64,000 nt of DNA. Source: Candidatus Saccharimonadota bacterium. GTDB taxonomy: Bacteria > Patescibacteriota > Saccharimonadia > Saccharimonadales > Saccharimonadaceae. The position numbers were made by a program, and so were the translations under genes. The notes below the pieces were generated by a model. That model did not search any database, was not told the DNA's origin, and saw nothing but the letters and a program-made list of their open reading frames with translations. This document shows, one piece after another, positions 1 through 64,000 of the stretch; within the stretch, counting starts at the first letter, position 1; every line of letters begins with the position of its first letter. The stretch covers positions 13-64,012 of the forward strand of contig JAFWHN010000005.1 of NCBI GenBank assembly GCA_017515205.1, read 5' to 3'.

Positions 1-717
1 GACAATCTTGTCGTTGGACACTTCGAGCATTTCCGCAATCGCTGCTGCACACGCCATATAAGATACCGCTGTTTCTCCAGTTACAAAAGTAGCCACCGTT
101 ACGATATCTGACTTCAGCGACAAAGTAGCCTCAGTCCCCTTATTGTAGAGTTTCGAATTCAAAATTTTTACATCCGCGCTAGACTGTCCGTAAGAAATCG
201 TGCCTTTTGTCCCTTTAAACTCCGAGAAAGTATCGTAATTTAAATCATCGTGGTTTAATACCACATATTCCGGTTTCATATCAAAGAGCGTCTTTTCACT
301 GTCTAAATATTCTTCTGGCTCCATATCGTGAATCTTAGTTGTCAGAAAATTCGTCATCGCTGCAATATGTACTGGCAATCCGTAAAACACATTATCCTTT
401 AAATCATCCGCCGGTACTGTCACTATCACATAATTCGCCCCCGCTTTCCACGCATCACTCAAAAACTTGTGTAGCATCCCCATCTTAAATGGCTGATCGG
501 ACGCTAGAACTGCTACTTGTTCCCCTGTTGAACGCAAAATTTCATGCACAAAATGCGCTACTACTACTTTCCCTGTTGTGCCAGTAATAGCGATCAGTTT
601 CATATCACGCATTGGATTCCCGTAATATGATTTCAGAATCTTTGCTTTTATTTTTTGTCTCTTCGCTTTTAACCCACCGTTTTTGTTCTTTCCTCTAGAG
701 TTATCACGCGTTTTCAT
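1..717 (-). CDS. Mur-ligase-family (MurE-like) protein, degenerate; runs off the window start
   Basis: Not in the ORF track; translated manually: MKTRDN...GNPMRDMKLIAITGTTGKVVVAHFVHEIL...AAMTNF...EKTLF...VVLNHDD. This follows the MurE middle-domain pattern. TATAAT lies 6 nt upstream of the ATG. Confidence 0.75.
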   Translation of the reverse strand, partial: MKTRDNSRGKNKNGGLKAKRQKIKAKILKSYYGNPMRDMKLIAITGTTGKVVVAHFVHEILRSTGEQVAVLASDQPFKMGMLHKFLSDAWKAGANYVIVTVPADDLKDNVFYGLPVHIAAMTNFLTTKIHDMEPEEYLDSEKTLFDMKPEYVVLNHDDLNYDTFSEFKGTKGTISYGQSSADVKILNSKLYNKGTEATLSLKSDIVTVATFVTGETAVSYMACAAAIAEMLEVSNDKIV

Positions 718-746
718 ACCTTAATTATACCACAGTTTTCGTAAAG

Positions 747-1793
747 CTAAGAAAGCAACTTACAGACTAAACTTACAATCAAAGCCTTTTCTTTTGGCTC
801 ACTCTCCGCTATCAAAAGCGCAATTGCCGTCAGTGCTCGGTCGCTAATTTTTGTCTCACCTTTTTCCGTCAAATGGCAATCATTTAAAGTCAAAAACAGC
901 ACAAATAAAAGCGCGCCAATTCTCTTATTTCCGTCATAAAACGGATGATCTTTAATCACGAAATACAGTAAATTCGCAGCCTTTTCTGGTACGCTCGGGT
1001 ACAGTTCCTTACCATCAAAACTCTGAAAAATTGCCGCCAGATTCCCTTCAAAACTCCCATTTCGCTCTTTACCAAATAAATCCGATCCCCCCACATTCTC
1101 CCGTAATTTCTCCACGGCTGTGGTACACATTTCCACGGTTAATTCCTTAATTCGCCGTTTTTTACTCATAAAGGAAAGGTCGATATACCCATCATCATAT
1201 TCCTCTAGTGTCTTGAAACTTCCGGCGTATTTCGATATCACCTCCAGCACACCATTTGCTTCGCCCGCATCTAGCTCATTTCTCGCCGTCAATCGTCTCA
1301 CTAGGCTCATCATTTCTTCTACGTCATGTAGTTTTTTCACTTCTCCGTTTTCATTTAGCGCACTCAGCCGTCTTTCGTTGACTACCACACCATCCGTCAC
1401 AAATTTTTTCAAAACGTTCGTCGCCCAAATTCGGAAGTTCGTCGCTTTTTTCGAATTTACGCGGTAACCTACCGAAATAATTACATCCAGATTAAACAAA
1501 TCAACAGCCCGTCTTACCACTCTCGAACCTTCTTTTCGCACTACGAAAGTTTTCTTCATGGTCGGTTTTTGAACCTGTGCATTTTTTGCACAAGTTGGCT
1601 CTCTCTCTAACTCGCCCTCCTTGTAAATATTGTTGACGTGTCTCACTATTACGGTTCTATCTACGCCAAAAATACTAGCCATCTGCTCATAAGTCGCCCA
1701 AATCGTTTCATTTTTTGCATCGATATCAAAAACCACGTCCCCCTGCAGCCCCTCGTAAATTTCAATTCTCTTTTCTGGATTATCCTCTGCCAT
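747..1793 (-). CDS. RhuM-family DNA-binding domain fused to a Fic/Doc domain
   Basis: N-terminal ETIWATYEQMASIFG...YNLD-like VIISVGYRVNSKKATNFRIWA (RhuM); C-terminal HPFYDGNKRIG Fic motif. Confidence 0.85.
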   Translation of the reverse strand: MAEDNPEKRIEIYEGLQGDVVFDIDAKNETIWATYEQMASIFGVDRTVIVRHVNNIYKEGELEREPTCAKNAQVQKPTMKKTFVVRKEGSRVVRRAVDLFNLDVIISVGYRVNSKKATNFRIWATNVLKKFVTDGVVVNERRLSALNENGEVKKLHDVEEMMSLVRRLTARNELDAGEANGVLEVISKYAGSFKTLEEYDDGYIDLSFMSKKRRIKELTVEMCTTAVEKLRENVGGSDLFGKERNGSFEGNLAAIFQSFDGKELYPSVPEKAANLLYFVIKDHPFYDGNKRIGALLFVLFLTLNDCHLTEKGETKISDRALTAIALLIAESEPKEKALIVSLVCKLLS

Positions 1794-1859
1794 ATGATTC
1801 TCTATTATTTGCCCTCATTATACCACATAAAAAAAGCCCTCACACCAATGAGGTTTATT

Positions 1860-1922
1860 TGGCAAAAGAGAGGATTTGCATCGAGCGTAGCGAGATTCGA
1901 ATCTCGCTTTTTGTGAAAAAAA
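1860..1922 (-). repeat. Degenerate copy of the tRNA-Ser 3' end plus hairpin motif
   Basis: tggcaaaagagaggatttg (1860) vs tRNA tggcggaagagagaggattcg (1923), followed by catcgagcgtagcgagattcgaatctcgc. Confidence 0.8.
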
Positions 1923-2012
1923 TGGCGGAAGAGAGAGGATTCGAACCTCCGAACGGGTTGCCCCGTCACACGATTTCGAGTCGTGCGCCTTCAACCACTC
2001 GGCCACTCTTCC
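1923..2012 (-). tRNA. tRNA-Ser(CGA)
   Basis: GGAAGAGTGGCCGAGTGG...GCACGA-CTCGAAA-TCGTGT, long variable arm, GGTTCGAATCC, encoded CCA. Confidence 0.97.
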
Positions 2013-2280
2013 ACCTCCAATTATATCATTTATCCACTCTAATCACAAATCGTACGATTTCCCACAAAATAATTAAAATCGTACGATTTTAAACTTTTAC
2101 ACTCAAATTTGTCCTTTCCAAAAAGCGCAAAAAAGTAATTTCTACAACAATTTTAAAAAATATGTTATAATAAAGATGTCACCTCACGGTGATGCTCATT
2201 TAATTTCTAGGTGGATGCTTAAAAACATCCACATTTGCACGAGCCGACCCTAAAGGTTGGTAGTGTACCATCATTAATTT

Positions 2281-2357
2281 GTGCCCGTAGCTCAGCTGGA
2301 TAGAGCGTTTGCTTGCGGAGCAAAAGGTCGCAGGTTCAAATCCTACCGGGCATACCA
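2281..2357 (+). tRNA. tRNA-Arg(GCG)
   Basis: Cloverleaf GTGCCCG/CGGGCAT; anticodon arm TTTGC-TTGCGGA-GCAAA; encoded CCA. Confidence 0.95.
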
Positions 2358-2410
2358 AAAAAAGACTCCAAAGTCTCTTTTTTTATTCCCGTTTATGCTA
2401 TAATGGACCC

Positions 2411-2893
2411 ATGCAATGGGATCTAATTACAACAATCATAGTTATTACAGCAATTTTAACCATGGGCGCTTTTGCTGTGCTCGGCCTTTACCAATGGATT
2501 ACACGAAAATCCATTAAAAAAGTCGACCGTAGAATTCTTTGTATGCTAATTCCGCTCGTTCTAATAGTCATTACTTACTTTGTTTTTGACAAATTATTCA
2601 TTCTTAATACTCGTCCTGACGGTTCTGGCGAGCCTTCCTTCCCTTCTACCCATACCATGATCGCCGCCACCATCTTCTTTGTCGTGATGATGGCTTTGCC
2701 GAAATACGTTAAAAACAAGAATCTACGGATTGTCCTAGATATCATCATGGTTATATTGGTTGGTTTAACCGCCACAGGACGAGTTCTCGCCAATAAACAC
2801 TGGCCAATTGACGTTATCGGCGGCATTGCTTTTGGTATTGTTTTTTCCGAAATCTACTATTACGCAGTTCACTTTAAAAAGGCTAAAAAATGA
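2411..2893 (+). CDS. PAP2-family membrane phosphatase
   Basis: Motifs RP, PSFPSTH, GRV..NKHWPIDV; TM helices. Start moved to 2411 because the track start overlaps the tRNA. Confidence 0.85.
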   Translation: MQWDLITTIIVITAILTMGAFAVLGLYQWITRKSIKKVDRRILCMLIPLVLIVITYFVFDKLFILNTRPDGSGEPSFPSTHTMIAATIFFVVMMALPKYVKNKNLRIVLDIIMVILVGLTATGRVLANKHWPIDVIGGIAFGIVFSEIYYYAVHFKKAKK

Positions 2894-3270
2894 GTAGTGT
2901 TTTTACCAAAATCATCAACGGCGAAATCCCTAGCTACAAGATTTATGAGGATGAAAAAACTGTCGCCTTTCTCGATATCAACCCTGAATCTAGAGGTCAC
3001 GTTCTGGTCGTACCCAAAAATGAAGTCGATAAAATTTACGATCTCCCTGATGAAGATTACGATGCTCTCATGCACACAGTCAAAAAACTCAGTTCGCACA
3101 TGGAAAAAGTTTTGGGTCAGCGCACCCTCTGGAAAGTTATTGGTACCGATGTCCCTCACGCTCACGTCCACCTACTTCCCTACGATGAAACTTGGGAGCA
3201 AGGCCGCACGTTGAAGCTCACTCCTGAAGAATTCGAACAAATCCGCCAAGAACTCGAATATCACGACTAA
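2890..3270 (+). CDS. HIT-family nucleotide hydrolase
   Basis: FTKIINGEIP...GHVLVVPK...VPHAHVH histidine triad. Confidence 0.92.
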   Translation: MSSVFTKIINGEIPSYKIYEDEKTVAFLDINPESRGHVLVVPKNEVDKIYDLPDEDYDALMHTVKKLSSHMEKVLGQRTLWKVIGTDVPHAHVHLLPYDETWEQGRTLKLTPEEFEQIRQELEYHD

Positions 3271-3292
3271 AACCCCTTAAAAGGGGCTTTTT
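3269..3292. terminator. Bidirectional intrinsic terminator between HIT and valS
   Basis: aaaacccctt-aa-aaggggctttt between convergent genes. Confidence 0.7.
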
Positions 3293-3300
3293 AAAAACTA

Positions 3301-5934
3301 TTATATTAGTTTGAGTTGTTGTTTTAATCTTTCAATCAGTGCTTCTTTTTCACGAATTGCATCTTCGGTTTCTTTTACCAAATGTTCAGGTGCTTTTGAT
3401 ACATAATTTGGGTTCATCATCCTTGCATTTAACCCGTCTAACTCTCGTCCAACCGCCAGAATCTTCTCTGTTAGAGATTCTTTATATTCCGAGACCACCT
3501 TTTCTGGCACGTCTAAGTAAAGCTCGTGATTTGCTAGGGCTAATCTTAAACCACGTGGGGCTCCCTCTAAGGCGTTAATTGTCGGCACCTTCGCCAAAGT
3601 CTTTATTAGCATCTGATTGTCTTTTACTAGACTGTCGTTATCGTACATCAATCCATATTTTTTCGCGTTATTGGTACCTGGCAGGGCCTGTAAGGTGCCT
3701 CTCACTTCTGAAACGACAACCATAAGCTTTTCAAAATTCTCGGCCGAAATTGGGTCAAATTCAAGTTTTTCAGGCCATTTGGCGGTAGCCACAAATCCAT
3801 CAGCCCAACTCAAGTTTTGCCAAATCGCCTCCGTCACGAATGGTGCAAACGGATGCAAAGCAATTAAGAGTGTCTCGAGAGTCTTCTTTAGAAGTGGTAC
3901 ATTCTTAAACATCTTTTGGCTCTCTAGGAACCAATCTGCATATTTATCCCAAATAGTCGAGTAAAGTGTTTCTACCGCTTCTGCAAATCGGTAGTTCGCC
4001 ATATCTTGTTCAACTTGCTCCAAGCACTCATTAATCTCTCGGCAAATCCAGTCTTCACCCATATTTAACGTGGTATATTCGAGTTCAGAAGAATGTAAAT
4101 CATCTGTCTTTTTCTCATCTACTATTCCTTGTATAAGCCTAGAAATATTCCAGAGCTTATTACATAGATTCCGTCCCGCAATCACTGCATCTTCCGCAAA
4201 CGCCTGGTTCATCCCAGCCGATCTACCCCTGAGAATGCCTAATCTAAACGCGTCCGAGCCGAACCTCGTCACTAGGTCCATCGGGTTTATCACGTTACCT
4301 TTAGATTTGCTCATTTTTTGCCCGTGTGCATCCAGTACCAAGCCGTGTAGATAGACTTCTTTAAACGGTACTTCACCCGTCACATACAGCCCCATCATAA
4401 TCATCCGTGCTACCCAAGCAAACAGAATATCCGCCCCAGTTTCCATCACGTTCAAAGGATAATACGGGTTATAATTCTCTTCCGTCCAATCCGTACAGAC
4501 AATCGGCCAGTGTGCCGAAGAAAACCAAGTATCAAACGTGTCTTCATCTCTTACGTATCGTACCCCGCCCTTCTCTATTTCACGTAGATTTGTCCTACGA
4601 TCAAAAATCCAATCCGGCTCGTCAGTCGCAGTTTTATCAACCTTTCTAAACATCGGAATTGCAATTCCCCACGGAATTTGTCGCGAAATATTCCAATCCT
4701 TCAAACCCTTTAGATAATTAATTAGAACTTTACACTTGTTCTCAGGATAAAACTTAATTTCGCCAGCCTCCAGATGCTTGATTGCCACTGCTGCCAACTT
4801 TTCTACATCCACAAACCATTGTTCCTTGAGCATCGGTTCAAGCGTGGTCCCGCATTTGTAGCAATGCGCCACCGAATGCACTATCTTCTTCTCGCCTCTT
4901 AATAGATCTTGTTCTTTCAGATCTTTCAAAACCTTTTTACGGCATTCCTCTGTCGTTAGACCAGCATACTCAGAGGGCACATTCACCATCTTGCCTTCCT
5001 CGTTAATTACTTGGAGTCGCGGTAAATTGTGCCGTTCTCCCACTTCAAAATCATCAAAATCATGCGCTGGGGTAATTTTCACTGCACCCGTCCCGTAGGC
5101 TGGATCAGCGTGCTCATCAGTAATCACTGGAATTTCTCTTTCCGTAAGAGGTAGTTTTACCATTTTTCCAATCAAATCAGTGTATCTCTCATCATTTGGG
5201 TTCACGGCCACTGCCGCATCGCCAAACAAAGTTTCTGGACGGGTAGTGCTGACGATGATTTCCTTTTTACTCCCCTTTACAGGATAAGCAATATCCCACA
5301 AAGTTCCCTTTTCGTCTTTGTGTTCTACCTCAATATCCGCAAAAGCCGTTTGATGTTTCGGGCAGAAATTAACCAATTTTTCTCCCCTGTAAATCATCCC
5401 GTCTTTCCACATTTTCTCAAATGTCGTGTAAACCCGGTCCACCACATTTTCATCTAGAGTAAAAGTCAAATCATCCCAAGCACAAGAAGCCCCTAAGGCG
5501 CGGAGTTGTAACTCCATGTTCCCTCTCTGTTCGGCCACAAAATCCCACACCCTAGCGTACAGCTCATCTCTTGAGAATTCAAATCTAGTGTGGCCTTGTT
5601 TTTCCAGGAATCTTTCATATACCACCCAAGTCTCAAAACCAGCATGGTCCGCTCCCGGAATATACCAGGTCGAAATACCCTTTAAACGATGATATCGAAT
5701 CAAAGAATCCTCTAAAGCCACCGTCAAACCGTGACCAATATGGAGGTTCCCATTTGCATTTGGCGGAGGCATCACGATAGAATAAGTCAAATTCCCCTGT
5801 CGGTCATCAACTCCATTCCCATCGTTATCCGTCGGCACTCTAGGCACGCTTGGCGTAAAAACACCCGAAGCCTCCCAGGCCGCATAAATATCTGATTCAA
5901 ATTCCCCCGGTTCGTAACTTTTTGCAAATGTCAT
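3301..5934 (-). CDS. valS: Valine--tRNA ligase
   Basis: PPPNANGNLHIGH (HIGH), KMSKS, TTRPET editing domain, C-terminal coiled coil. Confidence 0.97.
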   Translation of the reverse strand: MTFAKSYEPGEFESDIYAAWEASGVFTPSVPRVPTDNDGNGVDDRQGNLTYSIVMPPPNANGNLHIGHGLTVALEDSLIRYHRLKGISTWYIPGADHAGFETWVVYERFLEKQGHTRFEFSRDELYARVWDFVAEQRGNMELQLRALGASCAWDDLTFTLDENVVDRVYTTFEKMWKDGMIYRGEKLVNFCPKHQTAFADIEVEHKDEKGTLWDIAYPVKGSKKEIIVSTTRPETLFGDAAVAVNPNDERYTDLIGKMVKLPLTEREIPVITDEHADPAYGTGAVKITPAHDFDDFEVGERHNLPRLQVINEEGKMVNVPSEYAGLTTEECRKKVLKDLKEQDLLRGEKKIVHSVAHCYKCGTTLEPMLKEQWFVDVEKLAAVAIKHLEAGEIKFYPENKCKVLINYLKGLKDWNISRQIPWGIAIPMFRKVDKTATDEPDWIFDRRTNLREIEKGGVRYVRDEDTFDTWFSSAHWPIVCTDWTEENYNPYYPLNVMETGADILFAWVARMIMMGLYVTGEVPFKEVYLHGLVLDAHGQKMSKSKGNVINPMDLVTRFGSDAFRLGILRGRSAGMNQAFAEDAVIAGRNLCNKLWNISRLIQGIVDEKKTDDLHSSELEYTTLNMGEDWICREINECLEQVEQDMANYRFAEAVETLYSTIWDKYADWFLESQKMFKNVPLLKKTLETLLIALHPFAPFVTEAIWQNLSWADGFVATAKWPEKLEFDPISAENFEKLMVVVSEVRGTLQALPGTNNAKKYGLMYDNDSLVKDNQMLIKTLAKVPTINALEGAPRGLRLALANHELYLDVPEKVVSEYKESLTEKILAVGRELDGLNARMMNPNYVSKAPEHLVKETEDAIREKEALIERLKQQLKLI

Positions 5935-6078
5935 ATCTCTATTATATCACAGTAAAAACGTCAAAATTACAAAACAGACCACCTCTGTTAAATATTGACT
6001 TTTTAGTAATTTTATGCTATCATATAGGTATAACCTAGTACATTCAAAATTGCTTTTTGTCGGGGGGAGGTACCAAAA

Positions 6079-7344
6079 ATGGCAAAAACTTTAGTATATC
6101 AGTTATACCCAATCGCATGGGAAAGTCGAGGTGGCCTTCAGGCCATGACAAATCACCTTGACATCATCAAATATCTCGGTGCTGACTATGTGTGGCTTAG
6201 TCCACTCTATCCGTCACCTAGATTTGATCACGGTTATGACGTGTCGGATTATTCCGAGATCGACAAACGATTTGGCACTATGAAGGACTTTGACGCTTTT
6301 GTCAAAAAAGCCCACTCGCTTGGTATAGGTGTTTTGATGGATTTAGTTCTCAATCACACCTCCACCGAGCATAGTTGGTTCAAAGATTACCCAGAGTGCT
6401 ACTGTTGGTCAGACACTGACCGTCCAGGTTGGCACAATCTATTTGATAATGGCTCAGCTTGGCAATATGATGAAGAAAGAGGTAAATACTACCTTCATCT
6501 CTTTCATCAGAATCAGGCAGACCTTAACTGGTTTCCTAATGGGAAATTGAACCTTGATTTAGTAGCCATGTTTCAGACTATTGTTCGTTATTGGAACGGT
6601 TTGCACGAAGTAGACGGTTTTCGTCTCGACGTGCCACAGGCTATCAACAAGGATCTTACCAAAGACCAGTTAGACCTGGATGATCTGTTGGTTGGTGAGC
6701 AAGCGGTCAAAGTGATTAATGCGGTCTTCCGCGGCAAATACGGTAAAAAACTCTTCCTCATGATGGAGTGTTTAGACCCGTCTTACGGCGAAATCACCAA
6801 GTATTACACTGATCGCACGCCCATCAATTTCGCAACCGATATGTTGCTGAAAGATGATGCTCCACCAGTCATCGGGAGACTTACCCAAAATCCTCAATTT
6901 ATGTTGGATCTCGAATCGCATGATTCACCTAGGTACATGTCTAGATACTCGTCTTTTAAGCCGTTCTGTCCAGACAGTAACTATGATCCAATAGGGGTAA
7001 TGCTAGACGATTGCTTCCGGCATTATGGGCTCAAAGCCTTCTGCCTCTATCAAGGACAGGAGCTTGGTTTGGTTAACCCATCTAAAGAAGAGCTCTCTGA
7101 TGAAGAGATGCTTGCCCTGGATGCAAAAACCGCCATGCAGGCCAAAAGAGGTGAATCGCTTGAGGAGCTTCGTAAGACTTCACGCGCCAACGGTCGCATC
7201 CCATTACCTATGGATGAGTATGATAAACAGCTTCAAAATCCAGAGTCTTGTTTGAGGAGAATGAGAGACACTATCAAGAGATGGAAAATAGATCCTAGAT
7301 TTGTAAGCTATGACTACCATCTGTCTGTAGACAATTGGGTATAA
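6079..7344 (+). CDS. GH13 alpha-amylase-family glycosidase (alpha-glucosidase-like), short C-terminus
   Basis: Conserved regions DLVLNH, GFRLDV, MEC, ESHDSPR, and YQGQELG; strong GGAGG SD. Confidence 0.88.
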   Translation: MAKTLVYQLYPIAWESRGGLQAMTNHLDIIKYLGADYVWLSPLYPSPRFDHGYDVSDYSEIDKRFGTMKDFDAFVKKAHSLGIGVLMDLVLNHTSTEHSWFKDYPECYCWSDTDRPGWHNLFDNGSAWQYDEERGKYYLHLFHQNQADLNWFPNGKLNLDLVAMFQTIVRYWNGLHEVDGFRLDVPQAINKDLTKDQLDLDDLLVGEQAVKVINAVFRGKYGKKLFLMMECLDPSYGEITKYYTDRTPINFATDMLLKDDAPPVIGRLTQNPQFMLDLESHDSPRYMSRYSSFKPFCPDSNYDPIGVMLDDCFRHYGLKAFCLYQGQELGLVNPSKEELSDEEMLALDAKTAMQAKRGESLEELRKTSRANGRIPLPMDEYDKQLQNPESCLRRMRDTIKRWKIDPRFVSYDYHLSVDNWV

Positions 7345-7345
7345 C

Positions 7346-7377
7346 AAAATTCCCCGCTCATTTTTAGCGGGGTTTTT
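7346..7377. terminator. Intrinsic terminator
   Basis: ccccgct-cattttt-agcgggg followed by a T tract. Confidence 0.7.
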
Positions 7378-7388
7378 GTTATCAAAAA

Positions 7389-7595
7389 CTATTTTTTATT
7401 AAATTTATCCAAATTAAATAGTGGGTTTTTATCGCCATCAATAATTCCCTGGGCCGTACGTAGTAATTTCTCTAATCCTTTTTCGGAAGCCGCAGAGCCC
7501 ACATGCACAGTTTTTACCACTTTATTTCCCTCTTTATAGCAAACCTGTACCCCAGTCGCTCCAGAAGTCGTCTTAAATTTCCTGATATAAGCCAT
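7389..7595 (-). CDS. Small protein resembling the N-terminus of IS1634-family transposases
   Basis: MAYIRKFKTTSGATGVQV...VHVGSA pattern recalled from IS1634 N-termini; no DDE domain; TGTTACAAT promoter 6 nt upstream. Confidence 0.55.
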   Translation of the reverse strand: MAYIRKFKTTSGATGVQVCYKEGNKVVKTVHVGSAASEKGLEKLLRTAQGIIDGDKNPLFNLDKFNKK

Positions 7596-7714
7596 ATTTT
7601 AATTGTAACATAGAAATTTCCACACTAAATCCACCATTTTTATCCACCAAAGCATAAGTTGAAATAGACATTAAACTTCTTATGTCTAGCAACCAAAGCA
7701 CCTGGCAACCGCAC

Positions 7715-7743
7715 TTGACAAATCATTCCGCTCGCGCTAAAAT
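7715..7743 (+). promoter_or_regulatory. Sigma70 promoter not directly followed by a CDS
   Basis: TTGACA-17 nt-TAAAAT. Confidence 0.7.
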
Positions 7744-7950
7744 CAAAGCAACAATTGCGTCGAGTGGGCCGCAGTTGGGAGTAGTTTTAGCAAACCTGTA
7801 CGAAAAATTTGCCAAAAGACCAAATCCGCTAAAACTTTGTTTTAATAAAAAACAGGGAAGAGACCTCTGTTAAGTATTTTGCATAAGCAAAATAAAATGT
7901 TTATGCTGTCAATAAAAAGCACGTGTTTTTACATGTGATATAATATTTTT

Positions 7951-8886
7951 ATGGAAATCCCAATTACCCAGAGTGAAGCGTGGCATCATCTCCAATCTGA
8001 TTTAGGAGGAAAATCATTTTTTAAAGCTGAAAAGCTGTTTCAGTATTTAGCTATTTTAAAAACTACTCCAGTAGGGAATTATCTCTATTGTCCTTATGGT
8101 CCAGTTGCAGATGGTAAATCAAGCTTTTTAGCATCAATTGAATCTTTGAAAGCTCTTGCTAAAGAAAACCAGGCCATTTTTATTCGTATTGAACCCCTTA
8201 ATGAGAAATTTGTCGATTATTTCCCCAAAAATACCAAAAAATCTCCAGATTTAAATCCCAAAGAAACCTGGATCTTAGATTTAACAGGGAACGACGATGA
8301 ATTTAAAAACCGGCTTCCTTCCCGTCTTTTGCGTTATCATAAATCAGCTCAGAATAAAGGTATTACCATCGAAAAGTCTCATCGACCTGGAGATATCAAA
8401 CATCTTTTGAAACTCCAAAAATCCCTCGCCGAGAAAAAGGGAATTAACACTTTTTCCGAGAAATATCTAGAAACAGAGTTAAAACAACCATTTGCGACGT
8501 TATATTTAGCTAAATATCAAAATCCTGAGACAAATCAAAAAGAAATCGTTGCCGCAGGTCTTGTTTTTGATGATGAAACTAGAAGATATAATCTTCAAGG
8601 CGCCCAAAGTGATACCGGCCGTAGCCTCCATGCCACTGGAATTTTAACCATCCAGCTCATTTTAGATGCCCGAGAAAAAGGGCTCACATCCTTCGATTTC
8701 TGGGGTATCGCCCCAGAGGGCGCTCCCAAAAATCATCCCTGGGCCGGCTTCACTGCTTTCAAAAAGACCTTTGTCGGAGAAGAAGTGAAACACGCCGGCA
8801 CCTATGATATAGTCTTAAATCCAGTAAAGTATAAAATCTATCAAGCCACACGTAAAATCAATCGTTTATTGAGGAAAAATAAATGA
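7951..8886 (+). CDS. FemABX-family peptidoglycan bridge aminoacyltransferase
   Basis: Q-S-x-W N-terminus, YCPYGP, FIRIEP, FDFWGI, GFTAFKKTF. Confidence 0.85.
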   Translation: MEIPITQSEAWHHLQSDLGGKSFFKAEKLFQYLAILKTTPVGNYLYCPYGPVADGKSSFLASIESLKALAKENQAIFIRIEPLNEKFVDYFPKNTKKSPDLNPKETWILDLTGNDDEFKNRLPSRLLRYHKSAQNKGITIEKSHRPGDIKHLLKLQKSLAEKKGINTFSEKYLETELKQPFATLYLAKYQNPETNQKEIVAAGLVFDDETRRYNLQGAQSDTGRSLHATGILTIQLILDAREKGLTSFDFWGIAPEGAPKNHPWAGFTAFKKTFVGEEVKHAGTYDIVLNPVKYKIYQATRKINRLLRKNK

Positions 8887-9794
8887 AAACTAACCACAAA
8901 AACAAAATATTGTTTTATCTTTTTTGTTTTGAAGTGTTTATTACCATAGCATTAATAGCATATGCAATCTATACAGTGCCAAAAGTCTTTGCATTTGAAT
9001 CAAATGGGGAATCAGAACTATCCCAGAACATACTTAAAGGAGCCTTTATCATTTGGATTATTGTAGCAGTAGTTTTATGTAGTGGTAAGTATGAGGAAAA
9101 TAGAAAAAGAAAAATCAATTATAAAGAAAAATATGTCAAAAAAATGCTAGATCAAACGTTCAACAAAGTAAACTATGATTATACCAGAGGAATTCCAGTT
9201 ACTGTGCCCAAAGCTACCAGAATGATTAAAATTGGGAGTGGATATTACTCCAACGATTTTGTCTCAGGAGAATATAAAGGAGTAGAGTTTATGCAAAGTG
9301 ATATAGAAATAAGTAACGGCTCAGGTGAGGATAAAGTAACAGTCTTTAAAGGGCGTTGGCTAACATTTGAATTTCCAAAGAACTTTTTATATCGAATGGA
9401 AATAGTTGAAAAGGGGTTTAAGGCAAATAAAATTCCAGAACCAATAGACAAGAAAGAAAAAAAATTTGAAAAAATTGAAACTGAATCACCTAGCTTTAAT
9501 CAAAGATTTGAAGTATACGCCGAAGACGGGCTTGAAGCATTTTACATTTTAGACCCAGCCTTTATGGAACGAATTGAAAAGACTGGAGATGAATATAAAG
9601 GGAAAATGATGTTAATGTTCATCGAAAATACACTTAACGTTGCTATTTGGAGCGGTAAGGACGCTTTTGAATTTGACGAATATAAAGACGAAGAAGATGC
9701 AACCGAAGCAACAGAGAACATCAAGAAAGAAATAAAAATAATTACCGATTTTGTGGATTTCCTACGTTTAGACCAAAAAATCTTCAAAAAATAG
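8883..9794 (+). CDS. DUF3137-like membrane protein
   Basis: Two N-terminal TM helices, SNDFVSGEYKG, FKGRW..F.FPKNF, ETES..FNQRFEVYAED...AFYILDP. Confidence 0.7.
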   Translation: MKTNHKNKILFYLFCFEVFITIALIAYAIYTVPKVFAFESNGESELSQNILKGAFIIWIIVAVVLCSGKYEENRKRKINYKEKYVKKMLDQTFNKVNYDYTRGIPVTVPKATRMIKIGSGYYSNDFVSGEYKGVEFMQSDIEISNGSGEDKVTVFKGRWLTFEFPKNFLYRMEIVEKGFKANKIPEPIDKKEKKFEKIETESPSFNQRFEVYAEDGLEAFYILDPAFMERIEKTGDEYKGKMMLMFIENTLNVAIWSGKDAFEFDEYKDEEDATEATENIKKEIKIITDFVDFLRLDQKIFKK

Positions 9795-9826
9795 CTTAAA
9801 CGTTGTCAGGATGATATAATAAAACT

Positions 9827-10888
9827 ATGAAGTTTCTTTCTCTCGAACCAGAACAATTCCGCAAATTTGCCGATAAATATCCTGACCGGTCCTTTTATCA
9901 AACTCCAGAAATTGCCGAACTTCGCACCACTAATGGTTGGACACCATATTATTTTGGTGTTGAAGAAGAGGGGAAAACTATAGCTGCTTCTTTAGTAGTC
10001 GCTAAACCGGCCTTTCTCGGCAAGTCAATTTATTATGCACCAGGTGGCCCCTTAATTGATTATGAAAACACTAAACTAGTGAACTTTTTCTTTAAAAATC
10101 TCAAAAACTTTGCTAAAGGTCACAACGGCTATCTTCTTCATATTGAACCATATTATGAAAATATCGAAAGAGACCGTGACGGCAACCCAGTCGAAGGCGG
10201 TTTTAACCATAAAAAAGCTAGCAAAAACCTTGAAAATCTAGGTTTTAAAGCCCTCAGTCACAGTGATGAACCCAAATATTCTTTCATTCTTGACTTGAAG
10301 GGTCGCACAGTAGACCAAATCTTCGCCGATATGAAGCGGAACACCAGAAATCACATCCGAAAAGCCGAAAAAATGGGAGTGCAAATTCGTGAGTTGAAAA
10401 GGGAAGAGCTTAGTATCTTCAAAAAGATTACTGAATCGACCTCAGAACGTCGCCACTTTCTAGACAAACCACTCAGCTATTACGAAAAGATGTATGATCT
10501 CTTTCATGATCGAGGCGAAGTCAAGTTTATGCTCGCAGAAACGAATGCCACACCTTTAAGCGCTGCCATGTTCATGACTTATGGCGACGAAGTTATCTAC
10601 CTCTTTTCTGGTTCCGATGAAAAATATATGAAAGAGTTCAACGCTCAATATCTGATCCAATGGCACATGATTAAATATGCTATCGAAAATGGTTTTAAGA
10701 CTTACAATTTCTACGGTATTCAAGGCCTCCCAGACAGAAATAGCAAAGATTACGGCATTTATGATTTCAAAAAGGGATTCACTTCCACTGAGACTGGTCG
10801 TGTAGTGGAACTTCTTGGCGCGTACGAGCTCCCAGTCAACCAGCTCTTTTATCGCTTGCATCAGTTATTCAGCCATATCAAACACTAA
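9827..10888 (+). CDS. FemABX/MurM-family aminoacyltransferase
   Basis: SFYQTPE, YYAPGGP, MKRNTRNHIRKAEKMGV, YLFSGS, YNFYGI, FKKGF. Confidence 0.9.
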   Translation: MKFLSLEPEQFRKFADKYPDRSFYQTPEIAELRTTNGWTPYYFGVEEEGKTIAASLVVAKPAFLGKSIYYAPGGPLIDYENTKLVNFFFKNLKNFAKGHNGYLLHIEPYYENIERDRDGNPVEGGFNHKKASKNLENLGFKALSHSDEPKYSFILDLKGRTVDQIFADMKRNTRNHIRKAEKMGVQIRELKREELSIFKKITESTSERRHFLDKPLSYYEKMYDLFHDRGEVKFMLAETNATPLSAAMFMTYGDEVIYLFSGSDEKYMKEFNAQYLIQWHMIKYAIENGFKTYNFYGIQGLPDRNSKDYGIYDFKKGFTSTETGRVVELLGAYELPVNQLFYRLHQLFSHIKH

Positions 10889-10921
10889 AAATCTAGTTAC
10901 CTTTTGTGCTATAATTCTTCT

Positions 10922-13090
10922 ATGAGTTTAGAAGGCCTTACGAGTGAGCAGGTCGCTTTAAAGACCAAACAGGGAAAAATCAACCGTATTTCTAGTCGTA
11001 ATCAAACGACGATTCCTAAAATTATTCTAAAGAATACCCTCACGATTTTTAACCTGGTTAATCTCATTCTTGCCATCATGATAATTCTAGTTGGTTCATA
11101 TAAAAACCTTCTATTTGTCCTAATCGCCATTGCTAATACTTTGATTAGTATCATCAACGAAATTAGAGCAAAAAAGACCGTTGATAAGATGCGTCTCCTT
11201 GCTGAAAAACCACCTACAGTCATCAGAGACAGTAAGTCACAACAAATTCCATCATCAGAAGTCGTCGAAGGCGATCTTATTATCTATGGCTTAGGTGACC
11301 AAGTCGTAGTGGATAGTCAAATAAAAGAAGGAAACGTAGAAGTCAATGAAGCTTACGTTACTGGAGAACAGAAGAATATCAGCAAAAAACGTGGCGACCA
11401 ACTCATTTCCGGTAGCTTCATCGTCTCGGGAACCTGCAAGGCCACCGTTACCGCCGTTGGCAACGATAATTTCATCGGTAAACTTGAAACCGATGCCCAT
11501 ACCATTAAAACTGCCGATTCCAAACTCTTTACAATTATGAATAATATCGTTAAATACATTTCCTTTGCACTTATTCCAATTGGAGCACTCCTTCTCTGGG
11601 CCAGGTTTCGCGTGGAAAGCACTACTACAGAAGTTGCCGTTACCAGCACTGTAGCTGCTCTCATTAATATGATCCCAGAAGGTCTCATTCTCTTGACAAG
11701 TTCTGTCCTAGCTCTAGCCACCATCAGACTCAGTAGGAAAAAGGTTCTAGTGCAGGACCTCTATTCAATTGAAACTCTCGCTCGTGTTGACACTATCTGT
11801 TTGGACAAAACCGGCACCCTCACGACAGGCGCAATGCAAGTTCACGACTATACCGCTGCCCAAAAATCGTTTGAGAGCACCCTAGAAGCCATTTTAATGA
11901 GCCAAACCACCGAAAACCAAACCGTAACCGCCTTGAAAAAAAAGTTCGTAGAAAGTGCCAAAAAACGCGAAATAGAGCCAATTGAAGAAATTATCGATTT
12001 TTCTTCTGATCGTAAGTATTCCGGCATCAAGACCAAATCTGCCACTTATCTTCTCGGCGCTATCGATTTCATTACAAATGACCAAAACTTAATTAAACAG
12101 GTTAAACTCTCTTCCGAAGGCTACCGTACCTTAGCAGTAGTTAAGAAGGCGTCATCATGCCAACTTCTGGGCTACGTTCGACTAGAAGATGAAATTCGTC
12201 ATGACGCCCCCGATATTATCAAATATTTCTATGATAACGAAATCGCTGTTAAAATTATCTCTGGCGACGATCTTGATTCCGTCAAAACTATCGCTAAAAA
12301 AGTCGGCATCAAAGAATTAAACGGTGTCAATCTCGCCGAATCAGAAAGGCCAAACTATGATAGATTAGCAAAAGATTATAATATCTTCACTCGCGTCACG
12401 CCAGCTCAGAAGAAAAACTTGATTAAAGCTTTCAAAAAACAAGGTGCTACCGTGGCTATGACCGGCGATGGGGTTAATGATATTCTGGCCATGAAAGAGT
12501 CCGATGTTAGCTTAGCCATCGGTGCTGGTTCCGATGCCGCTCGCCGTTCTGCTAAAATTGTTCTTTTAAACTCTGATTTCGCTGGTGTTCCTAGCATTAT
12601 CGACGAAGGACGCCAATCTATCAATAATCTTGAACGATCCACTACGTTGTTCCTGAGTAAAACCGTTTACGCTAGTATCCTCGCTGTGCTCTTTACGGTT
12701 TTGCCATTTCAATACCCCTATGCTCCTATCGAAATGTCACTTCTCAACTTTGCTTGTATAGGTTTACCAGGTCTCGTTCTAGCTCTAGAGCATAACACTG
12801 CCCGCATCAAAAACCAGTTCGTCACCTTTATCAAACGCTACTCTATTCCTACTGGAATTATTGTCTCGCTCTCAATGCTTATGCTATCAATCATTGCACA
12901 TTATGCCGGCATCCCTCGCCCTGAACTCATTCTACTATCCACCATTATCACATTCGTCATTGATTTTTGCCTCATCTACCGCATTTCTCGCCCGCTTAAT
13001 CCTTTTCGTGCCACTCTCCTCGTCGTCATTATTTTAATCATGGCTACCGCGTTTCTCCTCCCCTTAGCCCGTGAACTACTGTTTTACTAG
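10922..13090 (+). CDS. P-type cation-transporting ATPase (CtpE-like)
   Basis: TGE, PEGL, DKTGTLT, SGD, TGDGVND; start moved past the promoter-derived MCYN codons. Confidence 0.93.
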   Translation: MSLEGLTSEQVALKTKQGKINRISSRNQTTIPKIILKNTLTIFNLVNLILAIMIILVGSYKNLLFVLIAIANTLISIINEIRAKKTVDKMRLLAEKPPTVIRDSKSQQIPSSEVVEGDLIIYGLGDQVVVDSQIKEGNVEVNEAYVTGEQKNISKKRGDQLISGSFIVSGTCKATVTAVGNDNFIGKLETDAHTIKTADSKLFTIMNNIVKYISFALIPIGALLLWARFRVESTTTEVAVTSTVAALINMIPEGLILLTSSVLALATIRLSRKKVLVQDLYSIETLARVDTICLDKTGTLTTGAMQVHDYTAAQKSFESTLEAILMSQTTENQTVTALKKKFVESAKKREIEPIEEIIDFSSDRKYSGIKTKSATYLLGAIDFITNDQNLIKQVKLSSEGYRTLAVVKKASSCQLLGYVRLEDEIRHDAPDIIKYFYDNEIAVKIISGDDLDSVKTIAKKVGIKELNGVNLAESERPNYDRLAKDYNIFTRVTPAQKKNLIKAFKKQGATVAMTGDGVNDILAMKESDVSLAIGAGSDAARRSAKIVLLNSDFAGVPSIIDEGRQSINNLERSTTLFLSKTVYASILAVLFTVLPFQYPYAPIEMSLLNFACIGLPGLVLALEHNTARIKNQFVTFIKRYSIPTGIIVSLSMLMLSIIAHYAGIPRPELILLSTIITFVIDFCLIYRISRPLNPFRATLLVVIILIMATAFLLPLARELLFY

Positions 13091-14115
13091 TTTTCAATCG
13101 AAATTCTCGGATAAATATTCAACTTATAAGGGTCTGTCGGCTTTACGCCAGATTGAATTTCGTAGTAGCAAGCCGCAGCCACCATCGCTCCATTATCGCC
13201 AGAAAATTTCGGCTCAGGGAAGAACGCATCCGAAAAAGTGTTTCTTAATTCCTGGTTTGCCGAAACGCCTCCAGCAATCACGACTGATTTCGTTTCAGGA
13301 TGTTTCTCTAGCGCTAACTTCATTTTTTCAGCCAAAATATCAACTGCCGTTTTTTGAAATGATGCCGCAAAATCCGCTACTTGCTGTGGCGTCAGAAGTT
13401 CCTTTAACTTATGTGATGGATATGAAATTGGCACTCCCGCCTCTTTCTGCACTGCTCTTAATACCGCCGTTTTTAAGCCCGAAAATGAAAAGTCTAGCTC
13501 CGGAATCTTCGGGTGAGGCAGGCGATATTTACTAGGATTGCCAGAAGCAGCTACCTTCGCGATACTTGGTCCACCCGGGTATGGCAAACCAAGGATTTTT
13601 GCCACTTTGTCAAAACATTCTCCCACCGCATCGTCTCTAGTTGTTCCGATGATTTCAAATTGATTATGTGCCGGCATACTCAGAATCTGTGTATGACCAC
13701 CTGAAATCACGAGTGCAAGCAAAGGAAAAGCCGGAAGTTTATCTGTATTTCCCAGCCAGTTTGCATATATATGCGATTTTAAATGATGTACTGCATAAAG
13801 CGGTTTATTATGTACAACCGCCAAAGTCCTTGCCGTTAAAGTCCCTATAAGCAAAGAGCCTAAAAGCCCTGGAGCATACGTCACCGCAATGGCGTCAATC
13901 TCATCCCAAGTACAGGATGCATCCTTCAAAGCCTTTTTTACAACTGGCATCATCACTTCCAAATGGCTTCTCGCCGCCACCTCTGGTATTACGCCGCCAT
14001 ATTCGGCAAAAATATCAATTTGTGAAACCACCACATTCGACAAAATTTCCCGTCCGTCTCTTACTACCGCAGCCGCCGTTTCATCACAACTTGTTTCAAT
14101 CCCTAAAATTAACAC
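13087..14115 (-). CDS. tsaD: tRNA t6A biosynthesis protein TsaD
   Basis: LGIETSCDETA, GGVIPEVAARSH, HHLKSH, GECFDKVA, DNGAMV. Confidence 0.96.
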   Translation of the reverse strand: MLILGIETSCDETAAAVVRDGREILSNVVVSQIDIFAEYGGVIPEVAARSHLEVMMPVVKKALKDASCTWDEIDAIAVTYAPGLLGSLLIGTLTARTLAVVHNKPLYAVHHLKSHIYANWLGNTDKLPAFPLLALVISGGHTQILSMPAHNQFEIIGTTRDDAVGECFDKVAKILGLPYPGGPSIAKVAASGNPSKYRLPHPKIPELDFSFSGLKTAVLRAVQKEAGVPISYPSHKLKELLTPQQVADFAASFQKTAVDILAEKMKLALEKHPETKSVVIAGGVSANQELRNTFSDAFFPEPKFSGDNGAMVAAACYYEIQSGVKPTDPYKLNIYPRISIEN

Positions 14116-14242
14116 CCCTAAATTATACCATATTTTTTAATAAACCACCATATGAAGGTCTAGTAATACAGAGAAAATATATCACCACATGCATATTTTT
14201 ATCATCTTTTGCATTATTTTATGGTTATGCTACAATGAACAC

Positions 14243-14773
14243 ATGGATAATAATCAAAATTTTGAACAGCAATTTATACAACAAGTAAAAAATGCCCCTT
14301 TGCCAGCAGCACAGCCCGAAAAGAACCACAAAGATTTCCCAGTTATACCAACCATCCTTGGTGCAATTATCATCCTTCAATCAATTGCTCTCATTATTTT
14401 GATGACAAACTATTTTTCCCTCACTAATTCCTCAGATGAAGAAGCCGGGGAGATTGAAGAAGAAACCGAAGAGACCGAAGAAGAATCCCCCTATGTTTAT
14501 AACGAAAATAATGAGTTAACTGCCATGACTGCTACATGCACCGCTGAAGATGGAACTTCGCTTGTGCTCACTAAAAGCAAAAACTATGAAGAATACGATG
14601 CTTCATCTTCTCTTACTGGTTCTGGCACGTATACGATCACACGTGATAGTGTCTTTTCCTTCAATAAATCTTCTGGCAAAAGCCGCACTTTATTTTACGA
14701 TGGATACACTCTGACTGACGGCACTGTCTTTTATGATTGTGAGGAAGCCTATGAGGACACGCCAGAAGACTAA
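14243..14773 (+). CDS. Hypothetical single-pass membrane protein with acidic linker
   Basis: TGCTACAAT promoter upstream, one TM helix, extracellular domain with two Cys. Confidence 0.6.
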   Translation: MDNNQNFEQQFIQQVKNAPLPAAQPEKNHKDFPVIPTILGAIIILQSIALIILMTNYFSLTNSSDEEAGEIEEETEETEEESPYVYNENNELTAMTATCTAEDGTSLVLTKSKNYEEYDASSSLTGSGTYTITRDSVFSFNKSSGKSRTLFYDGYTLTDGTVFYDCEEAYEDTPED

Positions 14774-15893
14774 AACTCTGCTGTTCTATTCGACTATTCT
14801 TATTATTTCTCTTATTTTTTCATCCATTTTCAATCAAAGTTTTGCATCAGCCATTTCTATTCACGGTCATAGTCAAGGTTCTACTATCACCAAAGACTAT
14901 TTTATCTATACTGACCATAGAAACGACAACGCTACATCTATTCTCCGTTGTAAACGTAAAGGGTCCAAAACTAGTGGCTGCAAAACTATCGTCAAAACCA
15001 AAGATTTAGATCACGCTAACGCCCTTGACCACGTCTGGGGTTCAAATTACTTTGCTGTATACGATGGTTATTGTAACCCCCATTCCAATTCAAGTTGCGT
15101 CGAGGGTTGCTACACCCTTAGTGGCAAATCAGTCGCCAAATCAAAATGCAAACAAAGAGCCAATAATAAATACAAAAATAAAGGGAGTAGTACTTCGCAA
15201 GGCTATGCTCAATATAAAGTTGGTAAAACCACCTATTTTCTGAAAGGATTTAGTGGCCCTAATAAGATCCAAGTTTACAAAAACGGCAAGCTAATTAAAA
15301 CCATCACTGGTCTCAAAGGAGGCGAACTAGAAGATGTCATGGTCGATGGCAATACCGGCAAGATTTATTACACAGTTAGTGGTTGGGGTAGTGTTAATCT
15401 ATATGGTGTAGGCAAAAAATATACCCTTCCTACTTCATCGGGGTCAGATTCCTCATCCCCTAAAAAATATTCCGGCAAACACGTCAGTCCAGTTAGCTCC
15501 AGAAAGAATAAAAACAAGGATTCTACTGAGACTTCAGAGTCCCATTACGATGGCACTGTTGATACGGTCTTCTTCGGTGAAGTCAAAGACGATGGCAGCG
15601 GCTGTAGTGTTTTCAATGTGCTTAACTTCATCATTGAAATGCTTACCTATGGCATTGGCATTACTGGCGTAATTGGCATTTCATTCTTCGGTATTATGTA
15701 CCTCACCGCCGGTGGTGATGCCGCTAAAACCACCAAAGCCAAAACCCGCATTTACGAAATAGTTATTGGAATAGTTGCTTATGCAGTACTCTGGACACTG
15801 CTTAATTTTCTTCTCCCAGGTGGTAATCTCAATCCTTCTGAGCAATGTTCAAAAAACGACGTTCCAACTTCATCGAGCCAATTTCTCGCTTAA
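14751..15893 (+). CDS. Secreted beta-propeller-like domain fused to a C-terminal TrbC/VirB2-like pilin
   Basis: Signal peptide (SFASA); C-terminal two-TM unit GIMYLTAGGDAAKTTKAKTRIYEIVIGIVAY, homologous to 46202-46561. Confidence 0.7.
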   Translation: MRTRQKTKTLLFYSTILIISLIFSSIFNQSFASAISIHGHSQGSTITKDYFIYTDHRNDNATSILRCKRKGSKTSGCKTIVKTKDLDHANALDHVWGSNYFAVYDGYCNPHSNSSCVEGCYTLSGKSVAKSKCKQRANNKYKNKGSSTSQGYAQYKVGKTTYFLKGFSGPNKIQVYKNGKLIKTITGLKGGELEDVMVDGNTGKIYYTVSGWGSVNLYGVGKKYTLPTSSGSDSSSPKKYSGKHVSPVSSRKNKNKDSTETSESHYDGTVDTVFFGEVKDDGSGCSVFNVLNFIIEMLTYGIGITGVIGISFFGIMYLTAGGDAAKTTKAKTRIYEIVIGIVAYAVLWTLLNFLLPGGNLNPSEQCSKNDVPTSSSQFLA

Positions 15894-15931
15894 AGACAAG
15901 CCGATTCAAACGCTCAAGGAGTATTTAGCCA

Positions 15932-16363
15932 TTACTCGTGGTGATAAGCCCCACCCCGTGCTATTTGCATTGCCCGGTATGTTTGCTCTACTGCCATTAA
16001 TCTAGCTAGCATATGGGGAAACACCAATTTCGAAAAGCTCCACACAAAATCCGCTTTTTCTCGCGTCTGATCATCAAATCCATAGGCTCCACCAATCAGA
16101 ATTATCACTTCTTTGCCGTCCACAAAAGCTTTTTCAAGTAGCCTAGAATATTCATCTGATGATATATTTTCTCCTCGTTCATCTAAACAAATCACAAAAT
16201 CCGAGGCTTCAAATGGCCAATCAGCCAAAAAGTGCCTCAATTTTTCTTCATCCATCACCTGCCAAGTTATATCATATGGCTTTCTTAAACGTTTTTCATA
16301 TTCAGTACACGCCTCAGCACACCAATCAACATTTTTTTTGCCCCCTGCAATTATCTTTATCAT
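15932..16363 (-). CDS. rlmH: 23S rRNA pseudouridine-1915 methyltransferase
   Basis: CLDERG..ISS, LIGGAYGF, WSFSKLVFPHMLARLMAVEQTYRA...YHH. Confidence 0.96.
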   Translation of the reverse strand: MIKIIAGGKKNVDWCAEACTEYEKRLRKPYDITWQVMDEEKLRHFLADWPFEASDFVICLDERGENISSDEYSRLLEKAFVDGKEVIILIGGAYGFDDQTREKADFVWSFSKLVFPHMLARLMAVEQTYRAMQIARGGAYHHE

Positions 16364-16447
16364 AGGTCAAATTATACCATAAAGTCATAGAGAAAACGGT
16401 AATCCACGAGTGTAAAAAAGCGCCGCAATTAGCGACGCTCTATCTGC

Positions 16448-17230
16448 CTAACTAAACATGGAAACGAACAATCTTTGAAAAAAACCTTTTTTATTCTCCA
16501 TCTCCAACGGGTTAGGCTCTTCTGTAAATACCTGGTCAATAGTTTCTTCGTTCGTTACTGGATCACTAGGATTCAATCTATCGAAGTATCTTTTCCTTGC
16601 GCAATAAAAGAGAGTTTTTGCGTTTTCAAATTCTTTCCTGAGATTATCTAGCTCCTTTTTAGAATGGAGAAACAATCTTCTTGACTTCCTGTGCCTTTCT
16701 TTTGCTTCTTCATAGGCAAATCTGGCAGCCTCAAAATCAGCATTATTCTTTCTTGGCGCAATTCTCTCAGCCTTTTGTCTAGCATCACGAATCGCTTGAC
16801 ACTTTTCACCAATCTCAGAATTCAGCTGACTCAAACGCTCTCTGTGTTCATGCCCCTTTTGGGCAAAAACAGGAGCTTCACTTTTGTCACCATATTCGTA
16901 AGCTGATCTTGCTTGGTTAAAACACCTATCTGCCTTATGCTTTTCCGATTCAGCTTCACGTCTTAGTAACTCAATCTGAGAATGAGTTTCATTTTTGAAC
17001 TCAGCAAATTCTTCCCAAACTTTACTATTTGGTTCATCATAAATTACGTTATATTCCTCTTCCATCTTCGTTTTTGCTTTTGATAAAACATCCCAGTCTT
17101 TCTGCATCACTTCATAAGCTGAATTAGTTTGGCTTCTTACCTTATCAAATTTCTTATACGCTTTTTGCTTAGCTTCAAATGCAATGTCTACTGCGCTCTT
17201 TAACGTTTCTAAAACACACTCATCTGGCAT
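16448..17230 (-). CDS. Hypothetical coiled-coil protein
   Basis: Long charged helical ORF, strong AAGGAGG SD, terminator-like hairpin downstream. Confidence 0.65.
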   Translation of the reverse strand: MPDECVLETLKSAVDIAFEAKQKAYKKFDKVRSQTNSAYEVMQKDWDVLSKAKTKMEEEYNVIYDEPNSKVWEEFAEFKNETHSQIELLRREAESEKHKADRCFNQARSAYEYGDKSEAPVFAQKGHEHRERLSQLNSEIGEKCQAIRDARQKAERIAPRKNNADFEAARFAYEEAKERHRKSRRLFLHSKKELDNLRKEFENAKTLFYCARKRYFDRLNPSDPVTNEETIDQVFTEEPNPLEMENKKGFFQRLFVSMFS

Positions 17231-17305
17231 TTACTTTCCCTCCTTTAAAAGTACTAACAAAAACAACGTTCTCCCCATATTATAACATAAATCATAAAAA
17301 TAGCA

Positions 17306-17352
17306 ATAAAAATGACTAAATTAAGTAGGATTCGCATCAGATAAAGTGGGAT
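17306..17352 (-). repeat. Third, degenerate tRNA-Gln 3'-end/hairpin unit (left half)
   Basis: tgactaaattaagtaggattcgcatc vs unit at 18612 tggctagtttgagcaggattcgcatc (first 22 nt match 17/22). Confidence 0.7.
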
Positions 17353-17377
17353 ATCTCAAGTCTAATGAAACCCCTAG

Positions 17378-18460
17378 TTAAGTTTTATCTTTTAAAAATA
17401 CTTTTCGCATAGACGGAAGCCGTATTTTTGCTAACTCTACCATGCTGTAAACAGATATTGACACTACGAATGTACCAACATAAAGCATAATCATTTTTGT
17501 AGTCACCGACAAATAATCATTCAAATATAGCACAATTACTTCATTTACTACTTGATGGAATAAGTAAAAACAAAGCGATATTTTTCCTAGGAAATCAAAC
17601 GGCCAAAAACGAATCTTCGATTGTAATGTTTTCCCTGATAGCAATAATGCTAAAGTCAACATAAAGAAGAAAATAACATTAAACGAGTATAATCTGTCCT
17701 CAAGCACGAGCATACGATTGTTCGTCCATAAAAATATCAAGCTGATGCCAAAACATAATAACTCTGCTATCGATAAGAAGACTATCCAAACTTTTCGAAA
17801 ATCTAGTTTTTTAATATATTCACTTAATACATAAACAATTGCGCCCATACTTAAGCCAGCCAGTGAGCGTAAAAGCGTAGTTGTATCAACACTACTAAAA
17901 GTAGCAAAGCCTAAATAATATGTTAAACAAAAAGGAACAATTAAGAAAAAGAGAAATGTTTTATGTTTTGATTGGCAAAATGTACAAAAAATCGGGTAAA
18001 TCACAACTACTGCGGCTAAATACCATGTCAGTCCAAGTGCTCCACCCCCCTGTGTATTTAAGAGCGTTAATTCCAAAACCATTCTCTTGAAAAAACCGAG
18101 CAGCTCTTCTAATGAGTTAAAATCTAGGTAAATAAATTTAACTAAATACATTAATAACACGGCTATAATCGTGTAAGGCAAGAACACCTTAAATTTTTTC
18201 CAAGTATATTTCGCCGCTTCCTTACATTGTTCATCAAAACTTTTTTCTTCATATTTTTTATTTGCAAAATGTTTAACCGTAAAATAGCCAGTTAGCATAA
18301 AGAACAATTCAACGAACAAAAACGCTCCAGCGAAATGAAAGACGGAAAAATTTTCCTGGTATCGTATGTACGGTGAGTGATACCAGATAATGAAAATGCA
18401 AGCTATAAAACGTAACAATTCAACCACACTAATGGGCCTGTTTTCTTTATTCTTCTTCAT
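17378..18460 (-). CDS. Acyltransferase-3 (OafA/YrhL-like) membrane O-acyltransferase
   Basis: VVELLRFIA, VELFFMLTGYF, WYLAA, LGKISLCFYLFH; ~10 TM helices; AT-rich. Confidence 0.88.
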   Translation of the reverse strand: MKKNKENRPISVVELLRFIACIFIIWYHSPYIRYQENFSVFHFAGAFLFVELFFMLTGYFTVKHFANKKYEEKSFDEQCKEAAKYTWKKFKVFLPYTIIAVLLMYLVKFIYLDFNSLEELLGFFKRMVLELTLLNTQGGGALGLTWYLAAVVVIYPIFCTFCQSKHKTFLFFLIVPFCLTYYLGFATFSSVDTTTLLRSLAGLSMGAIVYVLSEYIKKLDFRKVWIVFLSIAELLCFGISLIFLWTNNRMLVLEDRLYSFNVIFFFMLTLALLLSGKTLQSKIRFWPFDFLGKISLCFYLFHQVVNEVIVLYLNDYLSVTTKMIMLYVGTFVVSISVYSMVELAKIRLPSMRKVFLKDKT

Positions 18461-18567
18461 CTAACCTCCCATAAAAAAAGAGACAATCATTCTACAATTA
18501 TCATCTCTCAAATTACCTCCACTTACGGTTATTATAACGAATAAGTAGCATAATATCAAGCACACAT

Positions 18568-18688
18568 TGAGATCCGAATCCTCGTTTTTTGATTTTTTAT
18601 CTTATAAAAAATGGCTAGTTTGAGCAGGATTCGCATCGAACGAAGTGAGATCCGAATCCTCGTTTTTTAATCTTTTGTGAAACAAAAA
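18568..18688 (-). repeat. tRNA-Gln-linked ~77-bp tandem repeat units
   Basis: tgagatccgaatcctcgtttttt at 18568 and 18646; tggctag at 18612 and 18689. Confidence 0.88.
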
Positions 18689-18763
18689 TGGCTAGGCTGG
18701 CAGGATTCGAACCTGCGAATGACGGGACCAAAACCCGTTGCCTTACCACTTGGCGACAGCCTA
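18689..18763 (-). tRNA. tRNA-Gln(TTG)
   Basis: TAGGCTGTCGCCAAGTGGTAAGGC; ACGGG-TTTTGGT-CCCGT; GGTTCGAATCC; CCA. Confidence 0.97.
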
Positions 18764-18858
18764 ACGTGTTTCCAATTATAGCACGAGCGCAGATTTTTTC
18801 AATCCTTCAACCTTATATACCCCTTGTGCTTTTCTAAAAAGTGTGCTATAATTAACCT

Positions 18859-21036
18859 ATGCCTAGAAAAAAGCGAAAATCAACACGAAAAACTTCTCGG
18901 CGCTCCACTTCCAAAAAAGAAGCACCAGTTGAATATGAACTTCCCGGTGGTTTTTGGCGTCAAATTGGCGCAATCGTTATGATTGCACTAGCTCTTTTTT
19001 TCGTTGTCACTTGGTTCGGTCAGGGCGGTACCATTTTTAACAAAGTTCATGAATTTATTTTAAGCGGACTGGGCTTTGCTACTTACTTTATTCCAGCTCT
19101 ATTAGTTTATCTTGCCGTAAAAATTTTCCGTTCAGATGACAATCGCGTTGCGGTGCCGGTTTATATCGCAAGCGTTTTAATGATTTTCTGGATTTCCGGC
19201 ATCGCTGCAATTTGGCAAAATGGTGGACTCGTTGGTAGTTGGCTTAATTCTTTATCTACTAAGTTTTTAAGCCAAGGCGTGGTTATTTTTATTTACATCA
19301 TTTTGATTTTTATCACTACGGCTTTTCTCTTGCAACTTTCTCCAGTCACCTTCTTTAAAGGCACCAAAAATATGGTCAAACGTAGCAAAATCCCTGAAGC
19401 AACCGACGAAGATGATACCAAAAAAAGCAAAAAACTTGGTCAACTCGAAATTAAAGTCAATTCTGGCCTTAATGGGGAACAACCAGCTTCGTCTAGTCTT
19501 TTGCATAAATCTCCTGCTAAATCTGCTCCCGAACCAGCTAAAGAGCCTACAGCTCTTGTAGCAGTTTCTGATCCAGATTGGAAAATGCCAACTGTCGACT
19601 TACTAGAGAAAAAACAATCTCCAGCTGATGCTGGCAACATTCAGCAAAACGCCTACATCATTAAATCTACCTTGGCAGAATTTGGTATTGATGTTGAAAT
19701 GGAAGGTGCCAACGTTGGTCCACGCGTTACGCAGTATACCATGCGTCCACCAGCCGGCGTTAATCTATCCAAAATTCTTTCCCGTGACAAGGAATTAGCC
19801 CTTAATCTTGCTGTCGACAAAATTCGTATCGAAGCGCCAATTCCGGGCACGCGTTCAGTTGGCGTTGAAATTCCAAATGCTCGGTCTGCTGACGTACGTT
19901 TGCGTGGCGTGCTTGAAAGCCCTGAATGGAAAAAGTCTAATGATCCACTTTGTTTTGCCGTTGGTAAAGACATTTCCGGTCACGCCGTAATAGCCAATCT
20001 GGCTAAAATGCCTCACCTTCTCATCGCAGGTACCACTGGTTCAGGTAAGTCCGTTATGACCAACACCCTCATTAGCTCCCTGCTTTATCGCAATACTCCT
20101 TCCGACATGAAACTCATTATTGTCGACCCAAAACAGGTTGAAATGGCCCAGTATCAAGACATTCCTCACCTTCTTACGCCAATTATTACCAGCACCGAAA
20201 AAGCTCTTTCTGCCATGAAATGGGCAGTTGGCGAAATGGAACGTCGTTACACTTTGATGGCAGAAGCAAAAGTCAAAAACATCGGTGATTACAACGCCAA
20301 AATGGCTAAATCCGATCAAGAAGAAAGCGAAAGCAAAATGCCATACATTGTAATTGTGATTGATGAAATGGCTGACCTTATGATGATGGCGGGGAAAGAC
20401 CTTGAAATGCTCATCGTCCGCATCGCTCAAAAAGGCCGTGCTGCCGGTATTCATTTGGTACTTGCTACTCAGCGTCCGGAAGTAAAAGTTATTACTGGCC
20501 TTATTAAGGCTAACATTCCAGGTCGTATCGCCTTCGCGGTCGGTTCCCGCATCGATTCTCAGATTATGCTCGACCAAGGTGGTGCTGAAAAACTTCTTGG
20601 CAAAGGTGATATGTTGCTTCTCACCACTGAAATGATGGGTAAACCACGTCGTATTCAGGGCGCTTGGGCCTCTGATGAAGACATCAATAAAGTGACTGAT
20701 TTTCTCCGTTCTCAACGTGAGCCACAGTACAACGACGAAGTGATTGCTCAACAAGTTGCCATTAAAGGTATGCCAGGCGGTGGCGGCCCAAGTGACCTAG
20801 GTCGGCGTTTTGATCCGAATGACCCAACCGTCAGAAAAGCCGTTGAAATCACTCTAAAACAAGGTAAGTTTTCTACTGCATCATTACAAACTTGGCTAGG
20901 TAAAGGTCACGGTTTTGTAGCTGGACTTGCAATTTGGTTGGAAGAAATTGGCGTCATTGGCCCTGCAAACGGCAACAAACCTCGCGATGTCCTCATCACT
21001 TCCATGGACGAGTTTGACCAACTGAGCAACATGTAG
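18859..21036 (+). CDS. ftsK: DNA translocase FtsK/SpoIIIE
   Basis: 4TM N-terminus, HLLIAGTTGSGKS, IDEMADLM, ATQRP, gamma domain. Confidence 0.96.
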   Translation: MPRKKRKSTRKTSRRSTSKKEAPVEYELPGGFWRQIGAIVMIALALFFVVTWFGQGGTIFNKVHEFILSGLGFATYFIPALLVYLAVKIFRSDDNRVAVPVYIASVLMIFWISGIAAIWQNGGLVGSWLNSLSTKFLSQGVVIFIYIILIFITTAFLLQLSPVTFFKGTKNMVKRSKIPEATDEDDTKKSKKLGQLEIKVNSGLNGEQPASSSLLHKSPAKSAPEPAKEPTALVAVSDPDWKMPTVDLLEKKQSPADAGNIQQNAYIIKSTLAEFGIDVEMEGANVGPRVTQYTMRPPAGVNLSKILSRDKELALNLAVDKIRIEAPIPGTRSVGVEIPNARSADVRLRGVLESPEWKKSNDPLCFAVGKDISGHAVIANLAKMPHLLIAGTTGSGKSVMTNTLISSLLYRNTPSDMKLIIVDPKQVEMAQYQDIPHLLTPIITSTEKALSAMKWAVGEMERRYTLMAEAKVKNIGDYNAKMAKSDQEESESKMPYIVIVIDEMADLMMMAGKDLEMLIVRIAQKGRAAGIHLVLATQRPEVKVITGLIKANIPGRIAFAVGSRIDSQIMLDQGGAEKLLGKGDMLLLTTEMMGKPRRIQGAWASDEDINKVTDFLRSQREPQYNDEVIAQQVAIKGMPGGGGPSDLGRRFDPNDPTVRKAVEITLKQGKFSTASLQTWLGKGHGFVAGLAIWLEEIGVIGPANGNKPRDVLITSMDEFDQLSNM

Positions 21037-21148
21037 CAAAAACCGTGCTTGCACGGTTTTTCTATGTTGCGAAAGTTGGACGAATTATTCGACCAACTGA
21101 GCAACATGTAGCAAAAACCGTGCTTGCACGGTTTTTCTATGTTGCGAA
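21016..21148 (+). repeat. Tandem 58-bp exact direct repeat (period 75) containing the ftsK 3' end and a hairpin
   Basis: 21016-21073 is identical to 21091-21148; internal palindrome aaaaaccgtgc-tt-gcacggttttt. Confidence 0.92.
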
Positions 21149-21227
21149 GCAATTATACAAACTAGCTCAGGAATAGCCCTTGCTTTTTCTCCTCTTTAGA
21201 GTTATAATACTCCTACAATATTAACTC

Positions 21228-21271
21228 AGCAGGTGTGTCAACCCTAGCTCATAAGGAGAACAGCACTTGCT
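21228..21271 (+). promoter_or_regulatory. Putative structured rpsF leader (S6:S18 autoregulatory site candidate)
   Basis: Stem agcaggtgt/gcacttgct just upstream of the rpsF SD; TATAAT at 21203. Confidence 0.4.
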
Positions 21272-21289
21272 TTAACCAAAGGAGTTCAC

Positions 21290-21658
21290 ATGAAAGACTA
21301 CGAACTTACAGTCTTATTTCATCCCGACCTCGAGATGAATTTAGACCCCGCTGTCGACAAAGTGAAAAAGATTATCACTTCTGCCGATGGAAAAATTACC
21401 AACGAAGAGAATGACGGCAAAAAGCGTCTTTCTTATAAAATAGACGGCCAAGAATTTGCTGTTTTCTATTATCTTGACGTTCAGCTTCCTGCCGAAGCTC
21501 CCGCCAAAATCAGTAGTACTCTAAACATTACTGATGAAGTAATACGTTATTTATTGGTGCGTGCAGACACTACGCACACCAAAGCTGCTGAAGCCGATTC
21601 AGAAGAATCAAATGCTCCAGCCAAAGAAACTAAATCAACCGAAGAAAAAGGAGAATAA
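21290..21658 (+). CDS. rpsF: 30S ribosomal protein S6
   Basis: MKDYELTVLFHPD...GKKRLSYKI...VIRYL. Confidence 0.95.
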   Translation: MKDYELTVLFHPDLEMNLDPAVDKVKKIITSADGKITNEENDGKKRLSYKIDGQEFAVFYYLDVQLPAEAPAKISSTLNITDEVIRYLLVRADTTHTKAAEADSEESNAPAKETKSTEEKGE

Positions 21659-21664
21659 CTTATT

Positions 21665-22102
21665 ATGCGCGGTTTTAGTAAAGCAATCATTACTGGTAAT
21701 TTAACTCGTGACCCAGAGCTTCGCACGACACCAAATGGTGCCAGCGTTTGCAGTTTTTCGGTAGCCGTTAATCGTGTTTTCAAAGATTCAAACGGCGAGC
21801 AAAAAGAGGCTGTTTCTTACATTGATTGTTCTGCATGGGGCAAACTCGGCGAAATGATTAGCCAATATGCCAAGAAAGGTTCTGGCGTGTTAGTTTCTGG
21901 TCGCCTAGACCAACGCAGTTGGGAAGACAAAAATGGTGGCGGCAAACGCTCTCGCGTTGAAATCGTTGTTGAGGATTTTAACTTTGTTGGCGCTCCTCGC
22001 GACAACAACGGTGGCTCTAATGCAGGTAGCGAACCTGCTCCAGCTGACGTCCCAGACGATGTTCCAGAAGAGGAAATCGATCTTAGCGATGTCCCATTCT
22101 AA
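21665..22102 (+). CDS. ssb: Single-stranded DNA-binding protein
   Basis: GNLTRDPELRTT; acidic DVPF tail. Confidence 0.97.
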   Translation: MRGFSKAIITGNLTRDPELRTTPNGASVCSFSVAVNRVFKDSNGEQKEAVSYIDCSAWGKLGEMISQYAKKGSGVLVSGRLDQRSWEDKNGGGKRSRVEIVVEDFNFVGAPRDNNGGSNAGSEPAPADVPDDVPEEEIDLSDVPF

Positions 22103-22126
22103 ATTTTTTAAACGAAGGAGAATTAT

Positions 22127-22321
22127 ATGAAAAAATCTAAAAGTGACCCTAATATTTATTTTAATTATCGCGACGTTAAAACTCTGCAACGCTATTTGGA
22201 TAGCTATGGCCATATTGAACCAATTGCCAAAACTGGTCTTTCTGCCAAACAGCAACGCCAACTTGCCGTTGCCGTTAAGCGTGCACGCCATCTAGCATTA
22301 TTACCATTTGTAGCGAATTAG
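22127..22321 (+). CDS. rpsR: 30S ribosomal protein S18 (Zn-independent type)
   Basis: [11 protein letters not shown]...[26 protein letters not shown]. Confidence 0.96.
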
Positions 22322-22328
22322 GAGGCAT

Positions 22329-22889
22329 ATGTACGGACCAACAGATCTTAAGAAAAATACTCTGATTACTTTGGATGGGCAACCTTACAAAGTAGTTGAA
22401 TATTCACAAAAAGTCATGGGCCGGGGTGGCTCTATCGTAAATGTCAAAGTCAAAAACCTCATTACTGGCGCCTTGTTGCCCAAGACTTTTAAAGGTCAAG
22501 AAAAAATTGAACCAGCTGAAGTCACTAATAAAAAAGTCCAATATCTTTACAAAGACGATACTAAGTTCTATTTTATGGACCCAGAATCTTTCGAGCAATA
22601 CGAACTTGCTGCCGATATGGTCGGTGACGCCAAGGATTTTATGAAAGATGGCGACGAGATGGAAATTCAATTTTATAACGATACACCCATCAATTTGGCG
22701 CTTCCAAAAAATTTATGGCTCAAAGTTACCTATACCGAAAATGCAGTTAAAGGCGACACTTCTACTTCAGTAATGAAAGATGCAACTTTGGAAACTGGTG
22801 TCGTTATCAAAGTTCCTGCCTTCATTAAGCAAGGTGATACCGTTTCTGTCGATACTGAAACTTATACTTATCGCGAACGCAAAAAATAA
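22329..22889 (+). CDS. efp: Elongation factor P
   Basis: DLKKNTLITLDGQPY; VKGDT; LETGVVIKVPAFI. Confidence 0.95.
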   Translation: MYGPTDLKKNTLITLDGQPYKVVEYSQKVMGRGGSIVNVKVKNLITGALLPKTFKGQEKIEPAEVTNKKVQYLYKDDTKFYFMDPESFEQYELAADMVGDAKDFMKDGDEMEIQFYNDTPINLALPKNLWLKVTYTENAVKGDTSTSVMKDATLETGVVIKVPAFIKQGDTVSVDTETYTYRERKK

Positions 22890-23069
22890 TTGGCTACATA
22901 ATTCGTCTACATCGATGGACGTAAAGGTAAAATCTATGGTTTTACCACCGGAAGGCAAGCAATCTAATAAATCAGTAATTTATTAAATTGCGAAACTCCC
23001 GAGACGTAGTGAATTATGTAATACAAAATAACCCTTGCGTTTTATTAAGTTTAAGCTTATAATAGAAAC

Positions 23070-24116
23070 ATGAATCTTTTGCATGGCGTGGGCGACTTCT
23101 TCTCGCTAGATATCGGGACGAATTCGATGCGAATCGTACAGCTTTCTGGTTCCAGCCAACACGGTTGGACCTTACAAAAGTTCGCATATATTCCCATTGA
23201 TCAAAAACTAACTGCCGACTCTTCGGATCTTGGCAAAAAACGTCTTGGTGAGGCCATTATGGGTGCTGTCAACCAAGCTGGTATCAAAACTAAAAACATG
23301 GCTATCGGTTTACCGGCCAGTAAAACCTTCACCTCAATCGTCGAGACTGAAACTTTGCCTGAAAAGGAGCTCAAAAAATCCTTCAAATATGAAATTGACA
23401 AATATGTTCCTATGGCAATTAACGATGCCAAAGCCGACTACGTTATTTTAGGGCCTAGTCCCAACGACCCAGCCAAAACCGAAGTGCTTGTTTCGTCAGT
23501 TGCGAAAGATTATGCCGAATCCAGCATGGAACTTATCGAAAAAACCGGTTTGAATATCGTAGCTATGGAACCGGAACCGCTTGCTATGGCTAGAGCCTTG
23601 AGCATTCCAGGCGCAATCGATGCTACCATGATTGTAGATTTTGGCGAAAAATCTACCGATTTAGTAATTACCTTCAAAAATCAACCTCGCCTTGTTCGTT
23701 CGGTGCCAGGCGGTTTTAGCGTCTTGATTAGAGCCGTAGCCAATGGGCTTAACGTACGTGAAGATCAGGCTCGTCAATTTATTCTTAAATTTGGTCTCGA
23801 TCAAAACCAGGTTGAAGGCCAAGTTTTCCGTATTCTCAATTCTCACCTAGATACTTTCGCCTCAGAGCTAGCTAAATCCGTTCGGTTCTTCCAAACAAAA
23901 TATATCAACGGCAAAGTTGGTGGTATTGTTTTGTCTGGTTACGCTAGCATGATTCCGCTTATGACAAACTTTATTGAAGCGAAAACCAACGTTTCTACTA
24001 TGAAAGGGAATCCATGGCAATTAGTTCGCACCACTACGGAACAGCAACGTGCGTTAATGAACGTTGCTAGTGAATTTGCCGTAGCGATTGGTTTGTCAGA
24101 AAGGAGTAATGACTAA
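23070..24116 (+). CDS. pilM: Type IV pilus assembly protein PilM
   Basis: SLDIGTNSMRIV actin-like fold; VDFGEKST; AVAIGLS. Confidence 0.92.
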   Translation: MNLLHGVGDFFSLDIGTNSMRIVQLSGSSQHGWTLQKFAYIPIDQKLTADSSDLGKKRLGEAIMGAVNQAGIKTKNMAIGLPASKTFTSIVETETLPEKELKKSFKYEIDKYVPMAINDAKADYVILGPSPNDPAKTEVLVSSVAKDYAESSMELIEKTGLNIVAMEPEPLAMARALSIPGAIDATMIVDFGEKSTDLVITFKNQPRLVRSVPGGFSVLIRAVANGLNVREDQARQFILKFGLDQNQVEGQVFRILNSHLDTFASELAKSVRFFQTKYINGKVGGIVLSGYASMIPLMTNFIEAKTNVSTMKGNPWQLVRTTTEQQRALMNVASEFAVAIGLSERSND

Positions 24117-25270
24117 TGGCACGTGAAATTAATCTAGTCCCTGATATTAAAGGCGAAATGATTAAAACCCTGAAGCTGAGAAATTACATTTTCTTTGCTT
24201 GTATTGTGGTAGCTGCAGCTAGTGTCGTTGTCACACTTCTATTTGGCACTATCGCTGGTGGCCAAGGTCTTGCTATGAATAGCAAAAAAGAAGCTATCGA
24301 CAAGCTTTCTGCTAAAATCAGTTCTTATACTGATCTCACCGATTTTCTAACCATTAAAGACCAATTGAGTAGCATTTCTTCGCTCAATAGTAATAAACAA
24401 GTTTTATCTCGAACTTTCGATATTCTTTCGGCTATGCGCCCCACTGGAGCCGATACTATTACTATTTCTGAGTTGAGCGTTAATTTATCCGAAGCAGAAC
24501 CAACTTTTATATTTGATGCCCAAGCCAATGCTGGCAAGGAACCATATATCGATTATAATGTGCTTGACTCTTTCAAAAAGAGTATGCAATATTTACACTA
24601 TGATTATGGCGATTACGTGGATAAGGAAAATAATATTATACCGTCGTATTGTATGATTGAAAAAGGAGAAGACGGCGCTTTGTTGAATGAAGAAGGCAAA
24701 GGGAATTTCGCATATTGGATTATTAATGGCAAGGGGTGTAATCCATCTAACAACCTAAAGGATTCAGATTACGAATTAGAAGAATATAAAGGACGCAAAG
24801 TTGTAAAAATTTGGCGTACACCTCAGTACTCAGATTGGTATAAAGAAAACGCGTCTAGTGATAAACCATATATGAGTTTAGACGGAGCCATTTCAAATGT
24901 TCCGCATTTCAATAGCGCATGTATTTCCTATAAAGGAGAAAAAAGCGCTGATGGCACCATTAAATGGGATGACACAGATAACCAATGTGCCCTCGTTCCA
25001 AATGGTACAGATGGCATCAACATTACAGAATCTTCTAACGGACGTAGTGGCGATAATGACGATTTAGTATTACGTTTTTCAGCAATTGTCACCTTAAATC
25101 CTGAAGCATTTAGATTTAACAACCATCACATGATAGCTCTTTCTCCATCTGGTCATCACAACGTTACGGATTCCTACGTCCAGGTTCAAGCCATGTTCGG
25201 CGAACGGGCAGCTGATTGCGTGGAAGGAGATACCGCGTGCAACACTAATAAAGCGAACGAAGGGAAATAA
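24116..25270 (+). CDS. PilN-like protein with large Cys-containing insertion
   Basis: INLVP PilM-binding motif, one TM helix, position after pilM. Confidence 0.7.
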   Translation: MAREINLVPDIKGEMIKTLKLRNYIFFACIVVAAASVVVTLLFGTIAGGQGLAMNSKKEAIDKLSAKISSYTDLTDFLTIKDQLSSISSLNSNKQVLSRTFDILSAMRPTGADTITISELSVNLSEAEPTFIFDAQANAGKEPYIDYNVLDSFKKSMQYLHYDYGDYVDKENNIIPSYCMIEKGEDGALLNEEGKGNFAYWIINGKGCNPSNNLKDSDYELEEYKGRKVVKIWRTPQYSDWYKENASSDKPYMSLDGAISNVPHFNSACISYKGEKSADGTIKWDDTDNQCALVPNGTDGINITESSNGRSGDNDDLVLRFSAIVTLNPEAFRFNNHHMIALSPSGHHNVTDSYVQVQAMFGERAADCVEGDTACNTNKANEGK

Positions 25271-25272
25271 AA

Positions 25273-26145
25273 ATGGCAAAAGAAATCGCAATCGGCAAAA
25301 GAGCAAAGATATCCGAAGCACAACAATATATGATTCTAGCGGTTCTTGGAGCATCACTATTTCTAGGTGCTGCAATTTCGCTCGTCTCAAATTTTATCAA
25401 ACAAATCTCTTTTAACACTGATGTAATTATGGCTGAAGAAGCCTCTATCAAATCGTATTCAGACTATATTAAAGCTGCCGGTATTTGTAAAAGCCCCAAA
25501 AATGGTGACACTTATTCTAGCGAAGAATTAGACAATTGTAACCCTAGCGATATTGAGATTTCTGAAATAAGTGGTACACTAAGAGCCAATATTCTTGAAA
25601 ATCTTGCCGCTAATGAGGCACTTAATTCCGTACCAAAGGAAGACAGTTCTCGTTGTCTCAACGGTGAAGGTAAAAAACTAACTTATAAGGATTTGATTCA
25701 AAATTATAAAGATGCCAAAGGCACTGAAGAACTAGTTGCTGCAAGTCAGCTAATTAAAAGTTGTTCTGCTCTTCGTATTATTCCAGACGCTTTACCGGCC
25801 TTTAAAAACGAAGAAGCTTTACTTGCTAGTTTAAATAAAATATTTAATATTTCCGGTTGGAAACCAGAATCAATCAGCCCTAGTGGGAGCTCCTCTGTAT
25901 CTGGAGATTCTAGCAATCTTAATGCTTTAGCTGTAAGTCTATCAGTAGAGGCTGATACTGGCACTACTATGACGGTCCTTAACAATATTGAGCGTTCAAT
26001 TCGCGATTTTAATTTTGAAAGTGCTACTATCGAATGGGGTGGCGACGCTTCTCTAGTTTTGCGAGCCCAAGCCAATGCCTATTATCTAACACCATCGGCC
26101 ATTAAAGAATCTGCAAAAACCTTTAAAGTAGGAGATAAAAAATGA
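25273..26145 (+). CDS. PilO-like protein
   Basis: One TM helix; C-terminal VLNNIERSIRDF PilO-like motif; operon position. Confidence 0.65.
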   Translation: MAKEIAIGKRAKISEAQQYMILAVLGASLFLGAAISLVSNFIKQISFNTDVIMAEEASIKSYSDYIKAAGICKSPKNGDTYSSEELDNCNPSDIEISEISGTLRANILENLAANEALNSVPKEDSSRCLNGEGKKLTYKDLIQNYKDAKGTEELVAASQLIKSCSALRIIPDALPAFKNEEALLASLNKIFNISGWKPESISPSGSSSVSGDSSNLNALAVSLSVEADTGTTMTVLNNIERSIRDFNFESATIEWGGDASLVLRAQANAYYLTPSAIKESAKTFKVGDKK

Positions 26146-26486
26146 AAACCGATTTAGCAACTGCAATTGGTGTCACGATAGTTGGCACCTTAATAGCGTA
26201 TTTTACCTGTAATCTTTTCTTAGGAGAGCCAGAAGAAGTTTCTGTCAAAACACTAGATAGCACTGTCGACGCCAGCTTAGTCGAGCCAGATGTCAATGTT
26301 TTTAATTATAAGGCCATCAATCCAACCGTAGAAGTTTATGTTGGTGATTGTAAAGAATACAATCAATATGGTGAATGTGTTGACGATTCAGCCACCGCGA
26401 TTGAAGGAGGGACAATAGATACAGATAATCAGAACAGTGACACTACTGAAAAAAAGAATAACACGTCAGATCAAGGAAATCCATAA
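26142..26486 (+). CDS. Small membrane protein in the PilP position
   Basis: N-terminal TM helix, AINPT motif, translationally coupled. Confidence 0.6.
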   Translation: MKTDLATAIGVTIVGTLIAYFTCNLFLGEPEEVSVKTLDSTVDASLVEPDVNVFNYKAINPTVEVYVGDCKEYNQYGECVDDSATAIEGGTIDTDNQNSDTTEKKNNTSDQGNP

Positions 26487-28249
26487 TGGCAACGCTTACC
26501 AAGGAAGCTGAGGAAAGAATCATTAACCTCCTCCTAACAGAGGGGCTTGCTGACCAGAACTTGGTACTTGCCATTAAACAAAAAGCCGAGAACGAAAACA
26601 AACCCGCCCTAGCTGAGCTGATTGATAAAAAAATCATTAGTGATGATATGGTAGCACGTGCTACCGCTGCCATCATCGGTGTTCCCTATGTTGAACTCAA
26701 AAATATTACCATCGATCAGGATGTTCTATCCAGAGTTCCTGCAGAAGCATCTACTCGTGTGTTAGCAGTTCCACTCGGTGAAAAAGATGGCATGCTTAAC
26801 ATTGCCATGGTTGATGTCACCAACGTCCAAGCCACTGATTATCTCTCTAATCTCATTAACCAGCCCTTGCGAGTCTGGATGTCGTCCGAACGTGGCATTC
26901 GTGAGATGCTCGAGCAGTATCATGGCGATTTTTCTGGCGTTAAAGATGCCGTCAAAGAAACCAATGAAGAAGAAGCTGAAAGGGAACAGCGTGACGTTAA
27001 AACAATTGTTCAGGACTCCCCTATTTCTAAAGCTCTGACTACTATTCTAAGTTATGCCGCCAAGACCAAAGCTTCTGATATTCACATCGAACCGCTCGAA
27101 AACTCTCTCATTATTCGTTGTCGTATTGATGGCGTATTGCGCAAAATCATGGAGCTCCCTAAAACCGTTGCTCCTGCTCTAGTTTCTCGTATTAAAATTC
27201 TTAGCAATCTTAAAATCGATGAGCACCGCGTCCCACAGGATGGCCAGTTCACCGTTTTAGTAGACGATCAAGAGATTGATCTTCGTATCGCAATTTCTCC
27301 AGTTACTTGGGGCGAGCAAGTTGTTATTCGTTTGCTTGATAAAACTGGCGTTTCGATGGAAATTGAAAAGATGGGTATGACTGGCCGTGCTCTTCGCGAT
27401 GTCTTAGAGGGCATTAAAAAGCCAAATGGTATGATTCTTACTTCTGGTCCTACTGGTTCTGGTAAATCTACCACTCTCTATGCTCTAATTCAAAAGATTA
27501 AGTCCGAAGAGATCAATATTGTGACTCTAGAGGATCCAGTTGAGTATAAAATGGACGGCATTAATCAAATCCAGGTTAATGTGGATGCTGGTTTAACCTT
27601 TGCTTCTGGTTTGAGGAGTATTCTTCGTCAAGACCCAGACGTAGTAATGGTGGGCGAGATTCGTGATTCCGAAACCGCTGGTTTGGCTGTACAGGCTGCC
27701 CTGACTGGACACCTTGTCTTTAGCACCCTTCACACCAATTCCGCTGCTGGTATTTTGCCACGTCTCCTCGATATGGGCATCGAACCATTCCTGCTTGCTT
27801 CTACCTTGAACGTTGTGATTGGCCAACGCTTGGTACGTCGCATCACCGAAAAAAGGGAAATGTATAAATCCTCCGAAATTGAGACCAAAGGTATTAATGA
27901 AATAGTTGGTGATCTTTTGCCAAAGGATAAAGAAACTGTTGCTAAAGTCAGTGAAGATTTGGGTTATCAAGGTCTACCAGTTGAAAATGACGATCACTAT
28001 ATGTTAGCTAAAGGTGTCAATTCAAAAGAAACTCCAGGTGGCTACAAAGGCCGTGCTGGTCTATATGAGACTATTACCGTAGATGAAGAAATTCAGAAGC
28101 TTATCATTAACCATTCTACTGCCAATGAAATTATGCGTCTTGCGAAGGAAAAAGGTACCGTCACTATGCGTCAGGACGGTATATTAAAAGCTCTGTCGGG
28201 CATTACAACAATAGAGGAGGTAAACCGTGTAGCAAGCGATCTCTCGTAA
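26486..28249 (+). CDS. pilB: Type IV pilus extension ATPase
   Basis: ASDIHIEP, GPTGSGKSTT, LRQDPDVVMVGEIRD, STLHTN. Confidence 0.95.
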   Translation: MATLTKEAEERIINLLLTEGLADQNLVLAIKQKAENENKPALAELIDKKIISDDMVARATAAIIGVPYVELKNITIDQDVLSRVPAEASTRVLAVPLGEKDGMLNIAMVDVTNVQATDYLSNLINQPLRVWMSSERGIREMLEQYHGDFSGVKDAVKETNEEEAEREQRDVKTIVQDSPISKALTTILSYAAKTKASDIHIEPLENSLIIRCRIDGVLRKIMELPKTVAPALVSRIKILSNLKIDEHRVPQDGQFTVLVDDQEIDLRIAISPVTWGEQVVIRLLDKTGVSMEIEKMGMTGRALRDVLEGIKKPNGMILTSGPTGSGKSTTLYALIQKIKSEEINIVTLEDPVEYKMDGINQIQVNVDAGLTFASGLRSILRQDPDVVMVGEIRDSETAGLAVQAALTGHLVFSTLHTNSAAGILPRLLDMGIEPFLLASTLNVVIGQRLVRRITEKREMYKSSEIETKGINEIVGDLLPKDKETVAKVSEDLGYQGLPVENDDHYMLAKGVNSKETPGGYKGRAGLYETITVDEEIQKLIINHSTANEIMRLAKEKGTVTMRQDGILKALSGITTIEEVNRVASDLS

Positions 28250-28270
28250 TGCTCATGGTATAATAAAACT

Positions 28271-29350
28271 ATGGAAAATAACGCTACAAATACACTTAAA
28301 ATTGAATCGTTACTTGAAGAATGCGTCCGACGTGATGCTTCAGATTTACATATTCAATATGGTCTGCCACCGATTTTACGTATTGATGGTGTTCTTACAC
28401 CAATTGCTGGCACGCACGCCTTGAACGAGAATGATCTCAAAAATCTCATTTTTGCTACTCTCGACGAAGATCAGCAAAAGATTTTGATTAAAGATAAAGA
28501 ATTTGATTATTCGTTTGCCTTTGGTGATATCGCCCGTTTCCGGGTTAACGCCTTCCATGAACGTGGTAAACTGGCTGCCGCTTTTCGTTTGATTCCTAAT
28601 AAAATCAAGAATATCAATGATCTTGGCATGCCTAGCATTGTTGAGACCTTTGCTGATTTTCCGCGTGGCTTAGTCCTCGTTACCGGCCCTACTGGCTCTG
28701 GCAAGTCTACGACTCTAGCAGCTCTTGTAGATAAAATTAATCACGAAAAATCTACTCACATTATTACTATTGAGGATCCTATCGAGTTTACTCATAAATC
28801 TGAGCGTTCTGTCATTGTCCAGCGTGAAGTGCATTATGATACCTTTAGCTTTGCTGCCGCGCTCCGTTCAGTGCTACGTGAAGACCCAGATGTAGTTCTA
28901 ATTGGTGAGATGCGCGATCTAGAGACCATTCAGGCCGCCATTACTATTGCGGAAACTGGTCACTTGGTATTTGCTACTCTTCACACCAATTCTGCTGCTC
29001 AATCTATTGATCGTATGGTAGATGTCTTTCCATCCCATCAACAACCGCAAATTCGCACTCAGCTTTCCAACATGTTGATGGCTATCTGTGCCCAACGTCT
29101 AGTTCCTGCCATCGGTGGTGGTCGTGTGGTGGCTGCCGAAATTATGGTTGCAAACTCCGCTATTCGTACTTTGATTCGTGAAGGTAAAACTCATCAAATT
29201 GATACTGCAATTCAGACTGGTGCCGACCAAGGCATGCAGACTATGGATCGCACTCTAGCTAAGCTTGTTCAAACCGGTGTTATCACCTATGATTCCGCCC
29301 GCGAGTTCGCTGTAGATCTCAATGAATTAAACAGGTTAGTAAAGGGCTAA
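28271..29350 (+). CDS. pilT: Type IV pilus retraction ATPase
   Basis: ASDLH, GPTGSGKSTT, LREDPDV, ETGHLVFATLHT, GMQTMD. Confidence 0.96.
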   Translation: MENNATNTLKIESLLEECVRRDASDLHIQYGLPPILRIDGVLTPIAGTHALNENDLKNLIFATLDEDQQKILIKDKEFDYSFAFGDIARFRVNAFHERGKLAAAFRLIPNKIKNINDLGMPSIVETFADFPRGLVLVTGPTGSGKSTTLAALVDKINHEKSTHIITIEDPIEFTHKSERSVIVQREVHYDTFSFAAALRSVLREDPDVVLIGEMRDLETIQAAITIAETGHLVFATLHTNSAAQSIDRMVDVFPSHQQPQIRTQLSNMLMAICAQRLVPAIGGGRVVAAEIMVANSAIRTLIREGKTHQIDTAIQTGADQGMQTMDRTLAKLVQTGVITYDSAREFAVDLNELNRLVKG

Positions 29351-29351
29351 A

Positions 29352-30557
29352 ATGAAACGGTTCGATTATAAAGCCAAAGAGAAAAAGACTGGCAAGCTCG
29401 TCAAAGGCAATATCCAAGCTGAAAACGAACAAACAGCCGGCCGGCTTTTGATTGAACAAGGTTATATTCCTCAGAGTGTCACAGAAGAGGGAACTGGTAT
29501 CTTTGGTGGTAAAGGACATATTTCTACCAAAGATCGTATTATGTTTACTCGTCAGCTATCTACTTTGATTGGTGCTGGTCTTCCACTTGCTACTTCTCTT
29601 CGTACCGTTGCTGAACAGACTCAAACTAAAGCCATGAAGTCCGTTGTAGAAGACATTCTTGCCAAAGTTGAATCCGGCAAAACACTATATGATTCATTCT
29701 CTGAATATCCTGACACCTTCAATGGCGTTTATTTGGCTCTTATTAAAGCCGGCGAGACTTCCGGTACTCTGGATTTGGCTTTGAAACGTCTTGCCGATCA
29801 AGAGGAAAAGGATGCTGCTATGCTTAGTAAAATTCGTGGCGCCCTCGTTTATCCAGGGATTATTTTGGGTGTTATTATCGCTGTCCTTGCTTTCATGATG
29901 ATCATGGTTGTCCCACAGGTTAAAGGTCTTTACGAAGATATGGGTCAAGAGCTTCCTGAACTAACTAAAATTTTGGTGGCCATCTCTGATTTCTTTGGCG
30001 CCTTCTGGTGGTTAGTTTTAATTATATTGATTGCTATCTGCGGTGGCATCTATTATGCTGTCAAAAAAACTCCCGCTGGTCGCAAAATTGCTGATACTAT
30101 TAAAATTAATGTGCCACTGTTCGGCGGCCTCTTTAAAAAGCTTTATGTTTCGCGCTTTGCTCGCACTACCGAAATGATGTTGGCCACCGGCGTGCCTATG
30201 CTAGACTCAGTTAAAATCGCTATTGAGGCCACTAGCAATGTCGTCATTGAGGAAGAATATAACAAATCCCTTGATATTATTAAAGGCGGCAAAGCTCTCT
30301 CTGAATCGTTGAAAGATCGTAAATACATGCTCCCACTCGTGCCACAGATGGCTTCCATCGGTGAGGAATCCGGTAAAATTGATGAAATGTTGGGTAAAGC
30401 CGCCACAGTTTACGAAAACGAACTTGATGAACAGATTAACAACATTTCTACTATGATTGAGCCAGTCTTAATGGTTATTATGGCTGGCCTCATTGGCGTG
30501 GTTATTGGTGGCACCTTGCTCCCAATTTACTCGCTAGTTAACTCTATTGCTGCTTAA
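29352..30557 (+). CDS. pilC: Type IV pilus platform protein
   Basis: FTRQLSTLIGAG, AGETSG, GEESG, IEP duplicated T2SSF domains. Confidence 0.95.
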   Translation: MKRFDYKAKEKKTGKLVKGNIQAENEQTAGRLLIEQGYIPQSVTEEGTGIFGGKGHISTKDRIMFTRQLSTLIGAGLPLATSLRTVAEQTQTKAMKSVVEDILAKVESGKTLYDSFSEYPDTFNGVYLALIKAGETSGTLDLALKRLADQEEKDAAMLSKIRGALVYPGIILGVIIAVLAFMMIMVVPQVKGLYEDMGQELPELTKILVAISDFFGAFWWLVLIILIAICGGIYYAVKKTPAGRKIADTIKINVPLFGGLFKKLYVSRFARTTEMMLATGVPMLDSVKIAIEATSNVVIEEEYNKSLDIIKGGKALSESLKDRKYMLPLVPQMASIGEESGKIDEMLGKAATVYENELDEQINNISTMIEPVLMVIMAGLIGVVIGGTLLPIYSLVNSIAA

Positions 30558-30636
30558 AGCTTTTTAATAGAACAATTCGTTGGCCGTTCTTGCTATTTTT
30601 TATAATTATCAAAAGGACTGCATCATTATTCTATAT

Positions 30637-30664
30637 AAAAATACTCCCCTAAGGGAGTATTTTT
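30637..30664. terminator. Bidirectional terminator between pilC and pilin
   Basis: aatactccc-ctaa-gggagtatt with flanking A/T tracts. Confidence 0.75.
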
Positions 30665-30682
30665 ATTATTGACTAATCAATT

Positions 30683-31339
30683 CTACTGATCATCGATACA
30701 ATAGGTACCAGCACCTTCAAGACGGTAGAGAATTGCAAAGTGACGAGTAGAAGACTTAGCAACTACATCACCAATGCATCTACCACCAGGTACGATATAA
30801 ACCACGTGGGCATCAAATGATTGTCCATTGAGATTTGCAATGGTATAGCCATCAGTGCCATCGCTCGCTTTCGCTGCAGATAATTGGCTCGTTCCTATAT
30901 TGCTTTGGTTGGAAGGATTAGTACAACTACTTTCACCCCAGTTACAAGTAATTACTAAACTATATGCCACGCCATCTGGATCCTGAAAATTATTGTCCTT
31001 ACCATCATTCTCAGAAGAACCCGTATTCATATAATCACGCACAAACGTACAAGCGCTGTTGCTACTGCAACCATCTGGGAAGTTATTCCCAGAAGAAGAA
31101 AAATCCTGCTTGCCAGCAGATGGCAAGTTGTTAGTTTGATTGCTATGATTTGTCTGATACTGTGAAAGCGAAGTATCTACCCGCGACATATCATTACGAC
31201 GTTGTGTATCACGTTGTGACCGCTGAAGTGCTGGGAGCGCTACGAACACCATCAAGAAGATAAGACCCGCAATAGCAAGTACGAGCACGACCTCGATGAT
31301 GGTAAAGCCCTTTTTATTGTTGATATTGTTTTTTGCCAT
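30683..31339 (-). CDS. Type IV pilin (probable major pilin)
   Basis: Class III signal KKG|FTIIEV; C-terminal Cys pair. Confidence 0.9.
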   Translation of the reverse strand: MAKNNINNKKGFTIIEVVLVLAIAGLIFLMVFVALPALQRSQRDTQRRNDMSRVDTSLSQYQTNHSNQTNNLPSAGKQDFSSSGNNFPDGCSSNSACTFVRDYMNTGSSENDGKDNNFQDPDGVAYSLVITCNWGESSCTNPSNQSNIGTSQLSAAKASDGTDGYTIANLNGQSFDAHVVYIVPGGRCIGDVVAKSSTRHFAILYRLEGAGTYCIDDQ

Positions 31340-31499
31340 AAATAATCCTTTCTAGTTATAGCTTTGTGTCGCTTGACGACTACTTTGCGACATAACCTTT
31401 ACCTTATAATATCAAAAACTTCTAAAAAAGCAAGAGCTTTTTAAAAACAAAACCCAGGGCGCTCAAATCATTATCAAGATGCTAAACATATAGCAATTA

Positions 31500-32033
31500 T
31501 TAAGAATTGCTACAATAAGCTCCAGCACCCTCGAGTTTATAAATTACAGCCAATTTTCGCGGGTTACCAGTCGGTTTCGCTTTAGTCCCATCACATTGAG
31601 CCTGCTTTACAACTAACATTGTGTAGTTATTAGGAAATGTAGCATTGTCCAGATTGCCACATTCCGTCGCGGAAGAATTGCAAGTTCTAATTCTTAATCT
31701 GTATGGCTTACCATCAGGGTCAATGAACTTATCTCCCAAATACTCTTTGTAAAATCCCGCCCACTTAGTGATAGTTGTATTGCCGCTTGAAGTATTTGTC
31801 ACGCCATCTAATGAGTCGGGGTCAGATCCGCCAGGCAGAGCCCCTCGGTTATTAGTCTGGTAATTCTTTACTTCCTCCAAAAACTTAGCTATATCTTCTC
31901 GTCTTTGCGAATCTCTTTGAGAAGTCCTTAAACCTGGAAGTGCCACAAAAACCATTAAGAAAATCAGCCCCGCAACAGCAATCACTAGCGAAACCTCAAT
32001 AATCGTAAACCCTTTATGAAATCTATTTTTCAT
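31500..32033 (-). CDS. Type IV pilin paralog
   Basis: HKG|FTIIEV; SQRDSQRRED. Confidence 0.9.
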   Translation of the reverse strand: MKNRFHKGFTIIEVSLVIAVAGLIFLMVFVALPGLRTSQRDSQRREDIAKFLEEVKNYQTNNRGALPGGSDPDSLDGVTNTSSGNTTITKWAGFYKEYLGDKFIDPDGKPYRLRIRTCNSSATECGNLDNATFPNNYTMLVVKQAQCDGTKAKPTGNPRKLAVIYKLEGAGAYCSNS

Positions 32034-32230
32034 ATTTCTCCTTATGCTTATTATATAGATTTTTCACATAAAAAACAAGTGCCATATACCCCCAAAAAAC
32101 ATGGCTCGATTAAGAATTGCAGTCGCTATTATATCCTAGAACTTATCATGATGTCTTTCCACGATAAAAAACAACCCAAAATTACACTATAAGCCTATCA
32201 CGGAAAATCTATCCGTGTTAAAATAAAACT

Positions 32231-33028
32231 ATGCAAATAATATTTCTTATCCTTCTGTTTATCTTAGGAGCTTGTATCGGTTCATTCCTATGCTGCTCAG
32301 CTAGGCGTCTCAAAAATCACCAAGCCAAACATCAGCCCCTGGGTAAACGCTCCGTCTGCCTGTCCTGCCATTATCAATTAAAATGGTACGATAATTTACC
32401 AATTATTTCTTGGGTTATTTTGAAGGGTAGATGTCGCAAATGCCATCAAAAAATTGGCCTCGCCGAATTTTTATCAGAAATTGGCACCGCCCTTGCTTTC
32501 GTCGCTTTAGGCACTACTATTAATGTTGAAACGGCGGGACTTCTTACATGGCTGACCTTTATATCTACAGTTTTACTCACTACCATCTTGCTATTTCTCG
32601 CTATTTTTGATGGTCTTTACGGAGAGCTTCCCACAATTTTTCTAATTTCAGCAATTATTTGTGGTTTCGCAGTTTTAGTACTTAAAGAGTTTTCGTTCTT
32701 AACACTCTACCCTTTGGGTGAATTAATTTGGCAGCCCATTCTCTCAATTCTCATTCTAGGCGGGCTTTATCTAGTACTATATATCATCTCAAAAGGGAAG
32801 TGGGTTGGTGACGGCGATTGGCTACTTGGTACTGCTATCGGCTTAGCTCTTTTTAGCCCCTGGCTGGCAGTTATCACTTTATTTGTTTCAAATACTCTTG
32901 CTTTTCTGGTGATGTATCCTAAATCTAAAAAAAATCGTCACTTCAAAATTTTTTTTGGCCCTTTTCTCGTCGTTGCATTTATTATTGTCTGCAGCTTATC
33001 GAACCAACTTCTTTCACTAATCCCGTAA
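32231..33028 (+). CDS. pilD: Prepilin peptidase
   Basis: RSVCLSC...GRCRKC Zn motif; aspartates in IFD and GDGD; FGPF. Confidence 0.93.
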   Translation: MQIIFLILLFILGACIGSFLCCSARRLKNHQAKHQPLGKRSVCLSCHYQLKWYDNLPIISWVILKGRCRKCHQKIGLAEFLSEIGTALAFVALGTTINVETAGLLTWLTFISTVLLTTILLFLAIFDGLYGELPTIFLISAIICGFAVLVLKEFSFLTLYPLGELIWQPILSILILGGLYLVLYIISKGKWVGDGDWLLGTAIGLALFSPWLAVITLFVSNTLAFLVMYPKSKKNRHFKIFFGPFLVVAFIIVCSLSNQLLSLIP

Positions 33029-33066
33029 TTATTCGGAAGATTTTCAAAGTGTGCTATAATTAGCTT

Positions 33067-33849
33067 ATGGTAAAAAAAGGCGACACATTAATTGAAGTGA
33101 CCTTAGCTGTTGGTATTTTTTCGATGATTGCTATTGCGATTGTAGCCGTCATGAGTAGCGGCACATCCAATGCTCAACTCTCGCTTGAAACTACGCTTGC
33201 CCGCGAAGAAATCGATACTCAAGCCGAAGCTCTTCGCTTTATTCAGTCTTCTTATCTTGCAAACCGCGATTCGGCTGATAATCGCTATACCAAACTTTGG
33301 AAAAAAATTACCGATCCCAGAAACGTCCTAGACGCCAAATCACTCCAGACAGACGACGATGCAAAGGTGAACATTTTTAATTTTACGCCCACTAACTGCA
33401 AGGAATTATATAACTCCAATTCTACTCGCTTCAGTAACATCAAAAATCAAAAAGCGTTTATTATCAATCCCCGTAAATTTGATACTTTTACCGCCAATCA
33501 ATTAGACTCAGTCGTTTCTTATTATGAAGGATCCGGCATATTTAGACCTGCCACCACTTACCCACATTTAATCTTTAATACTGCTGGAGGCAATAAGGAA
33601 GAAGGCCTAATTAATACATTTAATAACACCACTCTCAATTACGCTGAAGGCATCTACGTCATCGCTGTAAAAGACGCTGGCACCACGAGTATTGTCGATC
33701 AGAGTGGCAGTGGTACGGACGATACCAAAAAGAGCTCTGCCTTCTATGATTTCTATATCCGCACTTGTTGGTACGGCACAGACGCCGAACATCCTTCAAC
33801 CATTTCAACTGTGATGCGCTTGTATGATCCAGATGTCGTCTCCCCCTAA
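33067..33849 (+). CDS. Minor type IV pilin
   Basis: KKG|DTLIEV signal followed by a hydrophobic helix. Confidence 0.8.
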   Translation: MVKKGDTLIEVTLAVGIFSMIAIAIVAVMSSGTSNAQLSLETTLAREEIDTQAEALRFIQSSYLANRDSADNRYTKLWKKITDPRNVLDAKSLQTDDDAKVNIFNFTPTNCKELYNSNSTRFSNIKNQKAFIINPRKFDTFTANQLDSVVSYYEGSGIFRPATTYPHLIFNTAGGNKEEGLINTFNNTTLNYAEGIYVIAVKDAGTTSIVDQSGSGTDDTKKSSAFYDFYIRTCWYGTDAEHPSTISTVMRLYDPDVVSP

Positions 33850-33916
33850 TAATTAAGACATCGTTTCATCATAACAATTCGCTATTTTGTCCAAACATGT
33901 TTTTTACAATGATTAG

Positions 33917-34855
33917 CTATTTTGTTTCACTGTGGAATTTTTCATGCACCTCTTTAAGGTGCGTGTCTGTCACGTGCGTATATATTTGCGTTGTTGAAAT
34001 ATCTGCATGACCTAGCATTGATTGTACTGCCCTCAAATCCGCTCCGTTCATCAGTAGATCAGTCGCAAACGAATGCCTCAGAGTATGCGGCGAAACGTGC
34101 TTAGTAATACCCGCAAGCCGGGCATATTTATCGATAATCCTTTCTACTGACCTCGCCGTCATTCGTCGATAATCACCCGATGTATCTGCCGTTTGCAAAT
34201 TCCGTGAGTTATTTAAAAACAGCGCTGGCAGGGAATCAGTGCGAGCGTCCAAATAATCTCTCACTCGGTCCGCACAAGCCTCCGAAATAAAAATTGGCCG
34301 ATCTTTTGAGCCCTTACCACGCACCATAAATTCTCGTCTTTCCAAATTAATTGAATCACGATTTAGCCCTACCAACTCTGATACTCGTAACCCTCCCGAA
34401 TACAACAGCTCAATGATAGCTCGGTCTCTTAGCCCCGACTCGGTGGATGTGTCCACTTGCTCTAACATTTCTTCCACCTCGTCAAAATGCAAAAACGTCA
34501 CTTGTTTCCTAATCACTCTCGGCAAATCCACTAGTGACGGATCTAATGATTTAATCTCCCTTCGTGCCAAGTATTTCAGAAACCCTCTCAATGCAATCAA
34601 ATGATATGCCTGTGTAATCACTTTCAAATCATCCTCGCCGTTTTTTGAACCGTAGCGGTTGAGCTTCAGGCGGTATTTTCTTAAGAGTTCTTTCGTAATA
34701 TCGCTCGGTTTAATCTCATCTTTATTTAGAATCTCCTGCGCAATTTCCAAAAACCTCTCTAAATATAATCGATAATTTTCAACGGTCTTCTTGCTGCGCC
34801 CCGCTTCCACCTCGAGATGTTCCAAAAAATCATTGATTAAATCGTAAATATCCAT
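33917..34855 (-). CDS. xerC: XerC/XerD-family tyrosine recombinase
   Basis: GLRVSE, GKGSK, HTLRHSFAT, LGHADISTTQIYTH; start corrected to 34855. XerC vs XerD cannot be resolved. Confidence 0.85.
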   Translation of the reverse strand: MDIYDLINDFLEHLEVEAGRSKKTVENYRLYLERFLEIAQEILNKDEIKPSDITKELLRKYRLKLNRYGSKNGEDDLKVITQAYHLIALRGFLKYLARREIKSLDPSLVDLPRVIRKQVTFLHFDEVEEMLEQVDTSTESGLRDRAIIELLYSGGLRVSELVGLNRDSINLERREFMVRGKGSKDRPIFISEACADRVRDYLDARTDSLPALFLNNSRNLQTADTSGDYRRMTARSVERIIDKYARLAGITKHVSPHTLRHSFATDLLMNGADLRAVQSMLGHADISTTQIYTHVTDTHLKEVHEKFHSETK

Positions 34856-34872
34856 ACTTTCATTATAGCATA

Positions 34873-34954
34873 GCAAGCGGATGACGGCTTTGGAGGGGGT
34901 CCCCCAAAAGTGCCACCACTTTTGGGGGAGGACAAAAGCCGGCAGGACCCGCTT
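34873..34954. repeat. GC-rich nested palindrome between divergent xerC and ndk
   Basis: cccccaaaagtg/cacttttggggg inner stem; ggcttt/aaagcc and aagcgg/ccgctt outer stems. Confidence 0.75.
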
Positions 34955-34985
34955 AGAATATGCTATAATAAAAAAAAGGAGTTTT

Positions 34986-35501
34986 ATGGCAAAATCACAA
35001 GATTTTATTCAAAGAAGTTTAGTAGTTTTAAAGCCGGACACTGTTCAGCGGGGAATCATCGGCGAAGTCATTCAGCGTTTTGAACGCGTCGGTCTCAAAA
35101 TCGTCGGTATGAAAATGGTCATGCCAGACGAAAAATTGTATCGCATGCACTATGAAGGCATCGGCCAAATGATTTCACGCCGGGGCGAACAAGCCTTTCG
35201 CTACAATGTTGAATATATGATGACTGGCCCCGTGATTGCGATGGTACTAGAGGGCGTAGAAGCTGTTCCGCTAGTCCGTAAAATTGTTGGCCCAACCGAA
35301 CCAAAATCTGCCGAAATGGGCACCATTCGTGGCGATTTCTCTCATATGAGTTTCGGCTATTCCGACGCCAAGGGGACTGGTGTGCCTAACCTCGTCCACG
35401 CCTCTGGCAATCTCGACGAGGCCAAAAAAGAGATCGACCTCTGGTTCAACGCCAACGAGCTCTACGACTATTCTGACTTAAACGAAAAATACACCCGTTA
35501 A
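34986..35501 (+). CDS. ndk: Nucleoside-diphosphate kinase
   Basis: KPDTVQRG, GTIRGDF, NLVHASG; AAGGAG SD before 34986. Confidence 0.95.
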   Translation: MAKSQDFIQRSLVVLKPDTVQRGIIGEVIQRFERVGLKIVGMKMVMPDEKLYRMHYEGIGQMISRRGEQAFRYNVEYMMTGPVIAMVLEGVEAVPLVRKIVGPTEPKSAEMGTIRGDFSHMSFGYSDAKGTGVPNLVHASGNLDEAKKEIDLWFNANELYDYSDLNEKYTR

Positions 35502-35595
35502 ATAATTACAAAAAAGAAAGGGCCGGATTTACTCCGACCCTTTCGTTTGGGGGGGTATTAGGATTAGAGATTTGAGGGAATTGGGGGGGAATCCC

Positions 35596-36060
35596 TCATT
35601 TTAGAGTAAACGCCGAGTCGAACTTGGCGAAACTCCGTATATAATTGCACACGCTTGCGCGTGACAATTTCTTCTTTCCTCCTTTCCAGGTGATTTTCAT
35701 CCCATACCCATCGGCTGCTAGTTTCACCATCTTACTTGTCACATATTTTTCTGTGACAGGTTTGTTGGCTTTCCTCAGGTCATTCATCGTGATTTTGACC
35801 TTGCCTGGGTACAGATTATTTAAGACTAGCAGATACTGTCTCCTAGTCATCTTCTTGTTGGGATAAAACTTTTTACCAGTAAACACGCCTTTAAATCCGC
35901 CGTGCTTCTTGATAAATTTTATAGATTTGATGCTCTTAGCATCAATATTTTCCCTATTTACATCCTTGTAGCCTGCGGCTGCAAAAGACGTACACGTCAT
36001 CCCAAAAACCACTACCAAACTCATCAATAATGCTATAGCTGCCTTTGTCGTCTTTCTCAT
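35596..36060 (-). CDS. Secreted Lys-rich protein with SLH-like domain
   Basis: Signal peptide; YKDV...GGFKG...FYPNKKMTRRQ resembles the SLH consensus. Confidence 0.65.
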   Translation of the reverse strand: MRKTTKAAIALLMSLVVVFGMTCTSFAAAGYKDVNRENIDAKSIKSIKFIKKHGGFKGVFTGKKFYPNKKMTRRQYLLVLNNLYPGKVKITMNDLRKANKPVTEKYVTSKMVKLAADGYGMKITWKGGKKKLSRASVCNYIRSFAKFDSAFTLK

Positions 36061-36162
36061 CTTTATTACCTCCGTAAATCATCTATAAACAAAACGTTAC
36101 GACAAACACTATCAGTACTAATTATAGCACTTCACACGTATTTTGTCAATAGCTTGCCTCAG

Positions 36163-36897
36163 TTAGAGTACTTTTTGCAAAAATTCCTTCACTCTATCTG
36201 TTTTGGGGTGTGAGAAGAACGTATTTGGCTCACCCTCCTCTATAATTCGCCCCTTATCAATAAATACTATCCTAGTAGCAATCTCTCTAGCAAAGCCCAT
36301 TTCATGAGTCACAATCATAATTGTCATCCCCCTATCGGCCAATTCTCGTATCAAATCCAATACGTCCCCAATTGCCTCTGGATCTAGCGCCGAAGTTGGT
36401 TCATCAAAGAGTAGTACTTCAGGGTTCAGCATCATCGCACGAATAATCGCAATCCGCTGTTTTTGTCCACCCGACAGGGAAGCAGGGTAGGCTTCCGCTT
36501 TATTAGGTAGTCCAATATGACGCAAAAGTTCTTTCGCCCGTTTTTCCGCCACCTCGCGTGTCATAATTTTCAGTTTTACTGGTGCCAGAATCAAATTGTC
36601 CATCACCGTCAGATTATTAATCAAATTAAAATGCTGGAACACCATTCCCATATTTCGGCGCATTTTTCGGATGTTTTTCTCTGTCACGAGCGTCCCGTCA
36701 AAATAAATTTCACCCGAAGTTGGCTCTTCCATCCAGTTGATACAGCGCAGGAATGTGGATTTTCCCGATCCAGAAGGCCCCAAAATTACTACTCTTTCAC
36801 CTTCCTTCAGCTCAAAATCTATCCCATTTAGCACTTTATTCTTGCCAAATTGCTTCTTTAAATTCTTGATTTTCAAATCAGTTTCGGTATTTTCCAT
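36163..36897 (-). CDS. Polar amino-acid ABC transporter ATP-binding protein (GlnQ-like)
   Basis: GPSGSGKST, LSGGQKQR, LFDEPTSALD. Confidence 0.95.
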   Translation of the reverse strand: MENTETDLKIKNLKKQFGKNKVLNGIDFELKEGERVVILGPSGSGKSTFLRCINWMEEPTSGEIYFDGTLVTEKNIRKMRRNMGMVFQHFNLINNLTVMDNLILAPVKLKIMTREVAEKRAKELLRHIGLPNKAEAYPASLSGGQKQRIAIIRAMMLNPEVLLFDEPTSALDPEAIGDVLDLIRELADRGMTIMIVTHEMGFAREIATRIVFIDKGRIIEEGEPNTFFSHPKTDRVKEFLQKVL

Positions 36898-37602
36898 TTA
36901 TTCCTCCGCCCTCAAATCACTTCGCCGCAAAGATTTTTCAATTCGCTTCACGATAAATGTAATCAGATAAATTGTTGCTAGATAGAACAGCGCCGCCACA
37001 AACATCGGGACAATATAACTTGCCATATTTTGACCTGAACCAATATCTTTGGCTGCCATGTTGAGATCATACATCCCCACCATACTCACGATTGCAGTCT
37101 CCTTAATCACCGTAATTACTTCATTTCCAAGCGCCGGAATAATGTTTTTAATCGCTTGCGGTGCTACGATTTTAAAGAAAATCGTCGTTCTAGATAAACC
37201 GAGCGCTAATCCCGCCTCCGTCTGCCCCTTATCTACTGAAAGAATCCCACCTCTGATCACCTCTGCTGCATAGGCCGCTGAATTTAGCCCAAATGCTAGT
37301 ATCGCAATAATAATGCTTGGAAATCCTTTAATTGCAAAAATCACAAAGAACATGATAAACAGCTGCAATGCCATTGGCGTACCCCTAATAATGGTTGTAT
37401 AGACTCTACAAATAAACTTTGGTATCACCAACCATTTAGAAGGTCTTGCCGTATCTATTAAGGCGATAATCGCTCCAAGTATCATACCAATCAAAATTGC
37501 AAAATACGAAATCTGAATTGTTAGCCAAAAACCGTGTAGCAGCGAATCAATGTATTCAGGTGTACTAAAAAGTTCTCCAATTTTTTCAAAAAAACTATTC
37601 AT
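36898..37602 (-). CDS. Polar amino-acid ABC transporter permease
   Basis: RGTP, AYAAEVIRGGI..VDKGQTEA. Confidence 0.93.
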   Translation of the reverse strand: MNSFFEKIGELFSTPEYIDSLLHGFWLTIQISYFAILIGMILGAIIALIDTARPSKWLVIPKFICRVYTTIIRGTPMALQLFIMFFVIFAIKGFPSIIIAILAFGLNSAAYAAEVIRGGILSVDKGQTEAGLALGLSRTTIFFKIVAPQAIKNIIPALGNEVITVIKETAIVSMVGMYDLNMAAKDIGSGQNMASYIVPMFVAALFYLATIYLITFIVKRIEKSLRRSDLRAEE

Positions 37603-38446
37603 CTTCTAACCCCATATATTTTAATACTAGCTTATCAATTTCAGTTTTACCTTCAGCATCTTCCGTTAACATTTCCGCCAACACTTCATTGAAAGCCTCC
37701 AGAAGTTCTGGTCTGTCTTTATTCACTGCTATAGCATAAGATTCCTCTACGGGGTAATCTTCCTCCCGCGTCGGTCCAGAATAATAAAGTGGCAAAGCCT
37801 GCAATCCTGGATTTTTCTCAACGATAAATTGCGCCACTAATTCATCCGCAATCGCAAAGTCAATAATATGTGAAGAAATTGCATCCGCTGCCAACTGGTG
37901 TGAGTCAATCCCTTTAATCGTAGTGCCAGTATCTTTCAAAACTCCATTTTCAATTTCATCGTCTACAAACAAATACCCTGTGCTACCAATTTGTGAGCCT
38001 AGGACGTGTCCTGCCAAAGCTTCCCAAACTACGTGGTCATCGCGCAGCGATGGCGGCATTTCGCTACTAAAAATCACATACTGCACTGAACTATAATAGG
38101 GAATCGTAAAATTTACTTTTTCTTCACGGGCCGGTGTGATCGTTAGCCCTGCTGCTCCCGCATCCGCAATTTTCCCAGCTTCCACATTGTCAATAATGAC
38201 ATCAAATTCCACATTTTGAATTTGAATTTTTTTGTCCATCTTTTCAGCCACGCGATTGACAATGTCTACATCCACACCCACAATTTGCCGATTTTCATAA
38301 AACTCAAATGGCGTAAATGGCACATTAGTTTCTACCACATAATCTGCATTTTTTTCACCACTAATCGAATAATAAACACTCACCCCCATCCCTGCTGTCA
38401 CTAATAAAAACACCACCAGAAAGATTATACTTTTAACCTTATGCAT
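37595..38446 (-). CDS. Polar amino-acid ABC transporter substrate-binding protein
   Basis: PFTPFEF, GVDVDI, ITPAREEKVNFTIPY; N-terminal anchor. Confidence 0.9.
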   Translation of the reverse strand: MHKVKSIIFLVVFLLVTAGMGVSVYYSISGEKNADYVVETNVPFTPFEFYENRQIVGVDVDIVNRVAEKMDKKIQIQNVEFDVIIDNVEAGKIADAGAAGLTITPAREEKVNFTIPYYSSVQYVIFSSEMPPSLRDDHVVWEALAGHVLGSQIGSTGYLFVDDEIENGVLKDTGTTIKGIDSHQLAADAISSHIIDFAIADELVAQFIVEKNPGLQALPLYYSGPTREEDYPVEESYAIAVNKDRPELLEAFNEVLAEMLTEDAEGKTEIDKLVLKYMGLEDE

Positions 38447-38520
38447 AATATGATTATAGCACAAATTCTAGAGCGTGCGATATCTATGGGCAAACATTTT
38501 GTGCTATAATATTTACGTAT

Positions 38521-38596
38521 GGTCCGGTGGCTCAATGGATAGAGCAGCTCCGTCCTAAGGAGAAGGTTGTGCGTTCGACTCGCACCCGGATCACCA
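38521..38596 (+). tRNA. tRNA-Arg(CCT)
   Basis: GGTCCGG/CCGGATC; anticodon loop GTCCTAA; GTTCGAC; CCA. Confidence 0.92.
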
Positions 38597-38613
38597 ATTA
38601 ATACTTAATTATC

Positions 38614-39651
38614 ATGAAACTATTAAAGAAAGATAATTCTAAAAAAACCGAAGAAGAAAAGGTCGAAGAGCGCCGCGAAGAGGTTTTGTCAAAAGGGCGT
38701 AAATTCAAATATCCTTTGCAGTGGACCAAACACCGCGTCGTCATTAATACGATTTTGATTGCTTTTGCCATTTTAGCTTTAATCATTACTGCTGGATGGT
38801 TGGCCCTGTATCAATTTGGCATGACGGACGACTTGCTTTATCGTGTCACCAGAATAATTCCAGTTTCAGTAGCGAGTGTTGATTCCGAAGATGTACGTTT
38901 TTCTGACTATCTTATGCTTTATCGCAGTAGCATCTCTTCTCTCGAACGCCAATCTAATAATCAATTTGACAATGAATCTATTGATGATTTGCACGCAGAA
39001 TACAAACGTTCTGCTCTCACCGAAGCCGAAGAATACGCATTAGCCGCGAAGCTAGCCCCAGAGCTTGACGTCACTGTCACTCCCGAGGAAGTTGACGCCG
39101 AATTTGATCGTCATCTCAAAATTGGTGGTCTTGATCGTAGTGAAGAAAGCTTCATGAAAATCGTCGAAGATAATTTCGGCCTCAGCAAAGATGAATATAA
39201 ACGCATGCTATATCTCACCTTATTAAAAGCTAAAGTTGAAACTAAAATCGATGATCAAGCTAACAAAATTGCCAAACAAGTGGAAGACATCCTTGCTTCA
39301 AGCGACAATGATTACGAAAAAGTCGCTACAGAACTTGGTGATCAAATTATTTACGAGGAAACTGGCGGATTAGTAGACAACAAAAATATTGACGGCGGTC
39401 GCGCTACCGAAGCCATGAAACTAGAACCAGGGAAGAGCAGTGGCAAATTTATTTCTATGAATGGCGATGGTTACTATTTCGTCAAATTAATTAAAAAAAC
39501 CAACGCCGAAGTCAACTTTGTCTCCATCAAAGTCCCGTTCACGGAATTTGATCAACGTTTTGAATCTCTCAAAAACGAAGGCAAAATCGTCGAATACATC
39601 ACCATCAACATTCCTTCCGAAGAAGAATCCACAACTAGCAACGAAAACTAA
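38614..39651 (+). CDS. SurA/PrsA N-terminal-domain-like foldase
   Basis: One TM helix, VASVDSEDV, helical chaperone domain, FGLSKDEYK; degenerate PPIase region. Confidence 0.65.
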   Translation: MKLLKKDNSKKTEEEKVEERREEVLSKGRKFKYPLQWTKHRVVINTILIAFAILALIITAGWLALYQFGMTDDLLYRVTRIIPVSVASVDSEDVRFSDYLMLYRSSISSLERQSNNQFDNESIDDLHAEYKRSALTEAEEYALAAKLAPELDVTVTPEEVDAEFDRHLKIGGLDRSEESFMKIVEDNFGLSKDEYKRMLYLTLLKAKVETKIDDQANKIAKQVEDILASSDNDYEKVATELGDQIIYEETGGLVDNKNIDGGRATEAMKLEPGKSSGKFISMNGDGYYFVKLIKKTNAEVNFVSIKVPFTEFDQRFESLKNEGKIVEYITINIPSEEESTTSNEN

Positions 39652-39711
39652 TAAAATTCTCTGTAAAACTACATGAGTCACAGTAGTAGGAAAATAAAAA
39701 ACATAAAAAAA

Positions 39712-39786
39712 TGGTGCGGGTATGGAGAGTCGGACTCCAATCTCATCCTTGGGAAGGATACATAATAGCCGTTATACGATACCCGC
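39712..39786 (-). tRNA. tRNA-Gly(CCC)
   Basis: GCGGGTA/TACCCGC; TATCC-TTCCCAA-GGATG; T-loop TCCGACT; A73-CCA. Confidence 0.9.
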
Positions 39787-39835
39787 GACTCTCCCTATTA
39801 TAGCACACGGGCTTAGATTATGGTATAATAATTTT

Positions 39836-41701
39836 ATGCAAGGATTAAAAGACCAACTTAAAAAAATTATTCAAGATTTGTATGGCCTCGATTTTGATCC
39901 CGAAGTTACTCCTGCTCCCGAGAATGTCACTGCCGATTATTCTACCAATGCACCCTTGAAACTTGCCAAAGAACTCCATAAATCTCCAATGATAATAGCA
40001 GAGGAGTTACAGAAAGCTTTTGTGAGCGTTCGCGACGACGGGAGCGAACGACGAAGCGCCGCCCGTAACGACGGGCCGGCGCGAGGAGGCGAGCAAAAGG
40101 TTTCTATAACTCCTCCTGGATTCATCAATTTCACTTTATCCGATTCTTACCTAGCAGAAAAGATTGATAGTTTATCAACTGATTTTGATCAATCTATTGT
40201 CTCTAATGATTACAAAGGTAAGACTGTGATTTGCGAGTTCAGCGATCCCAATCCTTTCAAAGTCCTTCACGTTGGTCACCTTTATACTAGTATCGTCGGT
40301 GACGCCATTTCAAATCTTTTTGAATATGCCGGCGCTAAGGTCATCCGCGCCAATTTCGGTGGTGACGTCGGTCTTCACGTGGCTAAAACCATGTATGTTC
40401 TACGGCAAAAGAATCCCAAAGAGATTCAAATCGAAGACATCTCCAGATGTTATGTCGAAGGTACCGCTCTTTATGAAGAAGATGAAAAAGCTCACCAAGA
40501 AATTACCGAGCTTAACAAAGAGATTTACAAAATCAATTCCGAAAACCTTCACGATTCTGACCTCGCTGAGTTATACTGGCAGGGCAGGGAATTATCTTAC
40601 GATTATTTCAAGAAGTTTTATGAGTCTATCGGCGTCAAGTTTGATAAGTATTATCCTGAATCTACCGTTGCGGCTCTTGGTCTAAAAACTGTCAAAGAAC
40701 AGCTAGAAAAAGGCGTCTACGAAAAAAGTGAAGGTGCTGTGATTTTCAACGGTGACAAATATGGCCTCCATACTCGCGTCTTTATTAATAGAGAAGGTGT
40801 CCCTACTTACGAAGCTAAGGATGTGGGTCTAATCTTCACTAAATGGCAAGATTATCATTTTGACAAATCTGTCGTCATTACTGGTTCCGAGCAGCTTGAT
40901 TACATGAAAGTGGTCTTAAAATCGGTCGAACAATACGCGCCCGAATTAGTTGAGCGCACCAGCCATTTAACTCACGGCCTTGTCAAACTCCCTGGTAATG
41001 TCAAAATGTCTTCTCGAAAAGGTAATTTCTTAAAAGCCGTTGACGTTCTCGATATGGTCAAAAACGAGCTAAAAACTGAGTATAACTCCGATGACGAGAT
41101 TGTCTCTCTCGCTGCTACCAAATATGCTTTCCTGAAATATAAAATGGGCGGCAACATTATCTTCGATCCGAAAGAATCCGTCAAAATGACCGGCAATTCC
41201 GGCCCATACCTGCTATATTCCGCCGTTCGTGCCGAAAAGATTCTTGAAAAGACGCAGGAGGGGCTCAAAAACAAGACACGAGTGAGCATTCACGACAACG
41301 GGAGTGAACGACGAAGCGCCACCCGTGACGACCGTCGTAGGAGCCGAGAAGACGAAAAGCTTGCTTTTCGTGTCGAGGCCACGCCCGACGGACGACCTAT
41401 GGTCGACGGGCCGGCGCGAGGAGGCGAGCGAGGGCTTGTTTTTGAGCCCTCCGAACGTGACTTATCTAAAAAGCTGTTGGACTATAAAGGAGTCTTGCAG
41501 GTCGCCGTTGCCGAAATGGCTCCGCACAAATTAGCGAATTACTTATACGAACTTGCCCAAACCTTTAGCCGTTTCTACGAGAGCTGTCCTGTAGCTGGCA
41601 GCGATCGAGAAGAGGAGCGCTTAAAGCTCGTCCAAGTCTACCTAGACACCATGACTCACGGTCTTAAAATTTTAGATATTAATATTCCGGAGGAAATGTA
41701 A
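39836..41701 (+). CDS. argS: Arginine--tRNA ligase with two in-frame repeat insertions
   Basis: PGFINF, DPNPFKVLHVGH, KMSSRKG, GNSGPYLLY; start after TATAAT + 6 nt. Confidence 0.95.
   Translation: MQGLKDQLKKIIQDLYGLDFDPEVTPAPENVTADYSTNAPLKLAKELHKSPMIIAEELQKAFVSVRDDGSERRSAARNDGPARGGEQKVSITPPGFINFTLSDSYLAEKIDSLSTDFDQSIVSNDYKGKTVICEFSDPNPFKVLHVGHLYTSIVGDAISNLFEYAGAKVIRANFGGDVGLHVAKTMYVLRQKNPKEIQIEDISRCYVEGTALYEEDEKAHQEITELNKEIYKINSENLHDSDLAELYWQGRELSYDYFKKFYESIGVKFDKYYPESTVAALGLKTVKEQLEKGVYEKSEGAVIFNGDKYGLHTRVFINREGVPTYEAKDVGLIFTKWQDYHFDKSVVITGSEQLDYMKVVLKSVEQYAPELVERTSHLTHGLVKLPGNVKMSSRKGNFLKAVDVLDMVKNELKTEYNSDDEIVSLAATKYAFLKYKMGGNIIFDPKESVKMTGNSGPYLLYSAVRAEKILEKTQEGLKNKTRVSIHDNGSERRSATRDDRRRSREDEKLAFRVEATPDGRPMVDGPARGGERGLVFEPSERDLSKKLLDYKGVLQVAVAEMAPHKLANYLYELAQTFSRFYESCPVAGSDREEERLKLVQVYLDTMTHGLKILDINIPEEM
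40022..40094 (+). repeat. GC-rich palindromic element, copy 1 (in argS)
   Basis: 73 nt; near-identical to 41282-41332 joined to 41408-41429. Confidence 0.9.
41261..41449 (+). repeat. Palindromic element copy 2 with nested 75-nt insert and 15-bp terminal inverted repeats (in argS)
   Basis: gggctcaaaaacaag (41261-41275) and cttgtttttgagccc (41435-41449) are perfect inverted repeats. Confidence 0.9.
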
Positions 41702-42225
41702 TGAAAAAAGCCAAATTGCTATGGGTGGATTTAGAGATGACTGGCCTCGATCCCGAGAAGGACAAAATTCTCGAAGTCGCTGCCATCGCTACCGATATGG
41801 ATTTAAAGCCAATTGCTAACTATGAAGCCGTAGTAAAAGTCGACGAAAAGCTCATGAAAGAGCGCATGATAGGTGATTTCTGGGAGAAAAACAAGAGATC
41901 ATATGATGCTCTAATGGCCCAAAATAAAGACGGCAAGCCAGTCAAAACCGTTGAAAAAGAACTCCTGACTTTTCTCAAACAGAATTTCGGCGAAACAGTT
42001 TATCTCGCTGGTAATTCTATCCACCAAGATCGCAAGTTTATCGAAAGGGAAATGCCAGAGTTAAACAGCAAGCTGCACTATCGTATGCTTGATGTTTCCG
42101 CCTGGAAGATTTATTTCGAGAACGCTTTAAATCACAAATTCGTTAAACCCGAAAATCATCGGGCCTTAGACGATATTAATGGTAGCATAGAGGAGCTCAA
42201 ATGGTATTTGACGTTTCTAAAATAA
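41701..42225 (+). CDS. orn: Oligoribonuclease
   Basis: LLWVDLEMTGLD, GNSIHQDR, HYRMLDVS, HRALDDI. Confidence 0.95.
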   Translation: MKKAKLLWVDLEMTGLDPEKDKILEVAAIATDMDLKPIANYEAVVKVDEKLMKERMIGDFWEKNKRSYDALMAQNKDGKPVKTVEKELLTFLKQNFGETVYLAGNSIHQDRKFIEREMPELNSKLHYRMLDVSAWKIYFENALNHKFVKPENHRALDDINGSIEELKWYLTFLK

Positions 42226-42488
42226 GTGGCATCGGCGAATTTAGGATCGTCAAAGAAAAAGACCGTGAATTGTATTTTAGAGGTCAGTTAGCTTTTTTGG
42301 TTTTGCATCGTAATACCATCGAATTACGTTGCGATGTCAGATTGAGCGAGAATCTCAAAGCTAAATATGAATCTATTATGGAGTCTCGTTATTTCGGCAA
42401 AGGCGGTATTGAAATTGTTTTGGCCAATCAATTAAGCCCCCAAGAAATTGAGGACTTAATCAGGCTTAGTTATAACCTTACTACTTAG
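42201..42488 (+). CDS. MmcQ/YjbR-like protein
   Basis: IELRCD...L..KY...DLIRLSYNL resembles YjbR. Confidence 0.55.
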
Positions 42489-42888
42489 ATTTTTTCTCGT
42501 CTTTTGCGTCTTTTTCAGCTTTTTTTGCGTCACGCTTGCGATTTAATCTATTCATTGCCTTGATGATCATAAAGATGACCCATGCTATAATGAGAAATTC
42601 TACAGCCGTTTGGATAAAGTTGCCGTAAGCAATTACTGCCTCGTCACCCGTACCAAAGAAATTCGGAATCCGAATCGCCAGATTTGTAAAGTCAACACCA
42701 CCTAGGAGCAACCCTACAATTGGCATTACGATATCGTTGACGAGCGAATTTACGATTGCTGTGAAGGCTCCGCCTACTGCCACACCTACGGCTAGGTCAA
42801 TCATTGAACCTCGGTTAATAAATTCGATAAACTCCTCTTTCAACCCCTGTTTTTCTTTTAGCTTTGCCGCCTCCTCAGATTTTGCCAT
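42481..42888 (-). CDS. mscL: Large-conductance mechanosensitive channel
   Basis: [33 protein letters not shown]; YGNFI. Confidence 0.96.
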
Positions 42889-42905
42889 AAAACTCCTTTC
42901 GTTTA

Positions 42906-43520
42906 TTATTTGGTCTCTGAAAAATCATTAAATTTATCATATAAATTTTCCAGACTATTGTGATTTTCTTTGAGGTCTTCCTTAAAAGCCTCGTTCTTCG
43001 TTGCGTCTATCAGTTTAGATTCTTCTGATAGAATCATCGTTATCTCATACGCCATTTTATGTGCAAAAATCCGATCCAGAATACCATTGATTTTTGCGTC
43101 AAATAGCTCCGCATCTAGCTCATCCATTTCTAGTTTTGCCGCTTCGACGACTTTCTCATCAATATTTTTCTTATTTAAACTATATTTTTCAGTTAAATAT
43201 TCTTCAATCTTGTTATCTATATTGGATAGAATTCCCGAAAGGGAAGCACTATTAGACCTTAGATCGGAGGATTTAATATCAGACTGATATTTCTTAATGA
43301 TTTCGTTAGTATTATCAATATGTAAGAATAAATCAATTGATAAGTTTTTCTCGCCACCCTTTCCGCTACCGAGCATCGAACCTATAATAATCAATACTAG
43401 AAGTGCACCAACGCCTATTATACCAATCTTAAAATAGATTGAAGAGAAAATACCATTTTTTTTCTTTGCTACCGGTCGATTAGCGGCTGAGATTTGATTC
43501 AGATATTCTTGCCCGTCCAT
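42906..43520 (-). CDS. Hypothetical membrane protein
   Basis: YLNQI N-terminus, one TM helix, helical domain. Confidence 0.65.
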
Positions 43521-43536
43521 ATGCTATAATTATAAC

Positions 43537-45171
43537 ATGAATGACGCGAAGGAGGAAATCAAATCTCGTCTCGCGGTGGAAGACGTAGTCGGACAATATG
43601 TGGAGTTGAAACGTGCCGGCCGTAATCTTAAAGGCCATTCTCCTTGGGGTGTAGATAAAACTCCTAGTTTCATGGTTTCTCCCGAAAAAGGTATTTGGCA
43701 TGATTTTTCTGCTAATAAAGGCGGTGACATTTTTTCCTTTATTATGGAAGTCGAAGGAATCAGTTTTAAAGAGGCTCTTGAAAAACTGGCTGGCCAAGCC
43801 GGAGTTGATCTGTCTAAATATAAAGGTGGGGATGTTCATACAGCTCAGAAAAAATCCCGCGCTAAAGCCGCTCTGGCTCTTGCTACCAAATACTACCAAG
43901 CCTGTTTAGTTCGTAATAAATCAGTCTGTGAATATGTTTTTTATAAACGCAACCTCAACCGTCCTACGGTGGCCGAATTTAAAATTGGCTACGCTCCCGC
44001 TTCCGGCAAAGCTCTCATTTCTGTGCTCCAAAAACATGGTTTTACCGAAGCAGAACTCGATGCTGCCGGGCTCTTAAATCGTTTTAAATCTGATTTATTC
44101 CGCAATCGTATGACGGTACCTTTTATCGACTCCTCTGGCGATGTGATTGGTTTTACAGCGCGTGTCCTAGATAAATCCGAGCCGAAATATTTAAACACTC
44201 CAGAAACAATTTTGTTCAATAAATCCAAATACATTTTTGGCCTGTATCAAGCTAAAGAATCAATTAGAAGAAACGGTTTTGTCGTCATCGTCGAAGGCAA
44301 TATGGATGTTATATCTTCCCATCAGGCCGGAGTTAAAGAAGCCGTCGCTACTTCCGGCACTGCGATGACTGAGCAGCATCTCAAAATCTTATCCCATCTC
44401 ACTAGCGATATTCGCTTGGCTTACGATGGTGATGCAGCCGGTGTTAAAGCCACCGAACGCGCCATTATGATGGCCGGTGATCTTGGCATTGATCTCACGG
44501 TTATTTCAGATTATCATGGCGCTAAGGATCCCGATGAACTCATCCAAAAAGATCCCAAACTTTGGCAAAAAGCCGTTGAAAAAAGTATTCCGGCCGTTGA
44601 CTGGCTTCTTCAAAAATACGAGGAAAACCTAGATCTTTCATCTGCCCCTGGCAAACGTAAATATTCAGATATCGCCCTTAAATTACTAGATTATGTCAAA
44701 GATGAAGTTGAAAAATCCAGTTATGAGAAAAAAATTGCTCAAAAATTAGATGTTTCGGTCGAAGTTTTACGAGAAAAAGGCGACCGTCTTGAAAAAAAGT
44801 TAGCTTCTTCTGCCAGAAAATATCTCAAAACTCCTAAAACCACTCTTAAAGATTCTCAGCTAGAAAAACTCGAAAACTCGCTTCTAGCTCTTAAAGTCTT
44901 TGGTGGCCTAACAAAAACTGATATTCCTCTCGAAATTCCGGATGACGACACTCGCCTTGCTGAGCTAGAACTAATTTTCAACCACGAACACGAAAACACT
45001 AAGGATTCAGATTTAGAAATTGAAGCTGCCGAGTTATTAGCGCGTTATAAAAAAGCCCTCACCAAGCAGGAAATTGTTACTTTATCGGCGCAGCTAGAAT
45101 CCCTGGATGAAGATTCCGACGAATACCTTAGTTTACTCCGCAAGATTCAAACCCTGCAACATAGCGAATAG
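43537..45171 (+). CDS. dnaG: DNA primase
   Basis: Degenerate Zn domain (SPWGVDKTPSF), PKYLNTPET, VEGNMD TOPRIM, YDGD, KDPDE. Confidence 0.95.
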   Translation: MNDAKEEIKSRLAVEDVVGQYVELKRAGRNLKGHSPWGVDKTPSFMVSPEKGIWHDFSANKGGDIFSFIMEVEGISFKEALEKLAGQAGVDLSKYKGGDVHTAQKKSRAKAALALATKYYQACLVRNKSVCEYVFYKRNLNRPTVAEFKIGYAPASGKALISVLQKHGFTEAELDAAGLLNRFKSDLFRNRMTVPFIDSSGDVIGFTARVLDKSEPKYLNTPETILFNKSKYIFGLYQAKESIRRNGFVVIVEGNMDVISSHQAGVKEAVATSGTAMTEQHLKILSHLTSDIRLAYDGDAAGVKATERAIMMAGDLGIDLTVISDYHGAKDPDELIQKDPKLWQKAVEKSIPAVDWLLQKYEENLDLSSAPGKRKYSDIALKLLDYVKDEVEKSSYEKKIAQKLDVSVEVLREKGDRLEKKLASSARKYLKTPKTTLKDSQLEKLENSLLALKVFGGLTKTDIPLEIPDDDTRLAELELIFNHEHENTKDSDLEIEAAELLARYKKALTKQEIVTLSAQLESLDEDSDEYLSLLRKIQTLQHSE

Positions 45172-45216
45172 ACTCTTAGTTGCATTATTTTTCTGAATAT
45201 ACTATACTTATACGTA

Positions 45217-46191
45217 ATGAACTTGCAAAACGATGATATTTTGGATGCTCAAGATTTAGCTTTAGATATTGATGAGCCGGAAAGTGATGATCTAGAAAGG
45301 GAAGAAGAGCTTTCTGATGAAGAATTAGCTATTACCGCGGAGAACGTTGATTCTTTTGCTGATGATTCTGTTAGGTTATATCTACGCGAAATCGGTAAAA
45401 TTCCTCTTCTAAGTCCTGAAGAAGAAGCCGATTTAGCCAAGCGCATCGTCAAAGGCGATAAAAAAGCCAAAGACAAAATGGTTGAATCCAATATGCGTTT
45501 GGTCGTTTCGATTGCTAAACGTTATGGTGGTCGTGGTCTAGATTTTCTCGATCTCATTCAAGAGGGAAACACAGGCCTACTACGTGCAGTTGAAAAATTT
45601 GACCCCGACAAAGGTTTTAAGTTCTCTACCTATGCTACTTGGTGGGTGCGTCAAGCCATTACTCGTGCTATCGCCGATCAGGCTCGCACTATTCGTATTC
45701 CTGTCCATATGGTTGAAACCATCAACAAGGTTTTAAGAACTACTCGTAAGCTTACTGCCGAACTCAACCGTGAACCCACCAATGAAGAAATCGCTAAAGC
45801 TCTTGATATGGAAGTTGATAAAGTTGACTACGTTATGCGCATCAAACAAGATATTGCTTCGCTCGATGCTTCCATTGGGCGCGAAGGTGACGATGAAGAT
45901 TCCGTGCTGGGTGATTTTGTCGAAGACGAAGAGCGTGACTCGCCCGAAGATTCTGCTGCTAACCAAATTTTAAAAGAGCAATTGTCTGAGATTATTTCTA
46001 CTTTGACTGATCGTGAACAAAAAATCATTCGTTTGCGTTTTGGTATTGGTGGTGGTCGTCCTCATACTCTAGAAGAAGTTGGCGCCGAATTCGATGTTAC
46101 TCGTGAGCGTATTCGCCAAATTGAGGCAAAGGCCTTGAGTAAGCTTCGCAAGAACAAAGACACTAAAAAACTACACGAATATTTAAGATAG
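45217..46191 (+). CDS. rpoD: Primary sigma factor (short, lacking region 1.1)
   Basis: [40 protein letters not shown]. Confidence 0.96.
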
Positions 46192-46201
46192 GAGGTTAAA
46201 A

Positions 46202-46561
46202 GTGAAAAAAGTTTTGCCATTATTAGCTGCTACCATGCTTGTATTTTCAGCTTTTACTGCTCCTTCAGTTATGGCCAAAAAAGACGATGACCCTCCGACC
46301 GCTATTCTTACCGATTGTGGTCAAGCCGAAGACGGTATTATGTGTATTTTAGAGCTCGTCATCGATATTATGACGATTGGTGTTGGTATCCTTGGCGTCA
46401 TCGGCATCACAGTTGTAGGTATTCAATATTTGACTGCCGGTGGTAATGAAGAAAAAACCCGTAAATCCAAAACCCGGATGTTTGAGATTATTATTGGACT
46501 AGTCGCCTATGCTTTGATTTACACCGTTCTCAAGTGGCTCCTACCGGGATTCGGCTCTTAA
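46202..46561 (+). CDS. TrbC/VirB2-like pilin
   Basis: Signal peptide, Cys pair, GIQYLTAGG.EEKTRKSK, two TM helices. Confidence 0.8.
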   Translation: MKKVLPLLAATMLVFSAFTAPSVMAKKDDDPPTAILTDCGQAEDGIMCILELVIDIMTIGVGILGVIGITVVGIQYLTAGGNEEKTRKSKTRMFEIIIGLVAYALIYTVLKWLLPGFGS

Positions 46562-46564
46562 GGA

Positions 46565-47482
46565 GTGAGTATGAAAAGGCTGATTTTAGTTTATAACCCT
46601 CGTTCGTCTCGTTTTGCAGATGTCAAAGCTAGTGTTTTAGATTGCGTGCACGATTTAAAAAGCTTTACCATTGGTAAATATGAAATTGCCCCGACTAATC
46701 TAGATGATAATATTGCTAAACTTTCCCAAATTTTACGGGATGACGATCTTTTACTTTCTGCTGGCGGCGATGCAACCGGCGTAATTTGCGCCAACGCTAT
46801 TATTAAATCCCAAAAAGACGTGACTTTGTCAGTTTTGCCGTTTGGTAATTTCAACGATCTCGCTCGCACCCTCGGCACCAAAACTTTCGATGACATCTTT
46901 TCTCGCGATAAGCTTATCTCTAAACAACTTTATCCTCTTGAAATCATCATTGATGGCAAACTTTTTCGCTATGCCACTTGTTATGTTACCATCGGTATGA
47001 CCGCTGCTGCTGTTAAACTTTATGATAGCCCCAAAATGCGCGCCAAATTAAAAACCAATTTTGGCCGTAAAGTTAGTTCCTATACGAATCTCACAAGCTG
47101 GTATTTTAAAAATCGTCATCGACAAGTTTTCCTTCCCGAATTCAAACTAAACGGTCAGCCAATGTCTCCTAAAATTTCCGACTACGCTGCCGTAAATGGA
47201 CGCTCTATGGCGCGCGTCATGAAGGGCGGGGAAGATTTTCTCGATTCCACTCATTTTCGTAGCGAAACTGACCATCTAACCAGTTTTTACCGTCTGTTCA
47301 AGCTCATGTCTCGCAGTATTTTTTCGCGCATTCCTGGTTCTACTACCACCGGCGATGTCATAGAGTTTAAGAATTCTGCTACTTTTACCCTTCAAGCCGA
47401 GGGTGAGTCAAAAGACTGTCAAAATGTCAAAAAAATTGAAATTAGAAAGGGAACTCAGTGCCTGAAAGTAATCACGAACTAG
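46565..47482 (+). CDS. Diacylglycerol-kinase-family protein
   Basis: VYNPRS, AGGDAT, LPFGNFNDLARTLG. Confidence 0.8.
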   Translation: MSMKRLILVYNPRSSRFADVKASVLDCVHDLKSFTIGKYEIAPTNLDDNIAKLSQILRDDDLLLSAGGDATGVICANAIIKSQKDVTLSVLPFGNFNDLARTLGTKTFDDIFSRDKLISKQLYPLEIIIDGKLFRYATCYVTIGMTAAAVKLYDSPKMRAKLKTNFGRKVSSYTNLTSWYFKNRHRQVFLPEFKLNGQPMSPKISDYAAVNGRSMARVMKGGEDFLDSTHFRSETDHLTSFYRLFKLMSRSIFSRIPGSTTTGDVIEFKNSATFTLQAEGESKDCQNVKKIEIRKGTQCLKVITN

Positions 47483-48261
47483 TGCAAGTTGTTTCTTATA
47501 TGAAAGCCCATTGGCCGTCCCATGTTAAACCAGAGTGGCAAGTAGATTTAGCGGACTATCCGGCTATCTTAAAGCAGGTGCTAGCAGATTTTACTCCTCA
47601 TGCCACCAAAAACCATCGTTTGTTTCGCATTGCTGGCATCTCTGGTTCTGGCAAAACTACTCAAATCCTTCCAGCCGTGGAGGCCTACTGTGAAAAGAAT
47701 CACCTTAGTCCAATCCTTATCGCTGCCCGACGTTTTGTAGAATATCATCCACATTACCAGGAAATTAAAGAGTATTATGGTGCCGAGAATCTGCGCAAAA
47801 TGACTGATGAGTTTTCTACCATTATGCTATTTTTGAGCTTATCTGAGCTCATTAAAAATGGCTATGATATCATTCTCGACGTGACGCTTTTAGCACCAGA
47901 AATGGAAGGCATCCTCCTAAAAATGCTTGAAAAAGAGAACTATGACTTACTAATTCTCATGGTCGCCATTTCACCTGCTGTGACAGAACACTTTTTGAAA
48001 GACCGTGCTTGGCGTCATACCAAAAAAACGGAGCAAGAATTTATCAAAGCTACCTCAGCAGCATTGCAATTTTACGCCGAGTCAAAACCCGATACCCATA
48101 TTATCGTATGGAGCGTATATGATAAATTACCAGTTTATGACGGCCCTATCAAAGATTCTCTTAAGACTTTTTCCGACTTATCTTCGTGTCAAGAATTACC
48201 AGCTCGTGACGATCCCGCTCGTCGCGATGCCAAAATCGAATATCTTGCAGAAATTAACTAG
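47482..48261 (+). CDS. Zeta-toxin-like P-loop kinase
   Basis: GISGSGKTT; RFVEYHPHYQEI resembles the zeta motif; YDIILDVT. Confidence 0.65.
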   Translation: MQVVSYMKAHWPSHVKPEWQVDLADYPAILKQVLADFTPHATKNHRLFRIAGISGSGKTTQILPAVEAYCEKNHLSPILIAARRFVEYHPHYQEIKEYYGAENLRKMTDEFSTIMLFLSLSELIKNGYDIILDVTLLAPEMEGILLKMLEKENYDLLILMVAISPAVTEHFLKDRAWRHTKKTEQEFIKATSAALQFYAESKPDTHIIVWSVYDKLPVYDGPIKDSLKTFSDLSSCQELPARDDPARRDAKIEYLAEIN

Positions 48262-50011
48262 CAATATTATAAACTGTGCCAACAAACCAGATTTCCCCAG
48301 AAGATTTATCACGAATTAAAAAGACGAACGGTTTATTTAGAGATAAATCAACTTCTTCAACTGGTACTTCCCATTCATACTCAAAATGACCCCCGCCCGT
48401 GCTCCCAGCTCCACCCATAGAAGTAGTTGCTGCAGCTTTTATCCCATCATTGCTAAAATCAATATTAGCTTTATGCATCACAAAGTCAATTCTCGGATTA
48501 TCAGACGAATTCTCGTCAGGCTCTAGCATATTAGAAAGATCTGCATTTTCTCTAGAAAAGACATCAACAATTCCAAATTTCTCCAAATCATCCTTCAGGC
48601 TTTCCATTTCATATTCAAACTTGAAAAACGGTATATCGGCAGATAATTTGGTCACTACTCCATCTTTATAACTCTGAGCTTGGTTAGCATCTTTAAGACT
48701 ATTAATTAGGCTAGTTGCTTTTTCTGCCGTTAAATCATTAATATAATTATTTAAGCTTTTTGTTTTTGGCATAATACTCACATACTGGAGGGTAGAACCA
48801 TCATATTCTTTCAAATCTTTTGCAAAGACAATTTCATCATCAGTATTATTAAAATAAAAATCAGTTGACTCGTCGACACGCCCATAATTTGATTTGAGCT
48901 CAGACATATACTTCTCTAGATCGAAAGAAAGATCAACGTCTTCAGGATTTTCAGGTGGATTTTTTCTTTGTTCCTCTAACCATTTATTGTATTCATTTTG
49001 GACTGTACTACGAATTGTTTCCTCGCCCAACTCTTTTACAATATCATATCGATTAGCACTTGCCCCAATCCTAGCAACGCTAACATCATCTTTACCGTTG
49101 AAAGTTCCTTTTGCAAAATCGTCCATTACGGCAGAAATATAGTGTGAATAAACTTCATGAGGATACCTGACAGAAAAAGTCCCTACCTTATCATTGCTTA
49201 AACAAGGCACAGATCTTTCGCCAATCGTACATTGTAACTGATTATTCCAGCTCATATCTATTGCTAGAGCATTAGTTAATAGATAATTTACTTCAGGGTT
49301 CAATGTTTCTTTATCAAATGTTTCAGGAATAATTCCCAGAGTTTTATCGCTTATCCATTTATTTGCCACATCTGGCGTATTAAAAGAATCAAATATCACA
49401 TCCGCATTGTATTTGGTTTGTATTGTATCGGTATACGTTTTCTTCACTTTTTCAGCAAAATCATTACGGATAAACATCGCATTTGCAAGAGAGCGATTTT
49501 TGCTATTAAGATAAGACTTAGGTAAATAATCGCCGATTATCCTTGTGATTTGTTCTTTAGAGTTGCCATTTGCTCCATCAGCAAGCATCGCAAGTGCATA
49601 TTTGATGGAAAGAGGGCTATAAACTAAATTATCTTCTACGTTTTCTAATCCCACAAACGCTAGGTCAAAATCGCTTAATCCATTACCTGGGATAGTCAAC
49701 TTCTCATAGTATGACAATTCTTTGGTAGTCAACTGATCATTGGCAGTTTCATCTCCACTTTCTTCTGGAAGATTAGCTAAAACCGCAGCTAATACTCCGA
49801 TTCCAATTACCAATATAGAAACTACAGATAAAACAAGAATTAATTTTTTCTTACTCTTTTTTGTAGTAGGTTGATCTGTCGCAACAATATCTGCAGGGTT
49901 CCCAGCGCTTTGAGGTTCAGTAGTAACTGATTGGTCTGGCATAGTTACAACTGATTGCGCATCTCCTAGCTGTTCACTATTATCATTCACGTTTTGATTA
50001 TTTTGATCCAT
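48254..50011 (-). CDS. Membrane-anchored serpin
   Basis: NLVYSPLSI, NALAI..W, hinge GIKAAATT, NKPFVFLIRD...FVG. Confidence 0.9.
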   Translation of the reverse strand: MDQNNQNVNDNSEQLGDAQSVVTMPDQSVTTEPQSAGNPADIVATDQPTTKKSKKKLILVLSVVSILVIGIGVLAAVLANLPEESGDETANDQLTTKELSYYEKLTIPGNGLSDFDLAFVGLENVEDNLVYSPLSIKYALAMLADGANGNSKEQITRIIGDYLPKSYLNSKNRSLANAMFIRNDFAEKVKKTYTDTIQTKYNADVIFDSFNTPDVANKWISDKTLGIIPETFDKETLNPEVNYLLTNALAIDMSWNNQLQCTIGERSVPCLSNDKVGTFSVRYPHEVYSHYISAVMDDFAKGTFNGKDDVSVARIGASANRYDIVKELGEETIRSTVQNEYNKWLEEQRKNPPENPEDVDLSFDLEKYMSELKSNYGRVDESTDFYFNNTDDEIVFAKDLKEYDGSTLQYVSIMPKTKSLNNYINDLTAEKATSLINSLKDANQAQSYKDGVVTKLSADIPFFKFEYEMESLKDDLEKFGIVDVFSRENADLSNMLEPDENSSDNPRIDFVMHKANIDFSNDGIKAAATTSMGGAGSTGGGHFEYEWEVPVEEVDLSLNKPFVFLIRDKSSGEIWFVGTVYNIAS

Positions 50012-50056
50012 AAACCTCCTTATCGATGGACCAATTATATATTAATATAAGCAATT

Positions 50057-50869
50057 TTACAACTGATTTAGATTAATCTCCGGAAAATGCGTTCGGATAT
50101 GCTCGGCATAGCCATTATCAATATCCTTCCATGCCTTCTTCATTCGCGTAATCTCGCTAGTATTATCAAAATAGCTCAAAAAGGCTTTTTCAAAATCTTT
50201 AGGCGCAGGTCTAGAGATTATTCTTGCTACATCCATATTCGGATTGCCTGTTCCTGCGAAGCAAAAATCAATTACGCCAATTACTTTATCATTTTTATCT
50301 AACAAAATATTTCCCAGATTTAAATCTCCGTGCACAAACTTTGACTGCTCGGTTGCTTTAATATATTTATGATCCGCATCAATATGCTTATCGTAATGCT
50401 CGTAGTCCAGTTCATGCAAAAATTCGCTAAGAGGGAACTGCACTTCTTTTGGCGCTCCTCTTAAATCAATGCCAGATAATTCTTTAATAAACTTCGCTAC
50501 ATCATATGCCGCACCAGTTAGCGCCGTATGTGATAAATGATAAATCCTATCTCCCAGTGTATAACCCTCAATTTTTTCGTGTACCGAAAACGGCCGCCCC
50601 TTAGAATCGTAATATAGTTTCATCTGCGGTGTGTAATAGCTAGTCTTGCCATCCACAAAATTACAAACTGCCGCATCTTTCACAATCATTCTTGACCAAA
50701 ACGGATTTCGTGGGAACCTGAAAAAATAAGCTCCTTTATCAGTATTTACCTCGATTACAATATTTGTCCAACCAGTTAAAATCTGCTTTGTGTCTAGAAC
50801 CTGTTTATCATCCATCGTCTCCTCAATAATTTTGTCCAACGGATCCGATGGAGTAAAAAAATTGTTCAT
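50057..50869 (-). CDS. Aminoglycoside-phosphotransferase-like kinase
   Basis: GWTN P-loop, FFRFPR, HGDLNLGNILL, GVIDF. Confidence 0.85.
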   Translation of the reverse strand: MNNFFTPSDPLDKIIEETMDDKQVLDTKQILTGWTNIVIEVNTDKGAYFFRFPRNPFWSRMIVKDAAVCNFVDGKTSYYTPQMKLYYDSKGRPFSVHEKIEGYTLGDRIYHLSHTALTGAAYDVAKFIKELSGIDLRGAPKEVQFPLSEFLHELDYEHYDKHIDADHKYIKATEQSKFVHGDLNLGNILLDKNDKVIGVIDFCFAGTGNPNMDVARIISRPAPKDFEKAFLSYFDNTSEITRMKKAWKDIDNGYAEHIRTHFPEINLNQL

Positions 50870-50977
50870 GTCTATATTATACGCTCTTTTGTTTTTCTTG
50901 CAAAAACGCTAAAAACCTATCTATAATGCCAGCTAAAAATACTTATCGTATTTGCCACCATATGTTATACTTATACC

Positions 50978-51544
50978 ATGGATAATGTTAAAATTCTCGC
51001 CGTAGTGGGCATGAGCGGGTCCGGCAAATCCGTGGTAGTAGACTATCTTACTGACAAAGGTTACCCCAAAGTCTACTTCGGTGGTATGATTTATAAAGAG
51101 ATGGAAAAACGTGGCATTGAGCGTACGCCCGATGGCGAATCCGAAAAGAAGTTTCGTGAAGAAATTCGTGAAAAAGAGGGAAAAGATTGGGTGGTCAATC
51201 AAGTTATCGCTGAAACCAAAGATTTAATTGCCGCCGGTCAAAAGCGCATTGTACTTGATGGCGTGTACTCTTGGACTGAATATAAGATTTTAAAGCACGA
51301 ATTCCCTAAAATTCTCACTTTTGTAGCCATCGTTGTAGACAAGAATTTACGCTATGATCGTGTTTCTAAACGTCCAGGTCGTTCCTTCGATGCTAAAGCG
51401 ATTCGTGAACGTGATCGCAGCGAAATCGAGAATCTCGAAAAAGGTGGCCCCATCGTTGCGGCCGACTATTATATTTTAAATAATGGTTCTATCGCAGATA
51501 TTCAAAATCGCGTTGATGGAATATTAAAGGAGATTGAGTTTTGA
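50978..51544 (+). CDS. P-loop nucleotide kinase (dephospho-CoA/adenylate-kinase-like)
   Basis: VVGMSGSGKS; VLDGV; RDRSEI...GG. Confidence 0.75.
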   Translation: MDNVKILAVVGMSGSGKSVVVDYLTDKGYPKVYFGGMIYKEMEKRGIERTPDGESEKKFREEIREKEGKDWVVNQVIAETKDLIAAGQKRIVLDGVYSWTEYKILKHEFPKILTFVAIVVDKNLRYDRVSKRPGRSFDAKAIRERDRSEIENLEKGGPIVAADYYILNNGSIADIQNRVDGILKEIEF

Positions 51545-51981
51545 CTACTACCGCTAATATATCCAATGTGGCTTACAAAAAAGGGAATTGGATGCGATAT
51601 ACCCTTTGGGCTCTAGCTGCCGTCTGCATCATCATCCTAATTCACACTTTTATCACTACTATGAATGGCGGTGTCTCAGCTGCTGTCCCTGAAGATTTTC
51701 GTTTTGCACTCACCGATAATTATAGCGAAGGTAGTAAACTCCGTACTACCTATTACGTATATGACGACAAAATTCTGGTAGTCGATGAAAGCGTTGATGA
51801 TAGTGGCGTCAACCGTAGTGTCATGATTTATGACGATGTCAATACTACTCCTCTCTATTTAGATTCTGAAGATACTACTGAAATTTGCGAGCTTGGCAGT
51901 TGTGCTGCCTATCCGAAGGTTCTTTCTACTATTAAAAGTTTAATTTCGCGTAAGGTGGGTCGGGAATATATAGGACTATAA
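51541..51981 (+). CDS. Hypothetical membrane protein
   Basis: Coupled to both neighbours; one TM helix; Cys pair. Confidence 0.6.
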   Translation: MTTTANISNVAYKKGNWMRYTLWALAAVCIIILIHTFITTMNGGVSAAVPEDFRFALTDNYSEGSKLRTTYYVYDDKILVVDESVDDSGVNRSVMIYDDVNTTPLYLDSEDTTEICELGSCAAYPKVLSTIKSLISRKVGREYIGL

Positions 51982-54359
51982 TGAAGCGTTTAGTATTAAT
52001 CGATGGTAAATCAGTTTTCTATCGTGGATACTATGCTATGGGCGCTCTTAGCCTCTCAGATGGCACCCCTACTGGTGGCGTTTACGGTTTTGCTGCCATT
52101 GCCATGGAGATTGTCAAAAAACTTGACCCTACCAAAGTCGTGGTAGCTTGGGACTCAAAAACTTCTACCGCCAAACGTCGTGCCATTTACCAAGATTATA
52201 AAGCTGGTCGCATTAAGCCCGGCGAAGATTTCTATACTCAAATACCTTTGCTTCAAACTTTAATTCAAGATTTAGGCTGGAGTTTTGTTGAAATTGATAA
52301 TTATGAAGCAGACGATATCATTGGGACACTAAGTCGTGAAGCCGACGAAGCCGGAGACTATGAAACTTACATTATTTCCAGCGACCTCGACATGCTCCAA
52401 ATTGTCGATAGCAATACCCATATGTGGCGTATTCTTAAAGGTTTCACTAATATTGAAAAAATTAATGTCCCCGAGCTAGAAGCTAAGTACGGCATCAAAA
52501 AGTCTCAATTCTTAGATCTTAAAGCTTTGAAAGGCGATTCTTCCGATAATATCCCAGGCGTTCCTGGCATCGGCGAGAAAACCGCTGCAAAATTATTAAA
52601 TGATTATGGTGATTTGGATAACCTTTATGAGCATCTAGATGAAATCAAGGGTTCCACCAAGACCAAACTTGAAGCAGGGAAAGATTCTGCCTATATGTCT
52701 CGTGACCTTGCTCGTATTATGTTTGACGCACCTGTTGACCTCAAAAAAATCCCTGATTTTCATTTTGACCAAGACAAAGTAATATCTGGCCTCAAAAAGC
52801 TCGAATTCAACTCCCTCATCCGCAAGGTTGACAAGGAAGCGCTCGAAAAAAATACTTTCGAGGAGCATAATCGCCGAGGGCCGGCCGCCCGTGGCGACGG
52901 GCCAGCCGGACGCGGCCCCAGAAGTAACAATGCTTCAGTGCCTGACATCATTGATTGGGACATCAAAGGCTTAATGCATAGCGACCAAACCATCGCCGAT
53001 GCAATTCTATCTGGCAAAAAATCTTTTTGGGACCTCGGCCAAGCTACCTTTTTGTTAAATCCTCTTTCGCGTGAAGAGCCACACCTTGCAGTTTTAGAAG
53101 AAGAGTACCAGCGTCAATTAACCGAATTTGCAAAAAATCCTCAACTTCTCAGTATCTATCAAGATTTTGATCTTCCACTCATCCCAATTCTATACAAAAT
53201 GGAAGATAAAGGCATGACTTTAGACTCAGATTATTTTAAAAAGCTTAAATCCGAATACGAGGAAATTATCCAGAACCTTGAACAAGAAATTTATCAATTG
53301 GCTGGTCAAGAATTAAATCTCAACTCACCCATTCAACTCTCCGAAGTGCTATTCAATAAGTTGCAACTTCCGACTAAAGGTATTAAAAAGACTACGCGGG
53401 GTTATTCTACTGGTGCTAAAGAATTAGATAAACTTCAAAATCTTCATCCTGTCATTCCCAAAATTATCGAATATCGCGAAGCTGCCAAACTTTTAAATAC
53501 TTACATTATTCCTTTGCCAGAACTTGCTGATTCGAACAATCGTATTCATACTACTTTTACTCAAAACGTTACTGCTACTGGTCGCCTTAGCTCCAAGGAT
53601 CCCAATCTCCAGAATATTCCTGTCCGCACTGACGAAGGCAAGCGTATCCGCACTGGTTTTATCGCACCGAAGGGCAAAATCTTTGTTTCCGCTGATTATT
53701 CTCAATTTGAACTCCGCCTTGCCGCCGTTCTTTCAAACGATCAGGCCCTTATTGATGATTTTAATCACGACATCGACGTTCATACCAAGACTGCCTCTGA
53801 AGCATTCAAAACTCCTTTTGCAAAAGTTACCAAGACACAACGTCGTGCTGCTAAGGTGATTAATTTTGGCATTCTTTATGGTATGAGTGTCAAAGGCTTG
53901 TCTGATGCTGCTAAAATGCCATTTAACGAAGCTAAAGATTTTATCGACAATTATTTCAAATTACGTGCACCTATTAAACAAAAATTGGAGGCTATCTTAA
54001 AACAAGCCAGGGAAGCAGGCTTCGTCGAAACTTTCTACGGCCGTCGCCGTCCTACGCCAGACGTTAAATCAAGTAATTTCCTTATCCGCCAAGCCGCTGA
54101 GCGTGCTGCTGCCAATATGCCGATTCAGGGTACCGAAGCTGATCTCATGAAACGCGCCATGATCCAAGTTGACCAGGCTTTGCCAGATGATGCTTCTCTG
54201 GTCATGCAAGTGCATGATTCTCTTATTGTGGAATGTGACGAAAAATCAGCTCAACTGGTATCCGATATTCTTAAAACCAAAATGGAAGCCATTGCTCCTG
54301 AATTAAAAATCAAACTTGCTGTTGACGTGACCACTGGCCACAACTGGGGCGAATTATAA
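51981..54359 (+). CDS. polA: DNA polymerase I (reduced 3'-5' exonuclease region)
   Basis: YEADD, GDSSDNIPGV, TGRLSS..PNLQNIP, ADYSQ.ELR, K..NFG..YG, QVHD. Confidence 0.96.
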   Translation: MKRLVLIDGKSVFYRGYYAMGALSLSDGTPTGGVYGFAAIAMEIVKKLDPTKVVVAWDSKTSTAKRRAIYQDYKAGRIKPGEDFYTQIPLLQTLIQDLGWSFVEIDNYEADDIIGTLSREADEAGDYETYIISSDLDMLQIVDSNTHMWRILKGFTNIEKINVPELEAKYGIKKSQFLDLKALKGDSSDNIPGVPGIGEKTAAKLLNDYGDLDNLYEHLDEIKGSTKTKLEAGKDSAYMSRDLARIMFDAPVDLKKIPDFHFDQDKVISGLKKLEFNSLIRKVDKEALEKNTFEEHNRRGPAARGDGPAGRGPRSNNASVPDIIDWDIKGLMHSDQTIADAILSGKKSFWDLGQATFLLNPLSREEPHLAVLEEEYQRQLTEFAKNPQLLSIYQDFDLPLIPILYKMEDKGMTLDSDYFKKLKSEYEEIIQNLEQEIYQLAGQELNLNSPIQLSEVLFNKLQLPTKGIKKTTRGYSTGAKELDKLQNLHPVIPKIIEYREAAKLLNTYIIPLPELADSNNRIHTTFTQNVTATGRLSSKDPNLQNIPVRTDEGKRIRTGFIAPKGKIFVSADYSQFELRLAAVLSNDQALIDDFNHDIDVHTKTASEAFKTPFAKVTKTQRRAAKVINFGILYGMSVKGLSDAAKMPFNEAKDFIDNYFKLRAPIKQKLEAILKQAREAGFVETFYGRRRPTPDVKSSNFLIRQAAERAAANMPIQGTEADLMKRAMIQVDQALPDDASLVMQVHDSLIVECDEKSAQLVSDILKTKMEAIAPELKIKLAVDVTTGHNWGEL
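52878..52918 (+). repeat. Palindromic element related to the argS copies (in polA)
   Basis: gccgcccgtggcgacgggccagc (52884-52906) matches argS gccgcccgtaacgacgggccggc at 20/23. Confidence 0.8.
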
Positions 54360-54369
54360 AATCTGCATC

Positions 54370-54400
54370 AAAAAACCGAGCCTTTCTGCCCGGTTTTTTT
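54370..54400. terminator. Bidirectional terminator after polA
   Basis: aaaaaaccg...cggttttttt. Confidence 0.65.
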
Positions 54401-54407
54401 ATTCTAT

Positions 54408-54845
54408 TTATTGAGCGTAAGCAACGTTTTGCTCCATCGCCTGAGTTTCTAGCGCCGCGAGTCTTTCCGCATCATCAATTGAAGAATTAACACAATGCTT
54501 CACGCGCGCCTTTTCCTCAGCTTTTTTGGCATCGTTCCAGCGGTCCAAAGTACCTACTAGATAACCAGTAATTCGGCGCAGTCTTTCAAATTTCCCTTCA
54601 TCGAACCACACCTCATGTTCGTCAAAGTATTCCTTCATAGCCTTATCGCCAGCTTTTTCACCAATCAACTTCATACCAATCTCCACTAAGCAGGACACAT
54701 GCATCGTTTCATATTGGTCAAACTCTGCTAAAGCTTCTTTGATTTCTTTTTCTGAAACTTTTGCATACTTAGCTAATGATTTTTCAAATCTTTTTAAATC
54801 AAAAGCTTCAGCATCATTCGGGTTCTTATATAAAATTTTCTTCAT
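54408..54845 (-). CDS. Mini NrdD-like protein (ATP-cone-like N-terminus plus glycyl-radical C-terminal segment)
   Basis: FERLRRITGYLVGTLDRWNDAKKAEEKARVKH matches the class III RNR C-terminus; no catalytic barrel. Confidence 0.8.
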   Translation of the reverse strand: MKKILYKNPNDAEAFDLKRFEKSLAKYAKVSEKEIKEALAEFDQYETMHVSCLVEIGMKLIGEKAGDKAMKEYFDEHEVWFDEGKFERLRRITGYLVGTLDRWNDAKKAEEKARVKHCVNSSIDDAERLAALETQAMEQNVAYAQ

Positions 54846-54903
54846 GGCTTTCCTTTCTGTGCGTTTTTCACGCGTTTATGTTTATAAGCATTACCTGAAA
54901 TCC

Positions 54904-54958
54904 ATTCTAACCCCACATATAGTGTTTGTCAAGACTTTTTTAACACTAAATATAGCGT
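54904..54958 (-). promoter_or_regulatory. Sigma70 promoter with two tandem NrdR boxes
   Basis: Minus strand TTGACA-17 nt-TAGAAT; boxes accccacatatagtgt (54910-54925) and acactaaatatagcgt (54943-54958). Confidence 0.8.
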
Positions 54959-54996
54959 TTTTCCACAATTTAGCCGTTTCATGGTAAAATGTATCT

Positions 54997-55638
54997 ATGC
55001 CAAGTTGGAACACTCATTTGGAGGCTGGTTCACGTTTAGCTGACAGGCTCAAACTTTCTGGCGCTAAACGTCAAGAGTTTTTGTTGGGCTGTATTTTGCC
55101 AGACATTAATAATGGGTACATTAATCATGTTGGTGTCAAAAAACACCACCACGAGACTCATTATGCCTACAATGACAAAAGTACCAAAAATTTCTACGCC
55201 GAAAATCAAGCCGAAATTGATGCTAAAAACCCGATTTTTCTCGGCTATCTTTTTCACCTTTATACCGATGGTTATTTCAACCACACTTTTTACCGTGAAA
55301 TTAAAAAATCACCCTTAAGCGCTCAATTACCTAGCGACGAATGGCGCGGCATCAAACACCACGATTTTTGGCTTTACGATACCAAGTTTCGCCATCGACT
55401 CGGTATTAAAAAAACCGAACTTGCTCGTCTTGCCAAATGTGCCAACACCATAAAAGTCATTGAAATTACCCCTCAGGATATCGAAAACGTCGAAAAGGTC
55501 CTCGCCGATGATTCTTTTAATAGCCATATGAAAGGGAACCATTATATTTTTTATGACGAAAATGATCTCGACGATTTATTAGAAGAAACTATCCAAAGTT
55601 TCATCCACGATTATCTCGGAGATTTTCAAAATGCCTGA
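54997..55638 (+). CDS. Zinc-dependent phospholipase-C-like metallohydrolase
   Basis: MPSWNTH, LPDI, HHHETH, GYLFHLYTD. Confidence 0.6.
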   Translation: MPSWNTHLEAGSRLADRLKLSGAKRQEFLLGCILPDINNGYINHVGVKKHHHETHYAYNDKSTKNFYAENQAEIDAKNPIFLGYLFHLYTDGYFNHTFYREIKKSPLSAQLPSDEWRGIKHHDFWLYDTKFRHRLGIKKTELARLAKCANTIKVIEITPQDIENVEKVLADDSFNSHMKGNHYIFYDENDLDDLLEETIQSFIHDYLGDFQNA

Positions 55639-56527
55639 ACTGCCAGAAGTTGAAACTATTCGGCGTGGGCTCAATAGTTTTATTTTGAAACACCAAATTA
55701 CCTCCACGGATGTCTTTTGTAAAAAATCTTTTATTGGCAAGCCGACTACTGGTCGCGTCATCAGTCTTCGTCGTTTTGGTAAAGCCTTAATTCTCGATCT
55801 CGATAATCAGACCTCATTTATGATTCATTTACGCATGACTGGTCAACTAATATTTGATGGCAAAAAACGTTATGCGGCCGGCCATCCCAGCGACAATTTT
55901 ACTGCCGAGCTTCCTAACCGTCAGACCCGTGTGGTGCTACATTTTGACCACGGCACACTTTATTTTAATGACCAACGTAAATTTGGCTTCATCAAAGTGT
56001 TGCCCACCAAAGCGGTAGAGGATGACGATTTCATTAAAAAACTTGCCAGAGAACCTTGGGATATGACTGCCGACGAGCTATACGCTAAGCTCCAAAAACA
56101 TAAAAATTCTTGTATCAAGGCTGTGATTTTAGACCAAACTGTAATATGTGGTCTCGGTAATATTTACTCCGATGAAGCCTTGTTTGCTTCAAAAATTCAC
56201 CCAGAAACCAAAGCTGGTGTGCTTACTAAAAAGCAGGCGGGCATGCTTTTAGAATCTGCTCGAAATGTTATGGATCGCTCCATTGAGTCTGGCGGTTCTA
56301 CCATGGCCACCTATGTGAAAGCCGACGGTACCAAGGGCGATTATCTCGAAAAGTTTGCGCAAGTTTTTCGTCGCGAAGGCAAAAAATGCCCATGTTGTGG
56401 TGCCACTATTCAAAAAATCAAAGTCGCTGGTCGTGGCACCCACATTTGTCCACATTGCCAAAAACTCTCTGTAAGTGTTGATTCTAGCGCCTGTCAAAAT
56501 GCCGAAAGGGGACCAAAAAATGATTAA
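55631..56527 (+). CDS. mutM: Formamidopyrimidine-DNA glycosylase
   Basis: MPELPEVE, HLRMTG, GLGNIYSDE, CxxC...CxxC zinc finger. Confidence 0.96.
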   Translation: MPELPEVETIRRGLNSFILKHQITSTDVFCKKSFIGKPTTGRVISLRRFGKALILDLDNQTSFMIHLRMTGQLIFDGKKRYAAGHPSDNFTAELPNRQTRVVLHFDHGTLYFNDQRKFGFIKVLPTKAVEDDDFIKKLAREPWDMTADELYAKLQKHKNSCIKAVILDQTVICGLGNIYSDEALFASKIHPETKAGVLTKKQAGMLLESARNVMDRSIESGGSTMATYVKADGTKGDYLEKFAQVFRREGKKCPCCGATIQKIKVAGRGTHICPHCQKLSVSVDSSACQNAERGPKND

Positions 56528-57125
56528 AATCTTTACTGGTGAAGATCGTATTAGAGCCAAAAAAGCCATTGTCGATTTTCTCGGCCCCGACTACGAAATT
56601 ATCGAAGGCACCGATTTGACAACTTCCGACCTCCCTACCATTTTTCTCGGTCAATCCCTTTTTGCTAAAAAGCGTAAAGTTTTGATTCAAGATTTGTCAG
56701 TTAATAAACCAGTTTTTGATGAGCTACCAAAGTATTTAGATACCCCACATGAAGTTGCCATTCTTGAGCTCAAACTAGATAAACGTTCAACCACTTACAA
56801 AGCCCTTCAAAAGCAAATCGAAATTAAACAGTTTTCGCTTGCTAAAAATCCTAATCTCAGCCTTGTTTTTGATATTTATCGCACTGCCAAAACTAATGGC
56901 GAGAAAGCTGTCTCCATGCTCGAAAAAATCAAATCCGAAGAAGACCCTATCATGTTTTTTGGTTTACTTGTCTCGCAAGCTATTAAAGATTACAACACGA
57001 GGCAGGGAATTAAAGAAAAAAGAGCTCTTAAAGAGCTCTCCGATTTAGACATTAAACTTAAAACTACTTCTTTTCAGCCTTGGCTTTTGATTGAGTCGTT
57101 TTTGCTGCGGCTTTCGTCGTTTTAG
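56520..57125 (+). CDS. holA: DNA polymerase III delta subunit, short form
   Basis: IFTGED, LPTIFLGQSLF..KR, D..LK...PWLLIESFL; located next to rpsT. Confidence 0.65.
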   Translation: MIKIFTGEDRIRAKKAIVDFLGPDYEIIEGTDLTTSDLPTIFLGQSLFAKKRKVLIQDLSVNKPVFDELPKYLDTPHEVAILELKLDKRSTTYKALQKQIEIKQFSLAKNPNLSLVFDIYRTAKTNGEKAVSMLEKIKSEEDPIMFFGLLVSQAIKDYNTRQGIKEKRALKELSDLDIKLKTTSFQPWLLIESFLLRLSSF

Positions 57126-57459
57126 CAGCTGGCTTCTTTGTAGCGGTAGCTTTCTTAGCGGCTGGTTTTTTAGCAGTCGCTTTTGTCGCCGGCTTTGCCG
57201 CCTTTTTCTCTAATTTCATGCCCGCTTTTTTTGCTAATTCTGCGAGCTTTGCCTTCCGTCTAGAAGCAGTATTTTTCTTTAGCAAATCTTTTTTTACGGC
57301 TTTGTCATATTCTGACTGTGCTTTTGCAAAATTCTTAGCCGTTGGCTTCAACTTAAAAGCCTTCACTGCGGCCTTAATATCTTTCTTAATTTTTTCGTTA
57401 TGCTCGGTTCGCTTTTCAGCTTGCCTTGCAGCCTTTTTGGCAGACTTAATAATCGGCAT
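57064..57459 (-). CDS. rpsT: 30S ribosomal protein S20 with Lys/Ala-rich C-terminal extension
   Basis: MPIIKSAKK...KKNTASRRKAKL; tail KKPAAKK repeats. Confidence 0.93.
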   Translation of the reverse strand: MPIIKSAKKAARQAEKRTEHNEKIKKDIKAAVKAFKLKPTAKNFAKAQSEYDKAVKKDLLKKNTASRRKAKLAELAKKAGMKLEKKAAKPATKATAKKPAAKKATATKKPAAKTTKAAAKTTQSKAKAEKK

Positions 57460-57635
57460 CTATCTTCCTATTTAGATTAAAAATTAATGACTTTTGATTA
57501 TTATAACTCTTTCTCTAGAAAAAGTAAAGAGGGTTCTCTTGAGTTTTCGCCACCAACAACTAACTACTATTTTACCTTACAAATCTCTTGCAGTTTTTTT
57601 AAGCTTATGGTAACATAAAAAATAGAAAGGTAATT

Positions 57636-59555
57636 ATGCCAGACGATAATGTAAACCCAGTTCCAATGAGTCAACCAGCCGCTCCTACGGCGACCGATGA
57701 TATGAGCGCTATGCCAATACCAGAGCCTGTGCCTAGTCCGGCAGATGATAATCCGGTCGTAGAGCCAACTGTTCCTCCCGAGGTTCCTCCTGCTGATCAG
57801 CCCGATTCAGCCTCAATTTATGCAGAAGTGGCCAGCAAAATTGCGGAATCCAAGAACATTTTGGTTGCATTATCGAGTGACCCTTCAGTGGACGAAATGT
57901 CCGCCGCAATTGGACTTTCAATTTACCTTGGCAGATTAGGCAAACGTGCTACTGCAATTTACTCTGGCGCCACGCCAAATGCTTTGGAATTTTTGAAACC
58001 GGAAGAAACTTTTGAATCTACTGCAGATACCTTACAAGATTTTGTAATTGCTCTTAATAAAGACAAAGCCGATCATTTGCGCTATAAGTTAGATGGTGAT
58101 TTTGTTAAAATCTACATCACCCCGTACAAGGCTCGTATCACTAAAGAAGATTTGGATTTCTCATACGGCGATTTCAATGTTGATCTCGTACTAGCACTCG
58201 ATGTTGCCAACGGCATTGACTTAGATTCCGCGCTTCGTGAACACGGTCGTATCATGCATGATGCTGTAATTGTCAATATCACCACAGGCAAACCTGGCAA
58301 ATTTGGCGAAATCGAATGGAGCGATAAAACCGCCAGTTCCGTTTCTGAAATGATTGCTAACTTACTATTTAGCATTAAGAGTGATGTCAAAATTGAAAAA
58401 GAGGAAGCCACTGCTTTCCTAACTGGTATCGTGGCTGCTACCAATCGTTTTTCTAATGCTACCACCACCCCAGAGACTATGAAATTAGCTTCTAAACTCA
58501 TGGAATCTGGTGCTAATCAACAGCTTGTTTCGCAAAACATTACTCCAGATGTTGAAAATGAATTCTTCTCGATTTCAGCTAACAAAACCGCTAAAAAACC
58601 AGAACAAGATCCGACTAAACTCGAAATCGAACACGATGGCGAAGGCGAAGCGGTTGATGAAGACAAAGAAGTTAGTGCCACTGTCAATGAAAAAGAGAGC
58701 ACTCTATTAGACGATCTGAAAGCCGCTGAAGCTAGCCTTGCTCAAACTGGCGCTGAAACTACACCTGAATCCGATCATACTGCGCTCAAAATTGATAGCG
58801 CTACCCCAGCTCCAGCTCCAGAAGCCGAAGCTACGCCTTCTGAAGAACCTGAGCAGCAGGAAAATGAATCACTTGAACAAAATACTGATGTTGCTCCAGA
58901 ACCAACGGCTGAGCCAGAGTCAAGTAGCCCAGCTGAACCAGTCTCGACTCCTACTATTGAACCATCTGGTGGAATTTTAAGTGATACCCCAAAAGAGCAG
59001 GATGCTGAATCAGCTTCAGAGACTTCCTCAGAGCCTACTTCTGAACCTACTCCAGCAATCACCCCAGAACCTACTTCAGAAACTGTCCCAGAAGAACCAT
59101 CTGGCCAAATTTCAGATAAACCAGAAAAAGTACTTCAACCTTCATCCGATTTAAGCACAGATACCACTGAAGCAGAACAAAATAAATATGGTCAAATGCT
59201 AGAGGATGCCTTGAATAGTGTAAACAGCGCTTCAGAAGCTCCAAGTATGCCAGCAGAGAACCCTGCCACTATGAGTACTCCAAGCGTGCCAGATAATCCA
59301 GAAATCAACGGTGTCCCAGAAATTAATTATATGCCAATGCCAGGTGACGAGATTTTACCACCTCCTCCTACTCCACCTATTGACCCTGCAGGCGGTTCTG
59401 TTACTGCGCCAGCTCCTATGACGCAACCTATAGAACCGGCCGCACCGGCGCCAGAACCAGCTCCTACTCCACTTGGGCCTCAACCAGCTATGCAAGATCA
59501 AGTTTACGCTCCTCAAGCTTCCGACCCAGGTGCCTTCAAAATCCCAGGAATGTAA
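57636..59555 (+). CDS. DHH-fold (NrnA-like) protein with long Pro/Glu-rich disordered tail
   Basis: NILVALS.DP..D, SSVSEMI, ATAFLTGIVAATNRF; DHH motif not present. Confidence 0.7.
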   Translation: MPDDNVNPVPMSQPAAPTATDDMSAMPIPEPVPSPADDNPVVEPTVPPEVPPADQPDSASIYAEVASKIAESKNILVALSSDPSVDEMSAAIGLSIYLGRLGKRATAIYSGATPNALEFLKPEETFESTADTLQDFVIALNKDKADHLRYKLDGDFVKIYITPYKARITKEDLDFSYGDFNVDLVLALDVANGIDLDSALREHGRIMHDAVIVNITTGKPGKFGEIEWSDKTASSVSEMIANLLFSIKSDVKIEKEEATAFLTGIVAATNRFSNATTTPETMKLASKLMESGANQQLVSQNITPDVENEFFSISANKTAKKPEQDPTKLEIEHDGEGEAVDEDKEVSATVNEKESTLLDDLKAAEASLAQTGAETTPESDHTALKIDSATPAPAPEAEATPSEEPEQQENESLEQNTDVAPEPTAEPESSSPAEPVSTPTIEPSGGILSDTPKEQDAESASETSSEPTSEPTPAITPEPTSETVPEEPSGQISDKPEKVLQPSSDLSTDTTEAEQNKYGQMLEDALNSVNSASEAPSMPAENPATMSTPSVPDNPEINGVPEINYMPMPGDEILPPPPTPPIDPAGGSVTAPAPMTQPIEPAAPAPEPAPTPLGPQPAMQDQVYAPQASDPGAFKIPGM

Positions 59556-59566
59556 AAAACCGTATT

Positions 59567-59592
59567 AAAAAGAGGCTCTAGGCCTCTTTTTT
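59567..59592. terminator. Bidirectional terminator
   Basis: aaaaagaggc-tcta-ggcctctttttt. Confidence 0.7.
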
Positions 59593-59601
59593 GTACTAAA
59601 A

Positions 59602-59765
59602 CGGCGTATTCACACGTTCGACGAGGCTCGCACCGAGCCGCAGTCGAGATCCGAATCTCTCTTTTTGATATTTTTTTCGTAAAAAAAAATGGCGGATCCG
59701 CACCGAAGGTTCGAGCTTTGCTCGACGAGGCTCGAACTCGCGACCGCTTTTTTTCGTAAAAAAAA
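59602..59765 (-). repeat. Two degenerate tRNA-Asp 3'-end copies with hairpin inserts
   Basis: tggcggatcc at 59690 and 59766; acgaggctcg occurs three times; gagatccgaatctc motif near 59646. Confidence 0.88.
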
Positions 59766-59843
59766 TGGCGGATCCGACGAGGCTCGAACTCGCGACCTCT
59801 GCCGTGACAGGGCAGCGCTCTAAACCAACTGAGCTACGAATCC
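59766..59843 (-). tRNA. tRNA-Asp(GTC)
   Basis: GGATTCG/CGGATCC; CTGCC-CTGTCAC-GGCAG; TTCGAGC; CCA. Confidence 0.97.
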
Positions 59844-59924
59844 ACTCACCATATTATATATTATTTTCCCAGAATTACAACCCCCTTGTTATTTTCATCA
59901 GGGTATGGTATAATCACCACTGAT

Positions 59925-60143
59925 ATGTCTATAAAAGTTACTAGAAAAGACCAAGGAGAAGCCAACGAAAACATTATTCGTCGCTTCAATCGTAAAGTCC
60001 TTCAGAGCGGTATGATGCCTCTTAAGAAGTCGCAAATGCGCTTTACTAAGCCACTTTCAAAGCGCGAACGTCGTCTCAAAGCCATCATCCGTGAGGCTCG
60101 CAAAGCTGAAAAGACTGAGCGTATCAAATTAGGACTTAAGTAA
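59925..60143 (+). CDS. rpsU: 30S ribosomal protein S21
   Basis: ENIIRRFNRKV...FTKPLSKRERR. Confidence 0.85.
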   Translation: MSIKVTRKDQGEANENIIRRFNRKVLQSGMMPLKKSQMRFTKPLSKRERRLKAIIREARKAEKTERIKLGLK

Positions 60144-60167
60144 AAATCCCCCCAAGGGGGATTTTTT
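60142..60167 (+). terminator. Intrinsic terminator after rpsU
   Basis: aaaatcccc-ccaa-ggggattttt. Confidence 0.7.
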
Positions 60168-60208
60168 GTTGCTACCAAAATATGCTATAATTACTCTGAA
60201 GGAGAATT

Positions 60209-60802
60209 ATGATTATATTATTTGGCCTGGCTGGGTCAGGCAAAGGTACCCAGGGCAAAGCATTATCCGAGATTTTTGGTTGGAAGTGGCTTTCGGTTGG
60301 CCAAGTTATTCGTAATACTGGCGCCTATGACAAAATTACCAATCAAGGCCAGCTGATTCCAGATGAAGAAGTAATTAAATTGATGGATAAACAAATCGAG
60401 AAGGCCGAAGACGAAGGGTTCGATATCATCCTGGACGGTTATCCTAGAAGCGAAGTGCAAGCTAGGCACTTAGTAGACGAAAAAGCCGATGACCTAGACG
60501 GCGCTATCATATTAGAAGTCCCAAAGGACGAACTATATGAAAGGCTGGCTTTGCGCGGTCGTGATGACGATCAAGAAAAGGCTGCCATTAATCGACGTTT
60601 TGAAATCTTTGAACAAAATATTTGTTCAATTCTACCTCTGTTAGAAGCCAAAAATATTCCAGTTGAACGTATAAATGGTTCAGGCCCAATTGCTGAAGTC
60701 ACTGAGCGTTTAGTTAAAGTAGTCAAACAAATGAAGCCAGAAGCTACCGAGCAACTGACTGACGTTAATGGTGGAGAAATCGAGCAGAGCTATGGCGAAT
60801 AA
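60209..60802 (+). CDS. adk: Adenylate kinase (short, LID-less)
   Basis: GLAGSGKGTQ, LDGYPR, RGRDDD. Confidence 0.88.
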   Translation: MIILFGLAGSGKGTQGKALSEIFGWKWLSVGQVIRNTGAYDKITNQGQLIPDEEVIKLMDKQIEKAEDEGFDIILDGYPRSEVQARHLVDEKADDLDGAIILEVPKDELYERLALRGRDDDQEKAAINRRFEIFEQNICSILPLLEAKNIPVERINGSGPIAEVTERLVKVVKQMKPEATEQLTDVNGGEIEQSYGE

Positions 60803-61586
60803 TAGCGGAATTATTAATATCGATACTGCTCCGCGTACCGAAGTAGACAAAAAAATCACTGCCATGCGTGAATGCGGTAAGATTCACGGCCAACTTTTTA
60901 AAGATTTAAGAGAATATGTTAAACCTGGTATGACGGGCAAAGAAATTGATGCCTGGGTTCGCAAAGAGATTGTCAAACGCGGTGGCAAGGTAGCGTACGA
61001 CATGCTGGAAGAAGATTTTCCAGGTGCTATTTGTATTTCAGTCAATGATCAGCTAGTTCACGGTGCTCCCACCGACGAACCACTAGAAGTAGGCGACAAA
61101 GTTTCCTTTGATTTAGACATTTATTACAAGGGCTATTTTACCGACTCTGCCTTTACTATGCTAGTCGGAGGGACTGGTTCACCTGCCATTAAAAAAATGA
61201 TCCAAGTTACCGAATCTTCCATGTGGGAGGGAATTGAACAAGTTAAACCTGGCGCTTACATCGGTGATGTCGGTCATGCCGTCGAAAAAGTTTTGCGCAA
61301 GAACCATCTTGGTGTCATAGAAAATTATATCGGTCACGGTATTGGTAAAAACATGCACGAAGAGCCTGAAGTGCCAAACTATGGTAAAAAGGGCCATGGA
61401 TATAGATTGGTCGAAGGTGACACAATTTGTATCGAACCAATGTCTTGTCTAGGCAAACCCGCCAATTATGTCGACAAAGACGATAACTGGACTGTTAAAA
61501 TGAAGGATGGCAGTATCGGTTGCCATTGCGAACATACTGTACTCGTTACTCACGATGGCTATGAAGTTTTGACTTTACCAGACTAA
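60792..61586 (+). CDS. map: Methionine aminopeptidase type I
   Basis: CISVNDQLVHG, D..D, GHGIG, HEEP, EP, HCEHT. Confidence 0.95.
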   Translation: MANNSGIINIDTAPRTEVDKKITAMRECGKIHGQLFKDLREYVKPGMTGKEIDAWVRKEIVKRGGKVAYDMLEEDFPGAICISVNDQLVHGAPTDEPLEVGDKVSFDLDIYYKGYFTDSAFTMLVGGTGSPAIKKMIQVTESSMWEGIEQVKPGAYIGDVGHAVEKVLRKNHLGVIENYIGHGIGKNMHEEPEVPNYGKKGHGYRLVEGDTICIEPMSCLGKPANYVDKDDNWTVKMKDGSIGCHCEHTVLVTHDGYEVLTLPD

Positions 61587-61610
61587 AAGATTTTGTGTTA
61601 TAATGAAATT

Positions 61611-62843
61611 ATGGATAACGATAATCGTTTTGTTACAGGTCTTGATGTTGGTACTGAAAATGTTCGTGCTGTAATTGCTAGTATTGATAAAGAAGGTAAA
61701 ATTGCTATTGTGGGGTACAATGAGGGCAAATCTGCCGGTATGCGAAAAGGTATACCAGCTAACCTCACCGGTCCTGCCGAATCGATTGATCGTATGCTCG
61801 GAGACGCTGAGCGGATGGGCGGTTATGACGTACGTTCTGCCTATGTTTCTATTAATGGCTCCACTGTTATTTCTACTCAAACCGAAGGAATGATTGCAGT
61901 TGGCGCTGTTGAACACGAAATTGATGACGAAGATTTAAACCGCGTAGAAGATGTCGCTGTTTCCGGCCGTATCCCAGCCAACCGCGATGTTCTAGATGTC
62001 GTTCCGCTAGAATATGCTCTTGATGGTCAAGGCGGCATCAAAGATCCCCTTGGTATGGCTGGAGCTCGCCTTGAAATGCGTGCCAACGTTATTTCGGCAC
62101 TTACTCCAAATTGCGAAAATCTCAAAAAAGCAACTATGACTGCAGACGTAGAAGCTCTTCGCTTAGTTCCTACTGCTGTTGCCGCTGCCAAAGCTGTATT
62201 AGATGAACGTCAAAAAGAAAATGGTGTTGCTGTAGTTGATTTTGGCGCTGCTACCACCTCAATCGCTATTTACGAAGAAGGCGATTTGCAATATGTCGGC
62301 GTAGTTCCAGTTGGCTCTAATAACATTACCAACGATCTCGCCATTGTGCTCGCTATCGAACCAGAATTAGCTGAGGAAATCAAAACTCGTTTTGTCACTG
62401 GCGATTTTGGCTCCAATAAGAGCATTGCTATTAAAGTAGGGAAACACGGCGAACGTACTTTTGAGCGTAAAGAAGTTGAGGATGTCGTAAAAGCTCGTCT
62501 CGAAGAAATTTTCTCCGAAATCCGTAAAAAGCTCAAAGCCGCCAAATACGACCAACGTTTACCAGAGGGAATTATCCTTACTGGCGGTGGTGCCAAAATG
62601 CGTGATATTGAATTATTTGCTAAATTATGCCTAGAGGCATCAGTCAAAATTGGTATTCCTCAAAAGCTCGACGGTGTAGCAAACGCTATCGCCAAACCCG
62701 AATTTGCTGTTTCTGTAGGGTTAGCCATTCTTGCTGCTGAAGATAGTCAATATCAAGCTCCTACTTCAAAAAAATCCAAAAAGTCTAAGAAAACTAAATC
62801 CAAATCTGGCGGATTTTTCAAAAAAATCTTTTCAAAATTCTAA
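61611..62843 (+). CDS. ftsA: Cell division protein FtsA
   Basis: GLDVGT, DPLGM.G.RLE, VDFGAATT, LTGGGA. Confidence 0.93.
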   Translation: MDNDNRFVTGLDVGTENVRAVIASIDKEGKIAIVGYNEGKSAGMRKGIPANLTGPAESIDRMLGDAERMGGYDVRSAYVSINGSTVISTQTEGMIAVGAVEHEIDDEDLNRVEDVAVSGRIPANRDVLDVVPLEYALDGQGGIKDPLGMAGARLEMRANVISALTPNCENLKKATMTADVEALRLVPTAVAAAKAVLDERQKENGVAVVDFGAATTSIAIYEEGDLQYVGVVPVGSNNITNDLAIVLAIEPELAEEIKTRFVTGDFGSNKSIAIKVGKHGERTFERKEVEDVVKARLEEIFSEIRKKLKAAKYDQRLPEGIILTGGGAKMRDIELFAKLCLEASVKIGIPQKLDGVANAIAKPEFAVSVGLAILAAEDSQYQAPTSKKSKKSKKTKSKSGGFFKKIFSKF

Positions 62844-62933
62844 TTTTTAAAATATTGTGGAAAAAATTAGCATAACCCACTTGACATTTCTCTTAGCTCA
62901 TATATAATAAAACGTAGATAAATAAGGTTGTAC

Positions 62934-64000
62934 GTGATAAATAAACACAGGTGTACTATTGGGATATTTAGCATCTGTAAAATATCTAAAAATAATGGTA
63001 TTTTACGTAATGTTTTTGTTTTCATATTTCTGCTTAGTTTCTTTAGTATTGTAAGTCTATGTAATGGATTTAATGTTAGTAATGTCTCTGCCGCCGCTAA
63101 AGCCAGCACTCTAACTCTAGGTGTTAGTACGGACCTACTTAGTATAGACCTCATGCCATCTTCTTCTGGTACTTTTGGTACTTCCTCTACTTCAACTATT
63201 ACAGCTAAGACTGATAACTATACGGGCTATACTTTATCCATTAATGCCGCTAATTCTACTAATCTCGTGGATGGTAGTAATCATTCCATTAGTACTCTAA
63301 GTTCAGCTGTTACTGAATCTAACTTCTCTTCTTCATCATCATATAATAACAAATGGGGTTATCAACCCAGTCAGTATATATCAAGTGGCAGTGTAGTAAA
63401 TAACACTAACTATCTTCCTTCACCTACTACTACTGGTACTACACTAGATATTACTAATGCCGCAAATAGTACTAATAAGTCCTATACCATTAAACTAGGA
63501 GCTAGGATTGATTCTACTCAACCAGCTGGTACTTATAGTAATACCTTTGTCATTAGAGCCATTGCTAACGATATTGTTTATAACATTACTTATAACAAGA
63601 ATGCTAGTAGTGATAGTACTGTATCTAACATCCCAGCATCACAAGGTGCTAGTATAGCTGGTGGTACAGCAGCTTCTTCTTCTAAAGTAGCTCTTTCTAG
63701 TACTACACCAACTAGAACTGGCTATACCTTCGCTGGTTGGTGTGACACAGCTACTACTAATCCAGGTGGTGTAGGTACTCAGACTTGTTCTGGTAATGTC
63801 TATGCTGCAGGATCAGACTTTGGTATAGACCAAACAGTAGATACTACTAACATTAATCTCTATGCTATTTGGACTGCTAAGACCTATACCGCTAAGATCT
63901 ACTATAACAGTAATGCTAACGCTGGTTCTACTACCATTACTAATACTAATGATGATGGTGGTACTAAAGTCCAATGTACTGTAAACAATGCTGCTGGTAC
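62934..64000 (+). CDS. Large Thr/Ser-rich secreted surface protein with InlB B-repeat (Flg_new) domain; runs off the window end
   Basis: Missed by the track (no stop in window). GTG start after TAAGG; signal peptide ...SNVSA; PTRTGYTFAGWC...NLYAIW; promoter TTGACA-16 nt-TATAAT at 62881-62908. Confidence 0.85.
   Translation, partial: MINKHRCTIGIFSICKISKNNGILRNVFVFIFLLSFFSIVSLCNGFNVSNVSAAAKASTLTLGVSTDLLSIDLMPSSSGTFGTSSTSTITAKTDNYTGYTLSINAANSTNLVDGSNHSISTLSSAVTESNFSSSSSYNNKWGYQPSQYISSGSVVNNTNYLPSPTTTGTTLDITNAANSTNKSYTIKLGARIDSTQPAGTYSNTFVIRAIANDIVYNITYNKNASSDSTVSNIPASQGASIAGGTAASSSKVALSSTTPTRTGYTFAGWCDTATTNPGGVGTQTCSGNVYAAGSDFGIDQTVDTTNINLYAIWTAKTYTAKIYYNSNANAGSTTITNTNDDGGTKVQCTVNNAAG

Follow-up and report, generated by a model that had tools for sequence, protein, structure and literature searches.

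Two in-frame copies of one element in argS

The arginyl-tRNA synthetase gene (argS) of Candidatus Nanosyncoccus (Saccharibacteria), represented here by a 650-kb metagenome-assembled draft genome in 9 contigs, contains two in-frame copies of one GC-rich element within 39836–41701. What is this element, and how did one gene come to contain it twice? Positions are those of the window, the whole 64,000-nucleotide stretch of DNA that was analysed. Candidatus Nanosyncoccus is a tiny gut bacterium. The features of the gene are as follows.

39836–41701, + strand: argS (arginyl-tRNA synthetase), 621 amino acids, the sole copy in the genome
40001–40022, + strand: left arm of copy 1, GAGGAGTTACAGAAAGCTTTTG, pairing at 20 of 22 positions with the right arm
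40023–40093, + strand: core of copy 1, with P1 hairpin TTCGC..GCGAA, P2 hairpin GCGCCGCCCGT-AACG-ACGGG(C)CGGCGC, and GAGGAGG at the end
40094–40115, + strand: right arm of copy 1, CAAAAGGTTTCTATAACTCCTC, encoding QKVSITPP
41257–41275, + strand: left arm of copy 2, GGAGGGGCTCAAAAACAAG, containing the 15-bp repeat at 41261–41275
41276–41332, + strand: 5′ part of the copy 2 core, with inner arm, P1 hairpin, 5′ strand of P2 (41316–41326) and start of the P2 loop
41333–41407, + strand: module N, a 75-nt structured piece in the P2 loop of copy 2
41408–41434, + strand: 3′ part of the copy 2 core, with the remainder of the 3′ strand of P2 (whole strand 41406–41417), GAGGAGG and inner arm
41435–41452, + strand: right arm of copy 2, CTTGTTTTTGAGCCCTCC, containing the 15-bp repeat at 41435–41449

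The true start of argS is the ATG at 39836; a longer ORF from 39722 overlaps a minus-strand tRNA gene. The protein has the Pfam domains Arg_tRNA_synt_N (residues 4–62), tRNA-synt_1d (127–411) and DALR_1 (537–621). The core of copy 1 encodes SVRDDGSERRSAARNDGPARGGE, lies between the N-terminal and catalytic domains, and scored 82.9 bits with the R1 covariance model over 40016–40105. The two copies matched each other over 51 nt at 88% identity and 26 nt at 100% identity, a match absent from all 100 shuffles, and both are read in the same frame, as VRDDGSERRSAARNDGPARGGE in copy 1 and IHDNGSERRSATRDD...DGPARGGE in copy 2. The GC content of the element region in argS is 59–64%, compared with 41% for the genome. 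Direct checking of the sequence confirmed what the earlier sequence-only reading of this DNA had stated, namely that the second copy is the same element in the same frame with an extra piece nested in it. An AlphaFold2 model of ArgRS based on a 13-sequence alignment had a mean pLDDT of 51, with 23–32 in the inserts, and was too poor for placing the inserts as surface loops.

A draft assembled from metagenomic reads, with inserts whose GC content looks foreign, might reflect an assembly or binning artefact, with either a chimeric contig or reads from a foreign GC-rich source merged into argS. However, assemblies made independently from other samples have these inserts at identical sites, the frame is intact across both argS inserts, and hundreds of copies are present across the 27 genomes of the genus that carry the element. 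Independent metagenome assemblies with the same-site insert, one without the 75-nt piece (L021) and one with it (L022), ruled out a chimeric assembly, a concern that the sequence-only reading had raised itself, and the probability of such an artefact is close to nil. Read from the DNA, the argS inserts are inherited as predicted additional stretches of protein, in a gene that is essential and present once.

A genus-restricted family of palindromic repeats

The R1 covariance model found 19 matches in the 650-kb genome, so that the further copies anticipated by the sequence-only reading do exist, both here and, by the hundreds, across the genus. Of about 20 copies, thirteen fall within uninterrupted ORFs; the 11 housekeeping genes concerned are those for ArgRS (two copies), PolA, LepA, TruB, a U5-methyltransferase, GatA, UvrB, an RMKL-like methyltransferase (two copies), MnmA, GatB and PriA. 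Seven are in sense and six in antisense orientation, and in all 13 the frame is kept and no stop codon occurs. Among copies sampled in relatives, 22 of 28 lay within long ORFs, in frame and stop-free. About two thirds of the element copies are intragenic, and these sit mostly at domain boundaries. A further coding copy in the window is the following.

52855–52931, + strand: partial degenerate copy in polA, essentially the P2 hairpin, in frame; R1 score 39.5 bits

This copy encodes HNRRGPAARGDGPAGRGPR, in the linker between the 5′-nuclease and polymerase domains. Frame preservation suggests that the in-frame copies are read by the ribosome, which would add 25–60 residues of charged, probably disordered loop to the proteins. 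The predicted insert-encoded peptides include DDGSER..., LAFRVEATPDGR and ASPVTTGR.

Between genes, copies occupy the loops of terminator-type hairpins. After rplA, for example, relatives have a plain terminator, whereas the present genome has the core in the loop of such a hairpin.

The element was detected in 27 of 28 sampled Nanosyncoccus genomes (23 of 24 in a first set, with 1–35 copies per carrying genome, and 4 of 4 in a further set). Searches beyond the genus found it neither in 16 further genera of the order nor in 146 genomes that represent 97 other genera of the class. An exact 25-mer searched against 185,579 species genomes matched Saccharibacteria/Nanosyncoccus metagenome-assembled genomes only. 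The family consists of genus-restricted, small, non-coding, GC-rich palindromic DNA repeats of Candidatus Nanosyncoccus.

A conserved core closed by locus-specific arms

The conserved core of ~70 nt folds as a three-way junction, in which P1 is a variable hairpin and P2 a conserved GC hairpin with a bulged C and an RRMG loop. It is closed by a stem of 15–30 bp in which no two loci or species have the same sequence and the arms always pair. Whole hairpins measure about 110–130 nt, or 196 nt with module N, and the long outer stem and junction fold were present in every copy except that of polA. In many copies of relatives the arms are perfect over 25–29 bp. Six species have different arms at argS site 2, complementary in every case. 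These comparisons show a closing stem that is apparently not carried by the element, with arms that differ between species yet remain complementary.

Homologues gave indications of where the arms come from. The right arm of argS copy 1 is native ArgRS sequence and aligns with SKVEIAGP of E. coli ArgRS; one mismatch in the left arm replaces a would-be in-frame TAG by CAG. In GatA, homologues without an insert keep the right-arm sequence or its outer part (DS[C/R]AR), whereas the left arm, which complements the right arm, is missing from them. In YchF it is the left arm that aligns with an empty YchF sequence of this genome. At these three sites (GatA, YchF and ArgRS site 1), the alignments show one arm to be native host sequence and the other, by its complementarity, to be an apparent inverted copy, so that the long repeats are not transposon terminal repeats.

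Several candidate comparisons were set aside. The relatives G012 and G004, which have empty argS sites, carry no pre-existing hairpin there beyond a weak GAAGAG/CTCCTC match. UvrB of the relative P0217 is not an empty site, as the final 5 nt of the right arm remain in its DNA, which makes it a deletion derivative. In LeuRS, the divergence between filled and empty genes was too great for assigning arms. GatA of the relative P0318, seemingly empty, could also be a deletion derivative.

Covariation and the possibility of a functional RNA

The P1 hairpin changes from TTCGC/GCGAA in copy 1 to TTCAC/GTGAA in copy 2 (41289–41293 and 41304–41308), and double-sided changes were found in 8 of 11 P2 pairs. 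The compensatory change noticed in the sequence-only reading belongs to a wider pattern of pairing, in which double changes preserve base pairing. The further step taken there, from covariation to selection on structure, is not required, since templated correction by template switching or gene conversion would yield the same pattern.

Strong covariation, as a sign of selection on RNA, would suit a functional structured RNA in mRNAs or UTRs. This might be an intervening sequence, cut out by self-cleavage or by RNase III with religation of the ends, or else a structure with a role in regulation, pausing or stabilisation. The three-way junction with conserved junction nucleotides, the 20–30 bp closing helices resembling RNase III substrates and the positions at domain boundaries fit this explanation as well. 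Mismatches in the outer stem were G:T in 51 cases and A:C in 16, an excess of the G:U type that would also fit, but the count is skewed toward G:U by the folding program and was dropped as a discriminator between the RNA and DNA levels. However, the coding copies are in sense orientation 7 times and antisense 6 times, and the reading frame is kept and free of stops in all 13 coding copies of this genome and in 22 sampled from relatives, which would be needless under excision. Decayed AT-rich remnants survive as ordinary protein linkers, and no Rfam family at E≤1 counted as a match: a search with argS, two family B copies and two module-N-like loci returned tRNAs only at E≤0.1 and two chance-level matches at 0.15–0.95. 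We regard a functional RNA as very improbable.

Module N and the question of a transposase

In argS copy 2 (41257–41452), the 75-nt piece splits the core, and inverted repeats of 15 bp (18 bp with one bulge) bracket the whole. The perfect 15-bp repeats are GGGCTCAAAAACAAG (41261–41275) and CTTGTTTTTGAGCCC (41435–41449); the arm pairing extends to 41257–41452 with one bulged G. The 75-nt piece consists of a closing stem CCGTCG/CGACGG, a hairpin ACGAAAAGC-TT-GCTTTTCGT and a small hairpin CGACC-TAT-GGTCG, and it encodes RRRSREDEKLAFRVEATPDGRPMVD. The motif CGAC occurs at 41329–41332 and again at 41404–41407, around the piece.

A BLAST search of the genome with the 75-nt piece gave no close copy, and distant relatives were found by covariance model only; these weaker matches sit downstream of two tRNA genes of the genome. 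The piece itself scored 119 bits with the R2 covariance model, 12 of its 37 pairs were compensated, and 96% of cells were paired. A second species has it in its UvrB copy, again in the P2 loop and with the same orientation, and exactly these 75 nt are missing from argS copy 2 of the closest relative. The piece is no anonymous insert but a distinct, recurrent second structured module (module N), related to the main element and occupying the P2 loop.

Such dispersed small copies (1–35 per genome) recall a classical miniature inverted-repeat element (MITE), a deletion derivative of an insertion sequence that a transposase moves in trans, acting on terminal inverted repeats, with direct target-site duplications as the result. 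The 4-bp direct repeat CGAC would then be the target duplication of the nested 75-nt piece, and the short inner GGGAC/GTCCC inverted repeat (5–6 bp), conserved within one subfamily only, would also fit. The CGAC pair, however, belongs to the conserved structure of module N and the P2 loop, and the flanks of the main element show no evident direct duplications. The 15-bp repeats, which the sequence-only reading took for terminal inverted repeats, are locus- and species-specific and partly derived from the flank of the host gene itself, and long repeats of this kind cannot be a transposase binding site. A profile search with PF01797, the sole transposase family searched, matched in control genomes but found the Y1/RAYT HUH transposase suggested in that reading neither in this genome nor in 23 of 24 searched genomes of the genus, nearly all of which bear the element. 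A MITE origin is therefore unlikely. Another enzyme, or one supplied by a plasmid, phage or host bacterium, may move the element.

Turnover within and between genomes

In the relative L022, argS sites 1 and 2 were 99% identical, whereas the same sites compared between genomes were 78–84% identical. At site 2 of L021, the 5′ strand of P2 is from another subfamily and module N is missing. Many species have copies at the two argS sites, and the same protein loop can contain different subfamilies in different orientations in different species. Internally deleted or decayed copies are present in other relatives, and decayed AT-rich remnants persist as ordinary protein linkers. With the closest relative, which lacks exactly 75 nt, they represent the stepwise states that the sequence-only reading had expected. 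The identity values show copies within one genome to be more alike than same-site copies across species, as would result from evolution in concert. Filled argS sites in many species and concerted evolution together suggest that old insertions are overwritten in place, which makes the repeated insertions envisaged earlier doubtful.

The same loops of ArgRS, UvrB, GatB, TruB, LepA, MnmA and the methyltransferase are filled by different subfamilies, sometimes in opposite orientation, and the perfect arms in some species suggest recent events; both would be expected if the element had entered a few permissive or targeted hot spots again and again, independently, rather than being overwritten in place. 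On the other hand, remnants and partial deletions at the same sites indicate long residence, the 99% identity within the gene of one lineage against 78–84% at the same site elsewhere is what gene conversion predicts, and the chimeric L021 core resembles a conversion tract. Inversion between the arms would account for the flips without re-insertion. Recurrent independent insertion is rather unlikely for these reasons, and overwriting of old copies appears to describe the sites better.

Proposed mechanism

Taken together, the element is best read as a presumably translated repeat that resembles the Rickettsia palindromic elements (RPE) and has been shaped by fold-back template switching and gene conversion. 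We assign a probability of roughly 70% to this reading. The stable core would make nascent single-stranded DNA fold back during replication, and intrastrand template switching at the hairpin base would copy the adjoining flank in inverted order. This could create the arms, lengthen them and keep repairing them, and the outcome would look like compensatory evolution. Dispersed cores would be homogenised by gene conversion, which could also add or remove module N, as the closest relative illustrates. Entry of the element seems to favour hairpin loops; copies would survive only where they keep the frame, have no stop and sit in loops of essential proteins that tolerate them, and some would later decay to ordinary linker sequence. 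We infer the template-switch origin of the arms from end states, and some of the "empty" alleles are deletion derivatives. The copies compared included no fresh insertion.

A more specific version of this mechanism can be put forward tentatively. The element might be transposase-free selfish DNA, a hairpin "seed" that enters hairpin loops and has the host flank copied into an inverted arm by the replication machinery; we consider this possible, with the odds against it. [quoted passage not shown]

Comparison with known systems

A literature search found no earlier description of palindromic, in-frame or miniature inverted-repeat elements in Saccharibacteria, and papers on Nanosyncoccus were not on repeats; the present one would be the first description found of in-frame palindromic repeats in the CPR. 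The element would account for some of the so far unexplained differences in length among conserved proteins of Nanosyncoccus genomes, a point of importance when CPR proteins are annotated, aligned or used in phylogenomics. Its co-varying arms, apparently derived from the host, offer a natural system for the origin, growth and tolerance of palindromes in essential genes, and they caution that compensatory changes can stem from templated mutation and not from selection on structure.

Quasipalindrome template-switch mutagenesis (the Ripley model) has been studied in E. coli. It accounts for templated, simultaneous "compensatory" changes and for insertions that perfect or extend imperfect inverted repeats. 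The model is known for point and complex mutations at small hairpins, whereas its role in Nanosyncoccus is deduced here, and we know of no case in which it builds 20–30 bp arms around a dispersed repeat. The intervening sequences of rRNA, common in the CPR, likewise place extra helices with a long closing stem in essential genes of reduced genomes; those are removed by RNase III and lie in non-coding RNA, whereas the Nanosyncoccus copies are frame-kept, stop-free and random in orientation.

REP/REPIN sequences with their RAYT are also short, GC-rich, dispersed hairpins, often near terminators. The Nanosyncoccus element differs in having no RAYT/Y1 gene, in its mostly intragenic and presumably translated copies, and in its core, a branched junction in place of the simple 20–40 nt palindrome of REP. 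Bacterial MITEs (for example Correia/NEMIS, ERIC, BOX and QMITE; reviewed in PMC10969869) share its small, non-autonomous, structured and dispersed character; some overlap terminators, and now and then one lies inside a gene as an in-frame fusion. In contrast, the outer arms of the Nanosyncoccus element are not conserved among copies, direct target duplications were not seen around the main element, and a parent insertion sequence was not found, the transposase search having been made with PF01797.

The closest parallel is with RPE, reportedly described by Ogata et al. in 2000. RPE are short (about 100–150 bp) palindromic repeats with dozens of copies in a reduced genome; about half or more are in frame in unrelated housekeeping genes, where the peptide segments are compatible with protein function, the same sites are occupied in several species of one genus, and the cognate transposase is not known (PMC10969869). 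The Nanosyncoccus element is likewise dispersed and palindromic (19 matches per 650 kb, hairpins of about 110–130 nt), with a large in-frame share (13 of about 20 copies, and 22 of 28 in relatives), the same sites across the genus and no Y1/RAYT. It differs in belonging to Saccharibacteria/CPR, in being GC-rich in a genome of 41% GC, and in its sequence. Its closing stem is locus-specific, apparently copied from the host flank, and not part of the family consensus, its copies are presumably translated in both orientations and several frames, a second module is nested in the hairpin loop, and concerted evolution is clear. Likened by description, the element appears to work like RPE without being a member of that family, and common descent is implausible because it was found only in Saccharibacteria genomes; the Rickettsia phenomenon would have arisen independently in another reduced, host-dependent lineage.

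Two copies of one element in argS

The argS gene, which encodes arginyl-tRNA synthetase (ArgRS), is present once in this genome (G000, 650 kb), and a search of the whole genome revealed no second copy. Because the 5' extension of the long argS ORF runs over a minus-strand tRNA gene, the real start is ATG 39836, which gives a protein of 621 aa; the 659-aa and 634-aa ArgRS annotations of this genome and one relative are probably over-extended. Two patches of argS reach 59-64% GC, compared with 41% genome-wide, and these hold the two copies of the element.

Features of the argS locus
39722-41701, plus strand: long argS ORF, start ATG 39836; N-terminal, catalytic and DALR domains (Pfam)
39715-39786, minus strand: tRNA gene (49.6 bits)
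40023-40093, plus strand: core of copy 1, from the GC patch and similarity to copy 2
41257-41452, plus strand: copy 2, from the GC patch and similarity to copy 1
41261-41275 and 41435-41449: perfect 15-bp inverted repeats of copy 2
41333-41407: 75-nt extra piece of copy 2 (module N)

The ArgRS element is a real feature. Copies 1 and 2 matched over one stretch of 51 nt (88% identity) and another of 26 nt (100%), and none of 100 shuffled sequences gave a comparable match. The sequence-only reading had described one element in one reading frame, a compensatory change in hairpin P1 (TTCGC/GCGAA to TTCAC/GTGAA), a 75-nt piece with CGAC on both sides that contains the hairpin ACGAAAAGC-TT-GCTTTTCGT, and perfect 15-bp inverted repeats; all of these were confirmed. 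If one bulge is allowed, the repeats pair over 18 bp.

Two ArgRS homologues carry other inserts. That of G006 (locus L017) has three in-frame inserts, two at the shared sites and one more, about 48 aa long, within the catalytic domain (AAGEPEKVLSRRLNTEGGHGRVTDLEGAPRSQLCENGGEKSGRTRPEN), and in homologue P0004 the site 2 linker is filled by a different, longer insert (...ISRFANSETYIPDGAEKAARRADFPGRPVYDVEEEQVRPQKGSSDKTRV...).

A dispersed family in housekeeping genes

Further copies in this genome were found by BLAST, a GC-island scan and a scan for the P2-loop motif, the last giving 15 hits where 1.1 were expected. R1, a covariance model trained on 17 copies, gave 19 hits in the 650-kb genome; the other copies on which the sequence-only reading depended thus exist. 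Of the copies, thirteen fall within uninterrupted ORFs, which belong to 11 housekeeping genes; the remainder are intergenic.

Genes with coding copies
ArgRS (two copies), PolA (partial), LepA, TruB, a tRNA U5-methyltransferase homologue, GatA, UvrB, an RMKL-like methyltransferase (two copies), MnmA, GatB, PriA

The encoded peptides include DDGSERRSAARNDGPARGGE, FATTGANGEASPVTTGASDEG and GLSEVTTENEGASPVTTGRSD in sense and SSLAPVVTGLASSIAPVVAN in antisense orientation. Seven coding copies are sense and six antisense, several frames are used, and 22 of 28 copies sampled from relatives lie within long ORFs. Since the composition of the element alone leaves five of six frames open, the stronger point is that none of the copies puts its host gene out of frame. 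A role of the element at the RNA level is unlikely, because orientation is random among copies and reading frames are preserved.

All copies except the polA remnant are predicted to fold into one extended hairpin, comprising an outer stem (median 21 pairs, maximum 31), a three-way junction with conserved single-stranded stretches (TTTCGGAG, GAGAATTAGG and GACCCGT in one subfamily), a variable hairpin P1 and a conserved hairpin P2 with a bulged C and a four-base loop (GACG, AACG, GAAG or GGCG). Double-sided changes were found among copies in 8 of 11 P2 pairs. Apart from tRNAs, no Rfam family matched argS, two family B copies or two module-N-like loci at E<=0.1.

R1 matched 23 of 24 genomes of the same genus, at 1-35 copies per genome; the 16 other genera of the order gave no match. 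When sampling was widened to the class, it matched all four additional genomes of the genus, as against 0 of 146 genomes representing 97 other genera. One exact 25-mer from the argS subfamily, looked for in 185,579 species genomes, turned up only in Candidatus Saccharibacteria/Candidatus Nanosyncoccus MAGs from sheep and goat intestine, and source records label the ArgRS, UvrB and GatA homologues Candidatus Saccharibacteria.

A different repeat family occupies 21013-21148 of the window, where two tandem 61-nt units, 98% identical and 75 nt apart, each contain the hairpin AAAAACCGTGCTTGCACGGTTTTT and hence are terminator-like.

Locus-specific arms

The outer stems of different loci shared no common sequence. 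At argS site 2, six species carry six different arm pairs, all complementary.

Arm pairs at argS site 2
This genome: GGAGGGGCTCAAAAACAAG / CTTGTTTTTGAGCCCTCC
L021 (argS of a relative): GGAGGTTCCAAAAATGAAGCTCG / CGAGAGCTCATTTTTGAAACCTCC
L022 (argS of a relative): AATTCCGAAAACAAGGTTCG / CGAGAACTTGTTTTGGAATT
Other three pairs: G006, G011, G017

Wherever flank conservation allows judgement, one arm is, by these alignments, native host sequence. The right arm at argS site 1 encodes QKVSITPP, which lines up with E. coli ArgRS residues SKVEIAGP, immediately ahead of PGFIN, and also with VKITPP of an insert-free relative; a perfect inverted copy of it would hold an in-frame TAG, where the actual left arm reads CAG. 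GatA homologues without the insert retain the right-arm sequence or its outer part (..SPDSCAR, ..NSRAR) and have nothing resembling the left arm (TGAGSGDSG), which is the complement of the right. The YchF comparison matches the left arm to the empty G000 sequence and leaves the right arm as additional sequence. Net inserts measure 25-42 aa, which fits a core with one arm or with none. Between GatA of this genome and a homologue of about 82% identity, the core peptide is identical, whereas the arms differ at about one third of positions and still pair. The copy after rplA occupies a hairpin loop, with an A-run and a T-run bordering the hairpin; at this position relatives have a plain terminator hairpin. 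The proposal that the 15-bp repeats are terminal inverted repeats was therefore abandoned: outer stems are locus- and species-specific, with one arm host-derived where this can be judged.

Stepwise states and module N

The strain comparison suggested by the sequence-only reading revealed a graded series of states among ArgRS homologues. The closest (L021, 95% identical in alignment) has the site 2 element minus exactly the 75 nt; L022 (76% identity) has the 75 nt with compensated changes (AAAAGC/GCTTTT to GAAAGC/GCTTTC, CCGTCG/CGACGG to CCGCCG/TGGCGG); in others, the element is internally deleted (GGSE|RGGE), reduced to remnants or missing from the site. The same range is seen in UvrB and GatA.

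The two argS cores of L022 are 99% identical to each other and only 78-84% identical to the same-site cores of this genome. At L021 site 2, a P2 5' strand of another subfamily (GCGAGCCCCG) stands opposite the original 3' strand, and this chimera looks like a conversion tract that removed the 75 nt as well. In different species the same protein loops hold different subfamilies, sometimes flipped. In obg of this genome (C9:96906-97060), an AT-rich segment (KEASTENLESNQTTNASGDNSSR) is similar in length to the GC-rich element of a relative there and looks like a decayed copy turned ordinary linker. The pepN homologue (C4:6250-6320) encodes an M1 aminopeptidase shorter than canonical enzymes (LTNVPMGEPTPRMSTYLL); two relatives carry elements there, which suggests that element loss took native residues along.

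In another species, the P2 loop of the UvrB copy likewise holds a piece exactly 75 nt long, oriented as in argS with respect to the outer element and clearly homologous to argS module N. Compensation was seen at 12 of the 37 module N pairs, and 96% of cells are paired. A covariance model of module N (R2) detected weaker relatives in this genome and in eight others of the genus, nine in all. The shared motif is CNGNCG-TAGGAG-SCGAA-[hairpin]-TGAGSC-GACGCC-CNGCNG, whose GGAG...CCGAGAA part resembles the main-family junction. The CGAC on either side of the piece had been read as a duplication; it is present on both sides, but is weak evidence for a target-site duplication, because it belongs to the conserved structure of module N and to the P2 loop.

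Two R2 hits in this genome lie just downstream of tRNA genes. These loci, outside the window (C2:77814-77909 and C8:25510-25613), are larger branched hairpin elements with the module N motif (TAGGAG..CCGAA..hairpin..TGAGG..GACGCC) and a second hairpin with a GYTA loop; neither matched Rfam. R1 matches of 123-127 nt instead of 90 (G157:C4:27952-28078, G104:C1:20974-21100, G180:C7:60210-60335 and G021:C3:16346-16468) indicate other internal additions of about 35 nt, and nesting is therefore not limited to module N.

Proposed mechanism

The comparisons establish a non-coding, genus-specific, structured repeat that lies in frame in essential genes, with host-derived co-varying arms, hairpin-loop position, nesting, concerted evolution, decay and deletion. 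A stable core may promote fold-back of nascent DNA, and intrastrand template switching would then copy the flank in inverted order, creating, lengthening and repairing the arms even if structure were not under selection. Copies would be homogenised, and module N moved in or out, by gene conversion between the cores, and selection on the host protein would filter copies for kept frame, absence of stops and tolerant loops. The covariation reported earlier is real, but its attribution to selection on structure is weakened, since template switching would yield paired arms without it.

A search of this genome for the transposase family proposed earlier, Y1/RAYT HUH, found none. The only Y1 (IS200/IS605-type) transposase in the genus sample (L053, G023:C4:44075-44431) is present without correlation with the element.

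Comparison with known systems

A literature search found no earlier description of such repeats in Saccharibacteria or Nanosyncoccus. The family lacks the conserved terminal repeats that define MITEs, and it also fails the defining tests for REP/RAYT elements. The mechanistic question raised by the family is unusual. Among known systems, the Rickettsia palindromic elements (summarised in PMC10969869) come closest by analogy. They too are palindromic repeats that sit in frame within housekeeping genes of a reduced genome and have no known transposase. However, nothing gives grounds for assuming shared ancestry. Unlike them, the present family has arms that appear host-templated, a branched core, putative translation in both orientations, a nested module and apparent conversion between copies.

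Follow-up and report, generated by a model that had tools for sequence, protein, structure and literature searches.

An eroded copy of a lineage-specific hairpin repeat probably lies in frame within the polA gene of Candidatus Nanosyncoccus

REPs are extragenic elements of 20-40 nt that occur together with a resident RAYT (IS200-like Y1) gene. Saccharibacteria and other ultra-small episymbionts are usually called streamlined and poor in mobile DNA. Here we describe a repeat of Candidatus Nanosyncoccus, a tiny gut bacterium of the Saccharibacteria. Like the REP/BIME elements, it is a GC-rich imperfect palindrome that is recognised as a hairpin and has CGTC on one strand of its core. In contrast to them, its unit is about 85 nt long and mostly intragenic, and the Y1 transposase (Y1_Tnp, PF01797, IS200/RAYT) is missing here as well as in 55 of 61 genomes of the genus.

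The Rickettsia palindromic elements, RPE-1 to RPE-10, measure about 150 bp and each encodes a conserved peptide (PMC10969869). As in Rickettsia, the Nanosyncoccus repeats are short, dispersed and palindromic, they are found in a bacterium that depends obligately on a host and has a small, AT-rich genome, and many copies lie in frame in unrelated housekeeping genes, where the extra peptide is compatible with the fold; a transposase is known for neither system (PMC10969869). Nevertheless, the Nanosyncoccus repeat belongs to another phylum, bears no apparent sequence relation to the RPEs, is shorter (about 85 nt instead of about 150 bp), and stands out by a very high GC content and by a three-way junction in which tandem G.A pairs occur. 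Its copies also have site-specific inverted arms of host-like composition, they use five of the six strand/frame combinations, whereas the RPE peptide is conserved, and the same linkers are reoccupied across species. We read the repeat as RPE-like, persisting only in frame in permissive linkers, the proposed relationship being one of functional analogy and not of membership.

Organellar genomes offer two further comparisons. The double-hairpin elements (DHEs) of fungal mitochondria, in Allomyces and Schizosaccharomyces (PMC10085805), are likewise GC-rich within an AT-rich reduced genome and consist of two adjacent hairpins (here P2 and P3 inside a closing stem); in both cases identical copies are present at several loci and the elements are thought to be mobile by a mechanism known for neither (PMC10085805). 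However, the DHEs are mitochondrial and, in the Schizosaccharomyces species described, located in intergenic regions and rRNA genes (PMC10085805), whereas the Nanosyncoccus element resides on a bacterial chromosome, mostly in protein-coding genes, with its closing stem lengthened by local arms. The GC clusters of yeast mitochondria (e.g., GC42) are mobile palindromes of high GC content as well, again set in an AT-rich genome, with rapid turnover, merging and shuffling of units, and a transposition mechanism unresolved for both (PMC4478555). They differ in their putative AG target-site duplication (PMC4478555), none being found for the Nanosyncoccus repeat, and in being organellar, in-frame residence in essential enzymes not being their main habitat.

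The GC-rich patch of polA

The window, i.e., the whole stretch of 64,000 nt that was analysed, has 40.9% GC and belongs to a genome of 650 kb (41% GC, 90.7% complete). The features considered here are the following:

40011..40107, + strand: argS copy 1, of a second subfamily, with its outer arms intact, AGAAAGCTTTTG / CAAAAGGTTTCT (model match and direct reading)
41282..41437, + strand: argS copy 2, composite, its long hairpin split by extra sequence (direct reading)
51981..54359, + strand: polA, the host gene, encoding DNA polymerase I of 792 aa (ORF list, translation, Pfam and 66 Saccharibacteria orthologs)
52839..52933, + strand: eroded repeat copy in its full extent on the family model (cmsearch with model R1)
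52855..52877, + strand: degenerate remnant of the TTTCGGAG junction and small hairpin, P2 (model alignment and P2 survey)
52860..52925, + strand: GC-rich patch as first reported, encoding EEHNRRGPAARGDGPAGRGPRS (composition and translation)
52878..52918, + strand: surviving long hairpin, P3, GGGCCGGCCGCCCGT, loop GGCG, ACGGGCCAGCCGGACGCGGCCC (DNA fold, model alignment and identity to the UvrB copy)

The initial annotation had placed a GC-rich patch between the 5'-exonuclease and the polymerase of PolA, and the protein domains bear this out. The 66 nt at 52860-52925 (GAGGAGCATAATCGCCGAGGGCCGGCCGCCCGTGGCGACGGGCCAGCCGGACGCGGCCCCAGAAGT) contain 76% GC and are in frame with the 792-aa polA ORF, where they encode RRGPAARGDGPAGRGPR as part of the linker that follows the 5'-nuclease domain. 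According to Pfam, the 5'-nuclease domains cover residues 3-255 (5_3_exonuc at 173-255) and the family A polymerase domain (DNA_pol_A) residues 417-791, the patch-encoded residues 294-315 falling in the inter-domain region. This linker is permissive, since its length varies between 9 and 90 residues across orthologs. The peptide of the insert is rich in Arg, Gly and Pro, and GPAARGDGPAGR is an example of a peptide from an insert in PolA.

The similarity to argS, proposed from a 23-nt core, an outer stem and a shared reading frame, was confirmed. The core at 52884 (GCCGCCCGTGGCGACGGGCCAGC) matches that of argS copy 1 at 40058 (GCCGCCCGTAACGACGGGCCGGC) in 20 of 23 positions; the outer stem is present as GGGCCG (52878-52883) and CGGCCC (52913-52918); and the pattern gccgcccgtNNcgacgggcc has two matches in the window, against none in 100 shuffles. 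Both polA and argS copy 1 read AAR.DGPA, although this common frame is not a property of the family, which uses five of the six strand/frame combinations. The two argS copies are in frame in ArgRS. Copy 1 scores 29 bits against the family model (E 2.5e-6), and copy 2 gave no match to it at E <= 1, its core pattern being matched with two mismatches at genome position C6:41334.

With a covariance model (R1) built from copies other than this one, cmsearch gives the polA site 52.5 bits (E ~1e-13) over model positions 1-100. The polA patch belongs to the same family as the argS elements, although to a different subfamily from the argS copies. The extent initially given needs correction, the recognisable copy spanning about 52839-52933 in an incomplete state. 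Read in frame, the eroded copy accounts for about 30 residues of linker. In the model alignment, the closing stem has five of its six pairs broken, and 5 nt are deleted. The P2 remnant reads CTTTCGAGGAGCATAATCGCCGA and its hairpin is gone, the segment AGGAGCATAATCGC folding to nothing in the P2 survey; the arms are also absent, the arm score of 5 being at the control level. The tip of P3 is CCCGT-GGCG-ACGGG, and the core is identical in 29 of 30 positions to the UvrB copy, its nearest relative in the same genome. The polA copy thus looks old and eroded, with the long hairpin alone retained. Overall, this part of polA probably derives from a non-coding hairpin repeat specific to the Nanosyncoccus lineage, of which it would be an old and partly eroded copy. 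Translation of the insert would follow from the universal preservation of the frame.

Structure, hosts and turnover of the repeat

The copied unit is about 85 nt long, with about 71% GC, and one of its strands folds into a three-way junction, which is the minimum-energy fold of the intact copies. The closing stem, (T)TCGAGGG...CCCGAGA(A), contains tandem G.A pairs and encloses a small hairpin (P2), capped by a tetraloop, and a long hairpin of 15 bp whose tip is CCCGT-GNCG-ACGGG. In the alignment fitted to the family model, on which covariation was counted, 90.6% of the cells of the long hairpin are paired, 12 of the 15 pairs show changes on both sides, and there are 146 double-change cells, compared with 50 +/- 5.5 in shuffled data and 13-31 with slid partners. 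P2 also covaries (GGT/ACC, GGC/GCC, GCCT/AGGC and GCGC/GCGC). The + strand gives the better fold in 58 of 62 copies, with 129 G.A mismatches against 18 C.T. The wobble test for structure at the RNA level gave no signal (G.T 25 vs. A.C 18; mRNA strand 13 vs. antisense 17), nor was there a significant relation between the folding strand and replication (C-rich strand in 13 of 18 copies). The covariation of the stems could be a mutational by-product of hairpin-templated repair instead of proof of a selected structure. At gathering thresholds, Rfam retrieved only four tRNAs in the window and, therefore, the repeat is not a described RNA family.

Only a closing-stem motif of 5-9 nt (TCGAGGG/CCCGAGA) is conserved across copies, the longer inverted arms being copy-specific. 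Complementary arms of this kind were found in 35 of 41 copies. Their GC content (0.42-0.45, vs. 0.71 in the core) is similar to that of the host, and comparisons between filled and empty sites locate them at host positions. Their origin is mixed, however, both short arms of L127 having the look of new insertions.

The family model retrieves 18 matches in the 650 kb genome, i.e., about 18 copies. The repeat was found in 105 of the 121 sampled genomes of the genus, with copy numbers that reach 30 or more per genome. With the thresholds applied, two of the 160 genera of the class gave matches, only one of them besides its own. That the family is dispersed and tolerated in linkers, as initially suggested, is supported by its hosts, unrelated housekeeping genes that it occupies in frame and mostly between Pfam domains: in this genome LepA, PriA, GatA, GatB, UvrB, MnmA, XseA, two methyltransferases, ArgRS and PolA. 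About 13 of the 18 copies lie inside housekeeping ORFs and, in two sister genomes, all 23 copies are within ORFs of at least 180 aa. The strand/frame combinations used include those reading PVTTG, ARxDGPA, GPSPRAA and APVVTG, together with one more. Compared with empty orthologous sites, the inserts measure 81-102 nt, every one of them a multiple of three.

The peptide of the polA patch was found in none of the 66 PolA orthologs, so that the family reading withstood the refutation proposed in the initial annotation, and other copies of the family occupy the same linker in 27 of them (22 sense and 5 antisense, in several frames), the remainder being without a model match. L004 and L006 have near-identical PolA and yet different elements, with changes in subfamily, arms and orientation. 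An in-situ inversion was therefore rejected for this pair, which is interpreted as a replacement because the subfamily and the arms differ; inversion is possible for L006 relative to L063, L021 and L058. The loops of LepA and UvrB display the same turnover as the PolA linker, and at an orthologous LepA site the copies of three genomes are just 54-82% identical. In contrast, unrelated genes within one genome can have cores that are 100% identical over 71 nt, located between unrelated arms. At several sites where G000 has no copy, G011 or G012 has one whose core is identical to those at other loci of the same genome. The mobility proposed for the family, or recent copying, is thus supported indirectly by identical cores at unrelated genes, by differing elements in near-identical PolA and by filled and empty orthologous sites. 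UvrB was also considered as a clean empty-site test, with an ambiguous outcome, as the seemingly empty relatives may bear deletion scars.

Mobilisation and alternative explanations

The search for a mobiliser covered two enzyme families, Y1_Tnp and RVT_1 (PF00078), neither of which was found in this genome. An IS200/RAYT transposase was rejected as the resident mobiliser given its absence here and in most of the genus. RVT_1 was found in 31 of 41 genomes of the genus but not in G000, G011 and G012; as these three hold near-identical or identical cores at unrelated loci, a reverse transcriptase was rejected as a requirement. Beyond the palindrome, direct repeats have a mean maximum length of 1.53 nt, compared with 1.57 nt in mismatched controls, giving no indication of a target-site duplication. 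A master copy in the sister genus was rejected too: its paired copies are simple hairpins located between genes, one instance being the groES-groEL spacer, and they flank no ORF. Nevertheless, a mobilising gene could be missing because the genome is 90.7% complete, and the mobiliser could act in trans from a phage or from the host bacterium.

From these comparisons we infer that new copies would arise by DNA-level copying between sites. The likeliest route would be template switching or gene conversion at the hairpins through the cell's own replication and repair enzymes, because a dedicated transposase was not found in the genome. The sequence adjacent to a copy would be converted into a site-specific inverted repeat, lengthening the closing stem. 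Copies would end up in genes, because the genome is almost all coding, and selection would retain those whose length is a multiple of three and that are stop-free in the frame used, in permissive loops and inter-domain linkers, several frames probably being left open by the high GC. Through translation, the polA copy would add residues rich in Arg, Gly and Pro to the linker that follows the 5'-nuclease domain; it has since lost the 5' half of its closing stem, the small hairpin and the outer arms.

A stronger version, which we regard as doubtful, is that the repeat is a transposase-free mobile DNA whose junction hairpin copies itself by template switching, while snap-back or hairpin-templated synthesis rewrites the flanks into an inverted repeat and matches its own stems. 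If true, the compensatory changes and the site-specific arms would be products of the copying chemistry and not of selection, and a self-propagating palindrome would exist inside the essential genes of an ultra-small genome.

Among the alternatives, the repeat could be a conventional non-autonomous transposon (MITE or REP-like), moved in trans by a transposase that is undetected here or is encoded on a phage, a plasmid or in another strain. The identical cores at unrelated loci would be expected from such an element, the inverted termini conserved among copies (GGGRC/GYCCC), though short, look like terminal inverted repeats, a few of the larger Nanosyncoccus genomes encode Y1 transposases, and CGTC, described as the tag of one REP superfamily (PMC3733652), is found on the minus strand of the core. 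However, the repeat is found in far more genomes of the genus than Y1_Tnp (105 of 121 have the former, 55 of 61 are devoid of the latter), no target-site duplication was found, the arms are specific to the copy and not to the element, and most copies are intragenic, unlike REPs; this origin is therefore unlikely.

Rather unlikely as well is that the family is no longer mobile, the copies in polA, LepA and UvrB deriving from single ancient insertions, with decay in place, inversion between the arms and conversion among resident copies accounting for all of their present variety. Arms at the same site are indeed homologous across species and found in both orientations (L006 vs. L063, L021 and L058, and the LepA arms), the position of the window copy is common to the sister species L058 and L030, and there is a partial grouping of the cores by genome, consistent with gene conversion. 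Such a history does not account for the G011 and G012 sites that are empty in G000 and whose cores match other loci of the same genome, nor for the differences between L004 and L006, and the conversion of a core into a never-occupied site would itself be mobility.

Retention of the insert because it serves PolA itself, whether as a linker peptide rich in Arg and Gly that binds nucleic acids or as an mRNA hairpin at which ribosomes pause between domains, is very improbable. The clustering of copies at domain boundaries, the Arg/Gly/Pro-rich peptide and the unchanged patch in two strains about 1% apart agree with a function, but the orthologs present other frames, the other strand or nothing at the PolA linker, the same peptide (AARGDGPAGRAPR) is found in an unrelated G012 gene, the wobble pairs are not biased to the mRNA strand (13 vs. 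17) and little of the structure survives in the polA copy. The second of these strains, the sole conspecific one found, is represented by an independent assembly in ENA, with 99% identity across 17.7 kb; as the 300 nt around the patch are invariant between the two, the comparison carries no signal on the patch itself. Finally, an assembly or binning artefact joining foreign GC-rich reads into an AT-rich contig, as the jump from 41% to 76% GC over 66 nt might evoke, is extremely improbable, since the reading frame is preserved, the patch is identical in this independent assembly, and related copies are found in MAGs from many studies.

A palindromic repeat inside essential enzymes

Taken alone, the polA patch is a modest result, one old and decayed member of a family. 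The family shows that the repeat of one genus resides inside essential enzymes, namely PolA, ArgRS, LeuRS, LepA, UvrB, GatA/B and PriA, where it reshapes inter-domain linkers and, consequently, affects the protein lengths and alignments of the clade; its copies also flag permissive insertion sites in conserved enzymes. The large number of genomes, the cores that are identical between loci and the lack of a resident transposase allow the long-standing question of the movement of such palindromic elements to be tested by comparative genomics. The Nanosyncoccus repeat provides, beside Rickettsia, a second independent bacterial case in which to ask how selfish DNA becomes protein sequence.

The polA patch and the repeat family to which it belongs

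The GC-rich patch at window 52860-52925 (66 nt, 76% GC; the window overall has 40.9% GC) is in frame within a polA gene, and the peptide that it encodes, EEHNRRGPAARGDGPAGRGPRS, corresponds to PolA residues 294-315, immediately C-terminal to the 5'-nuclease domain.

51981-54359, + strand: polA ORF, 792 residues, DNA polymerase I by Pfam, with the patch in frame
PolA residues 3-255: 5'-nuclease domains (Pfam)
PolA residues 417-791: family A polymerase domain (Pfam)

The initial annotation had described a GC-rich, in-frame patch at the exonuclease/polymerase linker that shares a core and a reading frame with copies in argS, and these observations were confirmed. The best 23-mer match between the patch and argS copy 1 (window 40011-40107) is 20/23, both are read in the AAR.DGPA frame, and the outer gggccg/cggccc stem is present as GGGCCG at 52878-52883 and CGGCCC at 52913-52918, on either side of the core. 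The core pattern given in that annotation has two matches in the window and none in 100 shuffles.

A covariance model of the repeat (R1) was trained on 18 copies, 11 from the genome holding the window (G000) and seven from PolA linkers of other species. It matches the polA site with 52.5 bits (E about 1e-13, window 52839-52933) and recovers 18 sites in G000 (650 kb, nine contigs, 41% GC, estimated 90.7% complete), in which a scan for GC-rich islands and the core CCCGTnnCGACGGG found ~19 related sites. The patch is therefore a further in-frame member of a dispersed family, and its reading as a copy of a mobile family tolerated in linkers is supported. PolA orthologs assign the lineage to Candidatus Nanosyncoccus / Saccharibacteria, gut bacteria of ruminants and other hosts. 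R1 copies are present in 105 of the 121 sampled genomes of the genus, with copy numbers from 1 to 33 or more, and across the class (301 genomes) matches are confined to two of 160 genera, the second being a sister genus, where copies are weaker and intergenic. In a full-text search of a collection smaller than the whole literature, no account of repeats of this type in Saccharibacteria turned up.

Regarding the host gene, Pfam gives no match to a 3'-5' exonuclease domain in PolA (window 51981-54359) between residues 256 and 416. The proofreading domain appears vestigial, which could be relevant to hairpin-templated mutagenesis. The patch is unchanged in a conspecific contig that is 99% identical over 17.7 kb. 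In the 5'-nuclease domain (window 52214-52369), ~45 clustered differences separate the two strains, including an 18-nt indel (ADEAGD------YETY versus ADETLDKEGNCEYETF), while the remainder of polA is nearly identical; this cluster resembles a short tract of recombination. A 585-aa ORF (window 48254-50011, - strand; L153:6274-8031), located two genes upstream of polA, has a precomputed Pfam Serpin match and adjoins a Zeta_toxin-domain gene in the gene table of the conspecific contig. A serpin is unusual for an episymbiont genome of 650 kb.

Fold and arms of intact copies

The minimum-energy structure of intact copies is a three-way junction with the following parts:

Outer stem: outermost, copy-specific sequence
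P1, closing stem: conserved (T)TCGAGGG...CCCGAGA(A), the opposed CGAG motifs giving tandem G.A pairs
Junction: TTTCGGAG, inside P1
P2, small hairpin: tetraloop cap, between junction and spacer
Spacer: RATTAG, between P2 and P3
P3, long hairpin: 15 bp, tip CCCGT-GNCG-ACGGG

P2 stems covary (GGT-TACG-ACC, GGC-TGCT-GCC, GCCT-GGCA-AGGC, GCGC-GGCA-GCGC). In P3, 90.6% of cells are paired over 41 copies and 12 of the 15 pairs vary at both positions; double changes number 146 cells, compared with 50 +/- 5.5 in shuffles and 13-31 with slid partners, in an alignment that is model-fitted and favours structure. Unconstrained RNAalifold on the first alignment also recovered P3, with 11/15 pairs compensated. 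The fold is strand-specific, since G.A mismatches far exceed C.T (129 vs 18) and the + strand is more stable in 58/62 copies, under RNA as well as DNA parameters. The stabler-folding strand is independent of the sense strand of the host gene, wobble counts carry no RNA-type signal (G.T 25 vs A.C 18; 13 on the mRNA strand vs 17 on the other), and copy orientation shows no significant relation to GC skew (13/18). An extra insert of ~33 nt, read as ...APWDADDLWSTGG..., occurs within P3 or P2 at four loci (L024:1386-1518, L059:1518-1650, L015:1267-1400 and L030:1330-1610) and likewise in argS copy 2 (window 41282-41437) at about 41340-41410; these are elements nested in elements or a recurrent internal module.

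In 35/41 copies, the inverted arms flanking the core score above the 95th percentile of controls with mismatched partners, and arm GC content is genome-like (0.42-0.45; core, 0.71). Arms of identical-core copies have nothing in common beyond the closing-stem motif. Measured against orthologous sites that are empty, the inserts span 81-102 nt (81, 84, 90, 90, 93, 99, 99 and 102) and are barely longer than the conserved unit (about 84-88 nt); therefore, the variable arms lie mostly at host-sequence positions. The distal left arm of L141, a copy in genome G011, is GGCTCCTCT and corresponds to codons of the host gene (cat tct tct) in the empty ortholog, while its right arm, AGAGGCGCC, is new and an inverted copy of the left. 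Two copies in genome G012 differ from this: both arms of L130 occupy host positions and seem to have been converted in part (gat gat gtc gtt to gat gat gcc ttt; aaa aat ctt gtc to gaa aac ggc atc), and both short arms of L127 look newly inserted. From these comparisons, which support the idea but give a mixed picture, we infer that arms are made from local sequence during or after insertion. Near-identical G011 copies carry paired long-stem changes (CACGAC/GTCGTG, CACAAC/GTTGTG, CACGGC/GCCGTG), suggesting that one hairpin side may be rewritable from the other; template switching at quasipalindromes is a known precedent for the principle. If so, covariation in the repeat need not mean selection.

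Age of the polA copy, residence in genes and turnover

The polA patch is an old, decayed member of the family. The R1 alignment shows disruption of 5/6 P1 pairs and the loss of five junction bases; the P2 region (AGGAGCATAATCGC) has lost its folding, and the flanks show no arm complementarity (score 5, the level of mismatched-partner controls; family median 15), leaving P3 as the sole surviving part. The polA core is 29/30 identical to the uvrB copy of G000, with an overall core identity of only 0.70, and the copy falls in the "long-form" subfamily, the argS copies in another. In the PolA tree, the window clusters with orthologs L058 and L030 (support 100/100), each of which has a copy that matches in position and orientation but has different stems; therefore, the insertion probably predates the split of these three species.

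The linker itself, bounded by conserved KKLEFNSLIRK and IIDWDIKxLMH, ranges from about 9 to 90 residues in 66 orthologs, 27 of which carry R1 copies there (22 sense, 5 antisense), the others giving no match. The peptide of the patch, whose presence in orthologs would have counted against the initial annotation, occurs in none of the 66, an outcome in favour of that annotation. The subfamily of the polA copy, read in the same frame, yields AARGDGPAGRAPR in an unrelated G012 gene, a recurrence showing that the peptide derives from the element and not from the history of PolA. In the near-identical PolA genes L001 and L002, a ~22-residue tandem duplication in the linker, VGEEKVWQDPPRPRDSVVLNSS, distinguishes the latter; it is GC-rich, yet has no R1 match.

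Host genes in G000 encode LepA, a TrmA-like methyltransferase, PriA, GatB, GatA, UvrB, MnmA, XseA and PolA, with two copies each in ArgRS and an RNA methyltransferase; about five copies are intergenic. Genic copies are mostly between Pfam domains, as in LepA (G domain and domain II), PriA (3'-binding domain and helicase) and GatB (its two domains). In two sister genomes, every one of the 23 copies falls within an ORF of 180 residues or more (16 sense, 7 antisense). Copies use five of the six strand/frame combinations; the frame common to polA and argS, although real for these genes, is thus one option of several and not a family trait. The inserts are presumably translated, since removal from the mRNA would leave no reason for universal frame retention. 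Four intergenic copies (G000:C9:86761-86858, 147661-147760, 202686-202786 and 209130-209227) have A-rich left arms and T-rich right arms, so that each full structure looks like an intrinsic terminator for both directions, tipped by the repeat.

Occupancy of these sites turns over. PolA of L004 and L006 is almost identical (branch lengths 0.012 and 0.006) and their elements differ in subfamily, arms and orientation, which is opposite. The LepA linker and the UvrB loop have a short canonical loop in outgroups and some genus members, and copies in either orientation elsewhere. Within one genome, 71-nt cores are 100% identical at unrelated loci (L126/L127 and L130/L131 in G012; L134/L141 in G011), with arms no more alike than chance, while identity among the orthologous LepA-site copies of three genomes is only 54-82%. 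Several of the identical-core loci are empty in G000. Together, linker turnover, identical cores at unrelated loci and empty sites show recent copying between sites, and they support the mobility proposed in the initial annotation.

Search for a mobiliser and relation to known systems

No resident transposase was found in a search of the Y1 and reverse transcriptase families. Y1 (IS200/RAYT) transposases are absent from G000 (90.7% complete) and from 55/61 genus genomes, and reverse transcriptases from G000, G011 and G012, though they are common in the genus: RVT_1 genes occur in 31/41 sampled genomes, mostly as ORFs of about 380-400 aa, a size that would fit retron- or diversity-generating-retroelement-type enzymes. 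Examples are:

G014:C40:783-1442: RVT_1 gene
G004:C6:216549-217253: RVT_1 gene

No target-site duplication was found at copies, and the sister-genus copies flank no ORF. Intergenic copies suggest a possible terminator- or processing-type role. In G363, of the sister genus, two oppositely oriented copies (L148:990-1330) follow the stop of one gene and precede another, which starts MAKKIFYDEDAR and resembles groEL.

The Nanosyncoccus repeat is not a REP/RAYT system and, in having no target-site duplication, departs from a typical MITE. Fungal mitochondrial GC-rich double-hairpin elements (PMC10085805) and GC clusters, which have a putative target-site duplication (PMC4478555), resemble the repeat structurally but are organellar. 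Functionally, the Nanosyncoccus repeat comes closest to the palindromic element of Rickettsia, a small bacterium that depends on its host; that element often sits in frame within metabolic genes and is of unknown mechanism (PMC10969869), and both repeats are palindromic and often in frame. However, the fixed peptide of the Rickettsia element is not found in the Nanosyncoccus repeat, and the likeness is one of features, so we claim analogy rather than membership.

The Nanosyncoccus repeat belongs with a known kind, the in-frame palindromic repeats, in which it is unusual for its three-way-junction fold, tandem G.A motifs and arms probably made of local sequence, as well as for the repeated occupation of the same linkers with no resident transposase found. 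The interest rests with this repeat family rather than with the polA patch.

Follow-up and report, generated by a model that had tools for sequence, protein, structure and literature searches.

A free-standing NrdD-type glycyl-radical protein as a likely second piece of a class III ribonucleotide reductase in Saccharibacteria

A small gene with an NrdD-type radical loop

The window, that is, the whole 64,000-nucleotide stretch of DNA that was analysed, carries on its minus strand a gene for a 145-aa protein, which is located between polA and a 213-aa ORF that is followed by fpg. The features of this gene and of its control region are as follows:

54408..54845, minus strand: CDS of the small protein (candidate small subunit), 145 aa, with an ATP-cone-like head, an NrdD-type glycyl-radical loop and a conserved, predicted helical tail
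54594..54845, minus strand: N-terminal domain (head), aa 1-84, predicted order b-b-a-a-b-a-a, ATP-cone-like fold
54492..54593, minus strand: glycyl-radical loop, aa 85-118, KFERLRRITGYLVGTLDRWNDAKKAEEKARVKHC, assigned from Pfam NRDD, the alignment with 8p23 and the loops of sister species
54411..54491, minus strand: C-terminal tail, aa 119-145, VNSSIDDAERLAALETQAMEQNVAYAQ, family-specific and predicted helical, assigned from the alignment
54904..54932, minus strand: sigma-70-type promoter, -35 TTGACA (54932-54927), 17-nt spacer, -10 TAGAAT (54909-54904), 11/12
54910..54925: promoter-proximal NrdR box, ACCCCACATATAGTGT on the plus strand, filling the -35/-10 spacer
54943..54958: distal NrdR box, ACACTAAATATAGCGT on the plus strand, 33 bp from the first box

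The start codon ATG of the small ORF is at 54843-54845 and its stop codon at 54408-54410. Residues 85-117 (KFERLRRITGYLVGTLDRWNDAKKAEEKARVKH) are a near-perfect copy of the glycyl-radical loop of class III ribonucleotide reductase (RNR; NrdD), with LRRITGYL at aa 89-96 and RVKH at aa 114-117, and the presumed radical glycine Gly94 is encoded by GGT (complement of 54564-54566). The Pfam profile NRDD (PF13597) matched aa 85-117 with its positions 532-562 of 562 (E=1.8e-7), and the score of 30.6 bits was above the gathering cut-off of 26.2. Three NCBIfam NrdD equivalogs also matched, with E values down to 1.8e-12 and over the last ~35 profile positions only. Residues 707-739 of the solved NrdD of Prevotella copri (8p23) aligned with the loop, and the loop was identical to those of the full-length NrdDs of sister species, including Gly94 and RVKH. 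Judged from these comparisons, the C-terminal match to NrdD is far beyond chance. The original prediction, made from the letters of the DNA, had described a 145-aa ORF with the NrdD loop RRITGYL and RVKH, and this description was exact in its coordinates and agreed with the Pfam and NCBIfam matches; the N-terminal strings quoted in it (EAFDLKRFEKSLAKYA, HVSCLVEIGMKLI and AMKEY) were all found in the translation, and the NRDD search that it proposed is the one that scored above the gathering cut-off.

Outside the loop, nothing in the small protein matched the NrdD profiles, and NRDD positions 1-531 found no counterpart in it. The small protein alone is without barrel, finger-loop cysteine or Zn ribbon, so it is not a whole NrdD catalytic subunit; the barrel is in a separate 731-aa protein. 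The earlier title, a class III RNR with the barrel deleted, therefore describes well an architecture that is NrdD without barrel and Zn ribbon. The PFL-type profile PF01228 (Gly_radical) gave no hmmscan match to the small protein at E<=10, and a genome scan with PF01228 also missed the small gene. In the tail, the family alignment showed V119, N120, S121, D125, R128, Q135, N140, A142 and Y143 to be invariant, and the tail helix in the structure model was of low confidence. The loop was poorly modelled in isolation (pLDDT <50, residues 96-122). The gene is not a frameshifted piece of an adjacent nrdD, a case that the original prediction had named: it is equipped with a separate promoter, RBS and start, sits in the polA-fpg interval, and has more than 2100 small homologues. 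Database labels for the family (>2000 members) are 'hypothetical' or the misleading 'anaerobic ribonucleoside-triphosphate reductase'.

The two NrdR boxes are 16-bp palindromes about three helical turns apart, and they overlap the small-gene promoter. This layout of promoter and boxes was kept upstream of the small gene in 27/27 genomes examined, with a similar pair upstream of nrdD; when the 650-kb genome was scanned for tandem NrdR-box pairs, they were found in two places only, namely the nrdD promoter and the small-gene promoter. NrdR itself was found in 37 of 41 genomes of the genus. In the source 9-contig assembly, tblastn found neither nrdR nor its usual neighbour ftsZ, and since both are missing, this points to an assembly gap rather than loss, both genes probably being in the roughly 9% that is unassembled. 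In several genomes nrdR adjoins ftsZ at about 10-15 kb from the small gene. The NrdR homologues of the genus matched TIGR00244 only from about position 10 and mostly scored just under the curated cut-off, and one of them (G422; L097, G422:C4) appears to be without the Zn-ribbon cysteines (…RRRRVTSDGKHRFTTYE…).

The AF2 model of residues 1-84, which was built with 32 family members, had a pLDDT of 87.5 and a pTM of 0.73, with the order b-b-a-a-b-a-a. In the Foldseek search with this model, the top 50 PDB matches were all ATP-cone proteins (NrdR, ATP-cone NrdB, NrdD of S. thermophilus and P. copri, E. coli NrdA), with TM of 0.52-0.68 (TMq), probability up to 1.0 and E values of only 0.025-1.7, and the whole-protein model gave the same match list. 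The ATP-cone HMM PF03477 had no match at E<=10 for the small protein, for the genome locus or for any of the 32 family members, and hhalign of the head against NrdD cones was marginal (P=0.0026-0.019), in register over the hairpin and helix 1; homology to ATP-cones at the sequence level was rejected on these two results. The strand-1 K-R dyad is not conserved in the family alignments, where positions 7-8 are K/R/F/H/S and then N/S/E/D/Q, so that a variable Y-K/R/F/H-N/E/D takes the place of the dyad. The head nevertheless matches the ATP-cone domain (PF03477) of NrdR, NrdA, NrdD and NrdB in its predicted fold and secondary-structure order, a beta-hairpin plus a four-helix bundle. Because of the PDB matches, the weak sequence signal and the variable dyad, we call the head ATP-cone-like and consider nucleotide binding doubtful. 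Thus, the 'degenerate ATP-cone' of the original prediction held at the fold level (pLDDT 87.5, top 50 PDB matches) and not at the sequence level (no PF03477 match, hhalign P=0.003), and its suggestion that the protein is possibly nucleotide-regulated found no support, with no PF03477 match and no conserved K-R dyad.

The truncated NrdD in the same genome

The source genome (650 kb, 9 contigs, 90.7% complete) has a Saccharibacteria-like gene content. NRDD matched in two places in it, the small protein (profile 532-562) and a 731-aa ORF (profile 2-529), so the two proteins together cover 2-529 plus 532-562 of the profile. As the original prediction had proposed, nrdD and nrdG were searched for, and they were found together on another contig:

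Contig C5 (G000:C5), about 28127-30322: truncated nrdD, 731 aa, directly followed by nrdG

The 731-aa NrdD has a genuine ATP-cone (84.5 bits, the only ATP-cone in the genome), the ten-stranded barrel and the Zn ribbon. It ends with '...DVPFEKVCSCAKGE' (also given as '...CPHCGRLEGDVPFEKVCSCAKGE'), two residues short of the loop, at a point where the full-length NrdDs of sister species read '...DVPFERLRRITGYLVG...RVKH' (also '...CPSCGRLEGDIPFERLRRITGYLVGTLDRWNDAKKAEEKARVKHNV...'). Truncated NrdDs stop at FEK(V), and their full-length relatives have FERLRRITGY there. The nrdG gene directly downstream is intact, a 184-aa ORF with CPNHCKGC (radical SAM, CxxxCxxC). PF02867, the profile for class I/II RNR, had no match in the assembly, and the PF01228 genome scan found no PFL-type glycyl-radical enzyme in it. 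NrdD is therefore the only possible partner of the small protein, and the pair is the only de novo dNTP route found. A second nrdD in the unassembled part of the source genome (the assembly is 90.7% complete) is conceivable, but none was seen in about 49 related genomes, several of which are 97-100% complete.

We also searched the nrdD-nrdG spacer for a remnant of the old loop-coding sequence. Local DNA alignments of this spacer from 12 truncated genomes with the 3' ends of full-length genes scored no better than shuffles, and a loop remnant downstream of the truncated nrdD was rejected at this score level. This lack of any loop-coding trace between nrdD and nrdG argues for a clean deletion or replacement and not for a recent nonsense mutation. 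An apparent 'read-through to position 548' in genome G492 is probably due to chance.

Most of the truncated clade has, after FEKV, a new short Cys-rich tail (C-S/N-C-A-K-G-E/K; in the source genome L001 1447..1470, minus strand). NrdG has a conserved N-terminal extension of ~20 aa (M..DWHQISLxKIAKQLETPDGYIR-) in most truncated-clade species (L001 758..1312, minus strand, which is G000:C5; also L069, L074 and L076), and NrdG of species with full-length NrdD starts with MQIRLSGPLEH. The start region of NrdG is remodelled by the same event that removed the loop, and the extension might play a part in the recognition of a free substrate protein.

Distribution, descent and selection

The distribution of both genes was analysed in 101 genomes of the genus (about 100 species) by combining an NRDD profile scan with a scan by a profile specific for the N-terminal domain of the small protein, and it gave the following counts:

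NrdD truncated: 50 genomes, small gene in 49/50 (the exception is 72% complete)
NrdD full-length: 48 genomes, small gene in 10/48
No NrdD: 3 genomes, small gene in 0/3

The co-occurrence of truncated NrdD and small gene in 49/50 genomes stems from one clade and is thus one evolutionary event. Among 251 sampled genomes of the family, the small protein at full length occurred in just two genera, the source genus and one other, and in this second genus it was always alongside full-length NrdD. A 400-genome sample of the phylum had no small protein elsewhere.

The tree of NrdD (residues 1-722) showed that the truncated proteins form one clade (SH-aLRT 100) with a single state change. This clade branches from within lineages that carry a full-length NrdD and the small gene, as 6/8 species of the neighbouring clade do. 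Most simply, the small gene would have been there first, next to an intact NrdD, and one lineage would later have lost the cis-encoded loop. In the tree of the small protein, the cellular proteins formed one clade (100/99), and the truncated-clade proteins were monophyletic (99/97) and sister to all other cellular ones. This arrangement conflicts with the NrdD tree and makes the sequence of events less clear-cut than that tree would imply by itself. The incongruence may come from acceleration after the small protein became indispensable, or from a separate acquisition, which would fit the different, fixed polA-fpg locus of the truncated clade. We also considered that gene conversion had carried the resident loop into the small gene, and dropped this idea, as nucleotide and third-position identities were non-discriminating because synonymous sites are saturated.

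The locus of the small gene in the truncated clade is chromosomal, fixed between polA and fpg and without phage genes nearby, and its context varies elsewhere. The two-gene layout was found in about 50 independently assembled species, in several of which the genes are 26-190 kb apart on one contig. The 213-aa ORF between small gene and fpg (window 54997-55638, plus strand) was present in only about 5 of 14 truncated-clade loci compared, and in some species, e.g. G421 and G456, the orientation of the small gene to polA is reversed. One species of the genus has two small-gene copies, G470:C1:68-316 and G470:C4:53476-53724, one of them at a contig start.

The dN/dS values, which are rough because dS is saturated but still far below 1, were 0.026 for the truncated NrdD and, for the small gene, 0.08 in the truncated clade and 0.13 elsewhere; by part, the truncated clade had 0.13 for the head, 0.02 for the loop and 0.08 for the tail, with ranges of 0.13-0.17, 0.02-0.05 and 0.08-0.20, respectively. 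The frame of the truncated nrdD is open in about 50 species. Comparison of the proteins showed that 285 of 294 columns invariant in full-length NrdDs were unchanged in all truncated ones, and fixed differences were none. The truncated NrdD and the small protein are both under strong purifying selection.

The pair as a two-piece enzyme, and other readings

We consider it likely, with a probability of roughly 0.75, that the small protein acts in trans as the obligate glycyl-radical subunit of a class III RNR made of two pieces and that it evolved from a GrcA-like spare part. What the genes themselves give for such a split RNR is the joint profile coverage, the conservation of both pieces and the 49/50 co-occurrence. 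The original prediction had proposed 'an analogous repair subunit or split-RNR subunit'; the split fits the source genome, whose only NrdD is loopless, and repair fits the relatives with full-length NrdD but not the source genome.

We infer that NrdG, as the radical-SAM activase, would place the radical on Gly94 of the small protein, and that the loop would then enter the barrel of the large subunit and generate the catalytic thiyl radical there, which is what the tethered C-terminus achieves in one-chain NrdD. Docking or recognition would be the task of the ATP-cone-like head and of the conserved helical tail, and nrdD and the small gene would be repressed together by NrdR. As for its evolution, this 'barrel-less NrdD' gene would first have coexisted with full-length NrdD as a GrcA-like spare part, a state that would persist in about 20% of full-length species and in the second genus, with relatives in phages, until one lineage deleted the cis-encoded loop and the small protein became indispensable. 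Since oxygen cuts the chain of a glycyl-radical enzyme at the radical glycine, the likely benefit would be that only a 16-kDa protein has to be remade after oxygen damage.

The glycyl radical is the weak point of anaerobic enzymes, and only pyruvate formate-lyase (PFL) has a known replaceable 'spare part' (GrcA/YfiD). A review of June 2026 names formate lyases as the only glycyl-radical enzymes with known spare-part proteins and leaves room for others (PMC13450708), and the same point, with spare parts tied to formate lyases, is made in PMC8683613; there, PFL-AE activates free GrcA/YfiD, which then complements cleaved PFL (PMC13450708, PMC8683613). Neither a split NrdD nor an autonomous radical protein of the NrdD type was described in any paper found by our literature search. 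The nrdD of mammal-associated Saccharibacteria has been described as horizontally acquired, with no mention of the split (PMC7427843, PMC13754049).

GrcA/YfiD of E. coli and Y06I (vs.6) of phage T4 are likewise small, free-standing, C-terminal copies of the radical loop of a large enzyme, and they share with the small protein an extra N-terminal part, phage-encoded relatives and, presumably, activation by the activase of the parent. In 10 species of the genus and in the second genus, the small protein also stands beside an intact parent enzyme; the parent in the source genome is without loop. GrcA/YfiD differs in three ways: its loop is PFL-type, and that of the small protein is NrdD-type (PF13597 tail, no PF01228 match); its N-terminal part is a disordered segment, and the head here is a predicted folded ATP-cone-like domain; and it is a repair part, while the small protein of the source genome would be obligatory, as the parent NrdD has no loop of its own. 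With one-chain NrdD plus NrdG (T4 1H79, E. coli, P. copri 8P23, S. thermophilus 9DCA), the concatenated pair would share the domain order of ATP-cone, barrel, Zn ribbon and glycyl-radical loop, and one-chain class III RNR also has nrdG beside nrdD and NrdR control; the difference here is that a second polypeptide, whose gene is tens of kb distant, bears the loop, together with the extra head and the special tail. The mobE-split NrdA of Aeromonas phage Aeh1 (a split class I RNR) and NrdJa/NrdJb likewise make up a two-gene catalytic subunit that must assemble, but in those cases the two genes are neighbours and the division does not detach the radical-carrying element, whereas here the pieces are unlinked and the detached piece would be the radical cofactor itself. 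NrdJa/NrdJb of Pseudomonas aeruginosa, a split class II RNR, is cited in PMC9669993.

It is unlikely that the small protein is purely a spare part for an NrdD with another radical source, or that the truncated NrdD is a dead relic in a cell living on host-salvaged deoxynucleosides, with the small protein as a leftover. Saccharibacteria are indeed epibionts with minimal biosynthesis (PMC7427843), and a GrcA-like role would be natural where the small family stands beside full-length NrdD, as in 10 species and the second genus. However, the truncated NrdD is not decaying, in view of its low dN/dS, its intact frames and the absence of fixed changes at invariant columns, and nrdG and the NrdR operators are retained. 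We know of no established radical source in class III chemistry besides the C-terminal glycine. The small gene is also far more frequent beside truncated than beside full-length NrdD, which is the opposite of a leftover pattern.

We think it quite improbable that the small protein is a regulator or decoy that titrates NrdG or caps the barrel or ATP-cone of NrdD, e.g. a phage-derived inhibitor or modulator of host dNTP synthesis. Homologues of the same architecture do occur in phage contigs: one of 139 aa (50% identity) is in a 103-kb contig with tape-measure, capsid and terminase genes, and further homologues were found in six IMG/VR viral contigs; the isolated-phage database had NrdD loops only and no full-length homologue. 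The ATP-cone-like head could also pair with the NrdD cone, and the varying context of the small gene in full-length-NrdD genomes would fit such a role. But the loop shows no difference from functional NrdD loops and is under the tightest constraint of all parts of the protein (dN/dS 0.02), which a decoy would not need; selection on an NrdD without glycine loop would be left unexplained, and the gene of the truncated clade is at a fixed chromosomal locus away from phage genes.

An assembly or annotation error, or a rejoining of the pieces by intron, trans-splicing, intein or frameshift, is very improbable, because, although phage nrdD is often interrupted, with fragmented nrdD in IMG/VR contigs and a loop ORF that looks frameshifted in Eggerthella phage EL753P1, the same unlinked layout recurs in about 50 independent assemblies, no loop-coding remnant follows the truncated nrdD, the small gene comes with a separate promoter, RBS and start codon and encodes a head of 84 aa that is predicted to fold, and no intein or intron signal was seen.

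For the two-piece RNR, the one genus is a natural experiment with three states, i.e. NrdD alone, NrdD plus the small protein, and loopless NrdD plus the small protein. These states make it testable whether the activase charges a free NrdD-type loop, whether a detached loop drives ribonucleotide reduction, and what the role of the head is. The matter bears on how oral and gut Saccharibacteria, whose only RNR is NrdD, tolerate oxygen fluctuation. Phages carry NrdD-loop modules as auxiliary genes, and the viral members have tails (GxYTxxEK...) similar to the one found after RVKH in Saccharibacterial full-length NrdDs, which fits an origin by internal deletion of such an nrdD. A wider reading, which we offer tentatively, is that there is an as yet undescribed family of autonomous glycyl-radical proteins belonging to class III RNRs, which would have originated as a 'barrel-deleted NrdD' (ATP-cone, loop and tail), possibly in Saccharibacteria phages, would serve as exchangeable radical cartridges, and would in one clade have ended up as the only carrier of the radical in an RNR that needs both subunits; the degenerate head would then dock on the true NrdD ATP-cone, so that the ATP/dATP state gates radical delivery.

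Most NrdD-type loops in the viral contigs are within small ORFs, among them the second loop family and the mini ORFs described below, so detached NrdD loops are not confined to Saccharibacteria. In the cultured Eggerthella phage EL753P1 (OP172808.1, L105; 3741-7170), the nrdD annotated as containing an intein terminates just past the Zn ribbon, and a small ORF about 400 nt further downstream encodes the loop (FERIRRI / TGYLTGSADRWNDAKKAELRDRVKH), with a change of frame within the motif; a group I intron between nrdD and loop ORF was considered and rejected, with no Rfam match. A second stand-alone family of NrdD loops, of about 86-105 aa and with another head (…EEIxxYVxYVxxKxPGRxIxxLxIxxDGEYVDLEYxL…FERIRRITGY), was found in viral contigs and in uncharacterised metagenome contigs away from nrdD, at P0152 (L096 4409-4711), P0223 (L102 1371-1661), L112, L125-L128, L137, L138, L152, L159 and L160; at L112 the loop ORF immediately precedes an nrdD whose match ends at residue 716. 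IMG/VR contigs also contain mini ORFs of 46-65 aa with little beyond …GEGVxFERIRRITGYLVGT.DRWNDAK.AE..DRVKH (L135, L136, L139, L143, L148-L151; L122, L123, L130, L131, L146, L147, L156, L157, L167), some of which lie 100-900 nt after a truncated or fragmented nrdD and others with no nrdD within 10 kb.

Follow-up and report, generated by a model that had tools for sequence, protein, structure and literature searches.

Trailer units behind tRNA-Asp in a Candidatus Nanosyncoccus genome as possible relics of small insertions at tRNA ends

Introduction

The closest described system is the RtT repeat of Escherichia coli (tyrT/tyrV; rttR, tpr; RF00391). Like the elements that we describe here from Candidatus Nanosyncoccus, RtT units stand in tandem directly behind a same-strand tRNA, and, as read from NC_000913, they have the same parts: an antisense T-arm segment (GGGGAAGGAT, tRNA positions 59-68), the dinucleotide GA, a sense copy of the 5' half of the T-arm (AAGGTTCGA), a folded core with GCGAAGC, and lastly a copy of the 3'-terminal 19 nt of the tRNA (AATCCTTCCCCCACCACCA). 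RtT is known at one tRNA type, whereas the Nanosyncoccus elements occur at at least 15. Neither the origin nor the function of RtT is known to have been explained in about 40 years of study (Rossi 1981; Bosl & Kersten 1991).

Two further kinds of sequence invite comparison. Duplications of attachment (att) sites of the T-loop class share with the Nanosyncoccus units a direct repeat from T-loop to CCA, tandem accretion and occasional cargo (an acyltransferase at tRNA-Gln); by contrast, the Nanosyncoccus units have no integrase, are 50-190 nt long, carry a repeat that is local on both sides, and contain an antisense T-arm and a folded core. Repeats that reach from a T-loop to the tRNA 3' end were reportedly presented as an integration signature by Williams in 2002. 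Elements of the MITE or REP type (REP/BIME, Rickettsia palindromic elements, IS200/IS605 derivatives) are likewise small, non-coding, present in multiple copies and patchy between species, with stems that covary without strand bias and with core-only copies in frame in ORFs such as argS. They differ in that the closing stem of the Nanosyncoccus elements comes from the target tRNA rather than from a constant terminal repeat, in that CCA terminates a long flanking repeat of 17-20 nt, and in that no parent transposase was found (PF01797 is absent from the genome studied here and present in two of 12 genomes).

Results

Two broken self-copies follow tRNA-Asp

Judged by its relatives, the genome (G000) belongs to Candidatus Saccharibacteria, genus Ca. 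Nanosyncoccus, and comes from the gut of a ruminant; it comprises 650 kb at 41% G+C with 46 tRNAs; the window, by which we mean the whole 64,000-nt stretch of DNA that was analysed, is contig C6. The tRNA-Asp gene is on the minus strand, such that its downstream self-copies have lower coordinates (Table 1), and the terminator of the convergent ORF is the far boundary of the trailer region. Direct reading and ARAGORN confirmed the original prediction that two self-copies lie downstream of the gene. Both are broken at the same site, as had also been claimed, with identity ending after ...CTCGTCG in unit 2 and in unit 3. When each of the 46 tRNAs was aligned with its flanks, tRNA-Asp gave a local alignment score of 47 against its 350-nt downstream flank, as compared with 12-20 for control upstream flanks without a neighbouring tRNA. 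Because of this difference, and because the 12-mer GATTCGGATCTC is confined to tRNA trailers, the self-copies are not attributable to chance. A search of other metagenome contigs for the unit 2 junction gave no matches, Rfam searches of the locus on both strands at E <= 1 returned nothing except tRNA-Asp itself, and a simple terminator consensus scan of 59560-59765 reported none.

Table 1. Features of the tRNA-Asp locus (window coordinates)
Feature	Coordinates	Strand	Description or evidence
tRNA-Asp(GTC)	59766-59843	minus	Intact, CCA encoded; ARAGORN and Rfam tRNA model, 65.4 bits
Promoter-like site of tRNA-Asp, TTGTAA-16-TATAAT	59853-59880	minus	Consensus scan match only
rpsU promoter	59886-59914	plus	Divergent from the tRNA-Asp promoter-like site
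Trailer 1, AT palindrome T8-ACG-A8 directly after CCA	59748-59765		Repeat families D2, I2-I5
Unit 2	59690-59747	minus	Sense tRNA copy, then the 24-nt insert, then the tRNA's final 10 nt
Unit 2, first part	59724-59747	minus	Sense copy of tRNA positions ~44-67 (variable loop and whole T-arm); repeats D1/D7
Unit 2, insert	59700-59723	minus	24 nt, gcaccgaaggttcgagctttgctc, ending in ACCTTCGGTGC; antisense T-arm-like
Unit 2, last part	59690-59699	minus	Last 10 nt of the tRNA, TGGCGGATCC = GGATCCGCCA; direct reading, D2
Trailer 2, AT palindrome repeated (T9-ACG-A7)	59671-59689		Repeat search D2/D5, spacing 76
Unit 3	59602-59670	minus	A-run, hairpin GAGAGATTCGGATCTC, GACTGCGGCTCGGTGC, GAGCCTCGTCG, decayed remainder
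Unit 3, short-type body	59630-59670	minus	A-run, hairpin GAGAGATTCGGATCTC, then GACTGCGGCTCGGTGC; hairpins predicted
Unit 3, surviving copy of tRNA positions 57-67, GAGCCTCGTCG	59619-59629	minus	D1, 62% over 26 nt
Unit 3, decayed remainder	59602-59618	minus	aacgtgtg and AATACGCCG; 6/9 match to tRNA 3' end, weak
Hairpin and T-run terminator of convergent ORF (57636-59555)	59566-59596	plus	Inverted repeat I4, ORF list

In at least five relatives (G001, G002, G006, G011, G013), tRNA-Asp and rpsU (S21) share one direction, with the tRNA gene immediately upstream. In G000, tRNA-Asp and its trailers are inverted relative to these (window 59766-60143), and hence are divergent from rpsU, with a promoter-like site of their own. 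The hairpins stacked between tRNA-Asp and the convergent gene have A- and T-runs on both sides; a likely side effect is that they would terminate transcription in both directions.

Unit 2 keeps 26 + 10 nt of tRNA sequence, split by its insert, and unit 3 keeps 11 nt. The repeat search found that 59723-59748 is identical to 59775-59800, corresponding to tRNA positions 42-67, at 25 of 26 nt. The T-loop segment GTTCGAGC appears in the insert in reverse-complemented form, as GCTCGAAC, so the inverted T-loop described in the original prediction is real and specific to tRNA-Asp, and gcaccga does begin both hairpin segments on the plus strand. The insert is placed between TCG and GATCC, a look-alike of the T-loop site between TCG and AATCC, and its terminal ACCTTCGGTGC is matched at all 11 positions by a tRNA-Ser unit at the beginning of contig C3. 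The plus strand of unit 2 is predicted to form a 13-bp hairpin followed by U7 (z = -2.9). Copies of tRNA-Asp are also broken near the same place in G001 and G021, by other inserts.

The body of unit 3 contains GGCTCG, antisense to the T-loop segment CGAGCC, and its right end, GGTGC, adjoins the surviving tRNA copy. An 8-nt insert followed by a motif common to both units had been proposed here; the loss of identity at the same site stands, but the proposed insert and motif are weak, with a match to the tRNA 3' end at only six of nine positions. The right end of unit 3 is GGCTCGGTGC followed by GAGCC, which fits the short-type right end, YTCGRTGC adjoining a direct tRNA copy at G57; that of unit 2 is CCTTCGGTGC followed by GGATCC, where YTCGRTGC lies at the pseudo-site. 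Units at tRNA-Gln, tRNA-Ser and tRNA-Tyr, and units in G363 and G360, have comparable right ends.

In unit 2 the duplication extends past CCA into the AT palindrome and has the appearance of an ordinary tandem duplication made locally. So does one at the 3' end of ftsK, a protein-coding gene, where the last codons and the terminator hairpin are tandemly duplicated (window 21013-21148; 75-nt period; 98% identical), again a gene end copied together with its hairpin. For these two cases, snap-back or tandem duplication at the locus is an attractive account, and the fold-back or template switching put forward originally is a viable rival for unit 2. Applied to the whole locus, it would hold that the T-arm and the palindromes act as quasi-palindromes, and that snap-back or template switching followed by later deletions produced everything downstream of tRNA-Asp, with no mobile element here. 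Besides the joint repetition of the tRNA end and the AT palindrome, with start-to-start spacings of 52 and 76 that are similar to the ftsK period, this account draws on "hairpin-only" units elsewhere in the genome, which are simple inverted and direct copies centred in the T-loop, for example GGAAGC..GGAT aatt ATCC..GCTTCC at tRNA-Ser(gga). It is nonetheless rather unlikely in our judgement, since the Asp T-arm could not have given rise to GATTCGGATCTC, and since the comparisons across tRNAs and species described below speak against it.

Short-type units recur at other tRNAs and in other species

About 10 of the 46 tRNAs (Ser three times, Gln, Tyr, Lys, Gly, Arg, Glu and Asp) have a partial copy of their own 3' end 40-80 nt downstream, as revealed by the alignment of all tRNA-downstream regions that the original prediction had called for. 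Before each copy comes a segment that is antisense to the T-arm of that tRNA, such as GGAC at tRNA-Tyr, and AGTCG or ACCCTCG at tRNA-Gly and tRNA-Lys. Absence of the motifs from other tRNAs had been named as grounds for abandoning the prediction; they recur at tRNA-Ser, tRNA-Gln and others. Allowing at most one mismatch, GATTCGGATCTC is found genome-wide only in four tRNA trailers, those of Ser-cga, Gln (twice) and Asp.

We refer to one group of these units as the short type. The pattern A5-NN-RGRATTCGRATCTC has 10 matches in 61 genomes, comprising five tRNA trailers in G000 (unit 3 and four others) and three other species, and the reversed-pattern control has none; eight of the 10 copies are behind a tRNA. 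Unit 3 matches the A-run and RGRATTCGRATCTC hairpin pattern with one mismatch (59646-59666), and is thus a decayed short-type member. An intact short-type unit, with an exact 20-nt copy, is found behind tRNA-Gln in G363. The body behind tRNA-Ser in G360 and that behind tRNA-Gln in G000 are identical at 28 of 30 positions, spacer included, and each is followed by its own local copy of a tRNA end, which is not expected if local replication errors are the only cause. A degenerate version of the pattern has 58 matches in metagenomes, three of them with a same-strand tRNA 25-33 nt upstream and most with none nearby; most of the 58 are probably chance.

Several trailers in this genome have features of their own. 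On the minus strand at window 17313-18688, tRNA-Gln(ttg) is followed by a decayed short-type unit and then a second body. A 360-aa Acyl_transf_3 ORF (17378-18460), with its own promoter-like sequence, lies between the short-type body and a decayed tRNA-Gln end (GATGCGAATCCTACTTAATTTAGTCA, ~17313-17338); because this end lies beyond the ORF, the gene is inside a trailer unit. Contig C3 (1-125) starts within a tRNA-Ser that shares its 3' end exactly with tRNA-Ser(cga) on C6 but has a different trailer, an intact mini-unit with an exact 20-nt repeat. Contigs of several relatives also break at tRNA-Tyr, and trailers may cause assembly breaks or reflect strain variants.

A long type with a conserved fold is found across the genus

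A second type, of ~130 nt, is found in relatives and behind tRNA-Arg, tRNA-Asn, tRNA-Lys and tRNA-Ala of G000. After the CCA of the tRNA and a terminator palindrome come two reverse-complemented stretches, positions 59-65 and then positions 51-56, with GA between them. A loop separates the second of these from a sense copy of positions 49-57. The core follows, then a variable hairpin whose loop is often GCGAAGC, and finally a sense copy of positions 58-76. From five copies we built a covariance model, R1, which covers the closing stem, a GAACC-GTA-GGTTCG hairpin and the core. Among 47 genomes of the genus, R1 copies number 0-33 per genome; R1 also has matches in 14 of 18 further genus members. 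One other genus carries R1 copies, several in each genome; across the class, 160 genera include 17 with matches at E <= 1e-6. Of ~24 evaluable full-length matches, 21 have a same-strand tRNA 50-200 nt upstream, and at least 15 tRNA types are represented. The inverted T-arm of unit 2, which the original prediction had treated as a consequence of fold-back at this tRNA, is thus not a one-off but the counterpart of a segment that is constant in a genus-wide family. R1 itself gave no significant match to the Asp units (window 59691-59789, opposite strand, 9.6 bits, E = 2.2); their putative membership of the family rests on architecture and short common motifs rather than on R1.

Exact CCA-anchored copies of 17-20 nt (position 57-60 to 76) are present in 14 long-type loci. 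At most loci, CCA is the exact limit of the duplication and the two terminators are unlike each other, an arrangement that a tandem-inversion duplication, and hence local error, would not give. The length of the flanking repeat varies, from 4 nt at tRNA-Ala and tRNA-Pro and 7 nt in argS to 17-20 nt at T-loops. The only significant R1 match in the window is a core-only copy in frame in argS (41330-41391). Core-only copies in the argS frame (41330-41391 and 40022-40105 / 41282-41365; R1 positions 23-88, 41 bits) have a GACGACC direct repeat on both sides, resembling Rickettsia palindromic elements. In G023, four tandem trailer units, each with its own terminator, follow tRNA-Ser(gga) (positions 4225-4890 of piece L226); they end in ATCCTCTCGCTTCCGCCA, one base off the current tRNA, and an IS200 copy is 1.25 kb away.

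The long-type stems covary. Across 29 copies, 94% of cells are paired, as compared with 38-51% for slid partners, and 32 of 35 pairs show compensatory changes, a value reached in none of 500 shuffles. The closing stem varies with the tRNA type, with all seven of its pairs covarying. G·U and A·C combinations are about equally frequent in these stems (20 and 18), with no strand bias; these stems are thus not kept intact on a single RNA strand. This suggests palindromes at the DNA level and leaves a one-strand RNA structure unsupported. A DNA-level origin would also fit local replication errors. The suggestion that a read-through transcript carries an anti-T-loop likewise finds no support, the same counts arguing against selection on one RNA strand.

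These counts bear on the possibility that the trailers are a functional RNA module like RtT RNA, cut from the tRNA transcript and serving in processing, as a decoy, in regulation or as a terminator. The conserved fold with its many compensatory changes is what such a module would show, the layout is that of the expressed E. coli rttR, and the plus strand of unit 2 forms a predicted hairpin and U7. At C9:191652-191811 of G000, moreover, the CCA of a tRNA-Tyr copy adjoins the first base of tRNA-Thr(ggt), such that RNase P would free a CCA end; G044 has the orthologous tRNA-Tyr unit in a more decayed state. However, the equality of G·U and A·C, the range from 0 to 33 copies per genome in one genus, the free decay of copies (Asp unit 3, Gln, Arg), and the position of the terminator, which usually precedes the element, make a functional RNA improbable.

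Comparison with RtT was made in both directions. R1 matches the copy in the tyrT-tyrV spacer (E = 3.7e-6), a fourth RtT-type unit (GAAGGGTGAGAACC..TAAGGTTCG..AATCCTTCCCCCACCACCA; NC_000913 1287363-1287478) that RF00391 recognises as well. RF00391 (gathering score 45 bits) has no match at E <= 1 in the window or in Nanosyncoccus loci; as a positive control, it finds four copies in E. coli at 133-138 bits. Like RtT, the Nanosyncoccus family stands behind tRNAs and has a ~19-nt copy of the 3' end including CCA, exact over 17-20 nt in the 14 loci described above. The layout is thus common to both, but the two are different sequence families.

An empty and a filled site at tRNA-Val

At tRNA-Val(tac) of G000, CCA is followed directly by a terminator and the next gene. 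In G017, CCA is followed by a ~170-nt insert and a 19-nt repeat, and then by the orthologous terminator and gene. The same ~170-nt insert, differing by 1 nt (99% identical), is found in G061 in another downstream context. The repeated tRNA end is local in each species (CATCACCCACCA versus CACAACCCACCA), matching that species' own acceptor stem, which is local on both strands (ATCACCC versus ACAACCC). Local repeats around a near-identical insert fit target duplication at insertion, and not conservative site-specific exchange or import of a whole block; import of the whole tRNA and element block by homologous recombination is rejected for tRNA-Val because of the acceptor stems, local on both strands. 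At tRNA-Tyr of G011, the right copy has a local CCAAC variant that the left antisense flank lacks.

Two diverged species that carry a 99% identical insert, each with its own local repeat, are difficult to reconcile with local errors alone. That element bodies are common to different tRNA types and species points to the insertion of mobile units, in place of the purely local template switching suggested originally.

The same site informs a further alternative, that the repeats are attL/attR scars of islands or prophages that a tyrosine integrase placed in the tRNA-Asp T-loop and that were then almost wholly deleted. A classic signature of integration by a tyrosine integrase is a repeat that starts in the T-loop of the tRNA and reaches its 3' end (PMC9897764), and the repeats described here fit it; tandem arrays such as the four units behind tRNA-Ser in G023, and the Acyl_transf_3 gene between a short-type body and a decayed tRNA-Gln end, would also be in keeping with integration. 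Conservative exchange, however, predicts a donor-type side, whereas both tRNA-Val copies are local, a test of the family rather than of the Asp locus. Elements with the same body are found behind many different tRNA types, the repeat spacing is 50-190 nt at ~10 loci (52-76 nt at tRNA-Asp), and the genome has one PF00589 gene, ~25 kb away. We consider integrase scars very improbable.

No candidate enzyme tracks the elements

That PF00589 gene (C6:33974-34507) encodes the only Xer-like recombinase in G000, and no integrase gene or island was found between or beside the repeats. The Y1 transposase PF01797, with the distribution given above, does not track the elements, and nor does Cas1, found in two of 12 genomes; reverse transcriptase, found in 10 of 18 genomes, is uncorrelated with them, and a search of the genus for small GIY-YIG genes found none. 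The end hairpins (CCCCCGGA..) of IS200 copies in G023 and G053 are unrelated to the elements. We rejected an integron-like attC site: there is no IntI, and the T-loop GTTCGAA is unlike the core site GTTRRRY. Searching viral contigs for the core pattern identified no viral source; the single match lies on a contig without any tRNA and has no tRNA-trailer context, and we take it to be chance, the contig being G+C-rich by eye.

Discussion

On balance, we favour the reading that the trailer units behind tRNA-Asp are relics of mobile, DNA-level, target-duplicating insertions at tRNA ends, aided by an antisense T-arm, although the evidence leaves considerable room for doubt: the length of the flanking repeat is not fixed, which is unusual for a transposase, and no candidate enzyme co-occurs with the elements. 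We propose that 59602-59765 holds two tandem, decayed units of small non-coding elements that settle right behind Saccharibacteria tRNA genes. An intact element would consist of an AT-rich or terminator palindrome after CCA, an antisense T-arm copy, an optional conserved folded core, and a direct repeat of the last 17-20 nt of the tRNA, from T-loop position 57-60 through CCA; the antisense segment would pair with the direct tRNA repeat and close the hairpin. Unit 3 would be a short-type insertion old enough for its tRNA copy to have decayed. Unit 2 would be younger, a 52-nt duplication of tRNA positions 42-76 and trailer, with a 24-nt antisense-T-arm mini-insert at a pseudo-site that mimics the usual T-loop site; its inverted T-loop corresponds to the antisense T-arm segment that is standard in the family. 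The locus is a worn example, of value chiefly because it shows units accumulating in tandem and a pseudo-T-loop site being used. From the family as a whole, we infer that insertion takes place in DNA and duplicates a long stretch of the target, and that the antisense T-arm helps to recognise the target.

A more far-reaching version, which we regard as unlikely, is that the elements are protein-less mobile units guided by nucleic acid, with E. coli RtT a fossil of the same process. The antisense T-arm could serve as the guide to the T-loop; it matches the target except at the central dinucleotide 57/58, the point of insertion. Alternatively, mature tRNA could be involved. Reverse transcriptases copy the 3' stretch of a primer tRNA up to m1A58, and the repeat coincides exactly with the 3'-terminal ~18 nt of the tRNA, between A58 and the CCA end.

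Such fragments should not be annotated as tRNA pseudogenes or as island att sites. If the elements are mobile, few known site-specific insertion elements would be smaller (~45-190 nt, gene-free). Their target, the T-loop and CCA end of a tRNA, is universally conserved, and its use would leave the tRNA gene intact. Their mobility would also help to explain the tRNA 3' fragments that litter ultra-small genomes, the assembly breaks at tRNAs, and the origin of RtT repeats.
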